NCBI GenBank assembly: GCA_963746845.1
Contig: CAVVCZ010000009.1
Location: 1-64,000 of the forward strand
Source of the DNA: an uncultured Chloroflexia bacterium
GTDB taxonomy: Bacteria > Chloroflexota > Limnocylindria > Limnocylindrales > CSP1-4
Direction of reading: 5' to 3'
DNA length: 64,000 nt
In this document: one piece after another, positions 1-64,000 of the stretch
How the letters are laid out: the number at the start of each line of letters is the position of its first letter
Position numbering within the stretch: position 1 is the stretch's first letter
Program-made: the position numbers and the translations under genes
Notes under the pieces: generated by a model
The model's input: the letters and a program-made list of their open reading frames with translations, nothing else
Databases searched by the model: none
What the model was told of the DNA's origin: nothing

Positions 1-447
1 GACAGCGGGAACCTCCTGCCGGTCGACCCGACCCCGGCCACGATCGCATCCGGCCAGACCCCGATCGTGATCGATTGGTCCTACAACAACGGCGCCCAGA
101 CGGCGGTTCTCGCGCCGAAGGGCATCACCTGGAAGACCGTGATCCCGAGCGACGCGGCCCCCGTCGCCTCGTACTACAACGACGCGATCAACAAGGACGC
201 GGCACATCCCGCGGCCGCCCGCTGCTGGATGGAATACATCTATACCGACGCCGGCCAGAATGCCTGGCTGAAGGGCTTCGCCCTGCCGATCCGACTCGCG
301 GCGATGCAGAAGGCCGGAACACTCGACGCCACGGCGCTTGCCGCGCTCAATCCCCCGACGACCCCGCCGGTCCAGCTGACGCAGGCGCAGAGCGATGCGG
401 CAACGAAGTACCTCACCGACAACTGGAAGTTCATCGCCATCAAGTAG
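1..447 (+). CDS. ABC transporter substrate-binding protein (PotD/AfuA-like), 5'-truncated by window edge
   Basis: Frame 1 is open from base 1 (DSGNLLPVDPTPATIASGQTPIVIDW...). Motif AHPAAARCWMEYIYTDAGQNAWLKG. Precedes two permeases and an ATPase. Confidence 0.85.
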   Translation, partial: DSGNLLPVDPTPATIASGQTPIVIDWSYNNGAQTAVLAPKGITWKTVIPSDAAPVASYYNDAINKDAAHPAAARCWMEYIYTDAGQNAWLKGFALPIRLAAMQKAGTLDATALAALNPPTTPPVQLTQAQSDAATKYLTDNWKFIAIK

Positions 448-478
448 CAACGCAGGACAGTCGAACGGTGATGCCCGC

Positions 479-1411
479 GTGACCAATTCGGTCAGCGCGG
501 CCACGCCGCCCACGGCACAGGCAGCCGGCTCTACCTCCGGTAGGGCCGGCTCACGCCGTCTCCGGAAGGCGGGGAACTACCTCGCCCTCATCCCCTTCCT
601 CGGCTACGTCGGGATCTTCCTGATCCTTCCGACGCTTGTCGTGGCCGTCGGTGCGTTCACGACCGCGAGCGGAGGGTTCACCCTCGACAACGTGTCGCGG
701 CTGTTCACCGACGAGGTGTTCGTCAACGCGTTCGTTCGCTCGATCCAGCTCGCCGTGGCGACCGCGATCGCCGGGGCGATCCTCGGCGCAGTGCTCGCGT
801 GGGCGGTCGTCCGCGGCGATCCGAACGGCGTGTTACGCCAGCTGGTGATCGCCGCGTCGGGCGTCCTCGCCCAGTTCGGCGGCGTGATGCTCGCGTTCGC
901 CTTCCTGGCGACGTTCGGGTTCAACGGCCTCGCGACGCTGCTCTTCCGCGACATCCTCCACGTCGACCTCCTCACTGACGCGTCGTGGCTGTACAGCCTC
1001 GCGGGCCTCGTCGTCGTCTACACCTACTTTCAGATCCCACTCATGCTGATCGTCTTCCTCCCGTCGCTCGATGGGCTCCGCCAGGAGTGGTACGACGCGT
1101 CGGCAAGCCTCGGTGGGAGCGCCTGGTCGTTCTGGCGGAATGTCGGAGGGCCGATCCTGGCCCCGGCGTTCCTGGGATCGCTGCTGCTGCTGTTCACGAA
1201 CGCGTTCTCCGCCTACGCGACGGCTGCCGCCCTCGTCAGCCAGGGAAGCCCGATCATCACCCTGCAGATCGCCGACGCCATGCAGAGCGAGGTCGTCCTC
1301 GGCCAGGAGAACGTCGGCAAGGCGCTGGCCCTCGGGATGATCGTCGTGGTGTCGCTGGTGATGCTGTTGTACGCCTTCATCCAGCGGCGCGCCTCGAGGT
1401 GGGTCCAATGA
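479..1411 (+). CDS. ABC transporter permease (PotB-like)
   Basis: Multiple TM helices, EAA-like loop (WYDASASLGG). GTG start at 479 chosen over ORF-track 395. ATGA overlap with next gene. Confidence 0.88.
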   Translation: MTNSVSAATPPTAQAAGSTSGRAGSRRLRKAGNYLALIPFLGYVGIFLILPTLVVAVGAFTTASGGFTLDNVSRLFTDEVFVNAFVRSIQLAVATAIAGAILGAVLAWAVVRGDPNGVLRQLVIAASGVLAQFGGVMLAFAFLATFGFNGLATLLFRDILHVDLLTDASWLYSLAGLVVVYTYFQIPLMLIVFLPSLDGLRQEWYDASASLGGSAWSFWRNVGGPILAPAFLGSLLLLFTNAFSAYATAAALVSQGSPIITLQIADAMQSEVVLGQENVGKALALGMIVVVSLVMLLYAFIQRRASRWVQ

Positions 1412-2301
1412 CCGCGTCGCCCGGTGGCCCGCTCTCGGCCGCCGCGCCGCATGGCGGCGCCCTCGTCGCCCCCAAGGGACGCGGATCCGGCCGGCGCGGC
1501 TCCCGCCGTCAGCTCGGTGTCCGGATCGCGATCCTGGTCCTCGTGTTCGGCTACCTGGTCCTGCCGCTGTTCGCCATGCTCGAGTTCTCGACCCGTGGCA
1601 ACTACGGCAGCCGGACGCTGGATTCGTACGCCGCGATCTTCAGCAACCAGGACCTGATCGACGCAGTCACCACGTCGCTCGAGATCGCGGTGCTGACCGT
1701 CTTCGGCATGCTGCTCCTCCTCGTCCCGACGATGGTCTGGACGGTCGTCCGGGTCCCCGGCATGCGCCGCGTCGTCGAGTTCCTGTGCCTCCTGCCGCTC
1801 GCGATCCCCGCGATCGTCATCGTCGTCGGCATCGCCCCGATCTACCGCTGGATGGGCCAGCATCTCGGCGCGGTCGGGGCATCACCGCTGACGCTCGCCC
1901 TCATCGACATCATCCTCGTGCTGCCGTTCGCCTACCGGGCGATCGATGCGAGCCTCCGGTCGATCGACACGGCGACGCTCTCGGACGCCGCGCGCAGCCT
2001 CGGCGCCGGCTGGCCGCGGACGATCCTCCAGGTCATCGTCCCGAACATCCGCGGCGGGATCCTGTCGGCATCCGTCCTCGCGGTCGCGCTGGTCCTGGGC
2101 GAATACACGATCTCGTCGCTGCTGTCCTTCAACACGCTCCAGGTCGTCATCTACCTGCTCGGCAAGCGCGATCCGTTCATCTCCGTCGCGGTCGCCTTCG
2201 CCGCGCTGCTGTTCGCGTTCGTCCTGCTGTTCGTCATCACCCGCGTCGGAGCCGGCGGCGACCGCCGTGCCCAGGTCGAGAGCGAGGAGCCCGCCACATG
2301 A
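1408..2301 (+). CDS. ABC transporter permease (PotC-like)
   Basis: TM helices, EAA loop LSDAARSLGA. ATG 1408 overlaps the upstream TGA. Confidence 0.88.
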   Translation: MTASPGGPLSAAAPHGGALVAPKGRGSGRRGSRRQLGVRIAILVLVFGYLVLPLFAMLEFSTRGNYGSRTLDSYAAIFSNQDLIDAVTTSLEIAVLTVFGMLLLLVPTMVWTVVRVPGMRRVVEFLCLLPLAIPAIVIVVGIAPIYRWMGQHLGAVGASPLTLALIDIILVLPFAYRAIDASLRSIDTATLSDAARSLGAGWPRTILQVIVPNIRGGILSASVLAVALVLGEYTISSLLSFNTLQVVIYLLGKRDPFISVAVAFAALLFAFVLLFVITRVGAGGDRRAQVESEEPAT

Positions 2302-3368
2302 CCGCCGCGAGCGCAATCCCCATCGAGACCGGGCACGGCGTCGCCGTCGAGTTCGACGAGCTGCATCGCTGGTACGGATCCGTGCATGCGCTCAACGGGC
2401 TGACGATCAGCATCGCGCCGGGCGAGCTGATCGCCCTGCTCGGGCCGTCGGGCTGCGGCAAGACCACCGCGCTCCGCGCTCTCGGCGGGCTCGACGAGGT
2501 CGACCAGGGACGGATCCTCGTCGGCGGGAAGGAGATCACCAACGTCCCCGCGAACAAGCGGAACATGGGTGTCGTCTTCCAGGCCTACAGCCTCTTCCCC
2601 AACATGACGGCCCGCGACAACGTCGCCTACGGCCTGCGACTCCGCGGGATCAGCGGCGCGACCCGCAAGAAGAAGGCCGAGGACATGCTCGAGCTGGTCG
2701 GCCTCGGCCAGCAGGCGAGCCGCTACCCGCACCAGATGTCGGGCGGCCAGCAGCAGCGGGTCGCGCTCGCGCGCGCGCTCGCGATCGAGCCGAGCGTGCT
2801 GCTCCTCGACGAGCCGCTGTCGGCGCTCGATGCGAAGGTCCGGCGCCAGCTGCGCGAGGAGATCCGGCGCATCCAGATCATGATCGGGATCACGACCCTG
2901 TTCGTGACGCACGACCAGGAGGAGGCGCTGGCGATGGGCGACCGGGTCGGGGTGATGTCCGCAGGGCGTCTCGAGCAGATCGCCGCGCCGGCCGAGCTCT
3001 ACGACCGGCCGAAGACACGCTTCGTGGCCGAGTTCGTCGGATTGACCAACCGGATCCCGGGGACGGCCGCCAGCGGCGGCGTCGAGCTGCTCGGGACCCG
3101 CGTGCCATTGCTGGATGGCTCGGCGACGTCCGGTCCGGTCCAGGCCCTCGTCCGGCCGGAGGCGATCCGCATCGTCCCGGACGAGGCGGCCGACGCCCGT
3201 GTCGTCGCCGTCAGCTTCCTCGGTTCGGTCTGCCGGGCCCAGGTGGCCCTCAAGGACGGCACAATCGTCTTCGGTCAGCTGTCCGCGGCCGAGGCGGAGG
3301 GCCTCGCCCAGGGCACCGCCGTCCAGGTGAGCGTCGTGCCGTCACCCGTGTTCGCGGTCGCCGACTAG
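2298..3368 (+). CDS. ABC transporter ATP-binding protein (PotA/MalK family, C-terminal TOBE)
   Basis: Walker A GPSGCGKTT, signature MSGGQQQR, Walker B LLLDEP, H-loop VTHDQEEA. ATGA overlap. Confidence 0.93.
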   Translation: MTAASAIPIETGHGVAVEFDELHRWYGSVHALNGLTISIAPGELIALLGPSGCGKTTALRALGGLDEVDQGRILVGGKEITNVPANKRNMGVVFQAYSLFPNMTARDNVAYGLRLRGISGATRKKKAEDMLELVGLGQQASRYPHQMSGGQQQRVALARALAIEPSVLLLDEPLSALDAKVRRQLREEIRRIQIMIGITTLFVTHDQEEALAMGDRVGVMSAGRLEQIAAPAELYDRPKTRFVAEFVGLTNRIPGTAASGGVELLGTRVPLLDGSATSGPVQALVRPEAIRIVPDEAADARVVAVSFLGSVCRAQVALKDGTIVFGQLSAAEAEGLAQGTAVQVSVVPSPVFAVAD

Positions 3369-3384
3369 CCGCGGGGAGCCCGCG

Positions 3385-4752
3385 GTGGTGACCCGGATCC
3401 GCGAGCCGGCCCGATCGGTCGACGTCATCCACGAGACCGACGTGCTGGTCGTCGGCAGCGGACCGGGTGGGCTGTCGGCGGCGCTCGCGGCGGCCCGCGC
3501 CGGCGCCGCGACCACGCTCCTCGACCGCTACGGCTGCTTCGGCGGGAACATGACCCAGGTCGGCGTCGAGAGCATCGGCTGGTATCGCCATGAGCAGACG
3601 GTCGAGGCGAACGGCATCGGCCGCGAGTTCGAGGATCGGGCCGCGGCGATGGGCGCGGCCAACCCAGAGAGCCAGTCGCTGAGCATGGGGATCGATGGCG
3701 AACGGTTCAAGTTCGTCGCCGACGTGCTCGTCGAGGAGGCCGGCATCACGCCGATGCTCCACCGTCTGGCCGTGCAGCCGATCGTCGAGGACGGGGCGAT
3801 CCGGGGCGTCATCACCGAGAGCAAGTCGGGGCGCGAGGCCGTGCTCGCGAAGCGGGTCGTCGACGCCACCGGTGACGCCGACCTGGCCGCGCGGGCCGGG
3901 GCGCCGGTGCGCAAGACGCCACGTGAAGAGATGCTCGCCGCGTCGGTGATGTTCTCGATGACCGGCGTCAACAAGACGCGCTTCCTCGAGGAGGTCAAGG
4001 CCGATCCGCAGACGTACCGGGACTGGGCAGGCAACGCCGAGTGGGACATCGAGACCACCGGCAAGGAGGACGAGCTCTTCTCGCCGTTCCTCCGGAAGCC
4101 CTTCAAGAAGGCCGTCGAGGAAGGGCTGATCCCGCCCGGCCTGATCACGCTGGCCGGGACGTGGGGAACGATCACGGACACCGGCGACCTGACCTACCTG
4201 AACCTCGTCCACCTGTCGGAGGTCGACGGAACGAGCGCGGACGACCTGACCCGCGGCGAGATCGAGGGCCGCCAGCAGGCGATGCAGGCGATCAAGGCGC
4301 TGCGGGCGTTCATGCCGGGTTGCCAGGACGCGAAGCTTCGCAACTTCGGGATGACGATCGGGATCCGGGACACGAGGAAGATCGAGGCGCTGTACGACCT
4401 CACCGGCGACGACGTCCGCGAGCAGGGACGGTTCGAGGACTCGATCGGGATCTTTCCCGAGTTCATCGACGGGTACGGGATCCTGATCCTGCCCACGACC
4501 GGCCGCTACTACCAGGTCCCGTACCGATCGCTGGTGCCGAGGGGTGTCGCGAACCTCATCGTCGCCGGGCGGTCGATCGGCGGCGACAAGGTGTCGCACG
4601 CGTCCACCCGGAACATGATGTGCTGCACGGTCAGCGGCCAGGGAGCGGGGGTCGCGGCGGCCCTCTCCGCCCGGACGGATGCGCCCTTCGACCGGCTGGA
4701 CGTCGGGGCCGTCCAGATCGAGCTGCGGCGACAGGGCGTCCGCCTCGACTGA
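3385..4752 (+). CDS. FAD-dependent oxidoreductase (FAD_oxidored/PF12831-like)
   Basis: DVLVVGSGPGGLSAA dinucleotide-binding motif, VVDATGDADLA, C-terminal YQVPYRSLVP..NLIVAGR..GQGAGVAAAL. Confidence 0.85.
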   Translation: MVTRIREPARSVDVIHETDVLVVGSGPGGLSAALAAARAGAATTLLDRYGCFGGNMTQVGVESIGWYRHEQTVEANGIGREFEDRAAAMGAANPESQSLSMGIDGERFKFVADVLVEEAGITPMLHRLAVQPIVEDGAIRGVITESKSGREAVLAKRVVDATGDADLAARAGAPVRKTPREEMLAASVMFSMTGVNKTRFLEEVKADPQTYRDWAGNAEWDIETTGKEDELFSPFLRKPFKKAVEEGLIPPGLITLAGTWGTITDTGDLTYLNLVHLSEVDGTSADDLTRGEIEGRQQAMQAIKALRAFMPGCQDAKLRNFGMTIGIRDTRKIEALYDLTGDDVREQGRFEDSIGIFPEFIDGYGILILPTTGRYYQVPYRSLVPRGVANLIVAGRSIGGDKVSHASTRNMMCCTVSGQGAGVAAALSARTDAPFDRLDVGAVQIELRRQGVRLD

Positions 4753-4785
4753 ACCCCGGCGGCCGAGGGCCGATACCCTCCCGAT

Positions 4786-5842
4786 GTGACATCCCGGCTC
4801 GAACCCGCGCTCCGCCTCCGCGCGGGTGCCATCCTCGGGGCGTTCGTCGTCCTCCTGGCCGCCTGCGGCTCGTCGAACCCGTCGCCCCTCGCCGGAGGGA
4901 GCGACGCACCCGACGGCGCGACACCCGGCGCGTCGGTCGACACCGGGCCACCGGATCCGGCGTCGGTCGTCGCCGTCCAGCTGACGGGGCCGTGGCGCCG
5001 GACGCCGATCTACCTCGCCGACAGCCAGACGGCGACGATCTCGGACGCGTGCGCCGCCAAGGCCCGGGAGACGCTGGGCGACGTCGAGGCCAACCTGCCC
5101 ACGGCGGTGATCGACGCGAGAGGTGAGGGGTTCGCGACCGCGATCCTCGCCGACGGCACGGACGCGATCGACTGCCTCGCGAGGGTCGACGACGCCGGGA
5201 CGGTCACGGTGGACGCGGTGGATCGTCTGTCCGCGACCAGCTTCGATGCGCAGGACGGCGCGAAGATCGACGTCACCGAGGTCGCCCGCCTGGACGATCG
5301 GACCGGCGGGCGGACGATCGCGTTCGGGCGGGTCGGGCCGGACGCCTACCAGAGCAAGCTCTCGTTCGACGACGCGTCCGTCATGGTGGCGGCGCAGGGC
5401 AACGGCTGGTGGGCGGCGTGGTGGCCGGGCGTTCCCCGGGCGAGCGGCATCTCCGCGGTGGACCGGAAGATGCTGGTCATCGGCTCGGCGAAGGCGCCGC
5501 AGGCGGTGTTGGAGAACCGGACCGGCCCGGCGTCCTGGTGGGTCGACCCGACCGCGTCGGCACCGGCGGCGGACGCGACGGTCATCCACACCCGGGTCCT
5601 CGAGGAGGCGTGCGCGAGCGGGAAGAGCGGGCTGGACCCGCCTCGACCCACCGGACGTCGCCCTCACCGACACGACCGTGACGGTCACGCTGGCGATCCG
5701 CCGGCTCGCGGGACCGCAGGACTGCCAGGGCAACGAGCCGTTCCGGTACGACCTGGAGCTCCCGGAGCCGCTCGGAGCGCGTCAGCTGCTCGACGGCGGT
5801 GAGACGCCACCGCGCGACGCCATGAAGCCGCCGCCCGGCTGA
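4786..5842 (+). CDS. Putative lipoprotein (one frameshift near 5638)
   Basis: Lipobox LLAAC. N-part in ORF 4786..5802. After an extra C near 5638 the plausible C-terminus (RLDPPDVALTDTTVTVTL..QDCQGN..LPEPLGARQLLDGG) continues in ORF 5123..5842. Confidence 0.7.
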
Positions 5843-5876
5843 CCGGGCGCCGGGCGACGCTCACGCGCCCCGCGCG

Positions 5877-7182
5877 TCAGACGCCGAAGAGCTTCTCGAC
5901 CTCCAGGAGGCCGTCGGCGAGCCGGTCGATGTCGTCCGTCGTCGTGTAGACGCTGAAGCTGGCGCGCGCCGTGGCCGCGAGGTCCAGCCGCTCGTGGAGG
6001 GGCATCGTGCAGTGATGGCCGGCCCGAACCGCGATCCCGTAGCGGTCCAGCACCTGCGCGACGTCGTGCGGGTGGACGCCCGGGATGTTGAACGGGATGA
6101 CCCCGCCCCGCGCGTCCGGGTCGAGCGGGCCGTACAGCTGGATCGACGGGACCCGCGCGGGGAGCTGCTCCAGCGCGTATGCGACGAGCGTCCGCTCGTG
6201 CTCGCGGACCGCCTCCATCCCGATCGCCCGGAGGTAGTCCGCGGCCACCCCCAGCCCGATCGCGTCCCCCACGGCCGGCGTGCCGGCCTCGAACTTCCAC
6301 GGGATGTCGTTCCAGTCCGATCGGCGGAGGTGGACCTCGCGGATCATCTCGCCGCCGGCAAGGAAGGGCGGCATCGCCTCGAGCAGCTCGCGCCGGGCCC
6401 ACAGGGCACCGGAGCCCATCGGGGCGAGCATCTTGTGGCCGCTGAAGGCGTAGAAGTCGGCGCCGAGCTCCTGGACGTCCACCGGCACGTGCGGCACCGC
6501 CTGGGCGCCGTCCACGAGGACGAGCGCGCCGGCCGCGTGGGCCATCTCGACCATCTCGCGGACCGGGTTGATCGTGCCGAGCGTGTTCGACACGTGGGTG
6601 AACGCGACGAGCTTCGGGTGGAGCTCGAGGAGGACCTCGAAGACCTCGAGGCGGAGCAGCCCGTCGTCCGTGATCGGGATGAACTCGAGGTCGCCGTCCT
6701 GCTCCTGCACGAGGAGCTGCCACGGGACGAGGTTCGCGTGGTGCTCCATCTCGGTCAGGACGATCGCGTCGCCGCGCGAGATGTTCCGCCGGCCCCACGA
6801 GTAGGCGACGAGGTTGATCGCCTCGGTCGCGTTCCGGGTGAAGATGATCTCGCGCGCGTCGGGCGCGTTGATGAACGTTGCGACCCGTCGCCCTGGCCCG
6901 CTCGTACTCGGCCGTCGCCTTCTCGCCGATCGTGTAGATCCCGCGATGGACGTTGGCGTTGTACTCGCGGTAGTAGCCGTCGATCGCGTCGAGGACGACC
7001 TGCGGCTTCTGGCTGGACGAAGCCGAGTCGAGGTAGACGAACGGGTGGCCGTTGATCTCCTGCTGGAGGATCGGGAACTCGCGCCGGAGCGCGACCGGAT
7101 CCAGCCGCGGGCTCGCGGGCCGGCCCGCAGCGGCGTGGTCGCGCGCGGTCGCGGGTGTCGTCGGCTCGGCCTCGATCGCCAT
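5877..7182 (-). CDS. sufS: Cysteine desulfurase, SufS type (one frameshift near 6888)
   Basis: YLDSASSSQKP, ANVHRG, EHHANLVPWQ, DGAQ, FSGHKM (PLP Lys), RAGHHC (catalytic Cys). Split over two frames by one extra base. Confidence 0.93.
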
Positions 7183-7197
7183 GGTCGTGCTGCCCGC

Positions 7198-8134
7198 CTA
7201 GCGGGCGACCGCCGCGGGCTCGTGCAGGCCGGCAGCCACGTCGGCATCGTCCGCGTCGGCCGGGGCCAGCGGCACGAGCAGGGCCTCGTCCGACACATCG
7301 GTCTCCAGACCCGCCTCACGGAGGATCGGGCCGTAGCCCTCGTCCTCGAGGCGCAGGGCGAGGTCCTTGCCACCGCTCTTGACGATCCGGCCCTGGGCGA
7401 GGACGTGGACGACGTCCGGGGTGATGTAGTTCAGGAGCCGCTGGTAGTGGGTGATCAGGAGCACGCCGAGCTCGGGGTTGAGCATGGCGTTGACGCCCTC
7501 GGCCACGATCCGCAGCGCGTCGATGTCGAGCCCCGAGTCCGTCTCGTCGAGGATCGCGATCTGCGGCTCGAGGACGGCCATCTGGAGCATCTCGAGGCGC
7601 TTCTTCTCGCCGCCGCTGAAGCCCTCGTTGACGTACCGCGTCGCGAACGACTCGTCCATCTTCAGGAGGGCCATCTTCTCGCGCATCTTGTTCCGGAAGT
7701 CGCGCATCGAGACGCCGCCCTTCATCGGGTCGGTCGGGTCCACGTCGCCGGTCTTGTCGATGCCCTGGAGCTTCGCGTTGAGGGCGCTCCGGATGAAGCG
7801 ACGCCACGCTCAGGCCGGGGATCGCCGTCGGGTACTGGAAGGCGAGGAACATCCCGAGCCGGGCTCGCTTGTCCGGGCTGAGCTTCAGGATGTCGCGGCC
7901 CTGCCAGTGGACCTCGCCGCCGGTCACGACGTACGCCGGGTGGCCCATCAGCGCGTAGGCGAGGGTCGTCTTGCCGGAGCCGTTCGGGCCCATGATCGCG
8001 TGGACCTCGCCCTTGCCCACGTCGAGGTCGATCCCCTGGAGGATCTCGGTCTTCGGGCTGGCGGCCGGGGCGACGCGCAGGCCGCGGATGACGAGGCGGT
8101 CGGTCTGGTCGGTCGGGGTGGTCTGGTCGGTCAC
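7198..8134 (-). CDS. sufC: Fe-S cluster assembly ATPase SufC (one frameshift near 7798)
   Basis: [63 protein letters not shown] start overlaps the Rrf2 stop (GTGA). Confidence 0.93.
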
Positions 8135-8663
8135 GGGGCGGTCAAGGCTCCTTGGACGTCGTCGGGGCGGAGATCGTCGACGGGGACGAGGTGCTGGGGC
8201 ACGAGGTCGGCGAGGGTCATCGAGTCGAGCGCGCCGGAGATCGCGTCGCGGACGCGGACCCACAGGACGTTGACGGTGCAGCGGCGAGCTGCGGTCGCAG
8301 ACGAGGGCGTGCTCGGGGTCGTCGGTCGCGCAGATCATCGGGGCGATGCGGGCCCTCGAGGGCGCGGAGGACGTCGCTCATCCGGATCTCGGCCGGCGGC
8401 CGGGTCAGCTCGTAGCCGCCGTGGGCGCCACGGGTGCTGGTGACGAGGTCGGCATCGCGCAGGCTCATGACGAGCTGCTCGAGGTAGGCCCGCGGGAGGT
8501 CCTCGTCCGCGGCCATCTCGGCGAGGCTGGCCGGGCCGGTCCCGTACCGTCGCCCGAGCTGGACCATCAGGCGCACGCCGTACTCGCCCTTCGTGCTGAA
8601 GGCGACGGCGCCCGAGCCGTGGAACGTGGGGCGGACGTGCGGGGCGGAGAGTTCGGACGCCAG
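8131..8663 (-). CDS. Rrf2-family transcriptional regulator, IscR-like (two +1 frameshifts near 8348 and 8283; start codon uncertain)
   Basis: FSTKGEYGVRLM, YLEQL, STRGAHGGYEL, LRALEGP. After removing two extra bases: IAPMICATDDPEHALVCDRSSRCTVNVLW..DSMTLADL, three Cys. Only CTG 8663 is available as a start after an in-frame TAG. Confidence 0.85.
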
Positions 8664-8675
8664 GGGAGGGTGCCT

Positions 8676-8704
8676 CTAATCCCGAGTGATTTCGTCGGGA
8701 TTAG
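8676..8704. promoter_or_regulatory. Palindromic Rrf2/IscR-type operator
   Basis: CTAATCCCGA-gtgatttcg-TCGGGATTAG, perfect 10-bp arms with a 9-bp spacer. Overlaps the -10/+1 region of the Rrf2-sufC-sufS promoter. Confidence 0.8.
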
Positions 8705-8732
8705 TGTAGGCGGGCTCGACGCGGAGCGTCAA
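8703..8732 (-). promoter_or_regulatory. Sigma70-type promoter of the Rrf2-suf operon
   Basis: Minus strand TTGACG (8732-8727), 18-bp spacer, TACACT (8708-8703). Confidence 0.7.
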
Positions 8733-8755
8733 CGAGCGGCGGGAGCCCCGGACGA

Positions 8756-9529
8756 TCAGCCGTGCTCGATATCGATGTGGACGACGTAGAGCATCCGGCC
8801 GGCGCCGTCGGGCTGGGTCTGCTCGCCGGCCCGGATCCGGAGGACCTGGTCGCTGTCCGGCGCGACCTGGATGCCGAGCCCGTACGTGACGTGGCCCTCG
8901 AAATCCCCGGCGAAGCCGTAGCTCTTCAGGTTCTGGAACCCGATCGGGTTCTTCGGGGCGACCTTGATCGTCGAGGCGCCCGCGTCGTCGTGCGCCTGGG
9001 CGTGGACGAACCCGACCCTCAGGACGCCGTTGCCATCGAGCCGGATGGCCTTCCCGCTGCCCTCGGCGGTCAGGGCGCGCACGTACTGGAGGTTGTACTC
9101 GGGGAACGCGCCGCTGAACGCGAACGAGATCCGCTGGAACGGCGGGTCGGCCTCTGGGTGGTCACTCACGGTGATCGCCACGAGCGCCGGCAGCGGCAAC
9201 GCCGGCGGGGGCGCGATCGGGGCGTGCACATCGTGGACGACCGTGACCCTCCTCCCCGGGACCGCCCAGTCGTAGGTCACGTGGTACGGCGAACCGGACG
9301 GGGTCGGGTCGCTCGGCGCAGGCTCTGAGGCCTCCGAGGGCGCGGCCGAAGGCGAAGGGCTCGACGCGGGCGGGGCGGGTGCGCTCGATGCCGACGCCTC
9401 CGGCGCGGCTGACGCCGACGGGACGAGCGACGGCGCGCCGTTGGGCGACGAGCCCGCGGTTGCCGAGCAGGCACCGAGGACCACCAGCGTCAGGCTGGTG
9501 GCGGTGATCACGGTCTTCCAGCGCTTCAT
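8756..9529 (-). CDS. Secreted lipoprotein with Pro/Ser linker and AMIN-like C-terminal domain
   Basis: MKRWK..LVVLGAC lipobox, PS-rich linker, then FQRISFAFSGAFPEYNLQYV..GSGK..AGDFEGHVTYGLG. Confidence 0.7.
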   Translation of the reverse strand: MKRWKTVITATSLTLVVLGACSATAGSSPNGAPSLVPSASAAPEASASSAPAPPASSPSPSAAPSEASEPAPSDPTPSGSPYHVTYDWAVPGRRVTVVHDVHAPIAPPPALPLPALVAITVSDHPEADPPFQRISFAFSGAFPEYNLQYVRALTAEGSGKAIRLDGNGVLRVGFVHAQAHDDAGASTIKVAPKNPIGFQNLKSYGFAGDFEGHVTYGLGIQVAPDSDQVLRIRAGEQTQPDGAGRMLYVVHIDIEHG

Positions 9530-9635
9530 CGGTCGGGCTCCGAGACGTCGCGTACACCTCAAACACGAACGAGCCAACCCATTTGCACGGTAGCCCGTTG
9601 ATTCTCCCGCGCGAGCGCAGCCGTAGAATCCGGCG

Positions 9636-10094
9636 ATGGCCGATCGTCGTCCGCGATGGGACCCGGACCCGAAGGGGATCGGGATCGGTGACGCGTCGGC
9701 GATGGTGCCGACCCTCGACGGGCTTCGAGCGCAGGCGACCGAGCCGGGCTGGGTCGCCGAGGAGCCCGAGCAGCACCTGCTGCCCCACCTGGCTGAGGCC
9801 GCCGCGTCAACCGGCCGGCTCAGGATCGTGAGCGCTGGCTCGGACGAGACCGGCCGGTTTGTCGTCGACCTGGCCTGGACGGACGAGTCGGACCCCGACG
9901 GGCGCGGGATCCGACCCGCGCTCTTCGCGCTCGTCGGAGCGATCGCGGAGACGGCGACGGTGATCCGCGAGGCTCCCGGAGCGCGCGGTCGCGAGATCGA
10001 GCTCGTGACCGGGGTGCTGCCTCCCGCAACGCCCTTCGCCAGCCATGGCCACACCCTCCGGCTCCGGGTCGTCGACCCGCCGATCGAGGCATGA
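9636..10094 (+). CDS. Hypothetical protein
   Basis: 152-aa ORF with normal composition (WVAEEPEQHLLPH..FASHGHTLRL). TAGAAT lies 6 nt upstream of the ATG. Confidence 0.7.
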   Translation: MADRRPRWDPDPKGIGIGDASAMVPTLDGLRAQATEPGWVAEEPEQHLLPHLAEAAASTGRLRIVSAGSDETGRFVVDLAWTDESDPDGRGIRPALFALVGAIAETATVIREAPGARGREIELVTGVLPPATPFASHGHTLRLRVVDPPIEA

Positions 10095-10382
10095 TCGGCC
10101 GGCCGTAGCGCTCCGGTCGGCGAGCGGCACCGCGTCGCTATCAGGCGCTGGACGCATGGAACGACGCTCGGTGGGCGCTCCGTCAGTCGTATCGCGCGCG
10201 TCGCGCCTGAGACGACAGCCGAACGGCGCGAATCCGGGGTGGAAGGCCTCTGCGTCGGCCGTTCGTTCGTCCGTTCAGGCGCCGGGCGCATGAGGCGCGT
10301 TCGGCGACGCACGTCGGAACGAGCCCTCGTCAATCTGACGACTACGATCGCGGGGTCGACCGCCCGCACGAGGATCGGAGCC

Positions 10383-10823
10383 ATGCCCCACAAGATGTCC
10401 GCCGACGAGGCCTGGGCGTTCCTGCGGACCGGCGACATGACCGCGACCTTCGCATCCGTCCGGGCCGATGGGCGGCCGCACGCCGTGCCGACCTGGTACG
10501 CGGTCGATGGCGACGAGATCGTGTTCACGACCTGGCATGGCACGGTCAAGGCCTCGAACATTCGAGCGAGACCCGATGTGGTCGTCGTCGTCCAGGACCC
10601 GAAGCCCCCTTACAACTACGTGTCCGTCGAGGGGGCCGCCCGGCTGCTCGACGACCTTGCGGAGTGTCGACGGATCTCGACGCTGCTCGGCGGCAAGTAC
10701 ATGGGCGAGGATCGGGCCGAGGAGTTCGGAAAGCGCAACGGCGTCGAAGGCGAGCTGGTGGTGCGCGTCCGGCCAACGAAGCTCTTCGGCGAGGCGAACG
10801 TCGCCGGGACGGGCAATTCCTGA
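10383..10823 (+). CDS. PPOX-class (F420-dependent-type) oxidoreductase
   Basis: ASVRADGRPHAVPTWY, KASNIRARPDV, PYNYVSVEG. ATG 10383. Confidence 0.85.
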   Translation: MPHKMSADEAWAFLRTGDMTATFASVRADGRPHAVPTWYAVDGDEIVFTTWHGTVKASNIRARPDVVVVVQDPKPPYNYVSVEGAARLLDDLAECRRISTLLGGKYMGEDRAEEFGKRNGVEGELVVRVRPTKLFGEANVAGTGNS

Positions 10824-10858
10824 CACGGCCGGGCACGATCGTGACGGATGATCGTCGC

Positions 10859-11290
10859 GTGACCGACACCTTCCCGGCCGAGTTCCTCCTCGGCGATTAC
10901 CCGCCGGCGATCCGCGAGACGGGGCTCGCGCTTCGGGACCTGATCCTTCGGACGGTTCCGGGATCCGCCGAGACCGTCAGGCCGGGCTGGCGTTGGATCG
11001 CCTACTCCCTGCCGGACGGCAAGCGCGTCCGGAACTTCGCCTGGATCGGCCCGGAGCGGAAGCACATCCACCTGGGCTTCGAGAACGGGGTGCTCCTCGC
11101 CGATCCAGAAGGGATCCTCCAGGGTCGCCAGGAGCGGCTCAAGAAGTTCCGCTACCTGACGTTCGAGCCGTCGATCGACGTCGACGAGGCGACCCTCCGG
11201 GACTACCTGCGCCGTTCCGCGGACCTGGCGCTCCTGCCGTCGGCCGCGCGCCGCGCGATGGCGGACGACGCGGTCGAGCCCGTCGGGTAG
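10859..11290 (+). CDS. DUF1801-domain protein
   Basis: LRDLILRTVPGSAETVRPGW, HIHLGFENGVLLADPEGILQG pattern. GTG start 10859 inferred. Confidence 0.72.
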   Translation: MTDTFPAEFLLGDYPPAIRETGLALRDLILRTVPGSAETVRPGWRWIAYSLPDGKRVRNFAWIGPERKHIHLGFENGVLLADPEGILQGRQERLKKFRYLTFEPSIDVDEATLRDYLRRSADLALLPSAARRAMADDAVEPVG

Positions 11291-11320
11291 GCCGGGCCCG
11301 ATCCGCCTACCCTTGGTGCC

Positions 11321-12763
11321 ATGCAGGAGATCGCGACGAAGGCCGTGGAGGCCGCCCTGGCCGCCGGCGCGACCTACGCCGACGCGCGGGTCATGGAGAT
11401 CCGGACCGAGGCGATGAGCGCCCGCAACGGCGTCGTCGAGGCGCTCGATCGCGAGGAACGGGCGGGTGTCGGCGTCCGGGCGCTGATCGGCAGCAGCTGG
11501 GGCTTCTTCGCCGTGCCGGACGTGGGCTCCGCGGCCGCCCGACGGGCCGGCGAAGGGGCGGCAGCCGTCGCCCGCGCGTCCACGCTCGTCGCCGGCAAGG
11601 ACCTCGGCCTCGCTCCGGAGCAGCCGGTCACCGGCCACTGGGAGAGCGAGTGTCGCGAGGACCCATGGTCCGTCGGGCTCGCCGAGAAGGGCGACCTCCT
11701 CGAGGGCGTCACGAACACGATGCGCGAGCACGGCGCGGACCTCGCCGAGGCCAGCCACCGGATCTGGGACACGCGCAAGTGGCTGGTGTCCTCGGAGGGC
11801 ACCTGCGTCGACCAGCACATCGTCGAGACGGGTGCCGCGATGAGCGCCACGGCCGTCGGCGAGAGCGAGACGCAGCGGCGGAGCTACCCCGGGATCCGCG
11901 GCCAGTACGGCACGCGCGGCTGGGAGCTCGTCCGGGAGCTGGACCTGCCGGGCAACGCCGCGCGGATCGCGGAGGAGGCGCGGCAGCTCCTGACCGCCGA
12001 CGTCTGCCCCTCCCTCGACGCGACGGACCTGATCCTCGGCAGCGAGCAGATGGCCCTCCAGATCCACGAGTCCGTGGGCCACGCGACGGAGCTGGACCGG
12101 ATCCTCGGCTGGGAGGCGGCGTTCGCGGGAACGTCGTGGCTGGACCTGAAGCAGCTCGGGTCGCTCCGGTTCGGCTCGGAGCTGATGAACATCACCGCCG
12201 ACGCGACGCTGCCCGGCGCGCTCGGCAGCTTCGGCTACGACGACGAGGGCACGCCCGCCCACCCGGTCGACATCGTCAAGGACGGCATCTGGGTCGGCGC
12301 GCTGAGCGGCCGGGACAGCGCCGCGCTCGCCGGCATCGAGCGGTCCGGCGGCGCCGTCCGCGCCGACGGCTTCGACCGGATCCCGATGGTCCGGATGACG
12401 AACGTCGGGCTCCTGCCGGGGTCCGACTCCCTCGACTCGATGATCGGCGCGACCGACGACGGGATCCTGATGGACACGAACCGCTCGTGGTCGATCGACG
12501 ACAAGCGACTGAACTTCCAGTTCGGCTGCGAGATCGGCTGGGAGATCAAGGGCGGCAAGCGCGGCCGGCTGCTGAAGAACCCGACCTACACGGCGATCAG
12601 CCCGCGGTTCTGGGGGTCGATGGACATGCTCGGCGGTCCGGACGAGTGGACATTCTGGGGGACGCCGAACTGCGGCAAGGGCCAGCCGCAGCAGATCGGC
12701 CACACGGGCCATCCCGCCGTACCGGCGCGTTTCCGCGGGATCCGCGTCGGGGTCCGAGGGTAG
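11321..12763 (+). CDS. tldD: TldD/PmbA-family metalloprotease, catalytic subunit
   Basis: GVGVRAL..WGF, HESVGH (HExxxH), GSFGYDDEG, PMVRMTN, NCGKGQP. Confidence 0.92.
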   Translation: MQEIATKAVEAALAAGATYADARVMEIRTEAMSARNGVVEALDREERAGVGVRALIGSSWGFFAVPDVGSAAARRAGEGAAAVARASTLVAGKDLGLAPEQPVTGHWESECREDPWSVGLAEKGDLLEGVTNTMREHGADLAEASHRIWDTRKWLVSSEGTCVDQHIVETGAAMSATAVGESETQRRSYPGIRGQYGTRGWELVRELDLPGNAARIAEEARQLLTADVCPSLDATDLILGSEQMALQIHESVGHATELDRILGWEAAFAGTSWLDLKQLGSLRFGSELMNITADATLPGALGSFGYDDEGTPAHPVDIVKDGIWVGALSGRDSAALAGIERSGGAVRADGFDRIPMVRMTNVGLLPGSDSLDSMIGATDDGILMDTNRSWSIDDKRLNFQFGCEIGWEIKGGKRGRLLKNPTYTAISPRFWGSMDMLGGPDEWTFWGTPNCGKGQPQQIGHTGHPAVPARFRGIRVGVRG

Positions 12764-12768
12764 GGCGA

Positions 12769-14137
12769 ATGACAACGACCGAGCGATCCACTGATCCCAC
12801 GGCCGGCCTCGAGCTGGCCGACCACGTCGTCGACCTGGTCCGCCGTCGGGCCGCCGACGCCGAGGTCGAGGTCAACGTGCGTCAGGGGACCGAGGCGCTG
12901 ACCCGGTTCGCGACCGGGTTCATCCACCAGAACGTCGCCTCGGACATCAACCATGTCCTGATCCGGGTCGCGCTCGACGGCCGGAACGCCTCCACGTCCC
13001 TCGACGGCCCGGCCGACGACGCGACTCTCGGCCGGGCGATCGACGGGGTCCTGGAGGCGGCCCGCGTCCGGCCGGCGGACCCGGAGTGGCCCGGGCTTGC
13101 GTCACCGGCTCCTGCGCCGGACGTCGACCACTGGGACGAGCTCACCGCGGCCGCGACGCCGGACGAGCGAGCGGCGCGGGTGCGTGCGTTCGTGGACGCG
13201 GCGGGCGGGCTCGAGACCGCGGGGTTCTGCTCCACGCTGGCCGTCCGCCTCGCGTTCGCGAACAGCCTCGGCCAGCGGCTCGCCGGTCGCGGGACGGCGG
13301 CGATCGTCGACGGGATCGCCCGGACGCCGACGGCCGACGGCAGCGGCCGGGAGGGCTCGGTCCGGCTCGCCGATCTGGACGGCGCGCGCGTCGGCGGACG
13401 GGCGGCGCGGAAGGCGCGCGACGCCTCGAACCCGACCGACCTCGAGCCGGGCCGGTACGAGGTCGTGCTCGAGCCGGACTGCGTCTCGAACATCCTGTCG
13501 TTCCTGCTGGTCGCCGGGTTCAACGGCAAGGCGGTCGAGGAGGGCCGCTCGTTCGCCCGAGTCGGCGAGGAGCAGTTCGATCGATCCATCCATCTCCGCG
13601 ACGACGTCACGGACCCGGCCACCAGCGGTGTCGGGTTCGACGTCGAGGGCACGCCGAAGCGGCCGTTCGATCTCGTTCGGGACGGCGTCACGACCGCGCT
13701 CCTCCACACGCGCCGGACCGCGAAGCCTGCTGGCGTCCAGAGCACCGGACATGCGGTGGAAGGCGGATCGGCATGGGGCGCGCTCGGCGCGAACCTCGTG
13801 CTGGCGCCGGGCTCGAAGACGACGGACGACCTGGTCGCCGGGATGGAGCGCGGGGTCCTCGTGACCGACTTCTGGTACACGCGGATCCTCGACCCGCGGA
13901 CCCAGGTCGTGACCGGGCTGACCCGCAACGGTGTCTGGCTGGTCGAGGACGGCAAGGTCGATCCGGCCGGTCACGAACCTCCGGTTCACCCAGTCGTTCC
14001 TCGACGCGCTCGGGCCGGGTGCGGTCCGCGGGATCTCCTCGGACCGGGCGCTCCTGCTCGGCGGCTGGGACTCGATCTACCTCGTGCCGAGCCTCCACCT
14101 GGCGAGCTGGAACTTCACGGGCGGCGCAAAGGGCTGA
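12769..14137 (+). CDS. tldE: TldE/PmbA-family partner subunit (one frameshift near 13960)
   Basis: ALTRFA..IHQN, LEPGRYEVVLEP, FDVEGTP, LVTDFWYTR, TGLTRNG. C-terminus (RPVTNLRFTQS..) is in ORF 13931..14137. No HExxxH. Confidence 0.88.
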
Positions 14138-14368
14138 CAACCCTCGACGGACGCTCCGCCCGGGCGCCGGCCACCACCATGTCCATCAGGTGGACCATCC
14201 GACCGAATACCACCGCTTGCCATGGTCGGCGATGGCCCGATTCGCTCGAATGGGCCACCCAGCGGACCAAGAGGACGAGTTGAGGGGTCCACGCGAGTCG
14301 CCGGCGGTCGTTTGGGCGGCTGGGCGGCCAACGTCCCGCGACATCGGCCGGCGCGCCAGAATGGGTTC

Positions 14369-15085
14369 ATGAGCGAGCTCGACTTCGGCCACTTCGACGC
14401 ACTCACGTTCGACTGCTACGGGACCCTGATCGACTGGGAGACCGGGATCGTGACCGGGCTTCGCGCGGCGCTCGGGCCGCACGGTGTGGACGCGCAGGAC
14501 GACGACCTCCTCGAGGCGTTCGCGACCTCGGAGGCGAAGCTCGAGAGCGGGCCCTACCTGCCCTACCGGACGATCCTCGCGATGGCGGCACGATCCGTCG
14601 CCAAGGGGCTGGGCGCCGGGCTGACCGACGACGAGGCGGCCGCGTTCGGCGGGTCGGTCGGTGCCTGGCCCGCGTTCGACGACTCGACGCGGTCCCTGAA
14701 GCAGCTCCGGCGGCGGTTCCAGCTCGGCGTCCTGACGAACTGCGACGACGACCTCTTCGCGGCGTCGAACCGCCGGCTCGGCGTCGACTTCGACTGGGTC
14801 GTCACCGCGCAGCAGGTCGGCTCCTACAAGCCGAACCCCCACAACTTCGAGGCGCTTCGCGAGCGGCTCCACGAGAGCGGCATCGCGTCGGCCCGGATCC
14901 TCCACGTCGCCCAGAGTCTCTTCCACGACCATGCGCCGGCCCAGCGGCTCGGAATCCACTCCGTCTGGATCGATCGCCGCCACGATCGGCCGGGCAGTGG
15001 CGCGACCCCGCCATCGACCGCCCGGCCCGACGCGACGTTCCCGTCGATGGCCGCGTTCGCCGCGGCCGCCGTCCCGGACCGCTGA
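14369..15085 (+). CDS. HAD-family hydrolase (haloacid dehalogenase type II-like)
   Basis: ALTFDCYGTLIDWE, LTNCD, SYKP, LHVAQSLFHDH. Confidence 0.9.
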   Translation: MSELDFGHFDALTFDCYGTLIDWETGIVTGLRAALGPHGVDAQDDDLLEAFATSEAKLESGPYLPYRTILAMAARSVAKGLGAGLTDDEAAAFGGSVGAWPAFDDSTRSLKQLRRRFQLGVLTNCDDDLFAASNRRLGVDFDWVVTAQQVGSYKPNPHNFEALRERLHESGIASARILHVAQSLFHDHAPAQRLGIHSVWIDRRHDRPGSGATPPSTARPDATFPSMAAFAAAAVPDR

Positions 15086-15106
15086 CGCAGCACTCGCGGT
15101 CCCGGC

Positions 15107-15574
15107 TCAGCCGCCTCTCGCGTCGCGGATCTGCGCCGCGTGGTCGTGAGGGTGCGAGGCATAGATCCGGAGCCAACCCTCGACGCTGTACGGACCGGAC
15201 TCCGTGTGCGTCCCCGTCCGGGCCCACTCGTCCGGCGTGAGCGACTCGAGCAGCTGGAGGCTCGACGAGCGGACGGCCCGGAGGACCGCCAGCGACGGCT
15301 CGATCGGCCGGTCGTAGTGGAGGCGCCGGGCCCACACGGGCTCGTCGTAGCCGGAGATCACGGGTTCCTCGTCGGCGACCAGCCGGCGGAGACGCGTGTA
15401 GGACATCGCCTCGCTGTCGGCCAGATGATGGACGACCTGCCGGGCCGTCCATCCGTCGGGCTCGTCCGGGCGTCGGTCGAGCTCGGCGTCCGTGATGCCG
15501 GCGAGCGCCTCGTCGACCTCGGCCGTTCCCGTCCGGTACTTCGTGATCAGCTGGGTTCGTTCGTGTTCGTCCAC
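15107..15574 (-). CDS. DinB/YfiT-family protein
   Basis: WTARQVVHHLADSE, GYDE, HPHDHAAQI metal-binding His set. SD GAGGAGG. Confidence 0.88.
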   Translation of the reverse strand: MDEHERTQLITKYRTGTAEVDEALAGITDAELDRRPDEPDGWTARQVVHHLADSEAMSYTRLRRLVADEEPVISGYDEPVWARRLHYDRPIEPSLAVLRAVRSSSLQLLESLTPDEWARTGTHTESGPYSVEGWLRIYASHPHDHAAQIRDARGG

Positions 15575-15659
15575 GGGTCCTCCTCGGTGACGAGGATCGC
15601 ACGTTCGGCGACGGCAACGGAGCCGCAGTTGCCTCGGCCGGCGCGCGTCGGGCTGCCGC

Positions 15660-16478
15660 TCACCGCACCGGCGGACGGAGGAGGCGGAGCGGGATCACCG
15701 TCCCGAGGTAGACGGCCAGCACGCCAACGGCGACCAGGGCACCGAAGGCGAGCGCCGGCGTCAGGGACGCCCACGGACCCTCCCGGATCGCGTGCCAGAC
15801 GTCGAACGCGATCGCCGCGAGGACGGCGAGGACGATGCCGAACAGCCAGCGGTGTCGGCGCGGGCTGAGCGACGAGCCGTCGAGGAAGCGCTCGAGCGAC
15901 GAGGCGGCACCATCGATCGGGCCGCGGAGGCCCACGGCGCGACCCACCTCCGACACGAGCTCGAGGAGGTCGTCGACGATGTCCGGCTCGAAGGCCGTGG
16001 CCGGGGCGGTCGACGGGGTCGCCGCCCGGGCGGCCCGGATCGTCATGGCGAGGGCCACGGACGCGACGATGACGGAGCCGAGCACGAGGATCGTCAGGAG
16101 GCCCGCTGTCTCGCCGGCACCCGGGCCGAACCCGTTCGCGACGACCGCCTGAACGTCGACGCCCGCCGCGACCAGCACGATCGCCGCGGCGAGACCCGAA
16201 CCCCACCGGATGCGTGACGCGGTCGCCGATGGGAGGACACGCCCCCGATGCCGGAGGCTGCGGACCCACGTGGCGCCGGCGACGACGGGCAGGAAGATCG
16301 CGGCATAGCTCGCGAACGCATCCCAGGGATCGTCACCGAAGGGCGAGACCGCGCGGATCGTGGCGTCCTGGGTGGAGACGAGCCACAGCAGCGCGTAGCA
16401 GACGACGGCGGCCGCGGCGACGTTCGCGGCGTCGCGGGTGGTCCGGGTCGGGTGGTCGGTCGACCGGGAGGACGTCAC
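15660..16478 (-). CDS. Hypothetical integral membrane protein
   Basis: About six hydrophobic segments, motif SPFGDDPWDAFAS. GTGA coupling to the upstream DinB gene. Confidence 0.7.
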   Translation of the reverse strand: MTSSRSTDHPTRTTRDAANVAAAAVVCYALLWLVSTQDATIRAVSPFGDDPWDAFASYAAIFLPVVAGATWVRSLRHRGRVLPSATASRIRWGSGLAAAIVLVAAGVDVQAVVANGFGPGAGETAGLLTILVLGSVIVASVALAMTIRAARAATPSTAPATAFEPDIVDDLLELVSEVGRAVGLRGPIDGAASSLERFLDGSSLSPRRHRWLFGIVLAVLAAIAFDVWHAIREGPWASLTPALAFGALVAVGVLAVYLGTVIPLRLLRPPVR

Positions 16479-16909
16479 GGCTCGAGGCTCGCGAGGTGCT
16501 CGTCGTCGTGATCGGCGGCCTTCGTCATCAGCCCCTCGACGTCGAGGACGCCGAACGTGTCATGCGTCCCCGTCCGGGCCCAGCCATCCCGACCGAGCGC
16601 ATCGAGCATCGCGAGGGTGGACGCGCGGGCCGCCGCATGCGTGGCGAGGACGTCATCAAGGCCGGCGCCCGGGGCACCGAGCCACTGCCCCGGCTCGACC
16701 CAGGCCCAGTGCGGCTGAGCCTCCGTCTCCAGCTGCCGGAGTCGGACGTGCCAGACCTCCTCCTCGACCGCGATCAGGTGCCGGACGATCTCGGTCGGCG
16801 TCCACTCGCCGGGCGCCGGTGGATCCGACGGGGCCGCGCGGGCGGCGGTCGCCAGCGCCGCCGGCAGGGCGGCCAGCCGATCGCGAACGGGCGGATCGAC
16901 GACGGTCAC
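16475..16909 (-). CDS. DinB-family protein
   Basis: GEWTPTEIVRHLIAVE, GTHDTFG, HDDEHL. GTG 16909 overlaps the M20 stop. Confidence 0.8.
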   Translation of the reverse strand: MTVVDPPVRDRLAALPAALATAARAAPSDPPAPGEWTPTEIVRHLIAVEEEVWHVRLRQLETEAQPHWAWVEPGQWLGAPGAGLDDVLATHAAARASTLAMLDALGRDGWARTGTHDTFGVLDVEGLMTKAADHDDEHLASLEP

Positions 16910-18189
16910 GGGCGCATTGTCGGGCGAGACGCAAGTCGCCGCCGGTGGCGGACCGGCACGGCTCGGCTCCCTGCGAGGTGCCGGATCGCGACCCCGGCGT
17001 GGAGGGCGACGCCGATCGGCATCACGTCTTCGTGAAAGACGACACGGTTCGAGTGGAACTGCGGGGCCGTGGCCGGGTCGAGCTCGGGCAGACAGGCGCC
17101 GAGGAAGACCATCGCGCCGGGTACCTGCTGGAGGACGTACGAGAAGTCCTCGGCCCCCATGACGGGGGCGCGGAGCTCGCGGACGCGGTCGGCGCCGACC
17201 AGCTCGGCAGCGATGTCGCGCACGACCTCGGCATAGGCCTCGTCGTTGAGGGTGAGCGGGTAGCCCTCCTCCAGGTCGACCTCGGCGGTGACCCCGTGCG
17301 CGGCCGCGATGCCCTCCGCGAGCCGGCGGATGCCCGTCCGGACCGTCTCCCGGGTCTGCAGGGACACCGTTCGCATCGTCCCGTACAGGAACACGGTCTC
17401 CGGGATGATGTTCATCGTCGTCCCGCCGCTGATCTGGCCGATCGTGATGACCGCCGGGTCGAACGCGTTCACGTTGCGGGCCACGAGCGTCTGGAGGGCG
17501 AGGACGATCTCGGCGGCGACCGGGATCGGATCGTTGGCGAGGTGCGGTGTCGAAGCGTGCCCGCCGCGACCGCGGACCGTGATCCGGATGGTGTCGGTCG
17601 CGGCCATGATCGGACCCGGCCGGAGGTGGACCTCGCCGCTCGGATAGCGGGTCGAGACGTGGATCGCGAAGGCGCCGCTCGGCGGTTCGGCGCCGCCGGC
17701 GGCCGCCGTGGCCAGCAGCCCTTCGTCGAGCATCGTCTTCGCCCCCGCCAGCCCCTCCTCCCCCGGCTGGAACATCAGGACCACCCGTCCGGCCAGGTCG
17801 GCCCGTCGCCCCTGCAGCAGACGGGCGGCGCCGAGCAGCATCGTCACGTGCGTGTCGTGCCCGCAGGCATGCATCACCCCGTCCGTCTCGGACGCGAAGT
17901 CGAGGCCGGTCTCCTCGGTCACGGGCAGGGCGTCCATGTCGGCGCGCAGCAGGACCGTCCGCCCCGAACGGCCGCCGTCGATCACCGCGACGATCGAGCT
18001 GAGCGCCGCCCCGGGCCGCCCCTCGATCCCGAGCCGGGCCAGCTCCTTGAGGACCACCGCCTGCGTCGCCGGCAGGTCGTTGCCGACCTCCGCCCGGCGA
18101 TGGAGCTGGCGGCGGGTCGCGACGAGGTCGGGCTGGATCGCCCGGGCAGCCGCGAGGAGGTCGGCGAGAGCGGCGGCGGTCGTCGTCAT
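16906..18189 (-). CDS. M20D-family amidohydrolase (hippurate hydrolase-like)
   Basis: RRQLHRRAE, LRADMDALP, MHACGHD, FQPGEEG, GGHAS, AEDFS. Confidence 0.92.
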   Translation of the reverse strand: MTTTAAALADLLAAARAIQPDLVATRRQLHRRAEVGNDLPATQAVVLKELARLGIEGRPGAALSSIVAVIDGGRSGRTVLLRADMDALPVTEETGLDFASETDGVMHACGHDTHVTMLLGAARLLQGRRADLAGRVVLMFQPGEEGLAGAKTMLDEGLLATAAAGGAEPPSGAFAIHVSTRYPSGEVHLRPGPIMAATDTIRITVRGRGGHASTPHLANDPIPVAAEIVLALQTLVARNVNAFDPAVITIGQISGGTTMNIIPETVFLYGTMRTVSLQTRETVRTGIRRLAEGIAAAHGVTAEVDLEEGYPLTLNDEAYAEVVRDIAAELVGADRVRELRAPVMGAEDFSYVLQQVPGAMVFLGACLPELDPATAPQFHSNRVVFHEDVMPIGVALHAGVAIRHLAGSRAVPVRHRRRLASRPTMRP

Positions 18190-18460
18190 GGGAGCTCGAG
18201 GATAGCCCGCCACGGGGGGCCGCCGACGGCCGTCGCCGGAGGTACCGGTCAGGTTGGTACCGAACTGTGCCAGCAGGCAACGGAACCGAATCACGGTCCC
18301 GATGGGTGCGCCCCGGACGGGGTGATTCCGGTGCAGTCGCCGGGCCGCCGAAGGTACTGGACGGGACCAGGACCACCCCCGAGACTCCGCCGGGCCGGGG
18401 TCCTGTGAACCGTCATCCGACCACCCCCGGCAAGGGCAATCCAGACCCGGAGGGAAATCG

Positions 18461-21400
18461 ATGGCTCGGGGACTCCGTCGACGTCGGATCGTCGACCGAC
18501 TGGCCACTGTCGGCGCCGCACTCCTCATCGGATCCGTCACGATCCTGGGGACCGCCGTCTCGACCGCGATCGCGGCCAACAGCACCGATCTCACACCGTC
18601 CGCGACATCGACCGGAACGTGGGCCGACGCCGGCAACGCCCTCAACGGCTCCGATGACGGCCTCGTCGCCACGACGGCGACGAACAACGCCGACCAGAGC
18701 TATCGGACGTTCGGCTATACCCTGCCGACCGGCTCCATCGTGACCGGGATCACCATCAAGGTGGAGGCAGCGTCGACCGATCCCAGCGGCTGCCAGCTTG
18801 GCGTCAGCCTGTCAGGCGATGGAGGGAACACCTTCACGAACCGCCAGCCCGCCGGCCTGACGGACGTCTCCACTCCCCTCACCTTCGGCGGCACGTCCGA
18901 CGACTGGGGCTACGCGTGGGACGCGAGCCAGCTGTCGAACACCTCCTTCCGTGTCGTCCTCCGGAACCTCGACCCGGGGTCGAACTGCACCAACGGCTCG
19001 ACGACGTCGGTCGATCGGCTCTGGATGGTCGTGTCCTACACGACGATGGGCGGCGGGTCGAACAACGCGACGCTCTCGGCCGACGTCTGTGACACCGCCG
19101 ACTTCAACTTCATCATCGACATGTCCGGCTCGATCGGAGCCCAGGGCAACGTCCCGTCCAACCTCCAGCAGCTGAAGGACGGGATCAACGGGTTCGTCGC
19201 TGCCTTCCAGGCGGCCGGCGGCGACGGTCGCTACTCCGGGACGCGCTTCTCGGGCAGCAGCGCCACGACGCTGACCTCGGGCTATGTGTCCGACTCGTCC
19301 TTCCAGTCGAAGGTCACCGCGCTGTCGGGCCCGAGCGGCCTCACGCCGACCGCAAGCGGCATCAACACGGGCGCGGCGAACTTCGCCAATGACCGACCCG
19401 GAGCGCCGAACGTCATGTTCGTCGTCACCGACGGCTCGCCGAACATCCCGAACAGCCACGGCGACGACCTGAACAATCCCGACACGTGGCTGACCGCGGC
19501 CAACGCGGCGATCACCGCGGCGAACAACGCCCGGGCCGGATCCGGCGCCTCGAAGTACGTGGTGAAGGCCGTCTACCTGAGCACCTCGGGTGACCCCGGT
19601 GACACGAGCCTGCCGTTCTCCAATGCGGGCGACGCGGCCTGGGCGCAGGCCGTGATGACCAACATCGGTGGTGGCGCCTACTTCGACGCGGACTTCAAGT
19701 CCTTCGCAGCGGATCTCCTCAAGGCGATCCACTGCGCCCCGCCACCCCCGACGATCAAGGTCACGAAGACCGCGAACCCGACCTCGATCGGTGAGCCGGG
19801 CGGCAACGTCACGTTCACGGTCGATGTCCAGAACATCGCCCTCGATCCCGTCAAGCTCGACTCGCTCGTGGACGACGTCTACGGCAACCTCGACGGCAAG
19901 GGCACGTGCGACACCGGCGGCACGATCGCGGGTGGCGACACGTACAGCTGCCACTTCAGCGGTGCGGTCTCCGGCGCGCCCGGCTCGACCCACAAGGACA
20001 CGGTCACGGCCGACGCCTCGAACGCCAATGGCAAGGCCACCGATAGCGACGACGCCACCGTGACGATCACGGACGTCCTCCCGACGATCGACGTGACCAA
20101 GACCGCGAACCCGACCTCGGTCATGGAGCCGGGTGGCACGGTCACCTTCTCGGTCACGGTCCACAACACGAGCCCGGAGGCGGTCAGCCTCGACAGCCTG
20201 GTCGACAGCGTCTACGGCGACCTCAACGGGCAGGGCACGTGCGTCGCCGGCGGCTCGATCGCGAGCGGCGACACGTACAGCTGTCACTTCGACGGTGCGG
20301 TCAGCGGCAACGCCGGCTCGACCCACAAGGACATCGTCACGGCAACCGCCAGTGACAACGAGCAGAACCAGGTCAAGGCCAGCGACGACGCCATCGTGAC
20401 GATCGGCGACGTCCTGCCGACGATCTCCGTCGTGAAGACGGCCTCGCCGACCGCCGTCGACGAGCCGGGCGGTGACGTGACCTTCACGGTCGATGTCCAC
20501 AACTCCTCGATCGAGGCCGTCACGCTCGACAGCCTCGTCGACAACGTCTTCGGCAACCTCGCCGGCAAGGGCAACTGCGCCACCGGCAGCACCATCGCCG
20601 TGGGCGGCACCTACAGCTGCCAGTTCGTCGAGCCGATCACCGGCAACGCCGGTGACGTCCATCACGACACCGCCACCGCGACCGCGTCGGACGACGACGG
20701 CAACCACGTGTCCGCTCACGACGATGCGACCGTCACGATCCGCGACGTCAAGCCGGCGATCGGGGTCGTGAAGAGCGCCTTCCCGACGACGATCGGCGAG
20801 CCCGGCGGCACCGTGACGTTCTCGGTCCGCGTCGAGAACCACAGCCTGGAGGCCGTGACGCTCGACGCGCTCGTGGACGACGTCTACGGCAACCTCGACG
20901 GCAAGGGCACCTGTGACACCGGCGGCACGATCGCCGCCGGCGGCCACTACGACTGCGAGTTCGACGGGCAGGTCACCGGCAACGCCGGGACCGTCCACGT
21001 GGACACGGTCACCGCGACCGCGTCCGACGACGAGAAGAACCCCGCAACCGCCCACGACGACGCCTCGGTGACGATCACCGACGTGCCGATCTCGATCGCG
21101 GTCGACAAGCAGGCCACCCCGACAAGCGTCCCGGAGCCGGGCGCGACCGTGACCTTCTCGGTCGTCGTCGCGAACAACGGCACTGAGACGATCACCCTCG
21201 ACTCACTCGTGGACGACGTCTACGGCGACCTCGACGGCCAGGGCAGCTGCGCGCTGCCGCAGATCATCCCCGCCGGCGGCCAGTACAGCTGCGCCTTCTT
21301 CGGTGCCGTCTCGGGCAATGCCGGGACGACCCACAAGGACACCGTCACCGCCACCGGCAGCGACGATGACAACGGCCACGCCACCGCCCAGGACGACGCC

Positions 21401-21958
21401 ACGGTCGACGTGACCGACGTCCTGCCGACGATCAGCGTCGACAAGACGGCCACACCGGGCAGCCTGCCCGCGGCGGGCGGCTCGGCGACCTTCCAGGTCG
21501 TCGTGACCAACCACTCCGTGGAGCCGGTGACGATCACGTCGCTCGTCGACGACGTCTACGGCGACCTGAACGGGAAGGGCACGTGCGCCGTCGGTGCGGT
21601 GCTCGCCCCGGACGCCTCGTACACCTGCTCATTCGTCGGCGACATCCCGGCCAAGGCCGGCGAGCATGTCGACATCGTCACCGCCATCGCGGTCGATGAC
21701 GAGCAGAACCCGGCCACCAACCATGACGACGCGGTCGTCACCGTCGCCAAGCCGGCGCCCTCGACGGAAGTCAAGAGCGCGACCGGCAAGCCCCACATCA
21801 CGCCACCTCCGACAGACACGGATCCGATGTCGGTCCAGCCCAGCGATGCCGGCCTGCCGGCGCTGCTGCTCGGGATCCTCGCCATCGGGATCGCGGTCTT
21901 CTTCGCGGTCCCGCGCCGAGCTCCGGCGCGGGTCCGCGCCAAGGCCCGCCGTCGCTGA
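18461..21958 (+). CDS. Large cell-surface protein: signal peptide, beta-rich N-domain, vWA domain, six Ig-like repeats, C-terminal sorting-like tail
   Basis: Signal peptide, MIDAS DMSGS..T..VTDG, six ~112-aa repeats, then TPPPTDT, a TM helix and a basic tail. SD GGAGG. Confidence 0.88.
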   Translation: MARGLRRRRIVDRLATVGAALLIGSVTILGTAVSTAIAANSTDLTPSATSTGTWADAGNALNGSDDGLVATTATNNADQSYRTFGYTLPTGSIVTGITIKVEAASTDPSGCQLGVSLSGDGGNTFTNRQPAGLTDVSTPLTFGGTSDDWGYAWDASQLSNTSFRVVLRNLDPGSNCTNGSTTSVDRLWMVVSYTTMGGGSNNATLSADVCDTADFNFIIDMSGSIGAQGNVPSNLQQLKDGINGFVAAFQAAGGDGRYSGTRFSGSSATTLTSGYVSDSSFQSKVTALSGPSGLTPTASGINTGAANFANDRPGAPNVMFVVTDGSPNIPNSHGDDLNNPDTWLTAANAAITAANNARAGSGASKYVVKAVYLSTSGDPGDTSLPFSNAGDAAWAQAVMTNIGGGAYFDADFKSFAADLLKAIHCAPPPPTIKVTKTANPTSIGEPGGNVTFTVDVQNIALDPVKLDSLVDDVYGNLDGKGTCDTGGTIAGGDTYSCHFSGAVSGAPGSTHKDTVTADASNANGKATDSDDATVTITDVLPTIDVTKTANPTSVMEPGGTVTFSVTVHNTSPEAVSLDSLVDSVYGDLNGQGTCVAGGSIASGDTYSCHFDGAVSGNAGSTHKDIVTATASDNEQNQVKASDDAIVTIGDVLPTISVVKTASPTAVDEPGGDVTFTVDVHNSSIEAVTLDSLVDNVFGNLAGKGNCATGSTIAVGGTYSCQFVEPITGNAGDVHHDTATATASDDDGNHVSAHDDATVTIRDVKPAIGVVKSAFPTTIGEPGGTVTFSVRVENHSLEAVTLDALVDDVYGNLDGKGTCDTGGTIAAGGHYDCEFDGQVTGNAGTVHVDTVTATASDDEKNPATAHDDASVTITDVPISIAVDKQATPTSVPEPGATVTFSVVVANNGTETITLDSLVDDVYGDLDGQGSCALPQIIPAGGQYSCAFFGAVSGNAGTTHKDTVTATGSDDDNGHATAQDDATVDVTDVLPTISVDKTATPGSLPAAGGSATFQVVVTNHSVEPVTITSLVDDVYGDLNGKGTCAVGAVLAPDASYTCSFVGDIPAKAGEHVDIVTAIAVDDEQNPATNHDDAVVTVAKPAPSTEVKSATGKPHITPPPTDTDPMSVQPSDAGLPALLLGILAIGIAVFFAVPRRAPARVRAKARRR
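19748..21757 (+). repeat. Six tandem intragenic repeats (~336 bp; DUF11/DUF7507-like Ig fold)
   Basis: Units start at 19748, 20081, 20417, 20753, 21089, 21425. Consensus IxVxKxAxP..EPGGxVTFxVxVxN..LDSLVDDVYGxLxGxGxC..YSCxF..HxDxVTA..DDAxV. Confidence 0.92.
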
Positions 21959-22031
21959 AATCACCGGCACCACCCAGGTGCCAGCCGGCGCCGTGAGGCG
22001 CCGGCTCCTCCCTCCGGGTCCCCGAGACCGT

Positions 22032-22078
22032 ACGCGGGGCTCGCCCATCCAGGGCGAGCCCCGCGTGTCTCTGTCTCT
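22032..22078 (+). terminator. Intrinsic terminator-like hairpin between convergent genes
   Basis: Perfect 15-bp stem ACGCGGGGCTCGCCC-atcca-GGGCGAGCCCCGCGT followed by a pyrimidine-rich tail. Confidence 0.7.
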
Positions 22079-22108
22079 CGGCGGCCGATACCTGTCGGCT
22101 GATCGTCG

Positions 22109-25851
<3,743 letters not shown>

Positions 25852-25855
<4 letters not shown>

Positions 25856-27819
25856 GACGCGACCGCAACGGTCGGATGCCGCGACCGGATGCGCCGGACG
25901 AGCTCGGCGCACTGCTCGTACCGCCCGAAGCTGGGCATGACGTATGTCCCGGCGACCTCGCCCTCCATCGCGGTGAGGAGGTGGTCGGCCATCTCGATGC
26001 CGACTTCCGACCCGCGCTGTCCGGCCGCCCGCATCGCGGCCCGCGCCTCGTCGGCGATCGTGATCCCGGGGACCTCGTTGTGGAGGAACTCGGCGTGGCG
26101 GGTCGAGACGAGCGGGAGCACCCCGAGCAGGACGGGCACCGGGAAGCCGCCTGGACCGAACCGCCGGCGCGCCTCGTCCAGCATCGACTCGACCTGCTCG
26201 ACGGAATACAGCGGCTGGGTCATCACGACGTGCGCTCCGGCCTCGAGCTTGCGCTCCAGGCGATCCCACTCGGTGACCTGGTCGGCCGCCGTCGAGTCGA
26301 GCGCGCAGGCGATCGTGAAGCCGGCCCGCTGGCCGATTGACGCACCGGACGGGTCTTCCGCCCGGTTGAGCCGGGCAAGGATCTCGATCAGCCCGATCGA
26401 ATCGACGTCCCAGACTCCCGTCCCGGTCGGGTAGTCGCCGATCCGCGGCGGGTCGCCGGTCAGGGCGATGATGTTCCTGACGCCGAGGGCGTGGGCGCCG
26501 AGCAGCTCCGACTCGAGGGCCATCAGGTTCCGGTCGCGGGTCGTGCAGTGGACGAGACACTCGAGATCCAGGTCGTGCTGGATCCCGAAGGCGACCGACA
26601 GCGCGCTCATCCGCACCCGGGCCATCGCCGAGTCCGACACGTTGACGACATCGACGCCGGCGTCGCGCAGAAGCCGCGCCGCCTCGATCGTCCGCTCGAT
26701 CCGGATGCTCCGCGGCGGGTCGATCTCGACCGAGACGACGAAGCGCCGGGCGGCAAGGAGCTCGGCGAGCCGGGTCGGCGGTGGCGCCTCCTCGGCACGC
26801 GTCAGGTGGGCGGTACGCTCGGCGAGCGACGTGGACGCGGCCGCAGGACGGGAGACCTCGACCGCGAGCGCGGCCGCGGGGCGATCATCGGTCCCGACGG
26901 CCGCCTGGCCTTCGTCGAGAGCGAGCCGCATCGCGGCGATGTGCTCGGGCGTCGTGCCGCAGCAGCCGCCGAGGAGTCGAGCGCCGGCCGCCAGCATCCG
27001 CGGGGTCATCGTCCGGAAGTACTCGGGGCTCGCGGCGAACACGAAGCGGCCCTCGAGCCGCTGCGAGAGCCCGGCATTCGGCATGATCGAGCGGGCGGGC
27101 TCGCCGTCGGCAGGGTGGCCCATCGCCTCCAGCGCATCGAGGCACGGCGTCGGCCCAGCCCCGCAGTTCACGCCGACGACGTCCGCTCCGGCGCGGCCGA
27201 GCGCCTCCGCCGCCGCCGCCGGTCCGTTGCCGTCGGCGAGGACCTGCTCCTCGCCGAACGTGAGCGATGCAATCACGGGCATGTCGGACGCCCGCCGTGC
27301 CTCGTCCAGCGCGAGCAACAGGGCGTCGAGATCGGAGAACGTCTCGAGCACGATCACGTCGGCGCCGCCCTCGAGGAGGCCCTCGATCTGCTCGCGGAAC
27401 GCCCCTCGGACCTCCGCCTCGGGGATCGTCGCCCCGGCGCGGGCGGGCGGCCCGAGCGGACCCATGGAGCCTCCGATGAGCGCGTCGCGTCCGCTGACCT
27501 CGCGAGCGGCACGGGCGAGCTGGGCGGCACGCCGGCTCAGCTCGCCCGCCCGGCCCTCCAGCCCCCACGTCGCGAGCCGCCGTCGATTCGCGCCGAACGA
27601 CAGAGTCTCGATCAGCTCGGCGCCTGCCTCGAGGTACTCCCGGTGGAGGGCGCCGACCAGCTCGGGCTGGCTGATGACGAGCTCCTCGAGACACGCCCGC
27701 TGGGGGACCCCGCGGCTGAACAACAGCGTTCCCATGCCGCCGTCGACGAGGAGCGGGCGCGTCGCGAGCCGCTGCCGGAAGCGCGGCCGCGGCAGACCGG
27801 CCGAAGGCTCCGCCGTCAA
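25852..27819 (-). CDS. yitJ: Bifunctional homocysteine S-methyltransferase / methylenetetrahydrofolate reductase (YitJ-type)
   Basis: N-domain [22 protein letters not shown]-domain [33 protein letters not shown]. Confidence 0.9.
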
Positions 27820-27928
27820 ACGGTGAACCCCGCATCCGGGTCGATGGAACGTCTTGGAGTCGGCATGGCTCCTCGGCTTTGCTCGACGCGGGGAGCCGCG
27901 CCGGCGGGCGATCGGACGCGGGACCGGC

Positions 27929-27962
27929 AGAAACGGAAAGACCCTTCCCGCCCGGAAGGGTC
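27929..27962 (-). terminator. Riboswitch expression-platform terminator
   Basis: Minus strand GACCCTTCC-gggcg-GGAAGGGTC followed by TTTCCGTTTCT, just 3' of the SAM-I aptamer. Confidence 0.8.
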
Positions 27963-27978
27963 CTGAACGAAGGGGTCC

Positions 27979-28081
27979 CTTATCGCGCAGGAGAACCTGC
28001 CCGGAATTGGCACCTTGCCGGCGCGTCGCCGGTAGGTTGTCGTGGCTTCAACGGGCCGGTCCCTCCGCCACTCTGGATAAG
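27979..28081 (-). ncRNA. SAM-I (S-box) riboswitch
   Basis: Minus strand CTTATCCAGAGTGGCGGAGGGACCGGCCCGTTGAAGCCACGACAACC...GGTGCCAATTCC...GATAAG. P1 CTTATC/GATAAG. Upstream of yitJ-metH. Confidence 0.95.
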
Positions 28082-28151
28082 CGCTGTTCAGTTGTGCCGG
28101 AAATGGTGCCAAAGGTGGCCGGGAAGAGCAAGCGTCGCGACGCGTCGACGG

Positions 28152-29018
28152 TCAGTCCCGGAGGCGCTGCAGCATGGATCGCCGCCACGTCTCCGTTGCC
28201 GCGACCGCGTTGAAGGTGTACAGGTGCAGATCGACGATCCGCGCCGCCGGATCGGCCACGTGGGGTGCCAGGCCCTCGAGCAGGCCGCTCGGCCGGTAGA
28301 AGCCGCCGGAACGCATCAGCCGGGCGACGAACCGGATGTTCTTCGAGAGAAAGCGGTGCGTGTCGGCCACGCCGATCCGGGCGCTGATCGCGAGCAGCTT
28401 GTGCGGCTCGGCGACGCCGGGGATGCCGATGTGGGCAGGCAGCGCGATGCCATCAGCCCGACGAGCGGCCAACCACGTGGCGATCGCGCCAGGGTCGAAG
28501 CACAGCTGGGTCGTCATGTAGCTCGCGTAGGCGGCCTTGTCGCGAAGTGCGTCCAGCAGGAGCCGGTCGGCGATGAACGCGTGGCCCTGCGGGTAGCACG
28601 GGATCCCGATCTCGCGCAGCGGATGCCCGATCTCGGCCATCGCCCGAAGCAGCGACAGCCCGTCGGGGAAGTCGCCGGGCTCCTTCGCGTCGCCGCCGAC
28701 GACAAACGCCCGGTCCACACCGGCCCCTTCGAGCCAGTCGACGAGCGCCGTCAGGTGCGCCCGGTCGCGAACCTGTCGTGCCGAGAGGTGGGGAACGGCT
28801 CGGAAGCCCCCAACCTGGAGCTGCTCGCAGAGCGTCACCGTCGCCTCGATCCCCTTCGCCGGTGACGACGTCACCGTCACGGTCGCTCCGGGCGGCAGGA
28901 AGGCGGCCTGGTCGATCGCATTCCTGAGCGGCACGAGCTCGAACGTCGGGTGTTCGAGGATCCGGGCGAGCGCGGCTCGCGCGGGTGGCGCCAGGGTCTG
29001 GCGGCGGCGGAACAGCAA
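28152..29018 (-). CDS. metF: Methylenetetrahydrofolate reductase-family flavoprotein
   Basis: TFELVP, PHLSAR, VGGD, YPQGH, TQLCFD, HLYTFN. TTG start. Confidence 0.82.
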   Translation of the reverse strand: MLFRRRQTLAPPARAALARILEHPTFELVPLRNAIDQAAFLPPGATVTVTSSPAKGIEATVTLCEQLQVGGFRAVPHLSARQVRDRAHLTALVDWLEGAGVDRAFVVGGDAKEPGDFPDGLSLLRAMAEIGHPLREIGIPCYPQGHAFIADRLLLDALRDKAAYASYMTTQLCFDPGAIATWLAARRADGIALPAHIGIPGVAEPHKLLAISARIGVADTHRFLSKNIRFVARLMRSGGFYRPSGLLEGLAPHVADPAARIVDLHLYTFNAVAATETWRRSMLQRLRD

Positions 29019-29024
29019 GGGGGA

Positions 29025-30566
29025 CTAGACCTCGGAGTCCGGCATCGACGCCTTGCGCCGCGCGATGAACTCCCCGAGGGCCTCGTCGATGCCGGGATCG
29101 ATCGGCGGCGCCTCGTACTCGCGGAGCATCCGCTTCCAGATCGCGTTGGCGCGCTGGGCGGCGTCCAGCGAGCCGTCCTCCTGCCACTGCTCGAAGCTGT
29201 TGTTGTCGGCGGTCTCGCTCCGGTAGAACGCGGTCTCGAAGTTCGCGAGCGTGTGGGCCGACCCGAGGTGGTGTTGGCCCGGTGGGTTCTGGAGCATCGC
29301 CTGAAGCGCCTGGCCGTTCTCGCTCATGTCGACGCCCTTCACGAACACCGCGGCCATCCCGCACTGGTCCGTGTCGAGGATGAACTTCTCGTAGCCGACG
29401 GTCAGGCCGCCCTCGAGCCAGCCCGCGGCGTGGAGGACGAAGTTGACGCCGCCGAGGATCGTCGGGCCGAAGGTCGCGGCGCTCTCGTACGCGGCCTGGG
29501 CGTCGGCGATCTTCGACGCGCACAGGTTGCCGCCGGAGCGGAACGGGACGCCGAGCCGGCGGGCGAGCGAGGCCATGACGAAGAGCACCAGGGCGGGCTC
29601 CGGTGTGCCGAACGTCGGCGCGCCGGACTGCATCGAGATGGAGCTCGCGAAGGAGCCCAGGACCACCGGCGCGCCCGGCCGGACGAGCTGGACGAACGCC
29701 ATCCCGCCCATCGCCTCCGCCAGGGTCTGGGCGCAGACGCCGGCCGCGGTCACCGGGGCCATCGCCCCGGCGAGGATGAACGGCGTCAGGAGCGTCGCCT
29801 GGTTCGCCTCCGCGTAGGCCCGCGCCGCGCCCAGCATCACCGAGTCCCAGACAAGCGGCGAGTTCGCGTTGATCAGCGAGAGGACGACCGGGTGCGTCTC
29901 GAGGTAGTCGGCCCCGAACGCGATCCGGGCCATCTCCACGGTGTCGCGGGCGCGCTCCGGGGCGGTGACGCTGCCCATGAACGGCTTGTCGCTGTAGCGG
30001 ATGTGCGAATAGACCATGTCGAGATGGCGCTTGTTGACCGGGACGTCGACGGGCTCGCAGACCGTGCCGCCGCTGTGGTGGAGATGCGGGCTCATGTAGG
30101 TCAGCTTCACGAGGTTCCGGAAGTCCTCGATCGTGCCGTAGCGCCGGCCGTTGTCGAGGTCCCGGACAAAGGGCGAGCCGTAGTTCGGTGCGAACACGGT
30201 GTGCATCCCGCCGATCTCGACGTGGTTCGCCTCGTTCCGGGCGTACTGGGTGAACTGGCGTGGCGCGGTGGCCTGGACGAGCTGGCGCGCAAGCCCGCCC
30301 GGAAAGCGGACCCGCTCGCCCTGAACGTCGGCGCCGGCATCCTTCAGGAGCCGGAGCGCATCGGCATCGCCACGGAACTCCAGCCCCACCTCCTGGAGGA
30401 TCGTGTCGGCGTTCGCCTCGATGATCGAGAGGCCCTCGTCGCCGAGGACCTCGAACGGCGCGAGGGTGCGCGTCATGAAGGGCTCGCGCGCGAGCTGCGA
30501 GTGGAGGCGCAGGGCGCGTCGGGCGTCGCGCCCGCCCGATCGGCGGTGGCTGCCATCGACGGTCAT
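29025..30566 (-). CDS. mttB: Trimethylamine methyltransferase (MttB) family, non-pyrrolysine; likely quaternary-amine (glycine betaine):corrinoid methyltransferase
   Basis: ILQEVG, APNYGSPFV, SGGTVCEPVDVP, SDKPFMGS, NSPL, GAMAPVT, GAPTFGTPE, DAQAAYES, HAAGWLEGGL. No in-frame TAG. ATG 30566 overlaps the upstream stop. Confidence 0.9.
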   Translation of the reverse strand: MTVDGSHRRSGGRDARRALRLHSQLAREPFMTRTLAPFEVLGDEGLSIIEANADTILQEVGLEFRGDADALRLLKDAGADVQGERVRFPGGLARQLVQATAPRQFTQYARNEANHVEIGGMHTVFAPNYGSPFVRDLDNGRRYGTIEDFRNLVKLTYMSPHLHHSGGTVCEPVDVPVNKRHLDMVYSHIRYSDKPFMGSVTAPERARDTVEMARIAFGADYLETHPVVLSLINANSPLVWDSVMLGAARAYAEANQATLLTPFILAGAMAPVTAAGVCAQTLAEAMGGMAFVQLVRPGAPVVLGSFASSISMQSGAPTFGTPEPALVLFVMASLARRLGVPFRSGGNLCASKIADAQAAYESAATFGPTILGGVNFVLHAAGWLEGGLTVGYEKFILDTDQCGMAAVFVKGVDMSENGQALQAMLQNPPGQHHLGSAHTLANFETAFYRSETADNNSFEQWQEDGSLDAAQRANAIWKRMLREYEAPPIDPGIDEALGEFIARRKASMPDSEV

Positions 30567-32609
30567 CGGTCCTCCTCGACGATGCTCAGGGCCGCACGCC
30601 GACGGCCGGGACGATCCGTTCGCCGGCCGCCGCCGGTCGAGTTGGTGCCACGCTCGGGGAGCGCGACGACGGCCGAAAGATGGGTCGACGGCGCGGTCCG
30701 GTGGGGGAACGCCATCGCGTCCACGAAGTGCTCCTGGAACCGCGGCTCGACCGCGGTCTCGATCTTCTCCACGCGTCGCACGACCCCCTCGATCTCCGTC
30801 CGGGCGGCGGCGCTGAGCAGCGCGATCAGCGCCCCGGTGCCGGCCGCGTTGCCGGCGGCCCTGACCCGATCGAGCGGTGCGTCCGGGATCAGCCCGAGGA
30901 CCATCGCATGGAACGGGTCGATCTGGCTGCCGAAGGCGCCGGCGAGGCGGACCTCGTCGACGGCGTCGATCCCGGCGTGGTCCATCAGCAGCCGGACCCC
31001 GGCGTAGAGGGCGGCCTTGGCGAGCTGGATCGCGCGGACGTCGTTCTGGGTGACCGCGATTCGGAGCCGGCCGTCGGCGCCGTCGTGGAGGACGTAGCTG
31101 AAAGTGCGGCCCTCGGCGACGACGCGCGGCGTCCGCGCGGCCATCGCCCCGTCCACGATCCCATCCGGGGTGACGATCCCGGCGAGGAACAGCTCGGCGA
31201 TCACCTCGACGATCCCGGATCCGCAGATCCCGGTGATCCCGGTGTCCGCGGTCGCCTCGGCGAAGCCCGGCTCGTCCGACCACAGCTCGCAGCCGATCAC
31301 CCGGAACCGCGGCTCGAGAGTCTCGCGGTCGATCCGGACGCGCTCGATCGCGCCGGGCGCGGCCCGCTGGCCCGACGAGATCTGCGCGCCCTCGAACGCC
31401 GGTCCCGTGGGTGACGAGGCCGCGAGCAGGAAGTAGCGGTTGCCGAGCACGATCTCGGCGTTCGTGCCGACGTCGACGACCAGCTCCACGCCCTCGGACT
31501 CGTGGGGCGCCTCGGCGAGGATCACGCCTGCCGTGTCCGCCCCGACGTGGCCGGCGATGCACGGGAGTACGTACACGCGGGCGCCCGGGTGCGTGGTCAG
31601 GTCCAGCTCGCTCGCCCGGATCGTGAGTGCCCGATCCGTTGCCAGCGCGAACGGCGCCGACCCGAGGGGGATCGGGTCGATCCCGAGGACGAGGTGATGC
31701 ATGATCGGGTTGCCGACGATTGCGAGCTCGAGGATCGCGTCGCGCTTGATCCCGCCCTTCATCGCGAGCTGGGCGAGCAGCCCGTTGAGCGCCCCCCGCA
31801 CGGCCGTCGTCATCTCGGCCGCCCCGCCGTCGTTCATCATCGCGTAGCTGACCCGGCTCATCAGGTCCTCGCCGAAGCGGATCTGCGGGTTCATGACCCC
31901 CGCGCTCGCGAGGATCGATCCGTCGCCGAGGTTCGCGAGGTGGCCGGCGATCGTCGTCGATCCGACGTCGATCGCGACCCCGTAGGCCAGCGTGTGGAGA
32001 CCCGGCCAGATCCCGGTGATCGTCCGCCGATCGTGGACGGCGACGGTCACGCCGTACTTCCCGGCCTCGAGCGCGGGCTGGAGCGCGCGGATCACGGTCG
32101 AGATCGGCGTCCAGGTCGTGAAGGTCCCACTCCGTCGCCAGCGCCTCCTGGAGCCGGAACAGGTCGCCGGACGGCGAGGCGAGCTGCGGCGGCTCCACCT
32201 CGACGTAATGGAGGCGGACGACCGGGTCCAGGTGGAAGTCCCGGACGTCGAGGTCCTTCCGGACGACCTGGCGATAGACCTGGCTCTCCGGCGGGACGTC
32301 GATCACGACGTCGCCGCGGAGATGGGCGGCGCAGGCAAGGCGGCGCTCGTGGGCCAGGCCCTTGGTGTCGCGATAGACCGCCTCGATCGATCCGAACGGC
32401 GTCAGGTGGTCCGGAGCGGAGACGATCCCGTGCTTCGCGAACTCGCCGACGCTCTGCTCCACCTGGCAGCGGCCGCAGATCCCGCGCCCGCCGCAGACCG
32501 AGTCGATGTCGACGCCGAGCTTCCGCGCGGCGTCCAGCACGGTGGTCCCGGCCTCGAACCGGCCGCGCCGGCCGGACGGGGTGAAGATGACGAGCGGGTC
32601 GTCCGCCAC
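30563..32609 (-). CDS. ASKHA-family reductive activator of corrinoid proteins (RACo/DUF4445) with N-terminal 2Fe-2S domain (one frameshift near 32097)
   Basis: CGGRGICGRC..RLAC, DVGSTT, NPQIRFGEDLMSR, GHVGAD, DVGTNAE, GPAFEG, GICGSG, LAGAFG, GNAAG. Confidence 0.92.
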
Positions 32610-32626
32610 GGGGTCCCGGCCGGCGG

Positions 32627-33583
32627 TCAGCCGCGGGCCGCCGTGGCGGCCTCGGTCCCGGCGATCCGTTGCGGTACCTCGACGCCCGCCCGGCGCCGGT
32701 TGACCCGTCGGCCACCGGTCTCGCCGTCCGGCGGCGCGACCCGGAACTGCCGGATCCAGCGGGCCGCGTCCTGGTCGTTGCCCTGGAGGACATCGGCCGC
32801 CATGACGGCCGTCCGGACGCCTTCCGCGATCGGATTCGTGATCGCGCTGGTGAGGCCGGAGGCGATCGCCATCGCGAGGAAGGAGCCGTTGATTCCTTCG
32901 CGGTTCGGCAGCCCGAAGCTGACGTTGCTCGCGCCGCAGGTGGAGTTGACGCTGAGCTCATCGCGGAGCCGCCCGAGGATCCGGAACACCTGGCGGCCGG
33001 CCGTCGGCATCGCCCCGATCGGCATCAGGAGCGGGTCGACGACGATGTCCTCGCGGGGAATGCCGTGGTCCGCCGCCCGCTCGACGATCCGCTTCGCGAC
33101 CGCGAACCGGACGTCCGGGTCCTCGCTGATCCCGGTCTCGTCGTTGCTGATCGCGACGACCGCGGCGCCGTACTTCTTCACGAGCGGCAGGACGCGCTCG
33201 AGGCGCTCCTCCTCGCCGGTCACGCTGTTCACGAGCGCCTTGCCCTGGTAGACGGCCAGACCGGCCTCGAGGGCCTCGACGATCGAGCTGTCGATCGACA
33301 GCGGCAGGTCCGTCAGCGACTGGACGAGCTGGATCGTCCGGGCGAGGATCGCCGGCTCGTCGGCGAGCGGGATGCCGGCGTTCACGTCGAGCATGTGGGC
33401 GCCGGCCTCGACCTGGGCGAGCGCGTCGCGCTCGACCCGGCTGAAGTCGCCGTTCTTCATCTCCTCGGCGAGGAGCTTGCGGCCGGTCGGGTTGATCCGC
33501 TCGCCGATGACCACGAACGGGCGGTCATCGCCGATGACGACCTCGCGGGTCGCCGATCCGACCACGGTCCAGGTGGGGCTCAC
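32627..33583 (-). CDS. Pterin-binding methyltransferase (methyl-THF:corrinoid, AcsE/MetH pterin-domain-like)
   Basis: IGERINPTGRK, AQVEAGAHMLDVNAG, LSIDS, LVNSVTGE, VDPL, GASNVSFGLP, SAITNP. Confidence 0.88.
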   Translation of the reverse strand: MSPTWTVVGSATREVVIGDDRPFVVIGERINPTGRKLLAEEMKNGDFSRVERDALAQVEAGAHMLDVNAGIPLADEPAILARTIQLVQSLTDLPLSIDSSIVEALEAGLAVYQGKALVNSVTGEEERLERVLPLVKKYGAAVVAISNDETGISEDPDVRFAVAKRIVERAADHGIPREDIVVDPLLMPIGAMPTAGRQVFRILGRLRDELSVNSTCGASNVSFGLPNREGINGSFLAMAIASGLTSAITNPIAEGVRTAVMAADVLQGNDQDAARWIRQFRVAPPDGETGGRRVNRRRAGVEVPQRIAGTEAATAARG

Positions 33584-33981
33584 GCGGACGCTTCCTCGGT
33601 CGGCGAACCGTCCCCACTCGGTCCGGCGGGCACGCCGTCCCTCGCGCCCTTCGGGGTCTCGTCGTGGGCCGGGGGCAGGGCCGGCCCGCCGGCGACGCCG
33701 CCGCTCTGGATCAGCTCGGCGAGGCGGTGCTTGTCGTACTCCGCCTCGAGCCGCTCGGATTCCGCGGTCACCGCCGCCTCGAGGTCATCACCGCAGGCAT
33801 GAGCGACTTTCCGCCACTCCTCGATGTAGTCGTTGTAGGCGCGTTTGCCGGCGCGGCTGGCGGCCTTGTCGATCGCGACCTGGAACCGTGGATGGAGGAC
33901 GACCTTGCTGGCGCGCCGCCCGTCGCGGGCGAGGACCTGGGCCGGGATGTCCCGCCACCAGATCACGGTCAGCGTCGCCAT
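33580..33981 (-). CDS. 'Virulence factor' domain protein (PF13769-like), function unknown
   Basis: WWRDIPAQV, RFQVAIDKAA, YIEEWR, LEAEY. Coupled to both neighbours. Confidence 0.8.
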   Translation of the reverse strand: MATLTVIWWRDIPAQVLARDGRRASKVVLHPRFQVAIDKAASRAGKRAYNDYIEEWRKVAHACGDDLEAAVTAESERLEAEYDKHRLAELIQSGGVAGGPALPPAHDETPKGARDGVPAGPSGDGSPTEEASA

Positions 33982-34632
33982 CAGTGCGGCGCCGCGGTGC
34001 GGGCCCAGACCTCGATCGGCGAGGCGAGGTAGCGGACGCCTGTCGGGCGATGCTCGAAGCTGAGGCCGAGACGATCGGCGGCGCGACGGGCCATGGCGAG
34101 CAGGTCCGGATCGTCGGTCTGGCTCAGGTACACGACCCGGGTGTAGTGGGCGAAATAGGTCGCCTGAAGCTCCGGATGCCGGTCGATCCCGAGGCCACGG
34201 ATGACCAGCCGCTCGAAGTTGCGGGCGAGGAAGTCGGTCAGCCAGAAGGTTCCGGGCTCGGCGTCGGCCATCGTGGCGAAGGCCGCGCTGCCGGCGAAGA
34301 CCTCGTAGCAGTGCGCGCCCGGGAGGCGCTCGACGCCCTCGTCGGCGAGGACCGGGTCGAGCAGCCCACCGGTGCCGCAGTCGGCGTAGGCGATGAAGAT
34401 CCGCTCGTAGCCGTCGCCGCGGGCCTCGTGGATCCGTCGGCGGACCGCGGCCGGGATGCCGCCGGGCCGGTTGTGGAGGTCCGGGGAGAGGCAGGTGACC
34501 TCCAGACCCGGGATCCGCTCGGCGACGGCGAGCAGCTCGCGGGCGAGCGCGCCACAGCCGATGACGAGGGCGCGCGATGAGGCGGGCGGCGGTTCGCCCG
34601 GTCCCTTCGCAACGGTGCCGGGCCGACCGGCC

Positions 34633-34646
<14 letters not shown>
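33981..34646 (-). CDS. DUF1638-domain protein
   Basis: IGCGALARE, LHNRP, YADCGTGG, GAHCYEVFAG, FWLTDFL, YFAHYTRVVYL. Confidence 0.85.
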
Positions 34647-35325
<679 letters not shown>

Positions 35326-35368
35326 CGCGTGTCGCTCCTGACCGCCCGCCCCAGAACCCATCCGCGGG

Positions 35369-35403
35369 GTTCCACATCGTGGAACGGTACCGTATGATGG
35401 AAC
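35369..35403. promoter_or_regulatory. Tandem palindromic operator, probably for the adjacent IclR regulator
   Basis: Perfect GTTCCAC-atc-GTGGAAC (35369-35385) and degenerate GTACCGT-atg-ATGGAAC (35387-35403), between divergent genes. Confidence 0.72.
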
Positions 35404-35429
35404 GCAGACCGAGAATCTAGCCCACGAGG

Positions 35430-36194
35430 GTGCCGGTGTCCAGAGTCCAGTCGATCGAACGGGCATTCGCGGTGCTGTCCGCGTTGACCGACGGCCCCGT
35501 CGGGGTCACCGAGGTCGCCGAGCGGGCGGACCTGCCGAAGTCGACCGCCGCGCGGATGCTCGCGTCACTGGCCGGCGAGGGCGCGGTCGAGCAGGTGCCG
35601 GGCGAGACGCGCTACCGGTTGGGGCCGCGGATCGAGTCACTCGCGACGGCGTTCGGGGCGACGCGGAATCTCGTGACGGTGGCGCGACCGCATCTCACGG
35701 AGCTGGCAGCGGCGGTCGGCGAGGTCGCAGGGCTATCGGTTCCGGACGGCCGCGAGGTCCACTACATCGACCAGGTCGACACGCCGAACCCGAACCCCGT
35801 CGGGATCCGCGACTGGACCGGTTCGCGCGTGCCGATGCACGCGGTGTCGTCGGGGCTCGTCTTCCTCGCTCACCGGCCGGCGGCGACCGTGGATCGTTAT
35901 CTCGCCGAGCCGCTCGCGTCTCTGACCGAGCGGACCGTCACGGACCCGTTGGCCATCCGCGAGCGCCTTCGGGCGGTCGCGCTCGCTGGCTTTGCCTGGG
36001 TCCACGACGAGTTCGCGATGGGGATCTCGTCGGTGGCCGCGGGGATCGTCGACGAGAGCGGCGAGATCGTCGCGGCGATCCATGTCCACGGGCCGTCCTA
36101 TCGCTTCCCGCCGGCCGGCCGCGACGCCGCCCTCGGGCTCCAGGTCGCGACGACGGCGACACGCATCACGAAGGCGCTACGCCAGGACGCATAG
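35430..36194 (+). CDS. IclR-family transcriptional regulator
   Basis: VQSIERAFAVL, LPKSTAARML, YRLGP, PMHAVSSGLVFLA, IHVHGPSYRF. Confidence 0.92.
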   Translation: MPVSRVQSIERAFAVLSALTDGPVGVTEVAERADLPKSTAARMLASLAGEGAVEQVPGETRYRLGPRIESLATAFGATRNLVTVARPHLTELAAAVGEVAGLSVPDGREVHYIDQVDTPNPNPVGIRDWTGSRVPMHAVSSGLVFLAHRPAATVDRYLAEPLASLTERTVTDPLAIRERLRAVALAGFAWVHDEFAMGISSVAAGIVDESGEIVAAIHVHGPSYRFPPAGRDAALGLQVATTATRITKALRQDA

Positions 36195-36326
36195 GTACCT
36201 TCGTAAACGCTAACTTCCTGACTCCTCCGTGCCTCCTCCACGCCCTGTTCACATCTCTCCTCGACTGTGATCGTCAGCCGGCGAGCGTCCCGCTCACCGC
36301 CAGGACCGAGATCGTCGGAGGACGAC

Positions 36327-36593
36327 ATGAACAACCAACGAGGCAGCGGGGGCCACAAGTGGGCGCTGCTGTTGATCCCGACCGCGCTGATCATCGCCAA
36401 GGGGGCGCGGCATCGCGGGGCCATGTGGGAGGCCGGATCCGGCCCGTCCGGAGCATCCGGATACGGGCATCGTCACCGCGGTCGCTTCGGCGGCGGCGCC
36501 GATCGCCTCCCGCCGAGGATTGAGGCGATGCTCGAGAGCTGGCATACCCGCGCGCATCAAGCGGCGGACACCGCGGAGACGACGACGATCTGA
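36327..36593 (+). CDS. Small hypothetical protein with N-terminal hydrophobic segment
   Basis: SD GGAGG then ATG. 88 aa: WALLLIPTALII, Gly/His/Arg-rich middle, LPPRIEAMLESWHTRAH. Confidence 0.6.
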   Translation: MNNQRGSGGHKWALLLIPTALIIAKGARHRGAMWEAGSGPSGASGYGHRHRGRFGGGADRLPPRIEAMLESWHTRAHQAADTAETTTI

Positions 36594-36610
36594 TCGTTAC
36601 CCGCCTGCGG

Positions 36611-38296
36611 TCAGGCCGCGTTCGGGTCCGAGAGCGGCGACACGCCGTGCCGATAGAACGGCGTCGTCTGGGGCGGCGGCGGCGTGTTGCCGGCGATCAG
36701 GTCGGCGGCCTTCTCGGCCAGCATCATCACCGGCGCGTAGATGTTGCCGTTCGTGACGTAGCGCATCGCGCTCGCATCGACGACCCGCAGCCCGTCCGTG
36801 CCGTGAATGCGCATCGTCAGCGGGTCCGTGACGGACGCGTCGTCGGTTCCGAGCCTGGCCGTGCACGAGGGGTGGAGCGCCGTCTCGGCGTCCCGCGCGA
36901 CCCAGTCCAGGATCTCTTCGTCGGTCGACACCGACGGGCCGGGTGACAGCTCGCCGGTCGAGTACCGCTCGAACGCGGGCTGGGTCAGGATCGTCCGGGC
37001 GACCCGGATCGCTTCGACCCACTCCCGGCGGTCCTGGTCGGTCGAGAGGTAGTTGAACCGGATCGCGGGGTGGACGCGGGGATCCGTCGAGGTGATCCGG
37101 ACGTCGCCCCGGGCGTCGGAGTACATCGGTCCGACGTGGACCTGGTAGCCGTGCTTGCTGGGGGCCGGCGTCCCGTCGTACCGGATCGCGATCGGCAGGA
37201 AGTGGAACATCAGGTTCGGGTATGCGACGTCCTCGTTCGAGCGGACGAAGCCACCGCCCTCGAAGTGGTTCGTGGCGCCCGGCCCGGAGCGGCGGAACAG
37301 CCACTCCGCGCCGATGAACGGGCGGCGCCACTTCTCGACCGCGTGCGGTTGCATCGAGACCGGCTCGCGCGAGCCGTACTGGATATAGACCTCGAGGTGG
37401 TCCTGGAGGTTCGCCCCGACGCCGGCGAGGTCCGCGACGACCGGGATGCCGAGCCCGCCGAGCAGCTCTGCCGGTCCGACTCCCGACAGCTGGAGGAGCT
37501 GCGGCGTGTTGAACGCGCCGCCACACAGGATCACGTTGCCGGCCGTGATCGTCTCCGTGCCACCGCCCTGTCGTTCGATCTCGACGCCGGTCGCGCGTCG
37601 CCCGTCGAAGACGATCTTCGTCACGAAGGTGCGGGTCCGGATCGACAGGTTGCGCCGGCCGCGGACAGGATGGAGATAGGCGCGCGCTGCGCTGATCCTT
37701 CGGCCGTGGCGGATGTTCCGGTCGAACGGCGCCACGCCCTCCTGGCGGTAGCCGTTGACGTCGGTCGTCCGCGGGTAGCCCGCCTGCTCGGCCGCCTCGA
37801 ACCACGCCGCGAACAAGGGGCTCGTCGCCGGCCCGCGCTCCAGCGCGAGCGGGCCCTCGTGCCCGCGCCACGGGTCGTCCGGCGCCGCCGCCGTGCAGTC
37901 CTCCATCCGCTTGAAGTACGGCAGGCAATGAGCGAAGTCCCACGTCTCCATGCCGGGATCGGCGGCCCAGCGCTCGAAGTCGAGCGGGTTTCCGCGCTGG
38001 AAGATCATCCCGTTGATCGAGCTCGATCCGCCGAGGACCTTGCCGCGGGCGTGGTACACGCGGCGGTCGTTCATGAACGGCTCGGGCTCGGACTCGTACT
38101 GCCAGTCGTACCAGCGGCTGCCGATCGGGAAGGTCAGCGCCGCCGGCATGTGGATGAACGGGTCGAACCGGTAGTCGGGCCGGCCCGCTTCGAGGACGAG
38201 GACGCGGGTCCCGGGATCGGCCGACAGGCGGTTCGCCAGGACGCTGCCGGCGCTGCCGCCGCCGACGATGACGTGGTCCCACGATCGTTCCGCCAT
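36611..38296 (-). CDS. betA: Choline dehydrogenase (GMC oxidoreductase)
   Basis: [54 protein letters not shown]. Betaine-cluster context. Confidence 0.92.
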
Positions 38297-38611
38297 GGCG
38301 GCCGATCCTAGCAGCGGTCCGCTGCCGCCCTCATGGTCGTCGCGTGCGTCGCGGCGGGGCGCGGGGGCGGCTCCGGAGCGACCGACCACCGACGTGCGCA
38401 GACTCGCACCCGAGGAGCGTTCGGACCTCTTCCTGACCGGATCTGGCGTTCTGTGGGGCCGAGTCACGCTCGGGGAGGCGGCTCCTGGTCCGGATTCAGG
38501 CCCGAGGCTGCTTCTTGCGGTCCCCGGACGTACGTCTGAGCAGGTCGGGCCAGGATGACGTCACCACCATTTCTCGCGCGGGTCGCAGAGGGCCTGAGCT
38601 GCCCGCGCAGG

Positions 38612-38857
38612 TGTCAGATCGACGCCCCATGTCGAGTAACGATCGCCGGGTCCGATTTGCCGGCCAGATCGTCACGGGGCGACGACAAGGCGCGCTCAGC
38701 GGGTCGGGACGCACGTTCGGCAGCCCCGACTGAGCGTGGACGCGGCTTCGATGGGCCCGATCTTGCCTCCCGAGCGCGCCTCATCGTCACGGGATGTCGA
38801 TCTGGCACCGGAATCGAGAGGTCTCGCAGTTCATCGACGCCCGATGTCGATGTGGCA
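38612..38857. repeat. Four-motif palindromic element A (246 bp)
   Basis: 27-bp motif forward at 38612 and 38662, reverse at 38781-38807 and 38831-38857. Consensus KGHCAGA-TCGWCR-N5-YGWCGA. Confidence 0.8.
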
Positions 38858-38889
38858 GGCGCGCGGCGCGCGGCGCGGGGCGCGGCCGC

Positions 38890-39342
38890 TCAGCGATCGG
38901 CGCGGATGACCTCGACCGGGCACGGGGCTCGCTCGGAGACGCTCATCGAGACGCTGCCGGCGATCGCCCGGCCGATCCGACCGCGGCCATGACTGCCCAC
39001 GACGATACGGCTTGCCCCCTCGGCGAGGGCCGCCTCCACGAGGCAGGTGACCGGGTCACCGTTCCAGATCAGGACCTGCACATGGACACCAGCGGCCCGT
39101 GCGCGGTCCACGAGCCGCGCCGCGTCGCGGTTCCGCTCGTCGCGGACCTGGTCGAAGCGCTGACGGAACCGTCCACCGGGCAGCCGCAGCCCGCCCGGGT
39201 CGATCGCATGGACGGCGAGCAGGGGCGAACCCTCCCGCTTCGCCCGCTCGATCGCAGATCGTTCGGCGGCGGCGCTCGCCGGCCCGAAGTCCGTCCCGAG
39301 AAGGATCGGCCCGGAGCCCGCAGCGTCCGCCAGCGTGGCCAT
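38890..39342 (-). CDS. Universal stress protein (USP)
   Basis: ILLGTDFGPAS, GDP, IVVGSHGRG, AGSVS..APCPVEVI. Confidence 0.92.
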   Translation of the reverse strand: MATLADAAGSGPILLGTDFGPASAAAERSAIERAKREGSPLLAVHAIDPGGLRLPGGRFRQRFDQVRDERNRDAARLVDRARAAGVHVQVLIWNGDPVTCLVEAALAEGASRIVVGSHGRGRIGRAIAGSVSMSVSERAPCPVEVIRADR

Positions 39343-39344
39343 CG

Positions 39345-40670
39345 TCACCCCGCCGGGCCCGGGATCCGGCACAGGTACGACGTCGACCCGGCCGCGACCG
39401 CCGCGGACCGGATCGGATCGGCGGTCGCGGCCCCAGCGGTCGCGCTCGCGAGTCTGGCCGAGGCGGTACCGGGCGCCTGGATCACGAGCGCTGTCACCAT
39501 CCCGAACATCCCGTTGGTCCCTTCGGCGTGGGGCAGGATGTGGCAGTGAAAGGCCCAGACCCCTGGGTCCTCGCACTTGACGATCACGTCCCAGCGCTCG
39601 CCGGGGTTGACGCCGAGCGTGTCCGCGAAGAACGGCGACGCGAGCGGATATCCGTCGCGGGCGACGACGTGGAACGGCATCCCGTGGAGATGCCACGGGT
39701 GCATCATCGAGCCCTCGTTCATGAACCGGATCGCGATCGTCTCGCCGACCGTCGCGACGATCGGCGACGTCGCCGGGAAGCCGCGTCCGTTGATCGTGAA
39801 CCCGCCGAGCGAGTCGTTCGAGATCCAGATGATGTCCTGGGTCACGCCGTACTTGCGGTCGTGGCGCTCCGCCGCGTCCTTCGGCTGGACGATGAACGCC
39901 CCGAGCAGCCCGCGGCCGACCTGGTCCGTCGCGTTGTGGTGCGAGTGGTACATGTGCGAGCCGACGGTCCGCGCCGTGAACTCGTAGGTGAACGAGTCGC
40001 CGGGCTTGATCGGGTCCTGGGTGATCAGCGGGACGCCGTCCATGTTGTTCGGGATCCGCTGGCCGTGGAAGTGGATCCCGGTCGATTCCGGCAGGTTGTT
40101 CTTGAAGATCGCCTTGATCCGGTCACCCTCGGTGACCTCGAACCGGGGCCCCGGCCACGTCCCGTTGAACCCGAGCGCGTCGACCGGATCCTTGACCGCG
40201 TCGACCTGGTGCTTGATCGGGTCGACGGTCATCTCGTAGACCTTGACGCCGCTCTCGACGCGGGTCGGCTCGAGCGGCTGGTTGCCGGCGCCCGGGAGCT
40301 TCGAGCCCTCACCGTCGAGGAAGCGCTGGACGACGGCCTGGGCGGCGGCATCGTGATCGGCCGGTGCGGGGGAGCCGGACGCACCCGGCGCGGCCGATCC
40401 GGCCGGCTCGTGGCTGGCATGGTCGCTCGACGGGGCCGGGCTCGCGCTCGGTGCCGGCGCCGCCGGCGTGGACGACGGGTTGGGAGGGTAGCTCCAGGAC
40501 GGCGCTGCGGCCGCCGGCGCACACGCCGCGACGGCGACCGCGACGAGGCCGCCGCCGGTCATGGCCCCGGCACGCAGGATCGCGCGGCGGCTCAGGACGG
40601 AGGCGGCCGAAGGGTTGACGGGGGTCGGGTCGAGGGGGGACGGCGCCGCCTCGGTCTGTGGATCGAGCAT
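39345..40670 (-). CDS. Tat-exported two-domain multicopper oxidase (probable lipoprotein)
   Basis: SRRAIL..VAAC, HFHG, YHSH, HPWHLHG, HCHILPHAE..GM. Type-1 Cu Cys only in domain 2. SD GGAGG. Confidence 0.88.
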   Translation of the reverse strand: MLDPQTEAAPSPLDPTPVNPSAASVLSRRAILRAGAMTGGGLVAVAVAACAPAAAAPSWSYPPNPSSTPAAPAPSASPAPSSDHASHEPAGSAAPGASGSPAPADHDAAAQAVVQRFLDGEGSKLPGAGNQPLEPTRVESGVKVYEMTVDPIKHQVDAVKDPVDALGFNGTWPGPRFEVTEGDRIKAIFKNNLPESTGIHFHGQRIPNNMDGVPLITQDPIKPGDSFTYEFTARTVGSHMYHSHHNATDQVGRGLLGAFIVQPKDAAERHDRKYGVTQDIIWISNDSLGGFTINGRGFPATSPIVATVGETIAIRFMNEGSMMHPWHLHGMPFHVVARDGYPLASPFFADTLGVNPGERWDVIVKCEDPGVWAFHCHILPHAEGTNGMFGMVTALVIQAPGTASARLASATAGAATADPIRSAAVAAGSTSYLCRIPGPAG

Positions 40671-40779
40671 GGGGGAACGATCACCTCCGGCTGTCCGACG
40701 CGGCACGTGCCGGACGGCCCGTGGTCGTGTGCCGGAGGTCACGAGCGGGCCGGTGACGTGACGCAGTAGGCTCGCGAGC

Positions 40780-41961
40780 ATGCCAGAGCTGCCCGACCCA
40801 GCGCCCGCCGAACCTGCACCGTCGACCATCGACGCGGCGGCGCTTGCCGCGGTGGATGCCGCCGCGCGCGCGATCTCCAGCGTCTTCGGGGTCGACGAGG
40901 TGCTGCAGCTGATCGTCGATCGCATCCGGGACCTCGTCGACGCGCGTTATGCCGCCCTCGGGATCGTCGGGCGGGACGGGCGGATCGAGCGGTTCATCAC
41001 CGCGGGCATGGACGCGGAGACGCGCGCGGCGATCGGCGATCTGCCCCAAGGTCGCGGCCTGCTGGGGCTGATCATCCGCGAGAACCGGGCGTACCGGATC
41101 CCGTCGATCGCGGACCATCCCGACTCGTCCGGCTTCCCGCCGAACCACCCGCCGATGACGTCCTTCCTCGGTGTCCCGGTCACGGCCCACGGCGTGTCGG
41201 TCGGCAACCTCTACCTGACGGACAAGCGCGGGGCGGCCGAGTTCTCGCCGGCCGATCAGAGCCTGGTGGAGACGTTCGCCCTCCACGCGGGGATCGCGAT
41301 TGACAACGCCCGTCATCACGCGCAGGCCCAGCGACTGGCCGTCGCCGACGAGCGGGACCGGATCGGTCGGGACCTGCACGACGGGATCATCCAGTCGCTC
41401 TATGCCGTGTCCCTGTCGCTGGAGGACCTTCCGGACCTGATGGCGGAGTCCCCGCCGGAGGCCGAGCGACGGATCGACAGCGCGATCGACGCCCTGAACC
41501 TCGCGATCCGCGACATCCGCAACTTCATCTATGGGCTGCGGCCGGAGGCGGTCGACGGCAGCCAGGTCGTCGCCGGAATCGCGGCGCTGGCCCAGGAGAC
41601 GCGAGACGGGGGTCTGCTCGACGTCGTCGCCGACCTGGATCCGACCGCGGACCCCGGGCTCAGCCCCGAGGAAGGAGGCGAGCTGCTCCAGCTCGTCCGC
41701 GAGGTGCTGAGCAACGCCGCCCGACACGCGAAGGCCCGCCGCATCGAGGTGAGCCTGCGGCGAACCGCCGGCGGGACGGAGCTGGTCATCGCCGACGACG
41801 GGATCGGGTTCGACCCCTCGACCGCGCGCGGCGATGCCCACCATGGCCTGCGCAACATGCGGGTCCGGGCGGAGTCGATCGGTGGCACGCTCGCGGTGGT
41901 GTCCGCCCCGGGCGACGGCACCCGCGTCGAGGTCAGCCTGCCGGCACGCGCTCCGGACTGA
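40780..41961 (+). CDS. GAF-domain sensor histidine kinase (HisKA_3; DevS/DosS-like), no adjacent response regulator
   Basis: ARYAALG, GRGLLG, HPDSSGFPPNHPPMTSFLGVP, GNLYL, ERDRIGRDLHDGIIQSL, SNAARHA, DDGIGF, GLRNMRVRA. Confidence 0.92.
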   Translation: MPELPDPAPAEPAPSTIDAAALAAVDAAARAISSVFGVDEVLQLIVDRIRDLVDARYAALGIVGRDGRIERFITAGMDAETRAAIGDLPQGRGLLGLIIRENRAYRIPSIADHPDSSGFPPNHPPMTSFLGVPVTAHGVSVGNLYLTDKRGAAEFSPADQSLVETFALHAGIAIDNARHHAQAQRLAVADERDRIGRDLHDGIIQSLYAVSLSLEDLPDLMAESPPEAERRIDSAIDALNLAIRDIRNFIYGLRPEAVDGSQVVAGIAALAQETRDGGLLDVVADLDPTADPGLSPEEGGELLQLVREVLSNAARHAKARRIEVSLRRTAGGTELVIADDGIGFDPSTARGDAHHGLRNMRVRAESIGGTLAVVSAPGDGTRVEVSLPARAPD

Positions 41962-41966
41962 GACAC

Positions 41967-42211
41967 GGCCAGATCGTCGTCAGGTGTCGGTTACGAGCCG
42001 GCTTGGCCGAATCGCATGCCAGATCGGCGCCCCGTGACGACAAGGCGGCGTAGGACGGCGGATTCGAGGGCTGTCCGGACCGCTTCGTGCGGGGATCCGC
42101 TGCCGGAGGGTCACGAATCGTCTTCGAGTGTGCCGAGTCGACACGGGCTGACGATCTGTCACCCAATCGCGGGTGTTTCGCGTGTAGTCGTCACTCCACG
42201 TCGATCTGTCA
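41967..42211. repeat. Four-motif palindromic element B (245 bp)
   Basis: Same motif forward at 41967 and 42017, reverse at 42135-42161 and 42185-42211. Same geometry as element A. Confidence 0.8.
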
Positions 42212-42246
42212 GGAGTCGACGATCGGCGAGGCGAGCGGGAACGGGC

Positions 42247-43242
42247 TCAGGTCCGGGCGAGACCCCGACGGCGGATCTCGGCCGAGATCGCGGGCACGAC
42301 CGTGTGGAGGTCGCCGATCACCGCATAGTCGGCGACGCCCATGATCGGAGACTCCGCGTCCGTGTTGATCGCAAGGATGTGTTTCGCTGCCTTGCAGCCG
42401 ACGATGTGCTGGATCGCGCCGCTGATGCCACAGGCGATGTAGAGATCCGGTGCGATCCGCAGGCCCGTCTGGCCGATCTGGTCGCTGTGCGGACGCCAGC
42501 CCGCGCTCGTGACGACGCGCGACCCGCCGACCGCGCCGCCGAGCAGCCCGGCCAGCTCCTCCAGGTCCCCGAACCCCTCGGTGCTGCCGACGCCGCGACC
42601 GCCGCCGACGACAACCCTGGCGTCGGTCAGCGAGATCCGCCCGCGCTCCGACGCCTCGCGGCTCGTGACATGGACCGCCAGGTCGGCCGGGGCCAGGGTC
42701 ACGGCGGCCGCCTCGACGGCCGGCGCCGGCGACGCGTCGGCCTCCGAAACCGCGACGGTGTTCGGTGCCACCGTCAGGAGCGCGGTCGTCGCGTCGAGCC
42801 AGCAGTCCTCGATCAGGCTGCCGGCCCAGCGCTGTCGGCTGAGGCGCCAGCGCTCGCCGGGCTCGACGGCGAGGACATTCGCGGCCATGGGCTGGCCGAG
42901 CCGCGCCGCCACGCGCGCGAGCAGGTCGTTGCCGCGCTCGGTCCCGGTCCCGACGACCGCCGATGCGCCGCGCACCGCAGCGACCTGGGCGATGGCCGCT
43001 GCCCAGCCGTCCGGGTGGTCCGTCGTCAACGCCGCGTCCTCGACGACGATCGCCGTCGCGACCCCGCGACCTGCCAGCGCTCCGGCCGCCACGCGACCGG
43101 CCGCGCCATCGGCAATGACGACGGCCTCGACGACGGACCGTGTCGCCGCCGCGATCCCGCGAGCGATCGCGACTGCCTCCAGCGAGCCGCGGTCCAGCGC
43201 GCCTTCAATTGGCGTCACCAGGGCGAGGACGGGTCCGCTCAT
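42247..43242 (-). CDS. etfA: Electron transfer flavoprotein alpha subunit
   Basis: ARVVVGGGRGVG, VGGSR, QIGQTG, LYIACGISGAIQH, AINTD. ATGA coupling. Confidence 0.93.
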   Translation of the reverse strand: MSGPVLALVTPIEGALDRGSLEAVAIARGIAAATRSVVEAVVIADGAAGRVAAGALAGRGVATAIVVEDAALTTDHPDGWAAAIAQVAAVRGASAVVGTGTERGNDLLARVAARLGQPMAANVLAVEPGERWRLSRQRWAGSLIEDCWLDATTALLTVAPNTVAVSEADASPAPAVEAAAVTLAPADLAVHVTSREASERGRISLTDARVVVGGGRGVGSTEGFGDLEELAGLLGGAVGGSRVVTSAGWRPHSDQIGQTGLRIAPDLYIACGISGAIQHIVGCKAAKHILAINTDAESPIMGVADYAVIGDLHTVVPAISAEIRRRGLART

Positions 43243-44012
43243 CCGTCCAGCACCCCGATCTTCACGAGCATCTCGACGACCGCCGGTGCCGCCTCCGCGC
43301 CCTGCCCGAGGACCGTCGCGGTCGTGACCTCCTCCTGGGGCAGACGGAGGACGATCTTCTCGAGCCCGCCGGGCGCCCACGCGGGAGTCGACCGCTCGAC
43401 CTCCTTCTTCTTCGCCCGGAGCCGGCCCGGGACGGACGGATAGCGCGGGAGGTTGATGCCCTCCTTGACGGACACGACGGCCGGCATCGGCAGCTCGAAC
43501 GATTCCCAGCCGCCCCCGACCGCCTCCCGCCGGGCGGTCGCGGTCCCGTCGGCCAGACGGATCGCCTTCGCCCCGGTCACGCATGGCCGGCCGAGCGCGG
43601 CCGCCACCCGGATCCCGACCTGGAAGCCGCCGCTGTCGGCGGACTCGTTGCCGAAGAGGATCAGGTCGAACGGGCCGGCGGCCGCCTCCTGCGCGCGGAT
43701 CGACGCGACGATCGCCTCGGCCGTCGCGACCGGGTCCCAGTCCCGTCCGTCGGTCTCGAGCAGGACCGCCCGCTCGATCCCGATCGCCATCGCGTCGCGG
43801 AGCTGCTCCTCGGCCTCGGCGGGACCCAGGGTCAGCACCGTCGTCGTGCCGCCCTGCGCCTCGACGATCCGGACGGCCTCCTCGACCGCGCACTCCTCGT
43901 GCGGGCTGATCGTGAACCCGAGATAGCGGGTGTCGATGTCGGAGCCGTCCGGGGTGAGAACGATCCGCCCGCCCGTCGCGGGGACGCGCTTGACGCAGAC
44001 GAGGATGTTCAC
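43239..44012 (-). CDS. etfB: Electron transfer flavoprotein beta subunit
   Basis: ILVCVKRVP, AVEEAVR, LTLGP, DLILFGNESADSGGFQVG, NLPRYP. GTG 44012. Confidence 0.93.
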   Translation of the reverse strand: MNILVCVKRVPATGGRIVLTPDGSDIDTRYLGFTISPHEECAVEEAVRIVEAQGGTTTVLTLGPAEAEEQLRDAMAIGIERAVLLETDGRDWDPVATAEAIVASIRAQEAAAGPFDLILFGNESADSGGFQVGIRVAAALGRPCVTGAKAIRLADGTATARREAVGGGWESFELPMPAVVSVKEGINLPRYPSVPGRLRAKKKEVERSTPAWAPGGLEKIVLRLPQEEVTTATVLGQGAEAAPAVVEMLVKIGVLDG

Positions 44013-44019
44013 CGGCGCC

Positions 44020-46542
44020 TCAGGACCGGATCCGGCTGTTCTCGGGGTCGAACAACGGGGTGGCGCCGGCAACGGCGACGGAGACCGGATAGCGCTCGCC
44101 GAAATACTCGACCGCGAGCTTCGTCCCTTCGACCGCCTGCGCGGGCGGCAGGTACGCCATGAGCAGATGCTTCCCGACCGACGGGCCGGACCCGGCGCTC
44201 GTCACATACGAGCGGCGGCCCCTGGCGTCGACGAGCGGCTCGCCGTCCGGCGTCAGGATCGGCTCGCGCCCGAGCATGTAGCGCTTCACGCCCGTCGACG
44301 AGGTCGGATCGTCGACGGTCAGGGTGCACAGGACCGCGGCCGGCGCCTCGGCCCGCTGGCGCTCGTAGGCGGTGCGCCCGACGAAGTCGGCGTCCTTCAG
44401 CGTCGGCCGAGCCATGCCGGCCTCGACGAGGTCGAAGTCCAGCTCGAGCTCCGCGCCGTGGGCCCGATAGCCCTTCTCGAGACGGGAGGTGACGGCGTAC
44501 GTCCCGATCCCGACGGCCGCCAGGCCGTGCTCCCCGCCGGCGCGCCAGAGCGCGTCCCAGACCCGCAGCCCCTGCTCGATCGGGACGTAGATCTCCCAGC
44601 CGAGCTCGCCGACATAGCTGATCCGCGACGCGAGCGTCCTGACGCCATCGATGTCGACGGTCTTCGAGCTGAGGAACGGGAAGCCCTTGTGGCTGATGTC
44701 GACACTCCCGTCGGCGGCCGCGCCGAGGATGTCGCGGGCCCGCGGGCCCCACAGCCCGAACGTCGTGAAGGCGTTCGTGACGTCGTGGAGCTGGGCGGTC
44801 CCGTCCCCGGGCATGGCGTCCTCGAAGATCTTCCGGTCGCGCATGCCCATGCCGCCGCCGGTCACGACCCGGAACCGCTCGTCGCCGAGGCGCATGATCG
44901 TGAGGTCCGCGAGGATCCCGCCGGCGGGGTTGAGGAGCGGGGTGTAGACGGTTCGGCCGACCGCCACGTCGACCTTGTTCACGCACAGCCGCTCGAGGGC
45001 CGCGAGGGCGCCCGGCCCGGTGACGTCGAAGATCGCGAACGCCGACAGGTCGACCAGGCCGGCCCGGTCGCGCATCGCGAGATGCTCGGCGTTGATGATC
45101 GGCGACCACCAGCGCGACTCCCACTCCGCCTGGCGCGGCATGACCAGATCGCCGTACTCGCCCAGCAGCCGCTCGTTCGTGCCGTACCAGAACGGCCGCT
45201 CCCAGCCGGCGGCCTCGAAGAAGACCGCGCCGAGCTCGACGTGGCGGTCGTACGCGGGCGAGAGCCGGATCGGCCGGTTCGAGGCCCACTGCTCCATCGG
45301 GTGGACGATGCCGTAGGTCTTGTTGTAGCCCTCGATCGCGCGGGCGGCGATGTGCTGGGCCGTCTTGTGATGGTCGTAGAAGCGGGCGATGTCCGAGCCG
45401 TGCGGATCGATCTCCGGCTCGTCGTTCGTCATCCACTCGGCGACGGTCTTGGCGATCCCCGGCGCCTCCTTGATCCAGACCGCCGCCACGGACCAGAGGT
45501 TCTTGACCTCCGGCGTCTCGCCGATGATCGGGTTGCCGTCCGGCGTCAGCGACAACAGGCCGTTGATCGCGAGCTTCACCCCGGCCCGCTCGTCGCCGAC
45601 GATCTCCGGGAACAGCTCGAGCGAGTCCTCCAGCTGCGGGTCGAAGTCCTCCTGCGTGAACGGCAGCATCGTCGGGGACAGGGCGGACGCCGCGATCGAC
45701 GGGATGTCGTCGGCATCCATCAGGATGGCCCGGTGGGCGTACGAGCCGATCTCGAAGCCCGTCCCGTGCTGCCGCTCGTACATGTTCGTGTCCATGTCCC
45801 GGATGATCGGGAAGCCGACGTCCCCGGTCGTGTGCTCGAACCGCTCGACCGGCCCGATGTCGATCATCTGGTGGACCGCAGGCGTCAGCGGGATCGAGGC
45901 GCCGGCCATCTTCGCGATCCGCGGGCTCCAGACGCCGCAGGCGATCACGACGACCTCCGATTCGATCGTCCCGGCGTCCGTGTGGACGCGGCGGACCTTG
46001 CCGCCCTCGACGTCGACCCCGGTGACCTCGACACCGCTGGCGACCGTCAGGGCGCCCAGCTCCTGGGCCTTCTGGCGCATCAGGGTCCCCGCCTGGAGCG
46101 AATCGACGACGCCGACGGCCGGCGTGTAGAAGCCGCCGAGGATCACGGTCTCGTCGATGAACGGGATGAACGCCTTGACCTCGGCCGGGGTCAGCAGCCG
46201 TGCCTCGACGCCCCACGACGTCGACGACGCCATCCGGCGCTTCAGCTCCTCCATCCGCTCGGGCGTCCGGGCGACCTCGATGCCGCCGGTCTCGCTGTAG
46301 ACGCCGAGCTCGCGGTACTGGCGGGCGCTCTCCAGCGTGAACGCCGCCATCTCCTTGCTGTGGTCGGTGAGGAAGATGAAGTTCGAGGCGTGGCCGGTCG
46401 AGCCGCCCGGGTTCGGCAGGACCCCCTTCTCGACGAGGACGATGTCGCGCCAGCCCAGGCGGGCGAGGTGCCAGGCCATGCTGTTGCCGACGATGCCGGC
46501 ACCGATGATGACGACGCGTGCCTGCGTCGGGACCGAACTCAT
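44020..46542 (-). CDS. FAD-dependent dimethylglycine/sarcosine dehydrogenase-family protein (DAO + GcvT domains)
   Basis: VVIIGAGIVG, GSTGHAS (flavinylation His), TPDGNPIIG, GWERP, RISYVGELGWE, RLEKGY. Co-transcribed with etfBA. Confidence 0.9.
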   Translation of the reverse strand: MSSVPTQARVVIIGAGIVGNSMAWHLARLGWRDIVLVEKGVLPNPGGSTGHASNFIFLTDHSKEMAAFTLESARQYRELGVYSETGGIEVARTPERMEELKRRMASSTSWGVEARLLTPAEVKAFIPFIDETVILGGFYTPAVGVVDSLQAGTLMRQKAQELGALTVASGVEVTGVDVEGGKVRRVHTDAGTIESEVVVIACGVWSPRIAKMAGASIPLTPAVHQMIDIGPVERFEHTTGDVGFPIIRDMDTNMYERQHGTGFEIGSYAHRAILMDADDIPSIAASALSPTMLPFTQEDFDPQLEDSLELFPEIVGDERAGVKLAINGLLSLTPDGNPIIGETPEVKNLWSVAAVWIKEAPGIAKTVAEWMTNDEPEIDPHGSDIARFYDHHKTAQHIAARAIEGYNKTYGIVHPMEQWASNRPIRLSPAYDRHVELGAVFFEAAGWERPFWYGTNERLLGEYGDLVMPRQAEWESRWWSPIINAEHLAMRDRAGLVDLSAFAIFDVTGPGALAALERLCVNKVDVAVGRTVYTPLLNPAGGILADLTIMRLGDERFRVVTGGGMGMRDRKIFEDAMPGDGTAQLHDVTNAFTTFGLWGPRARDILGAAADGSVDISHKGFPFLSSKTVDIDGVRTLASRISYVGELGWEIYVPIEQGLRVWDALWRAGGEHGLAAVGIGTYAVTSRLEKGYRAHGAELELDFDLVEAGMARPTLKDADFVGRTAYERQRAEAPAAVLCTLTVDDPTSSTGVKRYMLGREPILTPDGEPLVDARGRRSYVTSAGSGPSVGKHLLMAYLPPAQAVEGTKLAVEYFGERYPVSVAVAGATPLFDPENSRIRS

Positions 46543-46661
46543 CTCGCGTCTCCGCCGTGGTGGATCGGGGTGGCCCATCGTAGCGCCCGCGACCTGTCCC
46601 CCGCGGGCGTGTTGGTGTACCGTCGCCCGCACGTCGCGCTGCACCGATCAGGAGCCTGCCC

Positions 46662-47909
46662 GTGACCACCGTCGCCGAGCCCGGCACCGTCGTCTCCGGC
46701 ACATCCACGGTTGCCTCAGAGGCGAAGTCCGTCGAGCCGACGATCTCGGTCGTCGGTCTGTGGAAGGTGTTCGGAGCGGCCGAGCCGCAGCTGACCGACC
46801 GATATCCCACGACCCCGTCCCGCGAGGTGATCGAAAAGGACGTCGAGGAGTACGGCGGCACGATCGCGGTCGATAACGTCTCGTTCGACATCAAGCCGGG
46901 CGAGGTCTTCGTCGTCATGGGCCTGTCGGGCAGTGGCAAGAGCACGCTGGTCCGATGCCTGACTCGGCTGATCGAGCCGACCTTCGGAGAGGTCCGCTTC
47001 GACGGCGAGGACGTCAGGAAGGCAAGCGCCGAGCGGCTGCGCGAGCTCCGCCGCCGACGGTTCTCGATGGTCTTCCAGAACTTCGGCCTGTTGCCGCACC
47101 GGCGCGTCCTGGAGAACATCGCGTTCGGGCTGGAGCTCCGCGGGGAGAAGAAGTCGAGCCGCCTGGAGAGAGCGCGGCAGATGCTCGAGCTGGTCGGCAT
47201 GAAGGGGATGGGCGATCGCTATCCGGACGAGCTGTCCGGCGGGCAGCAGCAGCGTGTCGGGTTGGCGCGCGCGCTCGCGGGTGACCCCGAGGTCATGCTC
47301 CTGGACGAGCCGTTCAGCGCCCTCGACCCCCTGATCCGCCGCGACATGCAGAACGAGATCATCCGGCTCCATCGCGAGCTCGGGAAGACGATGGTCTTCA
47401 TCACCCATGACCTCGCAGAGGCCCTGAAGCTCGGAGATCACGTCCTGATCATGCGCAACGGCAAGGTGATCCAGATCGGATCGCCGGAGGAGCTCGTTGC
47501 GCGGCCCGCCGATGCCTATGTCGAGGACTTTGTCCGGGACATCGCGAAGAGCCACGTCCTGACGCTGCGCTGGATCATGCGCGACCCGATGCCGGACGAT
47601 CCGCTCGACGGACCGGCCTTTCCGCCGGACACGATCATCCGGAACGCCCTCCACGCTTCGGCCGCGACCGAGAAGCCGATCCGCGTCATTGACGGCGACC
47701 GGCTCGTGGGCATCGTCGATCGTGCCCGGATCCTCGAGTCCGTGGCAGGCGGCGAGGAGACGCGGGGCATCGACCACACGGACGGGATCGCCGGGCCCCC
47801 GCCATCGGCGGCGTCCGTGGGCATCGGGGTGGACGATCCATTCGACGCCAGTGCGGAGTACCTGGCCGACGCGGTCGTGAATCGGCAGTCGCCGCCCCCT
47901 GCCCCATGA
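46662..47909 (+). CDS. proV: Glycine betaine/proline ABC transporter ATP-binding protein
   Basis: [54 protein letters not shown]. Confidence 0.92.
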
Positions 47910-49855
47910 CCGCGGTCGGCCTGCCCGCACGTGCGAGCCTCGACCCACGCACGATCCGGCGCGTCGGCCTCGCGGTCATGGTCGCGCTGGCGATCCTGCT
48001 GTTCCTCGTCTTTCGCGGGACCTGGACGCTTCCGGCAGACTCGGAATGGCCGGTCTTTGGGGCCCTGACGCAGGTCCGCGACCAGATCCGCGACGATCGA
48101 CCCCCGGTCCTCGAGGCCATCGGGGCCATCCGCTTCCCGATCCGATCCCTCACGGAGGGGCTGATCGGCGCGCTGGACTACATCGGCTGGCTCGGCATCG
48201 TCGGGATCGGTGTGACGCTCGGCTGGCTCAGCGGCGGCTGGAAGCTCGCGCTGCTCGTCTTCAGCGGGCTCATGGTCCTCGGCGCGCTCGGTCTCTGGGA
48301 GCTGAGCATGGCGACCCTCGGGCTGACGCTGTCGGCCGTGATCATCTCGCTCGCGATCGGAATCCCGGTCGGGATCATCGCGGCCCGCAACAACCGCGTC
48401 CAGGCTGTGATCAACCCGATCCTCGACTTCATGCAGATCATGCCAACGTTCGCCTACCTCGCGCCGCTCGCCCTGATCTTCGGGATCGGCCTGGGGTCGG
48501 CGGTGATCCTGACCTTCATCTACGCGGTGCCCGCAGCCATCCGCATCACGTCGCTGGGGATCCGGCGCGTGCCGGCCTCGACCATCGAGGCGGCGCGATC
48601 GCTTGGCGCGACGAACTGGCAGGTGCTCCGGAAGGTCCAGCTGCCCCTGTCCCGCCGGGTCCTCGGCCTGGCTGTCAACCAGACGATCATGCTGGCCCTC
48701 GGGATGGTCGTCATCGCCGTCCTCGTCGACGCTCCGGGGCTTGGCGTGCCGATCTACCGCGCTCTGACCCAGGGCAATGTCGGAGTCGCGTTCGAGGCGG
48801 GGCTTGCGATCGTGATCCTCGCGATCCTCCTCGACCGGCTGACCGAGCAGGCGAGCGCGGCGCTGGATGCCCGGCCCGAGCCCGGCAAGCACGTCGATCG
48901 TGCGACCGAGGGACGCCGACGCCGGAACCGGCTGATCGTGGCGACCGGGATCATTGTGGTGTCCGTCGGGATCAGCCTCCAGATCGACCCGAATTTCCCG
49001 AACGCCATCGATCTGACATTCGCCCAGCCGATCAACACCGTCGTGGGCTGGATCAAGTCGAACCTGTCTGCCGTCACCGAAGGCATTCGCACGGTGTTCA
49101 CGGTCGTCCTGATCAACCCCCTCCAGGAGATCCTGACGACCAGCCCCTGGTGGCTCGTCATTGCGACGATCGCCGGCATCGCCGTGTTCATCTCGGGGAT
49201 GCGTGCAGCGATGGTGGCCCTCCTCGCCCTGCTCGCCATCGCCGCGCTCGGACTCTGGGAGGACGCGATGGTGACGTTGACCAGCGTCCTCGTCGCGATC
49301 CTCCTGACGCTCGCGACCGGCGTCCTCGTCGGCATCCTGTGCGCCCGGAGCAACCGGATGTCCGCCGGGATCCGGCCGTTCCTGGACTTCGCTCAGACGA
49401 TGCCGGCGCTCGTCTACCTGATCCCGGCGCTTGCGCTCTTCGGGCCGACCCGGTTCACCGCGATCGTGGCGGCGCTGATCTACGCCGTTCCGCCGGTGGT
49501 TCGGCTGGTCGAGGCGGGGTTGCGCGCCGTGCCTCCCACGCTCGTCGAGGCGTCAACCGCCTTTGGCGCGACCGAGCGGCAGGTGCTGTACAAGGTTCGC
49601 CTCCCGGTCTCGGCGCCCGCGCTCCTCCTCGCCGCGAACCAGGGCATCGTGATGGTCCTCGCCATGGTGGTCGTCGGAGCACTGGTCGGTGCGGGCGCGC
49701 TCGGGTACGACGTGCTCGCCGGCCTCGCCCAGAGCGAGGATTTCGGCAAGGGGTTCGCGGCGGCGGTGGCGATCGTTCTCCTCGGCATCATGCTCGACCG
49801 GATCACGCAGGGAGCCGTGGCACAGCGGCGGGACCTGCGGCTAGCAGGTGGCTGA
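47906..49855 (+). CDS. proW: Glycine betaine ABC transporter permease with two fused ProW-type domains
   Basis: Two copies of PxLDFxQxMPxxxYLxP..EAxxxxGA..KVxLP..NQ. Confidence 0.9.
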
Positions 49856-50014
49856 ACGTCCGGGGGACAGCCGACGCAACGCAGTTGCGCGGGAGTTGCC
49901 GCGATGGCGCATCATGCGCGCGCACACCGCGGCGCGGGCAACGTGCCCGGACGCCGGGCCGCGCCTGCCGAACGGGACCGACAGGCGAGCCGGGGGGAGT
50001 ACGAGGAGGACAAC

Positions 50015-51041
50015 GTGAGGAGAACGAGCAGTCCGCGCCTACGGGTCGCTGCCCTCGCCGCGATGGCGGCCATCGCCTTCTCGGCGTGCAGTGGCCGCGG
50101 CGGAGCGACGACTGAACCGGCCGCGAGCACGGGCTCCGCCCCGAGCGGGGCCGCATCAAGCGGGGCCGCTCCGAGCACGGCCGCCGGCGGCGGCACGATG
50201 AACCTTGCGATCAACCCTTGGGTCGGCTACGAGGCGGACGCTGCGGTGGTCGGCTATCTCGCGAAGAGCAAGCTCGGGGCCACCGTTAACGAGAAGAACC
50301 TGAAGGAGGAGATCTCCTGGCAGGGCTTCGAGAGCGGCGACGTCGACGTGATCCTCGAGAACTGGGGCCACGCCGACCTGGCCAAGACGTACATCGACGA
50401 CAAGAAGGTCGCGCTGGACGCCGGGCCGACAGGGAACAAGGGCATCATCGGCTGGTACGTCCCGCCGTGGCTCGCCACGGCGCACCCGGACATCCTGGAC
50501 TGGAACAACCTGAACAAGTACGCCGATCAGTTCAAGACGACGGAGTCCGGCAACAAGGGTCAGCTCCTCGATGGCGACCCGAGCTACGTCACCAACGACG
50601 AAGCGCTGGTGTCGAACCTCAAGCTCAACTACAAGGTCGTCTACGCCGGCAGCGAGAACGCGCTCATCGAGGCATTCCGCCAGGCGGAGCAGCAGAAGAA
50701 GTGGGTGATCGGCTACTTCTACGAGCCGCAGTGGTTCCTCGCCGAGGTGCCGCTCGTCCGGGTCAAGCTGCCGGCCTACACGGCCGGCTGCGATGCCGAC
50801 CCGAAGAAGGTCGCCTGCGATTACCCGGACTACATCCTCAACAAGGTCGTCAGCAAGAAGTTCTGCCGACACTGGCGGGGGCCTCTGGACGTTCGTGAAG
50901 AACTTCAGCTGGACAACGAGGACCAGAACTCGGTCGCGGCCTCGATCAACGGCGGGATGTCGCACGACGACGCCGCCAAGCAGTGGATCGACGCGCATCC
51001 CGACGTGGCCGGCGTGGATCCCCGCGTCGCTAGATCGATGA
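50015..51041 (+). CDS. proX: Glycine betaine ABC transporter substrate-binding lipoprotein (indels near 50864, 50913 and 51003)
   Basis: SD GAGGAGG, lipobox FSAC, NPWVGY, LENW, IIGWYVP, GDPSYVT, YFYEPQW, CDYP. Compensating indel pair, then true C-terminus (..WPAWIPAS) in another frame. Confidence 0.85.
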
Positions 51042-52292
51042 GGATGTCGGGCATCGCGGCCGAACGGCCCGGTGCCCGACGACGAGCGCTCCGGCGGGCG
51101 GTCATCCGCCGCCGTAGCGGTCGGGTCGCGCCCATTCGGGCCCTCGCCGTCGTCGGCCTCGCGTTCGCGGTCGCGTCCTGTGGCCCGAACAGGCGGCACA
51201 TCCGTCGCGGGGCGCTTCGGCGACGGGCGCGAGCGCTGCCCAGCGATGCCGGTGCGCCGTCGGCCCTTCCGTCCGGCACGCTTGCTGGCCTTGTCGCAGC
51301 CGCCCGGCAGGAGGGCGCGCTGACGACGATCGGCCTGTCTCCCGGATCGGTGCAACTACGACGAGGCCATCGCGACCTTCGAGTCGAAGTACCAGATCAA
51401 GGTCGAGCAGCTTGCCCCGGATGCGACCGCGGCCGATCAGGTCGAAGCCATCCGGAGCGGCAGGGACCATCCCGAGGCACCGGTGCCTGATGTCATCGAT
51501 GTCGACGCGGCGGTGGCGGACCAGGCGCGCATCGACGGGTTGCTCGACCCATACCGCGTCGCGACCTGGGACGACATCCCGACGCCGGCCAGGGACTCCG
51601 ACGGTTTCTGGTATGGCGGCTATTACGGCGTCATCGCCTTCGAGTCGAACGCCAGCGCGGTGCCGCAACCGCCGCAGGACTGGGCCCGTCTGCTCGACTC
51701 GACGCACCGCGGCCAGGTCGCCCTCGCCGGCGATCCGCGCGCCGACGCGGAGGCCACCCAGAGCGTCTACGCGGCGAGCCTGGCACAGCCCGGTGGGTCG
51801 CTCGACCGGGCCCAGCCAGGTCTCGTCTACTTCCGGAAGCTGGCTGACGCGGGGAACCTGCTGCCGAAGGCCGCCACTTCGGCGACGGTCGGCGACGGCT
51901 CGACGCCGATCGCGATCCGCTGGTCGAGCCTCGCCCTTGCCGACCAACGGAGCGGTCCGGGTTCGCCGACGGTCGACGTCGGGATCCCGGAGCACGGCCG
52001 CCTCGCCGGCTACGACGCCCAGGCGATCAGCGCCTCCGCCCGTCATCCGAACGCCGCGCGACTGTGGATGGAGTTCCTGTTCAGTGACGAGGGCCAGATC
52101 ATCTGGCTGGAAGGCGACTGCAACCCGATCCGGTTCGAGGCGATGCAGCAGGCGGATGCCATCCCCACCGATCTCCTCGCCCGGGTCCCCGACAGCTCCG
52201 GCGCGGTCTTCCCGACCCATGCCCAGCTCGAGTCCGCGTCGAAGGTGATCCATGCCGGCTGGGACACGGTCGTCGGGGTCGACATCAAGTAG
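51038..52292 (+). CDS. Second PotD/AfuA-like substrate-binding lipoprotein (frameshift near 51340, possibly more near 51190-51235)
   Basis: Lipobox AVASC, AARQEGALTTIGL, then CNYDEAIATFESKY..PDVIDV..GYYGVIAF..ALAGDP..HPNAARLWMEFLFSDEGQ. Paralog of the protein at 1-447. Confidence 0.78.
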
Positions 52293-52303
52293 CGCCTGAG
52301 TTC

Positions 52304-53038
52304 ATGCCCATCCACCCCGCTCTGAACGACATCGATCTCGTCGTCTTCGACAAGGACGGGACCCTCATCTCGTTCGAGGCGATGTGGACGGGCTGGGCCC
52401 GCGAGCTCGGGTCGCGGCTGGAGATCGCCACCCGGCGGCCCGTCGCCGGGGACGTGTTCGCGGCGATCGGCTACGACCCGGTCGACGATCGGGTCCGGCC
52501 CGGTGGGCCTCTCGCGATCTCGACGATGGCCGGGATCGAGGAGCGCGTCGCGGCCGTCCTCCGGCGCTGGTGCCCGAGCGTGGCCGCGGCGCGCCGGATC
52601 CTCGCCGACGCCTGGTCCGAGCCGGACCCAGTCGCCCTCGCCGTCCCGCTCGCCGACCTTCCGGGGCTGTTCGCGACCCTTCGATCCGACGGCCGGCGCA
52701 TCGCCGTGGCGACGACCGACGACCGTCGGCCGACGGAGGCCACGCTCGACGGGTTGGGCCTGTCCCCGTTCGTCGACGGCATCCTGTGCGGGAACGATCC
52801 GGGGCCGACCAAGCCGGAGCCCGCGGCCCTCGTGGCGCTCGCGGCCCGTGTCGGCGTGCCGATCGACCGGACCGCGATGATCGGCGACACGCCCGCCGAC
52901 CTCGCGATGGCCCATGGCGCGGGCGCCGGCCGGGCGATCGGGGTGGCCAGCGGCCTGACCGCGGCGTCGGAGCTCGGGGCGGACGCGGACCTGATCCTGG
53001 GCGACGTCGGCGAGCTGGTCCGGCCGGGACGCGGCTGA
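52304..53038 (+). CDS. HAD-family phosphatase (phosphoglycolate phosphatase-like)
   Basis: VVFDKDGTL, VATTD, KPEP, MIGDTPADL. Confidence 0.88.
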   Translation: MPIHPALNDIDLVVFDKDGTLISFEAMWTGWARELGSRLEIATRRPVAGDVFAAIGYDPVDDRVRPGGPLAISTMAGIEERVAAVLRRWCPSVAAARRILADAWSEPDPVALAVPLADLPGLFATLRSDGRRIAVATTDDRRPTEATLDGLGLSPFVDGILCGNDPGPTKPEPAALVALAARVGVPIDRTAMIGDTPADLAMAHGAGAGRAIGVASGLTAASELGADADLILGDVGELVRPGRG

Positions 53039-53152
53039 CCACACGAGACCCGGTCAGCCACTCGGGACGAGCGAAGCGGTACCTCTGGGCCATCGCTCCC
53101 GATCGGGGCCGCCCGTACGGTTCGCCAAGCGTCCCCCCCCGAGCGGCGTCGA

Positions 53153-56100
53153 ATGGCGCCGCCCCACGCCTCCAGAGGTCGCCGCGAGCGGATGGTCGTC
53201 GCCTACGAGCCACCGGATCCCGACGCGCTCCTCGGCCTCGGCGAGATCGCCGCGATCGCCGGGATCACCCGCGCAACGGCGCGGGCCTGGTGCTTCTCCG
53301 GCCGGCTGCCGTCCGTCGCCGGGCCGCGGAACGAGCCGCTCGTCCGCCGGCGCGACCTCGACGGCTGGCTCGCTCGCCGCGCGCCGAGCCGCGGGCGGGC
53401 CCGCGCCCAGGTCGTCCACGATCCCATCGCGGGCCGTGACGCGCTGCGTCGCCTCGCGTCCGAGGTCAGCGGGCGGCTCGACCTCGAGACGCTGTTCGAG
53501 GACGCGGTGTCGGACGCGATCGGGATCTTCCAGGTCGCCCGGATCGGGCTGTGGCGGTACGACCGGCGACGGCGGAACCCGTTCACGCTCGGCGCCCACA
53601 TCGGGTTGTCCGACGAGGTCCTCGCGTGGGTGTCGTCGCTGCCCGGGGACTCTGCGGCCGCCGGCCTCCGGGCGATCGCGACAGGTGAGGTGGTCGTGCT
53701 CCGCGACGTGCTCGTCGACGCCGTCGGTGGCGCCCGCGAGATCTATGCCCGGAACGGAATCCGGAGCGTCTGCCTCGCGCCGATCATCTTCCGCGACGAG
53801 CCGCTCGGCCTCTTCGTCCTGTATCACGACCGCGTCCACGACTGGACGGCCGAGGAGACGACCCTCGCCCGGGGGTTCGCCGACCAGATGGCCTCGGCCG
53901 TCGGCGCCCACCGCCTGAACACCTCGGTCCAGTCCCTCGCCGCCCGTCTGGAGGCCGTCCAGGAGCTGGCGATCCGGCTCAACCGGACCCACGATCTGGA
54001 CGGGATCGCCGCCGTCCTCATCGAGGGGACCGAGCGCCTGATCGCTCACGACTCGATCCGGATCTACCGGGTCGACGAGACCACGCGGATGTGCGAGCCG
54101 ATCGCCTTCAAGGGCGCGTTCGGCGGGACGCCGGACCCGGACCTCGAGACGCTCCGGGTGGCCGTCGGCCAGGGCCTGACCGGCTGGGCGGCCGAGCGGA
54201 ACGAGACCGTCGTCGTCGGGGACGCCGCGGCGGATCCCCGGGGTCTCGTGCGCTGCGCGACGGTCGGGCCGGAGTCGATGCTCGCGGTGCCGATCAGCTT
54301 CGAGGACCACGTCCACGGCGTGATCGTCCTGTCCGTCGCCGGACGCGACGGGTTCGGGCCCGAGGACGAGACGACCCTCCAGATCTTCGCCGGCTACGCG
54401 GCCCAGGCGATGGTGAACTCGAGCCAGCTCGAGCAGCTCGGCCGGCAGCGGAGCGAGCTCGAGCACCAGCTCGCGAGCCAGCGCCGCCTGCTCGAGGTCA
54501 ACGAGCGGCTGATCTCGACCCGCGACCCGAAGGGGGTCCTCGAGATGATCGCCGACTCGCTGAAGACGATCGTGCCGTACGACACGCTCACGATCTATCG
54601 CTGCGACTTCGAGGCTGGCGTCCGGCGGGCCGTCGTGGCGCGCGACCGGTTCGCCGATGTGATCCTCGACTACGCCGGGCCGATCAGCGTCGGGATCTCC
54701 GGCTGGGTCATCGATCACGGGGAGGGCGTCCTCGCCAACGACGTCCATCTCGACGAGCGCTCGGTCCAGATCCCGGGCACCCCGTTCGAGCCGGAGTCGA
54801 TGATCGTCGTCCCGGTCCGGGTCGCCGGCGAGGTCGTGGGGTCGCTGAACGTCGGGCGGATGGGCGGCGTGGAGGCGCACTTCAACCAGAACGAGTTCGA
54901 GCTCGTTCAGCTGTTCGCCGGCCAGGCCTCGCTGGCGCTCGAGAACGCCGAGGTCCACGGCGCGGTGACGACCCGCGCCGAGCACGACGCGCTCACCGGC
55001 CTCCGCAACCACGGGTCGTTCCAGCGGGAGCTCGGCGAGGCGGTCATCCGGTCCGAGGGCGCCCCGTTCAGCCTGATCATGCTCGACCTCGACTCGTTCA
55101 AGGGGTTCAACGACACGTGCGGCCATCCGGCGGGTGATGCGTTCCTCGCCGCGGTCGGCGACGGGATGCGCGCCGAGACCCGGGGCGGCGACGGGATCTA
55201 TCGCTACGGCGGCGACGAGTTCGCGCTGATCCTGCCCGGGACGACGCGGGTCGAGGCGTTCGAGGTCGTCGAGCGGATCCGCCGGAATGTCGCCGCGGTC
55301 CCGTCACCGACCGGTCCGCGGGTCGGCATCTCGGCCGGCGTCGCCTGCTACCCCGAGGACGGGCGGACGAAGGACGAGCTCGTCGCGGCCGCGGACCAGT
55401 CCCTGTACCTCGCCAAACCGTCCTCGTCCCGGCGCGAGGAGGAGGCGGACGCCGCCCGCCGCGACCCGTACCTGTCGGCGCTCGACGAGACCGCGATCGC
55501 GCTGATGAACCGGCACGACCCGGAGGACCTGCTCGAGACGATCATCATCCGGGCTGCGTCCCTCGTCGGGACGCCGCACGGGTTCATCTATCTCCTCGAG
55601 CCGGACGGTCAGACCCTCGTCGTCCGGCACGGGATCGGGCTGTTCGCGGACTTCCTCGGCTACCGCCTGCCGATCGACACCGGACTCAGCGGCATGGTCG
55701 TGCGGGAGGGCCGGCCGGTGGCCGTCGACGACTACGACGCGTTCGTCCAACGCTCCACGGGCCTGCCACTTCGGGTGATGGGTGCCGTCGTCGGCGTCCC
55801 GCTGACGTCCGGCGGCCGGGTCGTCGGGGTCATCGGCCTCGCGTCCGGCAGCTACGAGCGGACGTTCGGCAATCGCGAGATCGGCGCCCTGAGCCGGTTC
55901 GCCCAGCTCGCTTCGATCGCCCTCGACAACGCCCACCTGTTCGAGGCCGCCCAGCGCGGCGCCCTGTACGACGCGATCACCGGCCTCCCGAACCGCGACC
56001 TGCTCACCGACCGGGTCGGCCACTCGCTCGAGTGGAACCGGGAGGGCGACCAGGACCCGATCGCGCTGATCCTCCTCGACCTCGACCGGTTCAAGGTCAT

Positions 56101-57262
56101 CAACGAGAGCCTCGGTCATGCCGTCGGCGACGCCCTGCTCGCCGCGGTCGGCGATCGCCTCCTGGGCTGCCTCCGCCCCGGCGACACGGTCGCCCGATTC
56201 GGTGGGGACGAGTTCGGGGTCATCCTCGACGGGATCGGCGGGATCGAGGAGGCCCGGCGGCTCGCCGACCGGATCCTTGCGGAGCTCAGCGCCCCGTTCG
56301 TCCTCGCGGAACGCGACTGGTTCGTCAACGCGTCCCTCGGGATCGCGATGGCCTGGCCGGGTCATGCCACGCCCGCCGACGTCTTCCGCGAGGCCGAGGT
56401 GGCCCTCGTCCGGGCGAAGGCGACATCGGGCTCGCGATACGTCCTGTACGAGCCGAACATGAGCGGCGAGACGCTCGCCCGCGTCGAGTTCGAGAACGAC
56501 CTCCGACGGGCGGTCGAGCGGGGCGAGCTGCGGCTCCACTACCAGCCGCTGGTCGACCTCGCGACCGAGCGGATCGTCGGCCTGGAGGCCCTCGTCCGCT
56601 GGGACCACCCGACCCGTGGGCTCGTCCCGCCGCTGTCGTTCATCCCGGTCGCGGAGGAGACCGGCCTGATCCTCCCGATCGGGCGCTGGGTGATCGAGAC
56701 GGCCTGTCGACAGGCCCGGACGTGGCTCGACGAGCTGCCCGACTCACCGCTCGTGATGAGCGTCAACCTCTCGGTCCGCCAGGTCGCCCAGCCCTCGCTG
56801 GTCGACGACATCCGCGACATCCTCGCGGCGACCGGACTGCCCGCGGACCGGCTCGAGCTCGAGATCACCGAGTCCGTCCTGCTCGACGAGGGCGAGGAGA
56901 GCGGGAACACGCTCCGGGCGATCCGGGCCCTCGGCGTCCGGCTCGTCCTCGACGACTTCGGGACCGGCTACTCGTCGCTGTCGTACCTCCGCCGCCTCCC
57001 GCTCGACACGATCAAGATCGACCGCTCGTTCGTCGACGGGATCGACGCCGACGGCTCGAACCTCCCGATCGTGCAGGCCGTGATCGCGCTGGCACACGGC
57101 CTCGGGATCGAGGTCGTGGCGGAGGGGATCGAGACGGCGGCTCAGTCCGAGCGGCTGCGCGCGCTCGTCTGCGACCGCGGCCAGGGCTACTTCTACGCCC
57201 GGCCCCAGCCGCCCGAGACCCTCGCGGCCCTCCTAGCCCGGGGGATCGCCCCGGCCACCTGA
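53153..57262 (+). CDS. Multidomain c-di-GMP enzyme: HTH - 3xGAF - GGDEF - GAF - GGDEF - EAL
   Basis: HDALTGLRN..DLDSFKGFND..RYGGDEF; YDAITGLPN..DLDRFKVIN..RFGGDEF; YQP..EALVRW..ELEITE..DDFGTGYSSL..KIDRSF..AEGIE..GQGY. Confidence 0.92.
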   Translation: MAPPHASRGRRERMVVAYEPPDPDALLGLGEIAAIAGITRATARAWCFSGRLPSVAGPRNEPLVRRRDLDGWLARRAPSRGRARAQVVHDPIAGRDALRRLASEVSGRLDLETLFEDAVSDAIGIFQVARIGLWRYDRRRRNPFTLGAHIGLSDEVLAWVSSLPGDSAAAGLRAIATGEVVVLRDVLVDAVGGAREIYARNGIRSVCLAPIIFRDEPLGLFVLYHDRVHDWTAEETTLARGFADQMASAVGAHRLNTSVQSLAARLEAVQELAIRLNRTHDLDGIAAVLIEGTERLIAHDSIRIYRVDETTRMCEPIAFKGAFGGTPDPDLETLRVAVGQGLTGWAAERNETVVVGDAAADPRGLVRCATVGPESMLAVPISFEDHVHGVIVLSVAGRDGFGPEDETTLQIFAGYAAQAMVNSSQLEQLGRQRSELEHQLASQRRLLEVNERLISTRDPKGVLEMIADSLKTIVPYDTLTIYRCDFEAGVRRAVVARDRFADVILDYAGPISVGISGWVIDHGEGVLANDVHLDERSVQIPGTPFEPESMIVVPVRVAGEVVGSLNVGRMGGVEAHFNQNEFELVQLFAGQASLALENAEVHGAVTTRAEHDALTGLRNHGSFQRELGEAVIRSEGAPFSLIMLDLDSFKGFNDTCGHPAGDAFLAAVGDGMRAETRGGDGIYRYGGDEFALILPGTTRVEAFEVVERIRRNVAAVPSPTGPRVGISAGVACYPEDGRTKDELVAAADQSLYLAKPSSSRREEEADAARRDPYLSALDETAIALMNRHDPEDLLETIIIRAASLVGTPHGFIYLLEPDGQTLVVRHGIGLFADFLGYRLPIDTGLSGMVVREGRPVAVDDYDAFVQRSTGLPLRVMGAVVGVPLTSGGRVVGVIGLASGSYERTFGNREIGALSRFAQLASIALDNAHLFEAAQRGALYDAITGLPNRDLLTDRVGHSLEWNREGDQDPIALILLDLDRFKVINESLGHAVGDALLAAVGDRLLGCLRPGDTVARFGGDEFGVILDGIGGIEEARRLADRILAELSAPFVLAERDWFVNASLGIAMAWPGHATPADVFREAEVALVRAKATSGSRYVLYEPNMSGETLARVEFENDLRRAVERGELRLHYQPLVDLATERIVGLEALVRWDHPTRGLVPPLSFIPVAEETGLILPIGRWVIETACRQARTWLDELPDSPLVMSVNLSVRQVAQPSLVDDIRDILAATGLPADRLELEITESVLLDEGEESGNTLRAIRALGVRLVLDDFGTGYSSLSYLRRLPLDTIKIDRSFVDGIDADGSNLPIVQAVIALAHGLGIEVVAEGIETAAQSERLRALVCDRGQGYFYARPQPPETLAALLARGIAPAT

Positions 57263-57272
57263 CCTCGTCGGT

Positions 57273-57974
57273 TCAGCGGCGCCCGCCCATCAGGCGGAGC
57301 ATGAACAGGAAGAGGTTGATGAAGTCGAGGTACAGCGCCAGGGCACCGATCACGGCCGCCTTCTCGGCGGAGCCGATCTTCGCGGCGAACGTCCCGTTCT
57401 GGATGCGCTGGACGTCGAACGCGGTCATGACCGTGAACAGCACGACCCCCGCGATCGACACGAGCCACGTCATCTGCGTGCTGTGGAGGAACAGGTTCAG
57501 GACCATCGCGACGAGCAGCCCGATCAGGCCCATGAACAGGATCGGCCCGAGGCTCGCGAGCGAGCGCTTCGTCGTCACGCCGTAGATCGCCGCGGCACCG
57601 AACATCGCGGACGCGCTCAGGAACGCCGTCGTGACCGAACCCGTCGTGTAGTACTGGACGATCAGGCCGACCGTCAGCCCGAGGGTGGCCGCGTAGACGA
57701 AGAAGAGGGCGAGCGCCGCCGTGGCCGACAGGCGCTGGATCGCCCCGCTGATCACGATGACGAGCCCGATCTGGCCGATGAACAGCAGGAAGTAGTTGCG
57801 CGCGGCGAAGGTCGTCAGCGTCGGCGATGACTGGACCGCGATCGCGACCCCGGCGGTGAGCAGCGTGCCGGCGAACATCCACGCGAAGGCATGGGTCAGG
57901 AACTGCTGGGCGAGGGCGGGAGCCGGCCGGACGCCGAGCTGCTCGGGGGTCGCCCCGAGCCCGTTGTTCATCAT
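57273..57974 (-). CDS. Bax inhibitor-1/YccA-family membrane protein
   Basis: Seven TM segments, AFDVQRI, GALALYLDFINLFL. Confidence 0.92.
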   Translation of the reverse strand: MMNNGLGATPEQLGVRPAPALAQQFLTHAFAWMFAGTLLTAGVAIAVQSSPTLTTFAARNYFLLFIGQIGLVIVISGAIQRLSATAALALFFVYAATLGLTVGLIVQYYTTGSVTTAFLSASAMFGAAAIYGVTTKRSLASLGPILFMGLIGLLVAMVLNLFLHSTQMTWLVSIAGVVLFTVMTAFDVQRIQNGTFAAKIGSAEKAAVIGALALYLDFINLFLFMLRLMGGRR

Positions 57975-58630
57975 CGATCACTCCTCGTGCTGGCGGCACG
58001 CCGCCGGTCGGGTCGGGATGGTGGCGCCGGTCGCGCCTCCGCCTGCTCGGCTGCCCTCGCGAGCACCCACAGCAGGTCGGCGAGACGGTTCAGGTACGGT
58101 AGCAAATGGGGTCCCGGAATCAATCCCTCGGCCCCGAGCGTCACCGCTCGTCGCTCCGCGCGCCGGACGATCGTCCGGGCCAGCTCGAGGGCCGCGCTCG
58201 TCGGGGTCTCGCCCGGGACGACGAACTCGGTCGGCATCGTGATGTGGGCCTCGGCCTCGTGGAGCATCGTCTCGAGCCCGGCGACCATCGCCGCGTCGAC
58301 GCGCGAGACGCCGTCCTCCTGCCGATCCCAGGCGTCCTCGCGGGTCGCGAGCTCCGCCGCCGCGACGAACAGCTCGCGCTGGAGCCGGAGGAGGATCGCC
58401 GGCAGGTCGCCGAAGCCGACGTTCAACGTCCCGATCCGGACCTTCACCCCGAGCTGGGCGCGCGCGAGCCCGATCGCGGCGACGGCCTCATCGATCGTGC
58501 CGTAGGTCTCGGTCCGGAGATCGTCCTTGCGGACCCGCGGCCCACCGAACAGGAGGCCGGTCGTGCCGTCGTCGCCGCGGCGCGTCGCGACGACGGAGTC
58601 GAAGGCCCGATCGGGGGTGGAGTCGGTCAC
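57971..58630 (-). CDS. pduO: ATP:cob(I)alamin adenosyltransferase (PduO type)
   Basis: TRRGDDGTT, YGTIDE, LQRELF, FVVPG, ARTIVRRAER, YLNRLADLLWVLAR. Confidence 0.9.
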   Translation of the reverse strand: MTDSTPDRAFDSVVATRRGDDGTTGLLFGGPRVRKDDLRTETYGTIDEAVAAIGLARAQLGVKVRIGTLNVGFGDLPAILLRLQRELFVAAAELATREDAWDRQEDGVSRVDAAMVAGLETMLHEAEAHITMPTEFVVPGETPTSAALELARTIVRRAERRAVTLGAEGLIPGPHLLPYLNRLADLLWVLARAAEQAEARPAPPSRPDRRRAASTRSDR

Positions 58631-58658
58631 CGAGGGGTCGGCCGGAGGATCGGCCGGA

Positions 58659-59039
58659 TCACCACATCAGGCCGGCGTCGCGCGGATCCCAGCGCTCGGC
58701 CAGCAGGGTCACCTTGACGTCGTGCTCCACGACCGACTCGGCCTGATCCTTGACCTGCTGGATCATCGATCCGGCATACGGGCAGAACGGGGTCGTCAGG
58801 ATCATCTTGATCTCGGTCGTATCGCTGCCGAGGATGATCTGCTTGATCAGCGCAAGCTCGACGACGTTCATCCCGATCTCGGGGTCGACGACGGCGCGCA
58901 GGGCGTCGAGGATCGCGAGCTCGGTGGCCCGGCGCGCGGGGTCGAACGCCGGCGCCTCGGGGACCGCCGAGGCGTCACCGGGCGCGGGGCTGGTGGACGC
59001 GGCCGGAGCCGCCGTGGGGTCGGTCGTCGTGTCGGTCAT
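58659..59039 (-). CDS. DUF59 (SufT/PaaD-like) metal-sulfur cluster assembly factor
   Basis: ALRAVVDPEIGMNVVELALI, MILTTPFCP, W.P. ATG 59039. Confidence 0.88.
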   Translation of the reverse strand: MTDTTTDPTAAPAASTSPAPGDASAVPEAPAFDPARRATELAILDALRAVVDPEIGMNVVELALIKQIILGSDTTEIKMILTTPFCPYAGSMIQQVKDQAESVVEHDVKVTLLAERWDPRDAGLMW

Positions 59040-59119
59040 CGGGTCGATCGTATCACCGGGTCCCGAAACCGCCGCCCGCGACCGGATCCGGGCAATGCGC
59101 TCGAACAGGCGATCCGCGC

Positions 59120-59458
59120 TCAGGCGGCGTCGTCCGCCGGCACGACGGGCTTGATCACCACGCCGGGCAGGCGGAACTGGCCCGGCAGCCCGAGCGCCTC
59201 CTCCTCCGTGTAGCCGGGTCCCGCGAGCGAGCCGTCGCCCTCGAAGAAGTCGGCGTAGCGATCGCGGTGATCCGCGGCGTACGTGTACGCGGCGGCGATC
59301 CCCACGCGCTTCAGCTCCGGGTGGTCCTTGGTCAGCCGCGCGAGGTCGTAGCCGTTGCTCCGCAGCTCGAGGAGCTGGCGAACGGTCAGACGCGACCCGT
59401 AGCAGAACGGCTCGCCGTTCATGACGAGCGGGTCGACCTGGACCCACTTGATCGTCAT
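59120..59458 (-). CDS. DUF433-domain protein
   Basis: VDPLVMNGEPFCYGSRLTVRQLLE..G..HPEL..IAAAYTYA matches the DUF433 pattern. Confidence 0.8.
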   Translation of the reverse strand: MTIKWVQVDPLVMNGEPFCYGSRLTVRQLLELRSNGYDLARLTKDHPELKRVGIAAAYTYAADHRDRYADFFEGDGSLAGPGYTEEEALGLPGQFRLPGVVIKPVVPADDAA

Positions 59459-59489
59459 CGGCGCGACCGGGCGCCGGCCCTGCCCATCG

Positions 59490-59972
59490 TCAGGCGCCCT
59501 TGTAGATCGCCGCGAGGAGCCGGTTGCGCTTGCGCGCGTCGCCCGCGATCCGGCGGTGCCACGCGAACCGCTCGACCATCGCCTCGACGGCAGCGTCGAC
59601 CGGAGCCATCTCCTCGACGGGCAGGACGGCGGCGACCGCCTCGCGGAGGCTCCGGGTGAGGTTGATCAGGTCGTCCATCGGGACCTTCCGGCGGCGATAC
59701 GCGGGCGGGACGCCGTCCGCGTACACCCGGGCCGGCACGGGATCGCCGGTCGCGACCACGTCGATGATCCGGTCGAGCAGCGCACCCGCGTCGCGGAGCA
59801 GCTGGCGCATCCGGAGCTCGTCGTACCGGTCGCGCAGGCTCGGGTCGCGGTCGATCGCGATCTCCAGGCCGCGGGCCGCGATCCGGTCGCGCTGGGCGTG
59901 GACGCGCGCGGCCGATGGAGGCAGGTCGCCGATACGGTCGACCGGGGGCAGGCCGAGGGACGGGTGGCTCAC
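59490..59972 (-). CDS. Hypothetical all-helical protein, globin/phycobiliprotein-like
   Basis: LRD..LL..ATGD..P..GV..Y..VP..LR..L..EE.A spacing resembles the phycobiliprotein globin core. No Cys. TAGACT lies 7 nt upstream. Confidence 0.65.
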   Translation of the reverse strand: MSHPSLGLPPVDRIGDLPPSAARVHAQRDRIAARGLEIAIDRDPSLRDRYDELRMRQLLRDAGALLDRIIDVVATGDPVPARVYADGVPPAYRRRKVPMDDLINLTRSLREAVAAVLPVEEMAPVDAAVEAMVERFAWHRRIAGDARKRNRLLAAIYKGA

Positions 59973-60040
59973 GCGGGGCAGTCTAGCGTGCCCGGCGGCA
60001 GCCGGTCCGGACCGTCGGCCGGCCCGGATACGATGAGCCG

Positions 60041-60466
60041 GTGACGACGAACGAGCCGGGCGATCGCCGGCCCCAGCTCGACCGGCCGCCCGGCGACCGG
60101 TATCGGGCCGAGGTGCCCGGCGGCGCCGCGACAGCCTCGATCGTCCCGTGGGCCCCGATCGCGGTCATCATCGTCGGGGCGATCCTGTACACGGTCCTCG
60201 GCGCGATCTTCACGGTGACCGCCGGCCTGATCGTGCTCGCGCTCTTCCTCGGCTGGATCTGCGGACGGCTCGTCTCGCCCCCGGTCCGGGCGGCGGTCGT
60301 GGCCGTGGTCACGGTCGTCGCGGGGCTGCTCGGGATCTGGCTGTTCGGCCGGCTCGAGGGCGGCGTCCTGGATCCGCTCGCCTATCTCGACGCGGTCCAG
60401 GGCTGGCCGCTCGTCGCCGCCCAGCTGGTCGCCGGCGCCGGGATGGCCGCGGCGGCGTCGCGTTGA
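60041..60466 (+). CDS. Hypothetical membrane protein
   Basis: About four TM segments, EGGVLDPLAYL motif. TACGAT lies 6 nt upstream. Confidence 0.7.
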   Translation: MTTNEPGDRRPQLDRPPGDRYRAEVPGGAATASIVPWAPIAVIIVGAILYTVLGAIFTVTAGLIVLALFLGWICGRLVSPPVRAAVVAVVTVVAGLLGIWLFGRLEGGVLDPLAYLDAVQGWPLVAAQLVAGAGMAAAASR

Positions 60467-60990
60467 CGACGACCGAGCCGGCGCTCCGCCACCCGACGGA
60501 GGATGACCAGCCCCGGGTCGCCGCCGTGATCGATCACTGGTTCGCCGGCCGACGGGTCTGGCCGCTCGCGGATCGGAGCTGGTTCCGACACTTCCCGGCG
60601 ACGTCCTTCGTGCTGGACGGCGAGGACGGCGCGGACGGCGCCCCGATCGGCTTCCTGCTCGGGTTCGTGAGCCCGGGACGGCCCGGTGAGGCCGTGCTCC
60701 ATCTCATCGCCGTCGATCCGAACCATCGCCGGGCAGGCGTTGGCCGGCGGCTCGTCGACGCCTTCGTCGCCACGGCGGCCGATTCCGGCGCGCGGTCCGT
60801 CCGGGCCGTCGCCTGGCCGGACGATCGCGGCGCGATCGACTTCTTCCGGGCGATCGGCTTCCGGACGATCGACGGGCCGGGGAGCCAGAACCTGTACGGC
60901 GTCCCCGCCTGGCCCGACTACGAGATGCCGGGCGAGGACCGCGCGATCCTCGAGCGGCCACTCCCGACCGGAGGCGGACCGGAGGGCTGA
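60463..60990 (+). CDS. GNAT-family N-acetyltransferase
   Basis: IGFLLGF, LIAVDPNHRRAGVGRRL (acetyl-CoA motif A), AIDFFRAIGF. TTG overlaps the upstream TGA. Confidence 0.88.
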   Translation: MTTTEPALRHPTEDDQPRVAAVIDHWFAGRRVWPLADRSWFRHFPATSFVLDGEDGADGAPIGFLLGFVSPGRPGEAVLHLIAVDPNHRRAGVGRRLVDAFVATAADSGARSVRAVAWPDDRGAIDFFRAIGFRTIDGPGSQNLYGVPAWPDYEMPGEDRAILERPLPTGGGPEG

Positions 60991-61070
60991 CCCAGGCGCA
61001 CCTTTCGTACCATGGCGCGGGTCCGACGCGCCCCGTCACCATCGGCTCTCGGCCACTCGAGGGAGCCTGC

Positions 61071-61514
61071 ATGCGCGGTTGGATCATCCGGATCGGGATC
61101 ATCGTCGCGATCGCCGGGGGAGCGTTCGTCCTGCGCGATCGACTGACGAGCAACGCGGGCGAGCTGCAGGTCGGTGACTGCTTCGACGATCCGGCCCAGG
61201 CGTCGGAGATCACGGACGTCCAGCACCATCCGTGCACCGAGGCGCACAACGCCGAGGTCGTCTTCCTCGGCAAGCTGACCGGCGACGACGCGACCTATCC
61301 GACCGACAGCGTCATCGAGTCGTGGGCCCGCACGAACTGCCTCCCGGCGTGGGAGTCGTACACGGGCAAGACCTTCGAGACGGAGCCGATCCTGACGCTC
61401 AGCTTCTACCAGCCGACGCCGGCCGGGTGGAAGAAGGGCGATCGCGACGTGATCTGCTATGCGACCCGCGAGGACAGCGCCCCGCTGACGAGCACCGTCA
61501 AGAAGGCGCCGTAG
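61071..61514 (+). CDS. Septum-formation-family domain protein (membrane-anchored)
   Basis: N-terminal TM, LQVGDCFD..PCTEAHNAEV..C..PT..W..GDRDVIC. Confidence 0.8.
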   Translation: MRGWIIRIGIIVAIAGGAFVLRDRLTSNAGELQVGDCFDDPAQASEITDVQHHPCTEAHNAEVVFLGKLTGDDATYPTDSVIESWARTNCLPAWESYTGKTFETEPILTLSFYQPTPAGWKKGDRDVICYATREDSAPLTSTVKKAP

Positions 61515-62808
61515 ACGGGCCCGGGGCCGCCGGCTCCAGACCGGCTGCGATCGTCGCTGGGCTGAGCTGCTCACGGAGTAACCGGCCGAACCGGGCCGGC
61601 CGCCGGTCTTCCGGCACCGCCGCCAGCCAATCGCCAAGCAACGCCTCGCCCTCGTGGTACACGAACACGTATGTCCGCCACATCGGATGCTCGATGAACT
61701 CGAGGCGCTTGGCCGCGACGTCGGGCGCGTATCGCCCGACTCGCTCGAGCCAGGCGAGGACCGCCTCGTGGGACCAGCCGTCGGCATGACGAAGCAAGGC
61801 CGCATTGACGCGTGACTCCGTGAGGCGGCGGCGGTGCGGGGCCAGCGCGACCGTTCGCTCGGCGGCCTCGCGGACGGCGATCGGGTCGGACGCGATCGGC
61901 AGGCCGGCCCGGGCGTAGATCTCGACAAGCAGGTCCGGCTCGGTCGCGGCGGGCGAGATCACGAGATGGCCGAGATCGGCCAGTCCCTCGCTGACCAGGC
62001 ACTCGGGGGTGTTGATCAGCAGGACGCTCGCCTCGAGCCGCTGCCGCCGCTCGACGAGCTCGATCTCCTTCCACGCATGCTCGAGATGGTGGCCCGGGTA
62101 CGCCTCGTGGGCGACGAGGTGGATCAGATCCGCGGCCTTCGGCGGCAGGTCCGTGTTCAGATCGAACCGCGAGCGGCGGCCGCCGTCGTACCAGTTGTAG
62201 GCGGTCCACGGCTGATCCCGGACGTACCGGATCCGGATCGCCTCGTCGGCGGGGACGCCGACGAGCGTCGCGGCGCGAGACCGGAGCTCGTCGACAAGCC
62301 AGTCGAGCACCGACGGCAGCCGGTCCTGGGCCACCACGAACCGGTCATCCCATGCGGCAAGGCGCTCCGCGACGGGCTCCGGACCCGGCAGCAACCGATC
62401 GATCTCCGCAGCGGCCGCATCGAACAGCGCCTCGTCGCGTCGGACCGGCACCCAGTCGAAGCAGCGCGTCGCCAGCTCGAGATACGGGATCGAGGTGCCC
62501 GTGAGGACCTCGGCCTGCGTCTGGAGCGCCGTCGCCTGGACCGCCAGCCACGATCGACGAGCCGGCTCGGCGACCTCGTCCGGGATCCGCTCGAGGAGCG
62601 TCGTCGCGTCGTCGACGAGGTCGGCCGGCGAGCGGAGCTGCTCGATGTCGACCGTCGCCTTCAGGTCGGCCGGACCGTAGTAGCCGTCGACGACGCCCGG
62701 CGCATGCTGATCGAGACGGAGCGCGAGGAGGAGATAGTCGCGCGCGATGGGGTCCGGGACCGGGACACGCCGCTGACCCCCGACGGCGAGCGTCGTCTCG
62801 TCCGTCAC
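61498..62808 (-). CDS. DUF885-like putative metallopeptidase
   Basis: VDGYYGP, WTAYNWY, AHEAYPGHH, SEGLAD, YVFVY. GTG 62808 overlaps the upstream stop. Confidence 0.7.
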   Translation of the reverse strand: MTDETTLAVGGQRRVPVPDPIARDYLLLALRLDQHAPGVVDGYYGPADLKATVDIEQLRSPADLVDDATTLLERIPDEVAEPARRSWLAVQATALQTQAEVLTGTSIPYLELATRCFDWVPVRRDEALFDAAAAEIDRLLPGPEPVAERLAAWDDRFVVAQDRLPSVLDWLVDELRSRAATLVGVPADEAIRIRYVRDQPWTAYNWYDGGRRSRFDLNTDLPPKAADLIHLVAHEAYPGHHLEHAWKEIELVERRQRLEASVLLINTPECLVSEGLADLGHLVISPAATEPDLLVEIYARAGLPIASDPIAVREAAERTVALAPHRRRLTESRVNAALLRHADGWSHEAVLAWLERVGRYAPDVAAKRLEFIEHPMWRTYVFVYHEGEALLGDWLAAVPEDRRPARFGRLLREQLSPATIAAGLEPAAPGPSTAPS

Positions 62809-63182
62809 GCGCGTGGATCGCCCGGCACCGAGCCCATCCCCTGGCCCGGCGCCATCCCCCGCTCCTCTCCGACGAACGGCATCCCCTGCCGCTCGACCGC
62901 GTCGAGGCTCATCCGCAGCGCGGAGGTCTTCGCCTCGGCCACCTCGCGGACGTAAGCCGCCTCTTCGTCCGGCGTCATCGGCCGGCCGCGGACGATGTCC
63001 TTCGGCTTGCCGACCATCAGCCAGGCCAGGTGGTAGCGATCCATCGAGCCCCACGCCGCCGAGAGCAGGTCGTCGGACAGCTGCAGCCAGGTCTGGAGGC
63101 CCCGAAGCGTCGGTTGTGCCTGAAGCCGGTCGCCCTCCTCGACGAGCTGGCGGGTCCGTGCGATCAGCTCGTCGCGGGTCAC
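62805..63182 (-). CDS. Hypothetical protein
   Basis: GTGA-coupled on both sides. Motif WLQLSDDLLSAAWGSMDRYHLAWLMVG. Confidence 0.7.
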   Translation of the reverse strand: MTRDELIARTRQLVEEGDRLQAQPTLRGLQTWLQLSDDLLSAAWGSMDRYHLAWLMVGKPKDIVRGRPMTPDEEAAYVREVAEAKTSALRMSLDAVERQGMPFVGEERGMAPGQGMGSVPGDPRA

Positions 63183-64000
63183 GACGCGGCCTCCTCGCCG
63201 CGGATGAACGCCTCCCGATCCGCCCTCGCCCGGAGCGTCCACGGACCGGGCCGGCCCGCACCGATCGGCTCGCCCGCGAACCGGGTCACGGGCAGCACCC
63301 CGGCGACCGAGCTCGAGAGGAACGCCTCATCCGCCTCGGCGAGGTCGCGGACCGTGAGCCACGCCTCCTCGGGACGAAGGCCGGCGGTCGCGGCCCAGCG
63401 GAGGATCCAGTCGCGGGTCGTCCCGGGCAGGATCGCGCACGCCGGCGACGGCGTCGCGAGGACGTCGCCATGAACCAGGAAGAGGTTGGCGGACGTCGCC
63501 TCCGACAGGTAGCCGTCGATCGTGAGGAACAGGGCGTCGTCGGCGCCGGCGGTGCGCGCCTCGATCCTCGCGTGGACGTAGTCCGCACGGGACGTCGTCT
63601 TCAACGCGTTCAGCGGGCTCTCCGGGTCGCGCCGGACCGCGCTGGCGACGAGGTGGAGACCGATCTCGAGATGGGTCGTCGGCGTCGGTGGCACCGGCCA
63701 CGCCTGGACGACGATCGTCGGGGTCGGGTGCTCGTCCGGCGGGAGCAGCCCCCGGCCGAAGAAGGCCCCCCGCGAGACCGTGATCCGGACGCTGGCGTCG
63801 CCGTCGGGCCCGCCGAGGCCCTCGACGAGGATCAGCTCGTCGATCGCCCGGGCAAGGGTCGCCTCGAGGTCGTCGGGGAGCGGGATCGCGAGCCCGGCCG
63901 CGGATCGCCGCAGCCGCGCCGCGTGCTCATCCAGCTCGGTCGGGCGGGCACCGCGCGCGCGGAGCGTCTCGAACACCCCGTCGCCGAGCTGGAAACCGCG
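63179..64000 (-). CDS. Class IV aminotransferase (branched-chain/ADC lyase family), 5'-truncated by window edge
   Basis: RGFQLGDGVFETLR, H..RL..SA, LKTTS (PLP Lys), EATSANLF, ILPGTTR, ADEAFLSSS. Confidence 0.9.
   Translation of the reverse strand, partial: RGFQLGDGVFETLRARGARPTELDEHAARLRRSAAGLAIPLPDDLEATLARAIDELILVEGLGGPDGDASVRITVSRGAFFGRGLLPPDEHPTPTIVVQAWPVPPTPTTHLEIGLHLVASAVRRDPESPLNALKTTSRADYVHARIEARTAGADDALFLTIDGYLSEATSANLFLVHGDVLATPSPACAILPGTTRDWILRWAATAGLRPEEAWLTVRDLAEADEAFLSSSVAGVLPVTRFAGEPIGAGRPGPWTLRARADREAFIRGEEAAS

Follow-up and report, generated by a model that had tools for sequence, protein, structure and literature searches.

The window, a 64,000-nucleotide stretch of DNA from an uncultured Chloroflexia bacterium, holds two copies of a repeat that we take, with confidence just short of an even chance, to belong to an orphan MITE- or REPIN-like family whose copies a putative dedicated DNA-binding partner maintains as four-site nucleoprotein assemblies. 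Both copies were found as the initial annotation had described them: each carries four sites, two forward and two reverse, within 246 bp (element A) and 245 bp (element B), with all eight sites at the coordinates and on the strands given here, and all four site pairs 50 bp apart.

38612..38857, no strand: element A, 246-bp pseudo-palindromic repeat, matched by weight matrix and covariance model
38612..38638, plus strand: site A1, outer left, 32.5 bits
38662..38688, plus strand: site A2, inner left, 28.1 bits, GGC at 38689-38691 directly after
38732..38739, plus strand: central box of A, GAGCGTGG, element positions 121-128
38781..38807, minus strand: site A3, inner right, 37.6 bits
38831..38857, minus strand: site A4, outer right, 31.8 bits
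38890..41961, no strand: three-gene block bracketed by A and B (context)
38890-about 39300, minus strand: Usp gene, in the A-B block
39345-40925, minus strand: multicopper oxidase gene, in the A-B block
40780-41961, plus strand: GAF-HisKA_3 kinase gene, in the A-B block
41967..42211, no strand: element B, 245 bp, matched by weight matrix and covariance model
41967..41993, plus strand: site B1, outer left, 28.7 bits
42017..42043, plus strand: site B2, inner left, 31.9 bits, followed by GGC
42087..42094, plus strand: central box of B, GTGCGGGG variant, element positions 121-128
42135..42161, minus strand: site B3, inner right, 34.3 bits
42185..42211, minus strand: site B4, outer right, 34.0 bits

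Element A has a GMC-oxidoreductase gene on one side, with its 5′ end towards the element, and a universal-stress-protein gene on the other, facing it with its 3′ end; at element B, a GAF histidine-kinase gene and an ETF-alpha gene converge, so that their 3′ ends border it.

A dispersed family of four-site elements

The initial annotation had made its reading depend on further copies with the same spacing, and proposed a weight-matrix scan for copy number, spacing and span. We built a 24-nt matrix from the eight sites of A and B and scanned the genome that contains the window (G000; 3.56 Mb in 12 contigs, about 92% complete) at a threshold of at least 14 bits. The scan returned 85 matches, compared with 15 weak ones in a block-shuffled genome, and the strong matches group into 13 full elements, A and B among them, all with two forward and two reverse sites. 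These copies measure 236–247 bp and are spread over nine contigs. The proposed spacing of exactly 50 bp and span of about 245 bp hold within this genome, where 26 of 26 arms have the 50-bp spacing, but loosen in relatives, where some copies have arms of 48–51 bp and total length runs from 228 to 303 bp, a range seen in G016, in which length is not fixed. The 26 half-elements align without gaps over 93 columns, 18 of them invariant, and a sequence-only covariance model made from these halves recovers 25 of them at E-values of 6e-16 to 2e-22, the 26th being split into two weaker matches. Given the excess of matches over the shuffled genome, the shared geometry and the gapless alignment of the halves, the geometry of A and B in this genome is not due to chance.

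Each site had been described as a KGHCAGA leader plus a dyad TCGWCR-N5-YGWCGA. Leader and dyad both stand, with the dyad refined to a 7-3-7 form, TCGWCRY-N3-RYGWCGA, and with an A/T patch added about 5–9 nt upstream of each site, giving the order A/T patch, TGCCAGA and dyad. An invariant GGC follows the inner sites, and GACGACAAGGCG, earlier singled out after A2 and B2 as the exception in otherwise diverged spacers, is part of this conserved feature. Overlooked at that stage was an asymmetric central box, G[AT]GCG[GT]GG, found at positions 121–128 in 10 of the 13 copies, five in each orientation. The arms are inverted copies of each other, with conservation extending from CC-TGCCAG to CTGGCA-GG, that is, terminal inverted repeats are present. 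Pairwise identity within the genome is 0.80 at site positions and 0.46 in spacers, compared with 0.29 for random sequence, and the spacers are too diverged for any conserved ORF. The family is small, non-coding and dispersed.

Strong sites are confined to the elements, the single exception being a solitary site at C4:178159, and about 17 weak matches lie outside the elements, compared with 15 in the shuffled genome. The octamer of the central box occurs 184 times genome-wide against 176 expected, with no over-representation, and a Chi- or KOPS-like reading of the box was rejected on this count. The element had not been recognised as a named family, which agrees with our searches: Rfam covariance models gave one chance-level match (22 bits against a gathering score of 60), and our literature searches found no description of such an element.

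Across the 312 cells of the dyads, 86.2% pair, compared with 85.8% in shuffles, and 204 of 500 shuffles reach the observed value; in 24 of 52 sites the two W positions do not pair. From this lack of base-pair covariation, the palindromic sites are predicted to be recognised by protein as duplex DNA and not to act as REP-type hairpins. REPs are described (PMC3733652) as having a GTAG or CGTC tag, unpaired, beside a stem of 8–9 bp, and the consensus of our sites has no such tag. Element A taken as RNA folds slightly better than shuffles (z −2.4).

All copies are intergenic. Since they adjoin either 3′ ends or 5′ ends, with one inside the rplS–rnhB gap, and since the 25 nearest flanking genes in G000 belong to unrelated housekeeping families, there is no shared regulon. 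A comparison of G000 with itself for IS-like repeats returned only paralogous genes and overlapping contig ends. The uncharacterised proteins encoded beside elements (P0001, P0002 and a 273-aa ORF in L015) look membrane- or secreted-like and not DNA-binding-like.

Distribution among related genomes

The family is lineage-restricted, occurring in a few soil-type Chloroflexota genomes. Within the genus, related copies were matched in 4 of 43 genomes, the other 39 having no element at an E-value of 1e-6 or better, with the proviso that most relatives are represented by incomplete MAGs, whose assemblies often lack repeats. Sampling at the level of the order gave matches in 6 of 151 genomes and 5 of 28 genera, all Limnocylindria-type Chloroflexota, and beyond these sets strong matches appeared only in records titled Chloroflexi, Chloroflexia or Ca. 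Limnocylindrales (7 of 80 loci retrieved). A two-site pattern found nothing in the viral contigs searched; of 10 stretches that it picked out in metagenome contigs, four were genuine, and these belonged to the G059 or the G000 type, with no longer version among them.

G059, a genome of another genus, has a sister family with 10 matches, six of which were aligned. Its copies share 72% identity over the whole element (range 62–81%), 64% in the centre and 37% in the flanks, compared with 55% and 40% for whole element and centre in G000, and the G059 family is judged to be younger because its spacers can still be aligned. Cross-genus orthology of L149, L025 and L031 was considered and dropped: the neighbour gene that they share turned out to be at the opposite side of the gene cluster, which means that they are not orthologous.

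Conservation of sites and turnover of copies

Loci were compared between G000 and its two main carrier relatives, G016 (7 contigs, about 92% complete) and G057 (20 contigs, 59% complete). Of 15 loci in G016, four share the element with G000, seven are element-less there, one is partial and three are without a call; for 12 loci in G057 the outcome is five shared, five element-less, one with other DNA and one without a counterpart. The comparison of filled and empty orthologous sites suggested in the initial annotation thus shows copies present in one species and absent from another, at least some of these cases being loss by deletion. One of two apparently clean empty sites (G000 C10, about 9110) was withdrawn, together with its target-site-duplication candidate: the whole intergenic region is deleted there, which is not excision. 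Among the 13 copies in G000, the longest flanking repeat averages 4.1 nt, versus 4.2 nt for mismatched flanks, and none exceeds the null; one 8-bp candidate duplication is seen at a filled/empty pair (L021). Low-depth Logan contigs from four runs gave none that spans an element and both flanks, and no joint at an element. Taken together, the comparisons show that in its origin and turnover the family has behaved as non-autonomous mobile DNA does.

At the four loci shared by G000 and G016, 235 of 304 site positions are identical (77%), compared with 87 of 208 spacer positions (42%; Fisher p 8e-13), although elements were detected with a model of their sites, so that decayed orthologues would count as absent and the apparent conservation is inflated. 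Copies in decay are indeed present: the allele at C2:293024, solo sites, three-site versions, and two shortened copies that have no central box. Idiosyncratic site variants are common to orthologues. The difference between sites and spacers at shared loci indicates that the sites are under purifying selection in place at each locus. The earlier proposal of selection on site identity and arm spacing is borne out by these copies, which keep their sites while their spacers randomise. In G057, indels of 1–3 bp fall between or inside sites in 4 of 8 orthologous arms; because that assembly is 59% complete on 20 contigs, assembly error is a possible cause.

Search for a cognate enzyme

No cognate enzyme had been seen in the window, and none was found genome-wide for the eight families searched (seven transposase families and resolvase). 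In G000, G016 and G057 there was no match for rve, DDE_Tnp_1, DDE_3, DDE_Tnp_ISL3, DEDD_Tnp_IS110, Y1_Tnp or Resolvase, and Transposase_mut was represented only by a 37-residue remnant in G000. Tyrosine recombinases in these three genomes amount to one XerC/D-like pair and fragments. The rve domain, present in 14 of the 43 genomes of the genus, is absent from G000, G016, G057 and G051, and the HUH domain Y1_Tnp was found in none of five genomes, while control genomes gave matches. Longer versions with the same ends enclosing an ORF, which the initial annotation had thought worth looking for, did not turn up in any genome searched, and the 18 IS loci scanned in related genomes are all free of sites scoring 12 bits or more. 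These searches show the family in G000, G016 and G057 to be an orphan now, without a recognisable transposase.

Mechanistic model and alternatives

In the reading that we favour, every copy would still assemble a defined nucleoprotein complex. Dimers of one sequence-specific protein would bind the four dyads, of which each arm has two in the same orientation at a distance of 50 bp; the arms are inverted relative to each other, with the asymmetric central box between them. The inner dyads are 115 bp apart from centre to centre, and because this is about 11 helical turns they should face the same side of the helix; the central box may be a bend or the site of a second factor, bringing the two arms together. 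The confinement of strong sites to elements, and of elements to a few species, leads us to propose as the binding protein a dedicated, single-copy partner that is passed on together with the elements. The result would be a partnership of the REPIN–RAYT kind, yet on duplex DNA and with a protein from outside the tested families.

The foremost alternative, though we think it improbable, is exapted host architecture, in which immobile elements are bound by an ordinary chromosomal factor and anchor a nucleoid-associated protein or regulator acting on local supercoiling, insulation of transcription units or transcription end. Purifying selection on sites in place, the lack of the tested transposases in carrier genomes and the closeness of many copies to stop codons (within 60 bp), in gaps between genes that converge or run in tandem, are all consistent with it. 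However, 39 of 43 congeners are without the element, which would leave a general host factor with targets in no more than a few species; apart from C4:178159, strong solitary sites are absent from the rest of the genome; position relative to dif follows no consistent pattern (51 and 132 kb in G000 versus 0.83–1.69 Mb on the large contig of G016); and the younger, more uniform family of G059 points to copying.

Decaying selfish MITEs without present function, their parent transposon lost or outside the assemblies and their site conservation an artefact of finding copies by their sites, are distinctly less probable again. Decay and loss are clear (an allele at C2:293024 without its left half, solo sites and three-site versions), three loci have the element in both G016 and G057 and not in G000, and MAGs often miss IS copies. 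Neutral decay would treat sites and spacers alike and is disfavoured by the higher identity of sites than of spacers at synteny-fixed loci, in the same ungapped frame. G000 and G016 are moreover both about 92% complete and yet have none of the tested transposases.

We regard it as quite unlikely that the elements are site-specific recombination sites, either bordering inserted or removed gene blocks in the manner of attC or pdif or carrying an invertible centre. Element pairs do bracket a gene block absent from a relative in two cases: A, the Usp, multicopper oxidase and kinase genes and B are all missing from the congener G002, where the flanking genes are 259 bp apart, and two G016 elements surround 3.0 kb where G000 has 42 bp with one site-like remnant. 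The central box, too, can point either way, and its direction differs between the two members of one of the four orthologous pairs. But G057 and G016 carry part of the window's three-gene block without elements, 11 of the 13 copies stand alone, the carriers lack serine recombinases and, apart from the XerC/D-like pair, tyrosine recombinases too, and the single canonical dif of the genome (C4:720657) is unlike the sites. The centres of orthologues have diverged too far to reveal inversion, the forward orientation fitting slightly better in three of four pairs and neither orientation fitting in the remaining one.

An operator array of a transcription factor controlling the neighbouring genes is very improbable: the 17-bp dyads are of operator type and four copies end 56–90 bp upstream of a start codon, but the neighbouring genes have no function in common, convergent 3′ ends enclose several of the copies and, bar C4:178159, no solitary operators occur elsewhere in the genome. 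Single-strand hairpin elements of the REP/REPIN type, moved by RAYT, are scarcely credible, since pairing equal to shuffles and the lack of a RAYT-type gene (no Y1_Tnp in any of the five genomes searched) rule out membership; of the REPIN-like 'doublet of doublets' proposed earlier, the inverted layout, intergenic position and long persistence stand, and the slight excess in folding of A would fit, but the stems show no compensatory change and have no tag of the kind described for REPs.

Comparison with known systems

Bacterial genomes rarely keep repeats for long, and REPINs with their RAYT are the only well-studied exception, which has prompted the question of whether repeats can be beneficial partners rather than parasites. 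The present family would be an independent case of kept repeats, in a barely studied, uncultured lineage of soil and sediment, with predicted docking sites conserved at orthologous loci and the rest randomised, in genomes without the eight tested transposase and recombinase families. A bolder reading, which we put forward tentatively as improbable, is a second long-lived repeat–protein partnership besides REPIN–RAYT, in which a dedicated single-copy duplex-DNA-binding protein of unrecognised family (not HUH, tested DDE, serine or extra tyrosine recombinase) copies and maintains four-site elements in genomes free of the tested IS transposases, element pairs also mobilising or delimiting gene islands. 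Identification of the partner protein would either bring to light a new system of DNA binding or transposition or reveal how dead mobile DNA is recruited by a host as a structural site, and the element, with four sites, fixed phasing and one central box, offers a precise in-vitro substrate.

BIME-1/RIP elements of enterobacteria have the binding site of a bending protein in the middle and an inverted palindromic unit on either side, an arrangement like that of inverted units around a putative central binding site here, but the BIME-1 units are REP hairpins, occur in far higher copy number and are without the phasing of two per arm. The ends of Tn7, Mu, IS21 and IR-DR Tc1-type elements have several transposase sites at set distances that the paired-end complex needs, which resembles the more than one site per end of our elements; those sites bind rve- or Tc1-type DDE transposases, whereas G000, G016 and G057 have no rve or DDE_3. 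Xer-dependent dif/pdif modules and integron cassettes likewise have repeated sites bracketing gene blocks that differ between relatives, but there is one canonical dif in each genome, with an AT-rich core unlike the element sites, and no integron-type or extra recombinase.

Correia repeat enclosed elements of Neisseria (PMC2649163; PMC10969869) are similarly small, with inverted-repeat ends, a conserved core and orphan status, and can sit inside operons. Their core binds the architectural protein IHF at a proven site and they have one inverted repeat per end, whereas the four-site element has two dyad sites per end and, in its conserved central box, a putative binding site, and its hosts belong to another phylum. 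REPIN–RAYT systems (PMC3116915; bioRxiv 10.1101/2021.07.10.451892) likewise comprise short non-coding intergenic repeats in inverted doublets, at tens or fewer copies per genome, with persistence at orthologous loci and lineage restriction; their partner protein, like that of the present family, is expected to be single-copy. REPs are single-strand hairpins with compensatory changes that are cut by a Y1/HUH transposase, whereas the dyads of the present family do not covary and no Y1 gene accompanies them; the four-site element also has two sites per arm at a fixed 50 bp, with a central box between the arms.

The four-site elements form a genome-wide family

Two repeat elements lie in the window:
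38612-38857, element A, four sites, 246 bp
41967-42211, element B, four sites, 245 bp

On re-inspection of the window sequence, the eight site positions of the initial annotation proved exact, and its description of two forward followed by two reverse sites per element, of these total lengths and of a 50-bp spacing holds for both elements and all four site pairs. The annotation had also called for a genome scan with a weight matrix, which we built from these eight sites. At a cut-off of at least 14 bits, the scan gave 85 matches in the 3.56-Mb genome that holds the window (G000), versus 15 weak matches in a block-shuffled control copy. Apart from one solitary site, the strong matches all belong to 13 identically arranged elements, which are spread over nine contigs. 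Each element consists of two inverted arms, or half-elements, of two sites in direct order, and an alignment of the 26 half-elements spans 93 columns, 18 of them invariant, and needs no gap. A sequence-only covariance model made from this alignment (R1) recovers 25 halves at E values of 6e-16 to 2e-22 and the 26th as two pieces. It has two further matches in G000, C2:293024, where a half has decayed, and C4:178134, a solo end. The four-site family is real and highly non-random.

Site anatomy points to a duplex-binding protein

The leader and dyad proposed initially are present in the sites, but the motif was drawn too short. In order, each site comprises an A/T patch ∼5–9 nt upstream, TGCCAGA, a 7-3-7 dyad (TCGWCRY-N3-RYGWCGA) and a conserved A three bases past the dyad; an invariant GGC directly follows the inner sites, which are more conserved than the outer ones. 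Compared pairwise, the 26 halves have a mean identity of 0.80 at site positions, 0.51 at dyad centres, 0.46 in spacers and 0.37 in outer flanks, compared with 0.29 for random sequence of the same base composition. In 10 of the 13 copies, element positions 121–128 are taken up by a central box of asymmetric sequence, G[AT]GCG[GT]GG, which points each way in five of them; of the other three copies, two are shortened and lack it, and one has a displaced variant. The octamer is not over-represented genome-wide. Recurrence of the box in the element versions of the genus relative G016 and of three other carrier genomes (G059, G060 and G061) makes it a family hallmark.

In five sites of four G000 elements, TTCCCG replaces the left half-site TCGWCG, a variant also seen in orthologues from the genus relative G057 that may represent a second site class:
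C1:73408, TTCCCG-variant site
C4:72580, TTCCCG-variant site
C4:72630, TTCCCG-variant site
C6:440387, TTCCCG-variant site
C10:26251, TTCCCG-variant site
C6:440609, TTCGCG form of the variant

The dyads could be read as hairpins or as duplex sites. With both dyads of the in-register half-element alignment treated as helices, 86.2% of dyad cells form a standard pair versus 85.8% after shuffling, with 204 of 500 shuffles scoring as high, and 24 of the 52 sites have a mismatch at the W-W position; an earlier run with four of the 52 sites out of register gave the same outcome. Pairing at shuffle level and the W-W mismatches do not fit a REP-type hairpin, nor the REPIN-like option of the initial annotation in its hairpin form. 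They indicate that the palindromy reflects a pair of half-sites, each conserved independently of the other and separated by one helical turn, as predicted for a dimeric protein that would bind duplex DNA. Because the spacers of the left and right arms of one element are unrelated, no long hairpin extends past the sites. Folded as RNA, element A has only a modest advantage over shuffled sequence (z −2.4), and Rfam holds no family for the four-site element.

Elements occupy intergenic regions of mixed context

All 13 G000 copies are intergenic, and the genes nearest to them have no common function:
Set 1, PCMT, PIG-L, RmlD, pyruvate dehydrogenase E1, TetR regulator, MFS transporters
Set 2, RNase HII, ribosomal protein L19, KdpD, aldehyde dehydrogenase, GT87
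Set 3, luciferase-like oxidoreductases, MoxR, GNAT, class II ribonucleotide reductase
Set 4, GMC oxidoreductase, Usp, multicopper oxidase, GAF kinase, ETF-alpha

Some copies fall between convergent 3′ ends, some between tandem genes and some ahead of gene starts. These mixed placements, like the lack of a shared function, argue against an operator regulon.

Elements A and B enclose Usp, multicopper oxidase and GAF kinase genes within a locus that varies between relatives:
38297-42246, GMC-oxidoreductase to ETF-alpha, variable island
42247-43890, minus strand, 547-aa ETF-alpha ORF

The interval between the outer genes is 259 bp in the genus relative G002, where block and elements are both missing, ∼4 kb in the window, ∼10 kb in G057 and ∼32 kb in G016; the latter two have the oxidase at this locus without elements. 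The Pfam domains of the ETF-alpha ORF begin only at residue 228, so translation probably begins downstream of the listed start. A second element pair, in G016, encloses 3.0 kb that code for an M64-type peptidase, which has FG-GAP repeats, and for a protein of unknown function. Its G000 counterpart is a short gap:
C6:130651-130693, 42 bp with one site-like remnant, dyad centre of 7 nt instead of 5 nt

Neither enclosed gene block includes a DNA enzyme. Bracketing may be attributed to coincidence in variable intergenic hot spots, to composite mobilisation or to recombination at the elements, two cases being too few to choose.

Elements turn over between species and strains

Filled and empty loci, a comparison suggested by the initial annotation, differ between G000 and its relatives G016 and G057 (coding-flank identities to G000 of 76–86% and 79–92%, respectively). 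G000 shares the element at four of 15 G016 loci and lacks it at seven. Three could not be judged, and at the remaining locus 1.9 kb of other DNA adjoins a solo end in G000. Among 12 G057 loci, five are common to G000, five lack the element there, one has other DNA and one has no counterpart found. Three loci carry the element in both relatives and not in G000; the flank identities suggest that G057 is the closer relative of the two, in which case G000 would have lost these three elements. The loss near C10 ∼9110 deleted the whole intergenic region, and was therefore dropped as evidence of clean excision or target duplication. Flanking direct repeats are not above null for the 13 G000 copies, and the sole remaining target-duplication candidate is 8 bp, at locus L021 of a relative. 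Two strain variants of one locus, C2:293024 and C10:26079, differ in that the former lacks the left half and centre of the element. Contig ends C6/C10, C5/C11, C5/C9, C2/C10 and C3/C7 overlap at 95–98% identity over 2–13 kb, so some regions are apparently present in the assembly as two strain variants; one such overlap accounts for the intact and half-deleted element.

The left-arm model has ten matches in G059 (also G150, the genome of locus L044), of another genus. Six aligned copies of its ∼275-bp element are 62–81% identical (mean 72%; centre 64%; flanks 37%), compared with 55% over the whole element and 40% in the centre for G000 copies. These figures are evidence for copying: the G059 family is younger and can still be aligned throughout, as would follow a burst of copying. 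The four-site family has the history of mobile DNA.

An unrelated ∼130-bp repeat without an Rfam match has some 20 copies in G000 and also occurs in G016 and G057; several copies directly adjoin four-site elements or occupy loci 'empty' in G000:
L031:3131-3260, ∼130-bp repeat
G000 C7:95389-95514, ∼130-bp repeat (with ∼20 other G000 places)

The family is confined to few Chloroflexota

At E 1e-6 or better, four of 43 genomes of the genus are carriers: G000, G016 (∼15 elements), G057 (∼11) and G051 (two halves). Across an order sample of 151 genomes, matches occur in six genomes and 5 of 28 genera, all within the window's own family (5/108), with 0/42 in the small-genome sister family. A search of species-representative genomes with the exact two-site pattern returned 100 stretches, 80 of which were re-scored with R1; seven were strong (36 bits or more) and two weak, the others being chance matches in unrelated taxa. 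Because all nine come from Chloroflexi, Chloroflexia or Candidatus Limnocylindrales MAGs, the host is Limnocylindria-type Chloroflexota. Metagenome contigs gave four true stretches of ten and no new type, and viral contigs gave zero matches to the two-site pattern. We found no description of the family in literature on Limnocylindria/Chloroflexi repeats, MITEs, transposition, REPIN/RAYT or Correia elements; the word 'repeat' is absent from the text of a 2026 paper on Limnocylindria genomes (PMC13212565), and a 2024 MITE review (PMC10969869) mentions neither Chloroflexota nor subterminal sites.

A proposed dedicated partner and its rivals

G000, G016 and G057 have zero matches for rve, DDE_Tnp_1, DDE_3, DDE_Tnp_ISL3, DEDD_Tnp_IS110, Y1_Tnp and Resolvase, families that do occur in other genomes of the genus; G010, counted in the genus survey, has rve and DDE_Tnp_1 matches and no element. 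Transposase_mut is present in G000 only as a remnant, the sole trace there of the tested DDE families, with no element site within 2 kb. The tyrosine recombinases of each genome amount to a single XerC/D-like pair and some fragments, and the single dif-like site, with exactly one counterpart each in G016, G057, G059 and G060, has an AT-rich core and no resemblance to element sites:
C2:88927-89037, IS256-type transposase remnant, 37 residues with an in-frame TGA
C4:720651-720681, canonical dif-like site outside the window, core CGATAAGAGAAGTTATGT

No site of 12 bits or more lies in 18 IS loci of relatives (68 kb total). IS copies were rejected as the source of long repeats in G000, all of which are paralogous genes or overlapping contig ends. 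With the tested families absent, a partner, if any, would come from a family outside those tested or one not recognisable.

Since strong sites occur only inside elements, and elements in few species, we infer a dedicated DNA-binding partner that would travel together with the elements, a prediction to which we give roughly even chances. Binding by an ordinary host factor, one of the main rivals, is unlikely given this restriction of the sites. Functionless decay combined with ascertainment bias, the other main rival, is less probable still. In its favour, copies were located via their sites, so decayed orthologues would score as absences. Set against it are four loci common to G000 and G016, whose arms superpose without gaps and match at 235/304 site positions (77%), 54/80 dyad-centre positions and 87/208 spacer positions (42%; sites versus rest, Fisher's test, p = 8e-13), in line with the selection on site identity first proposed. 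Odd site variants common to the orthologues (CATCTCG or CATTTCG replacing CAGATCG) confirm their shared descent. Between G000 and G057, sites match at 69% versus 49% for spacers, with four of eight arms out of register through 1–3-bp indels, possibly assembly errors given the low completeness of G057 on few contigs. The sites are under constraint where they sit. A dedicated partnership of protein and four-site element would resemble the REPIN–RAYT system in its logic and differ from it in its chemistry.
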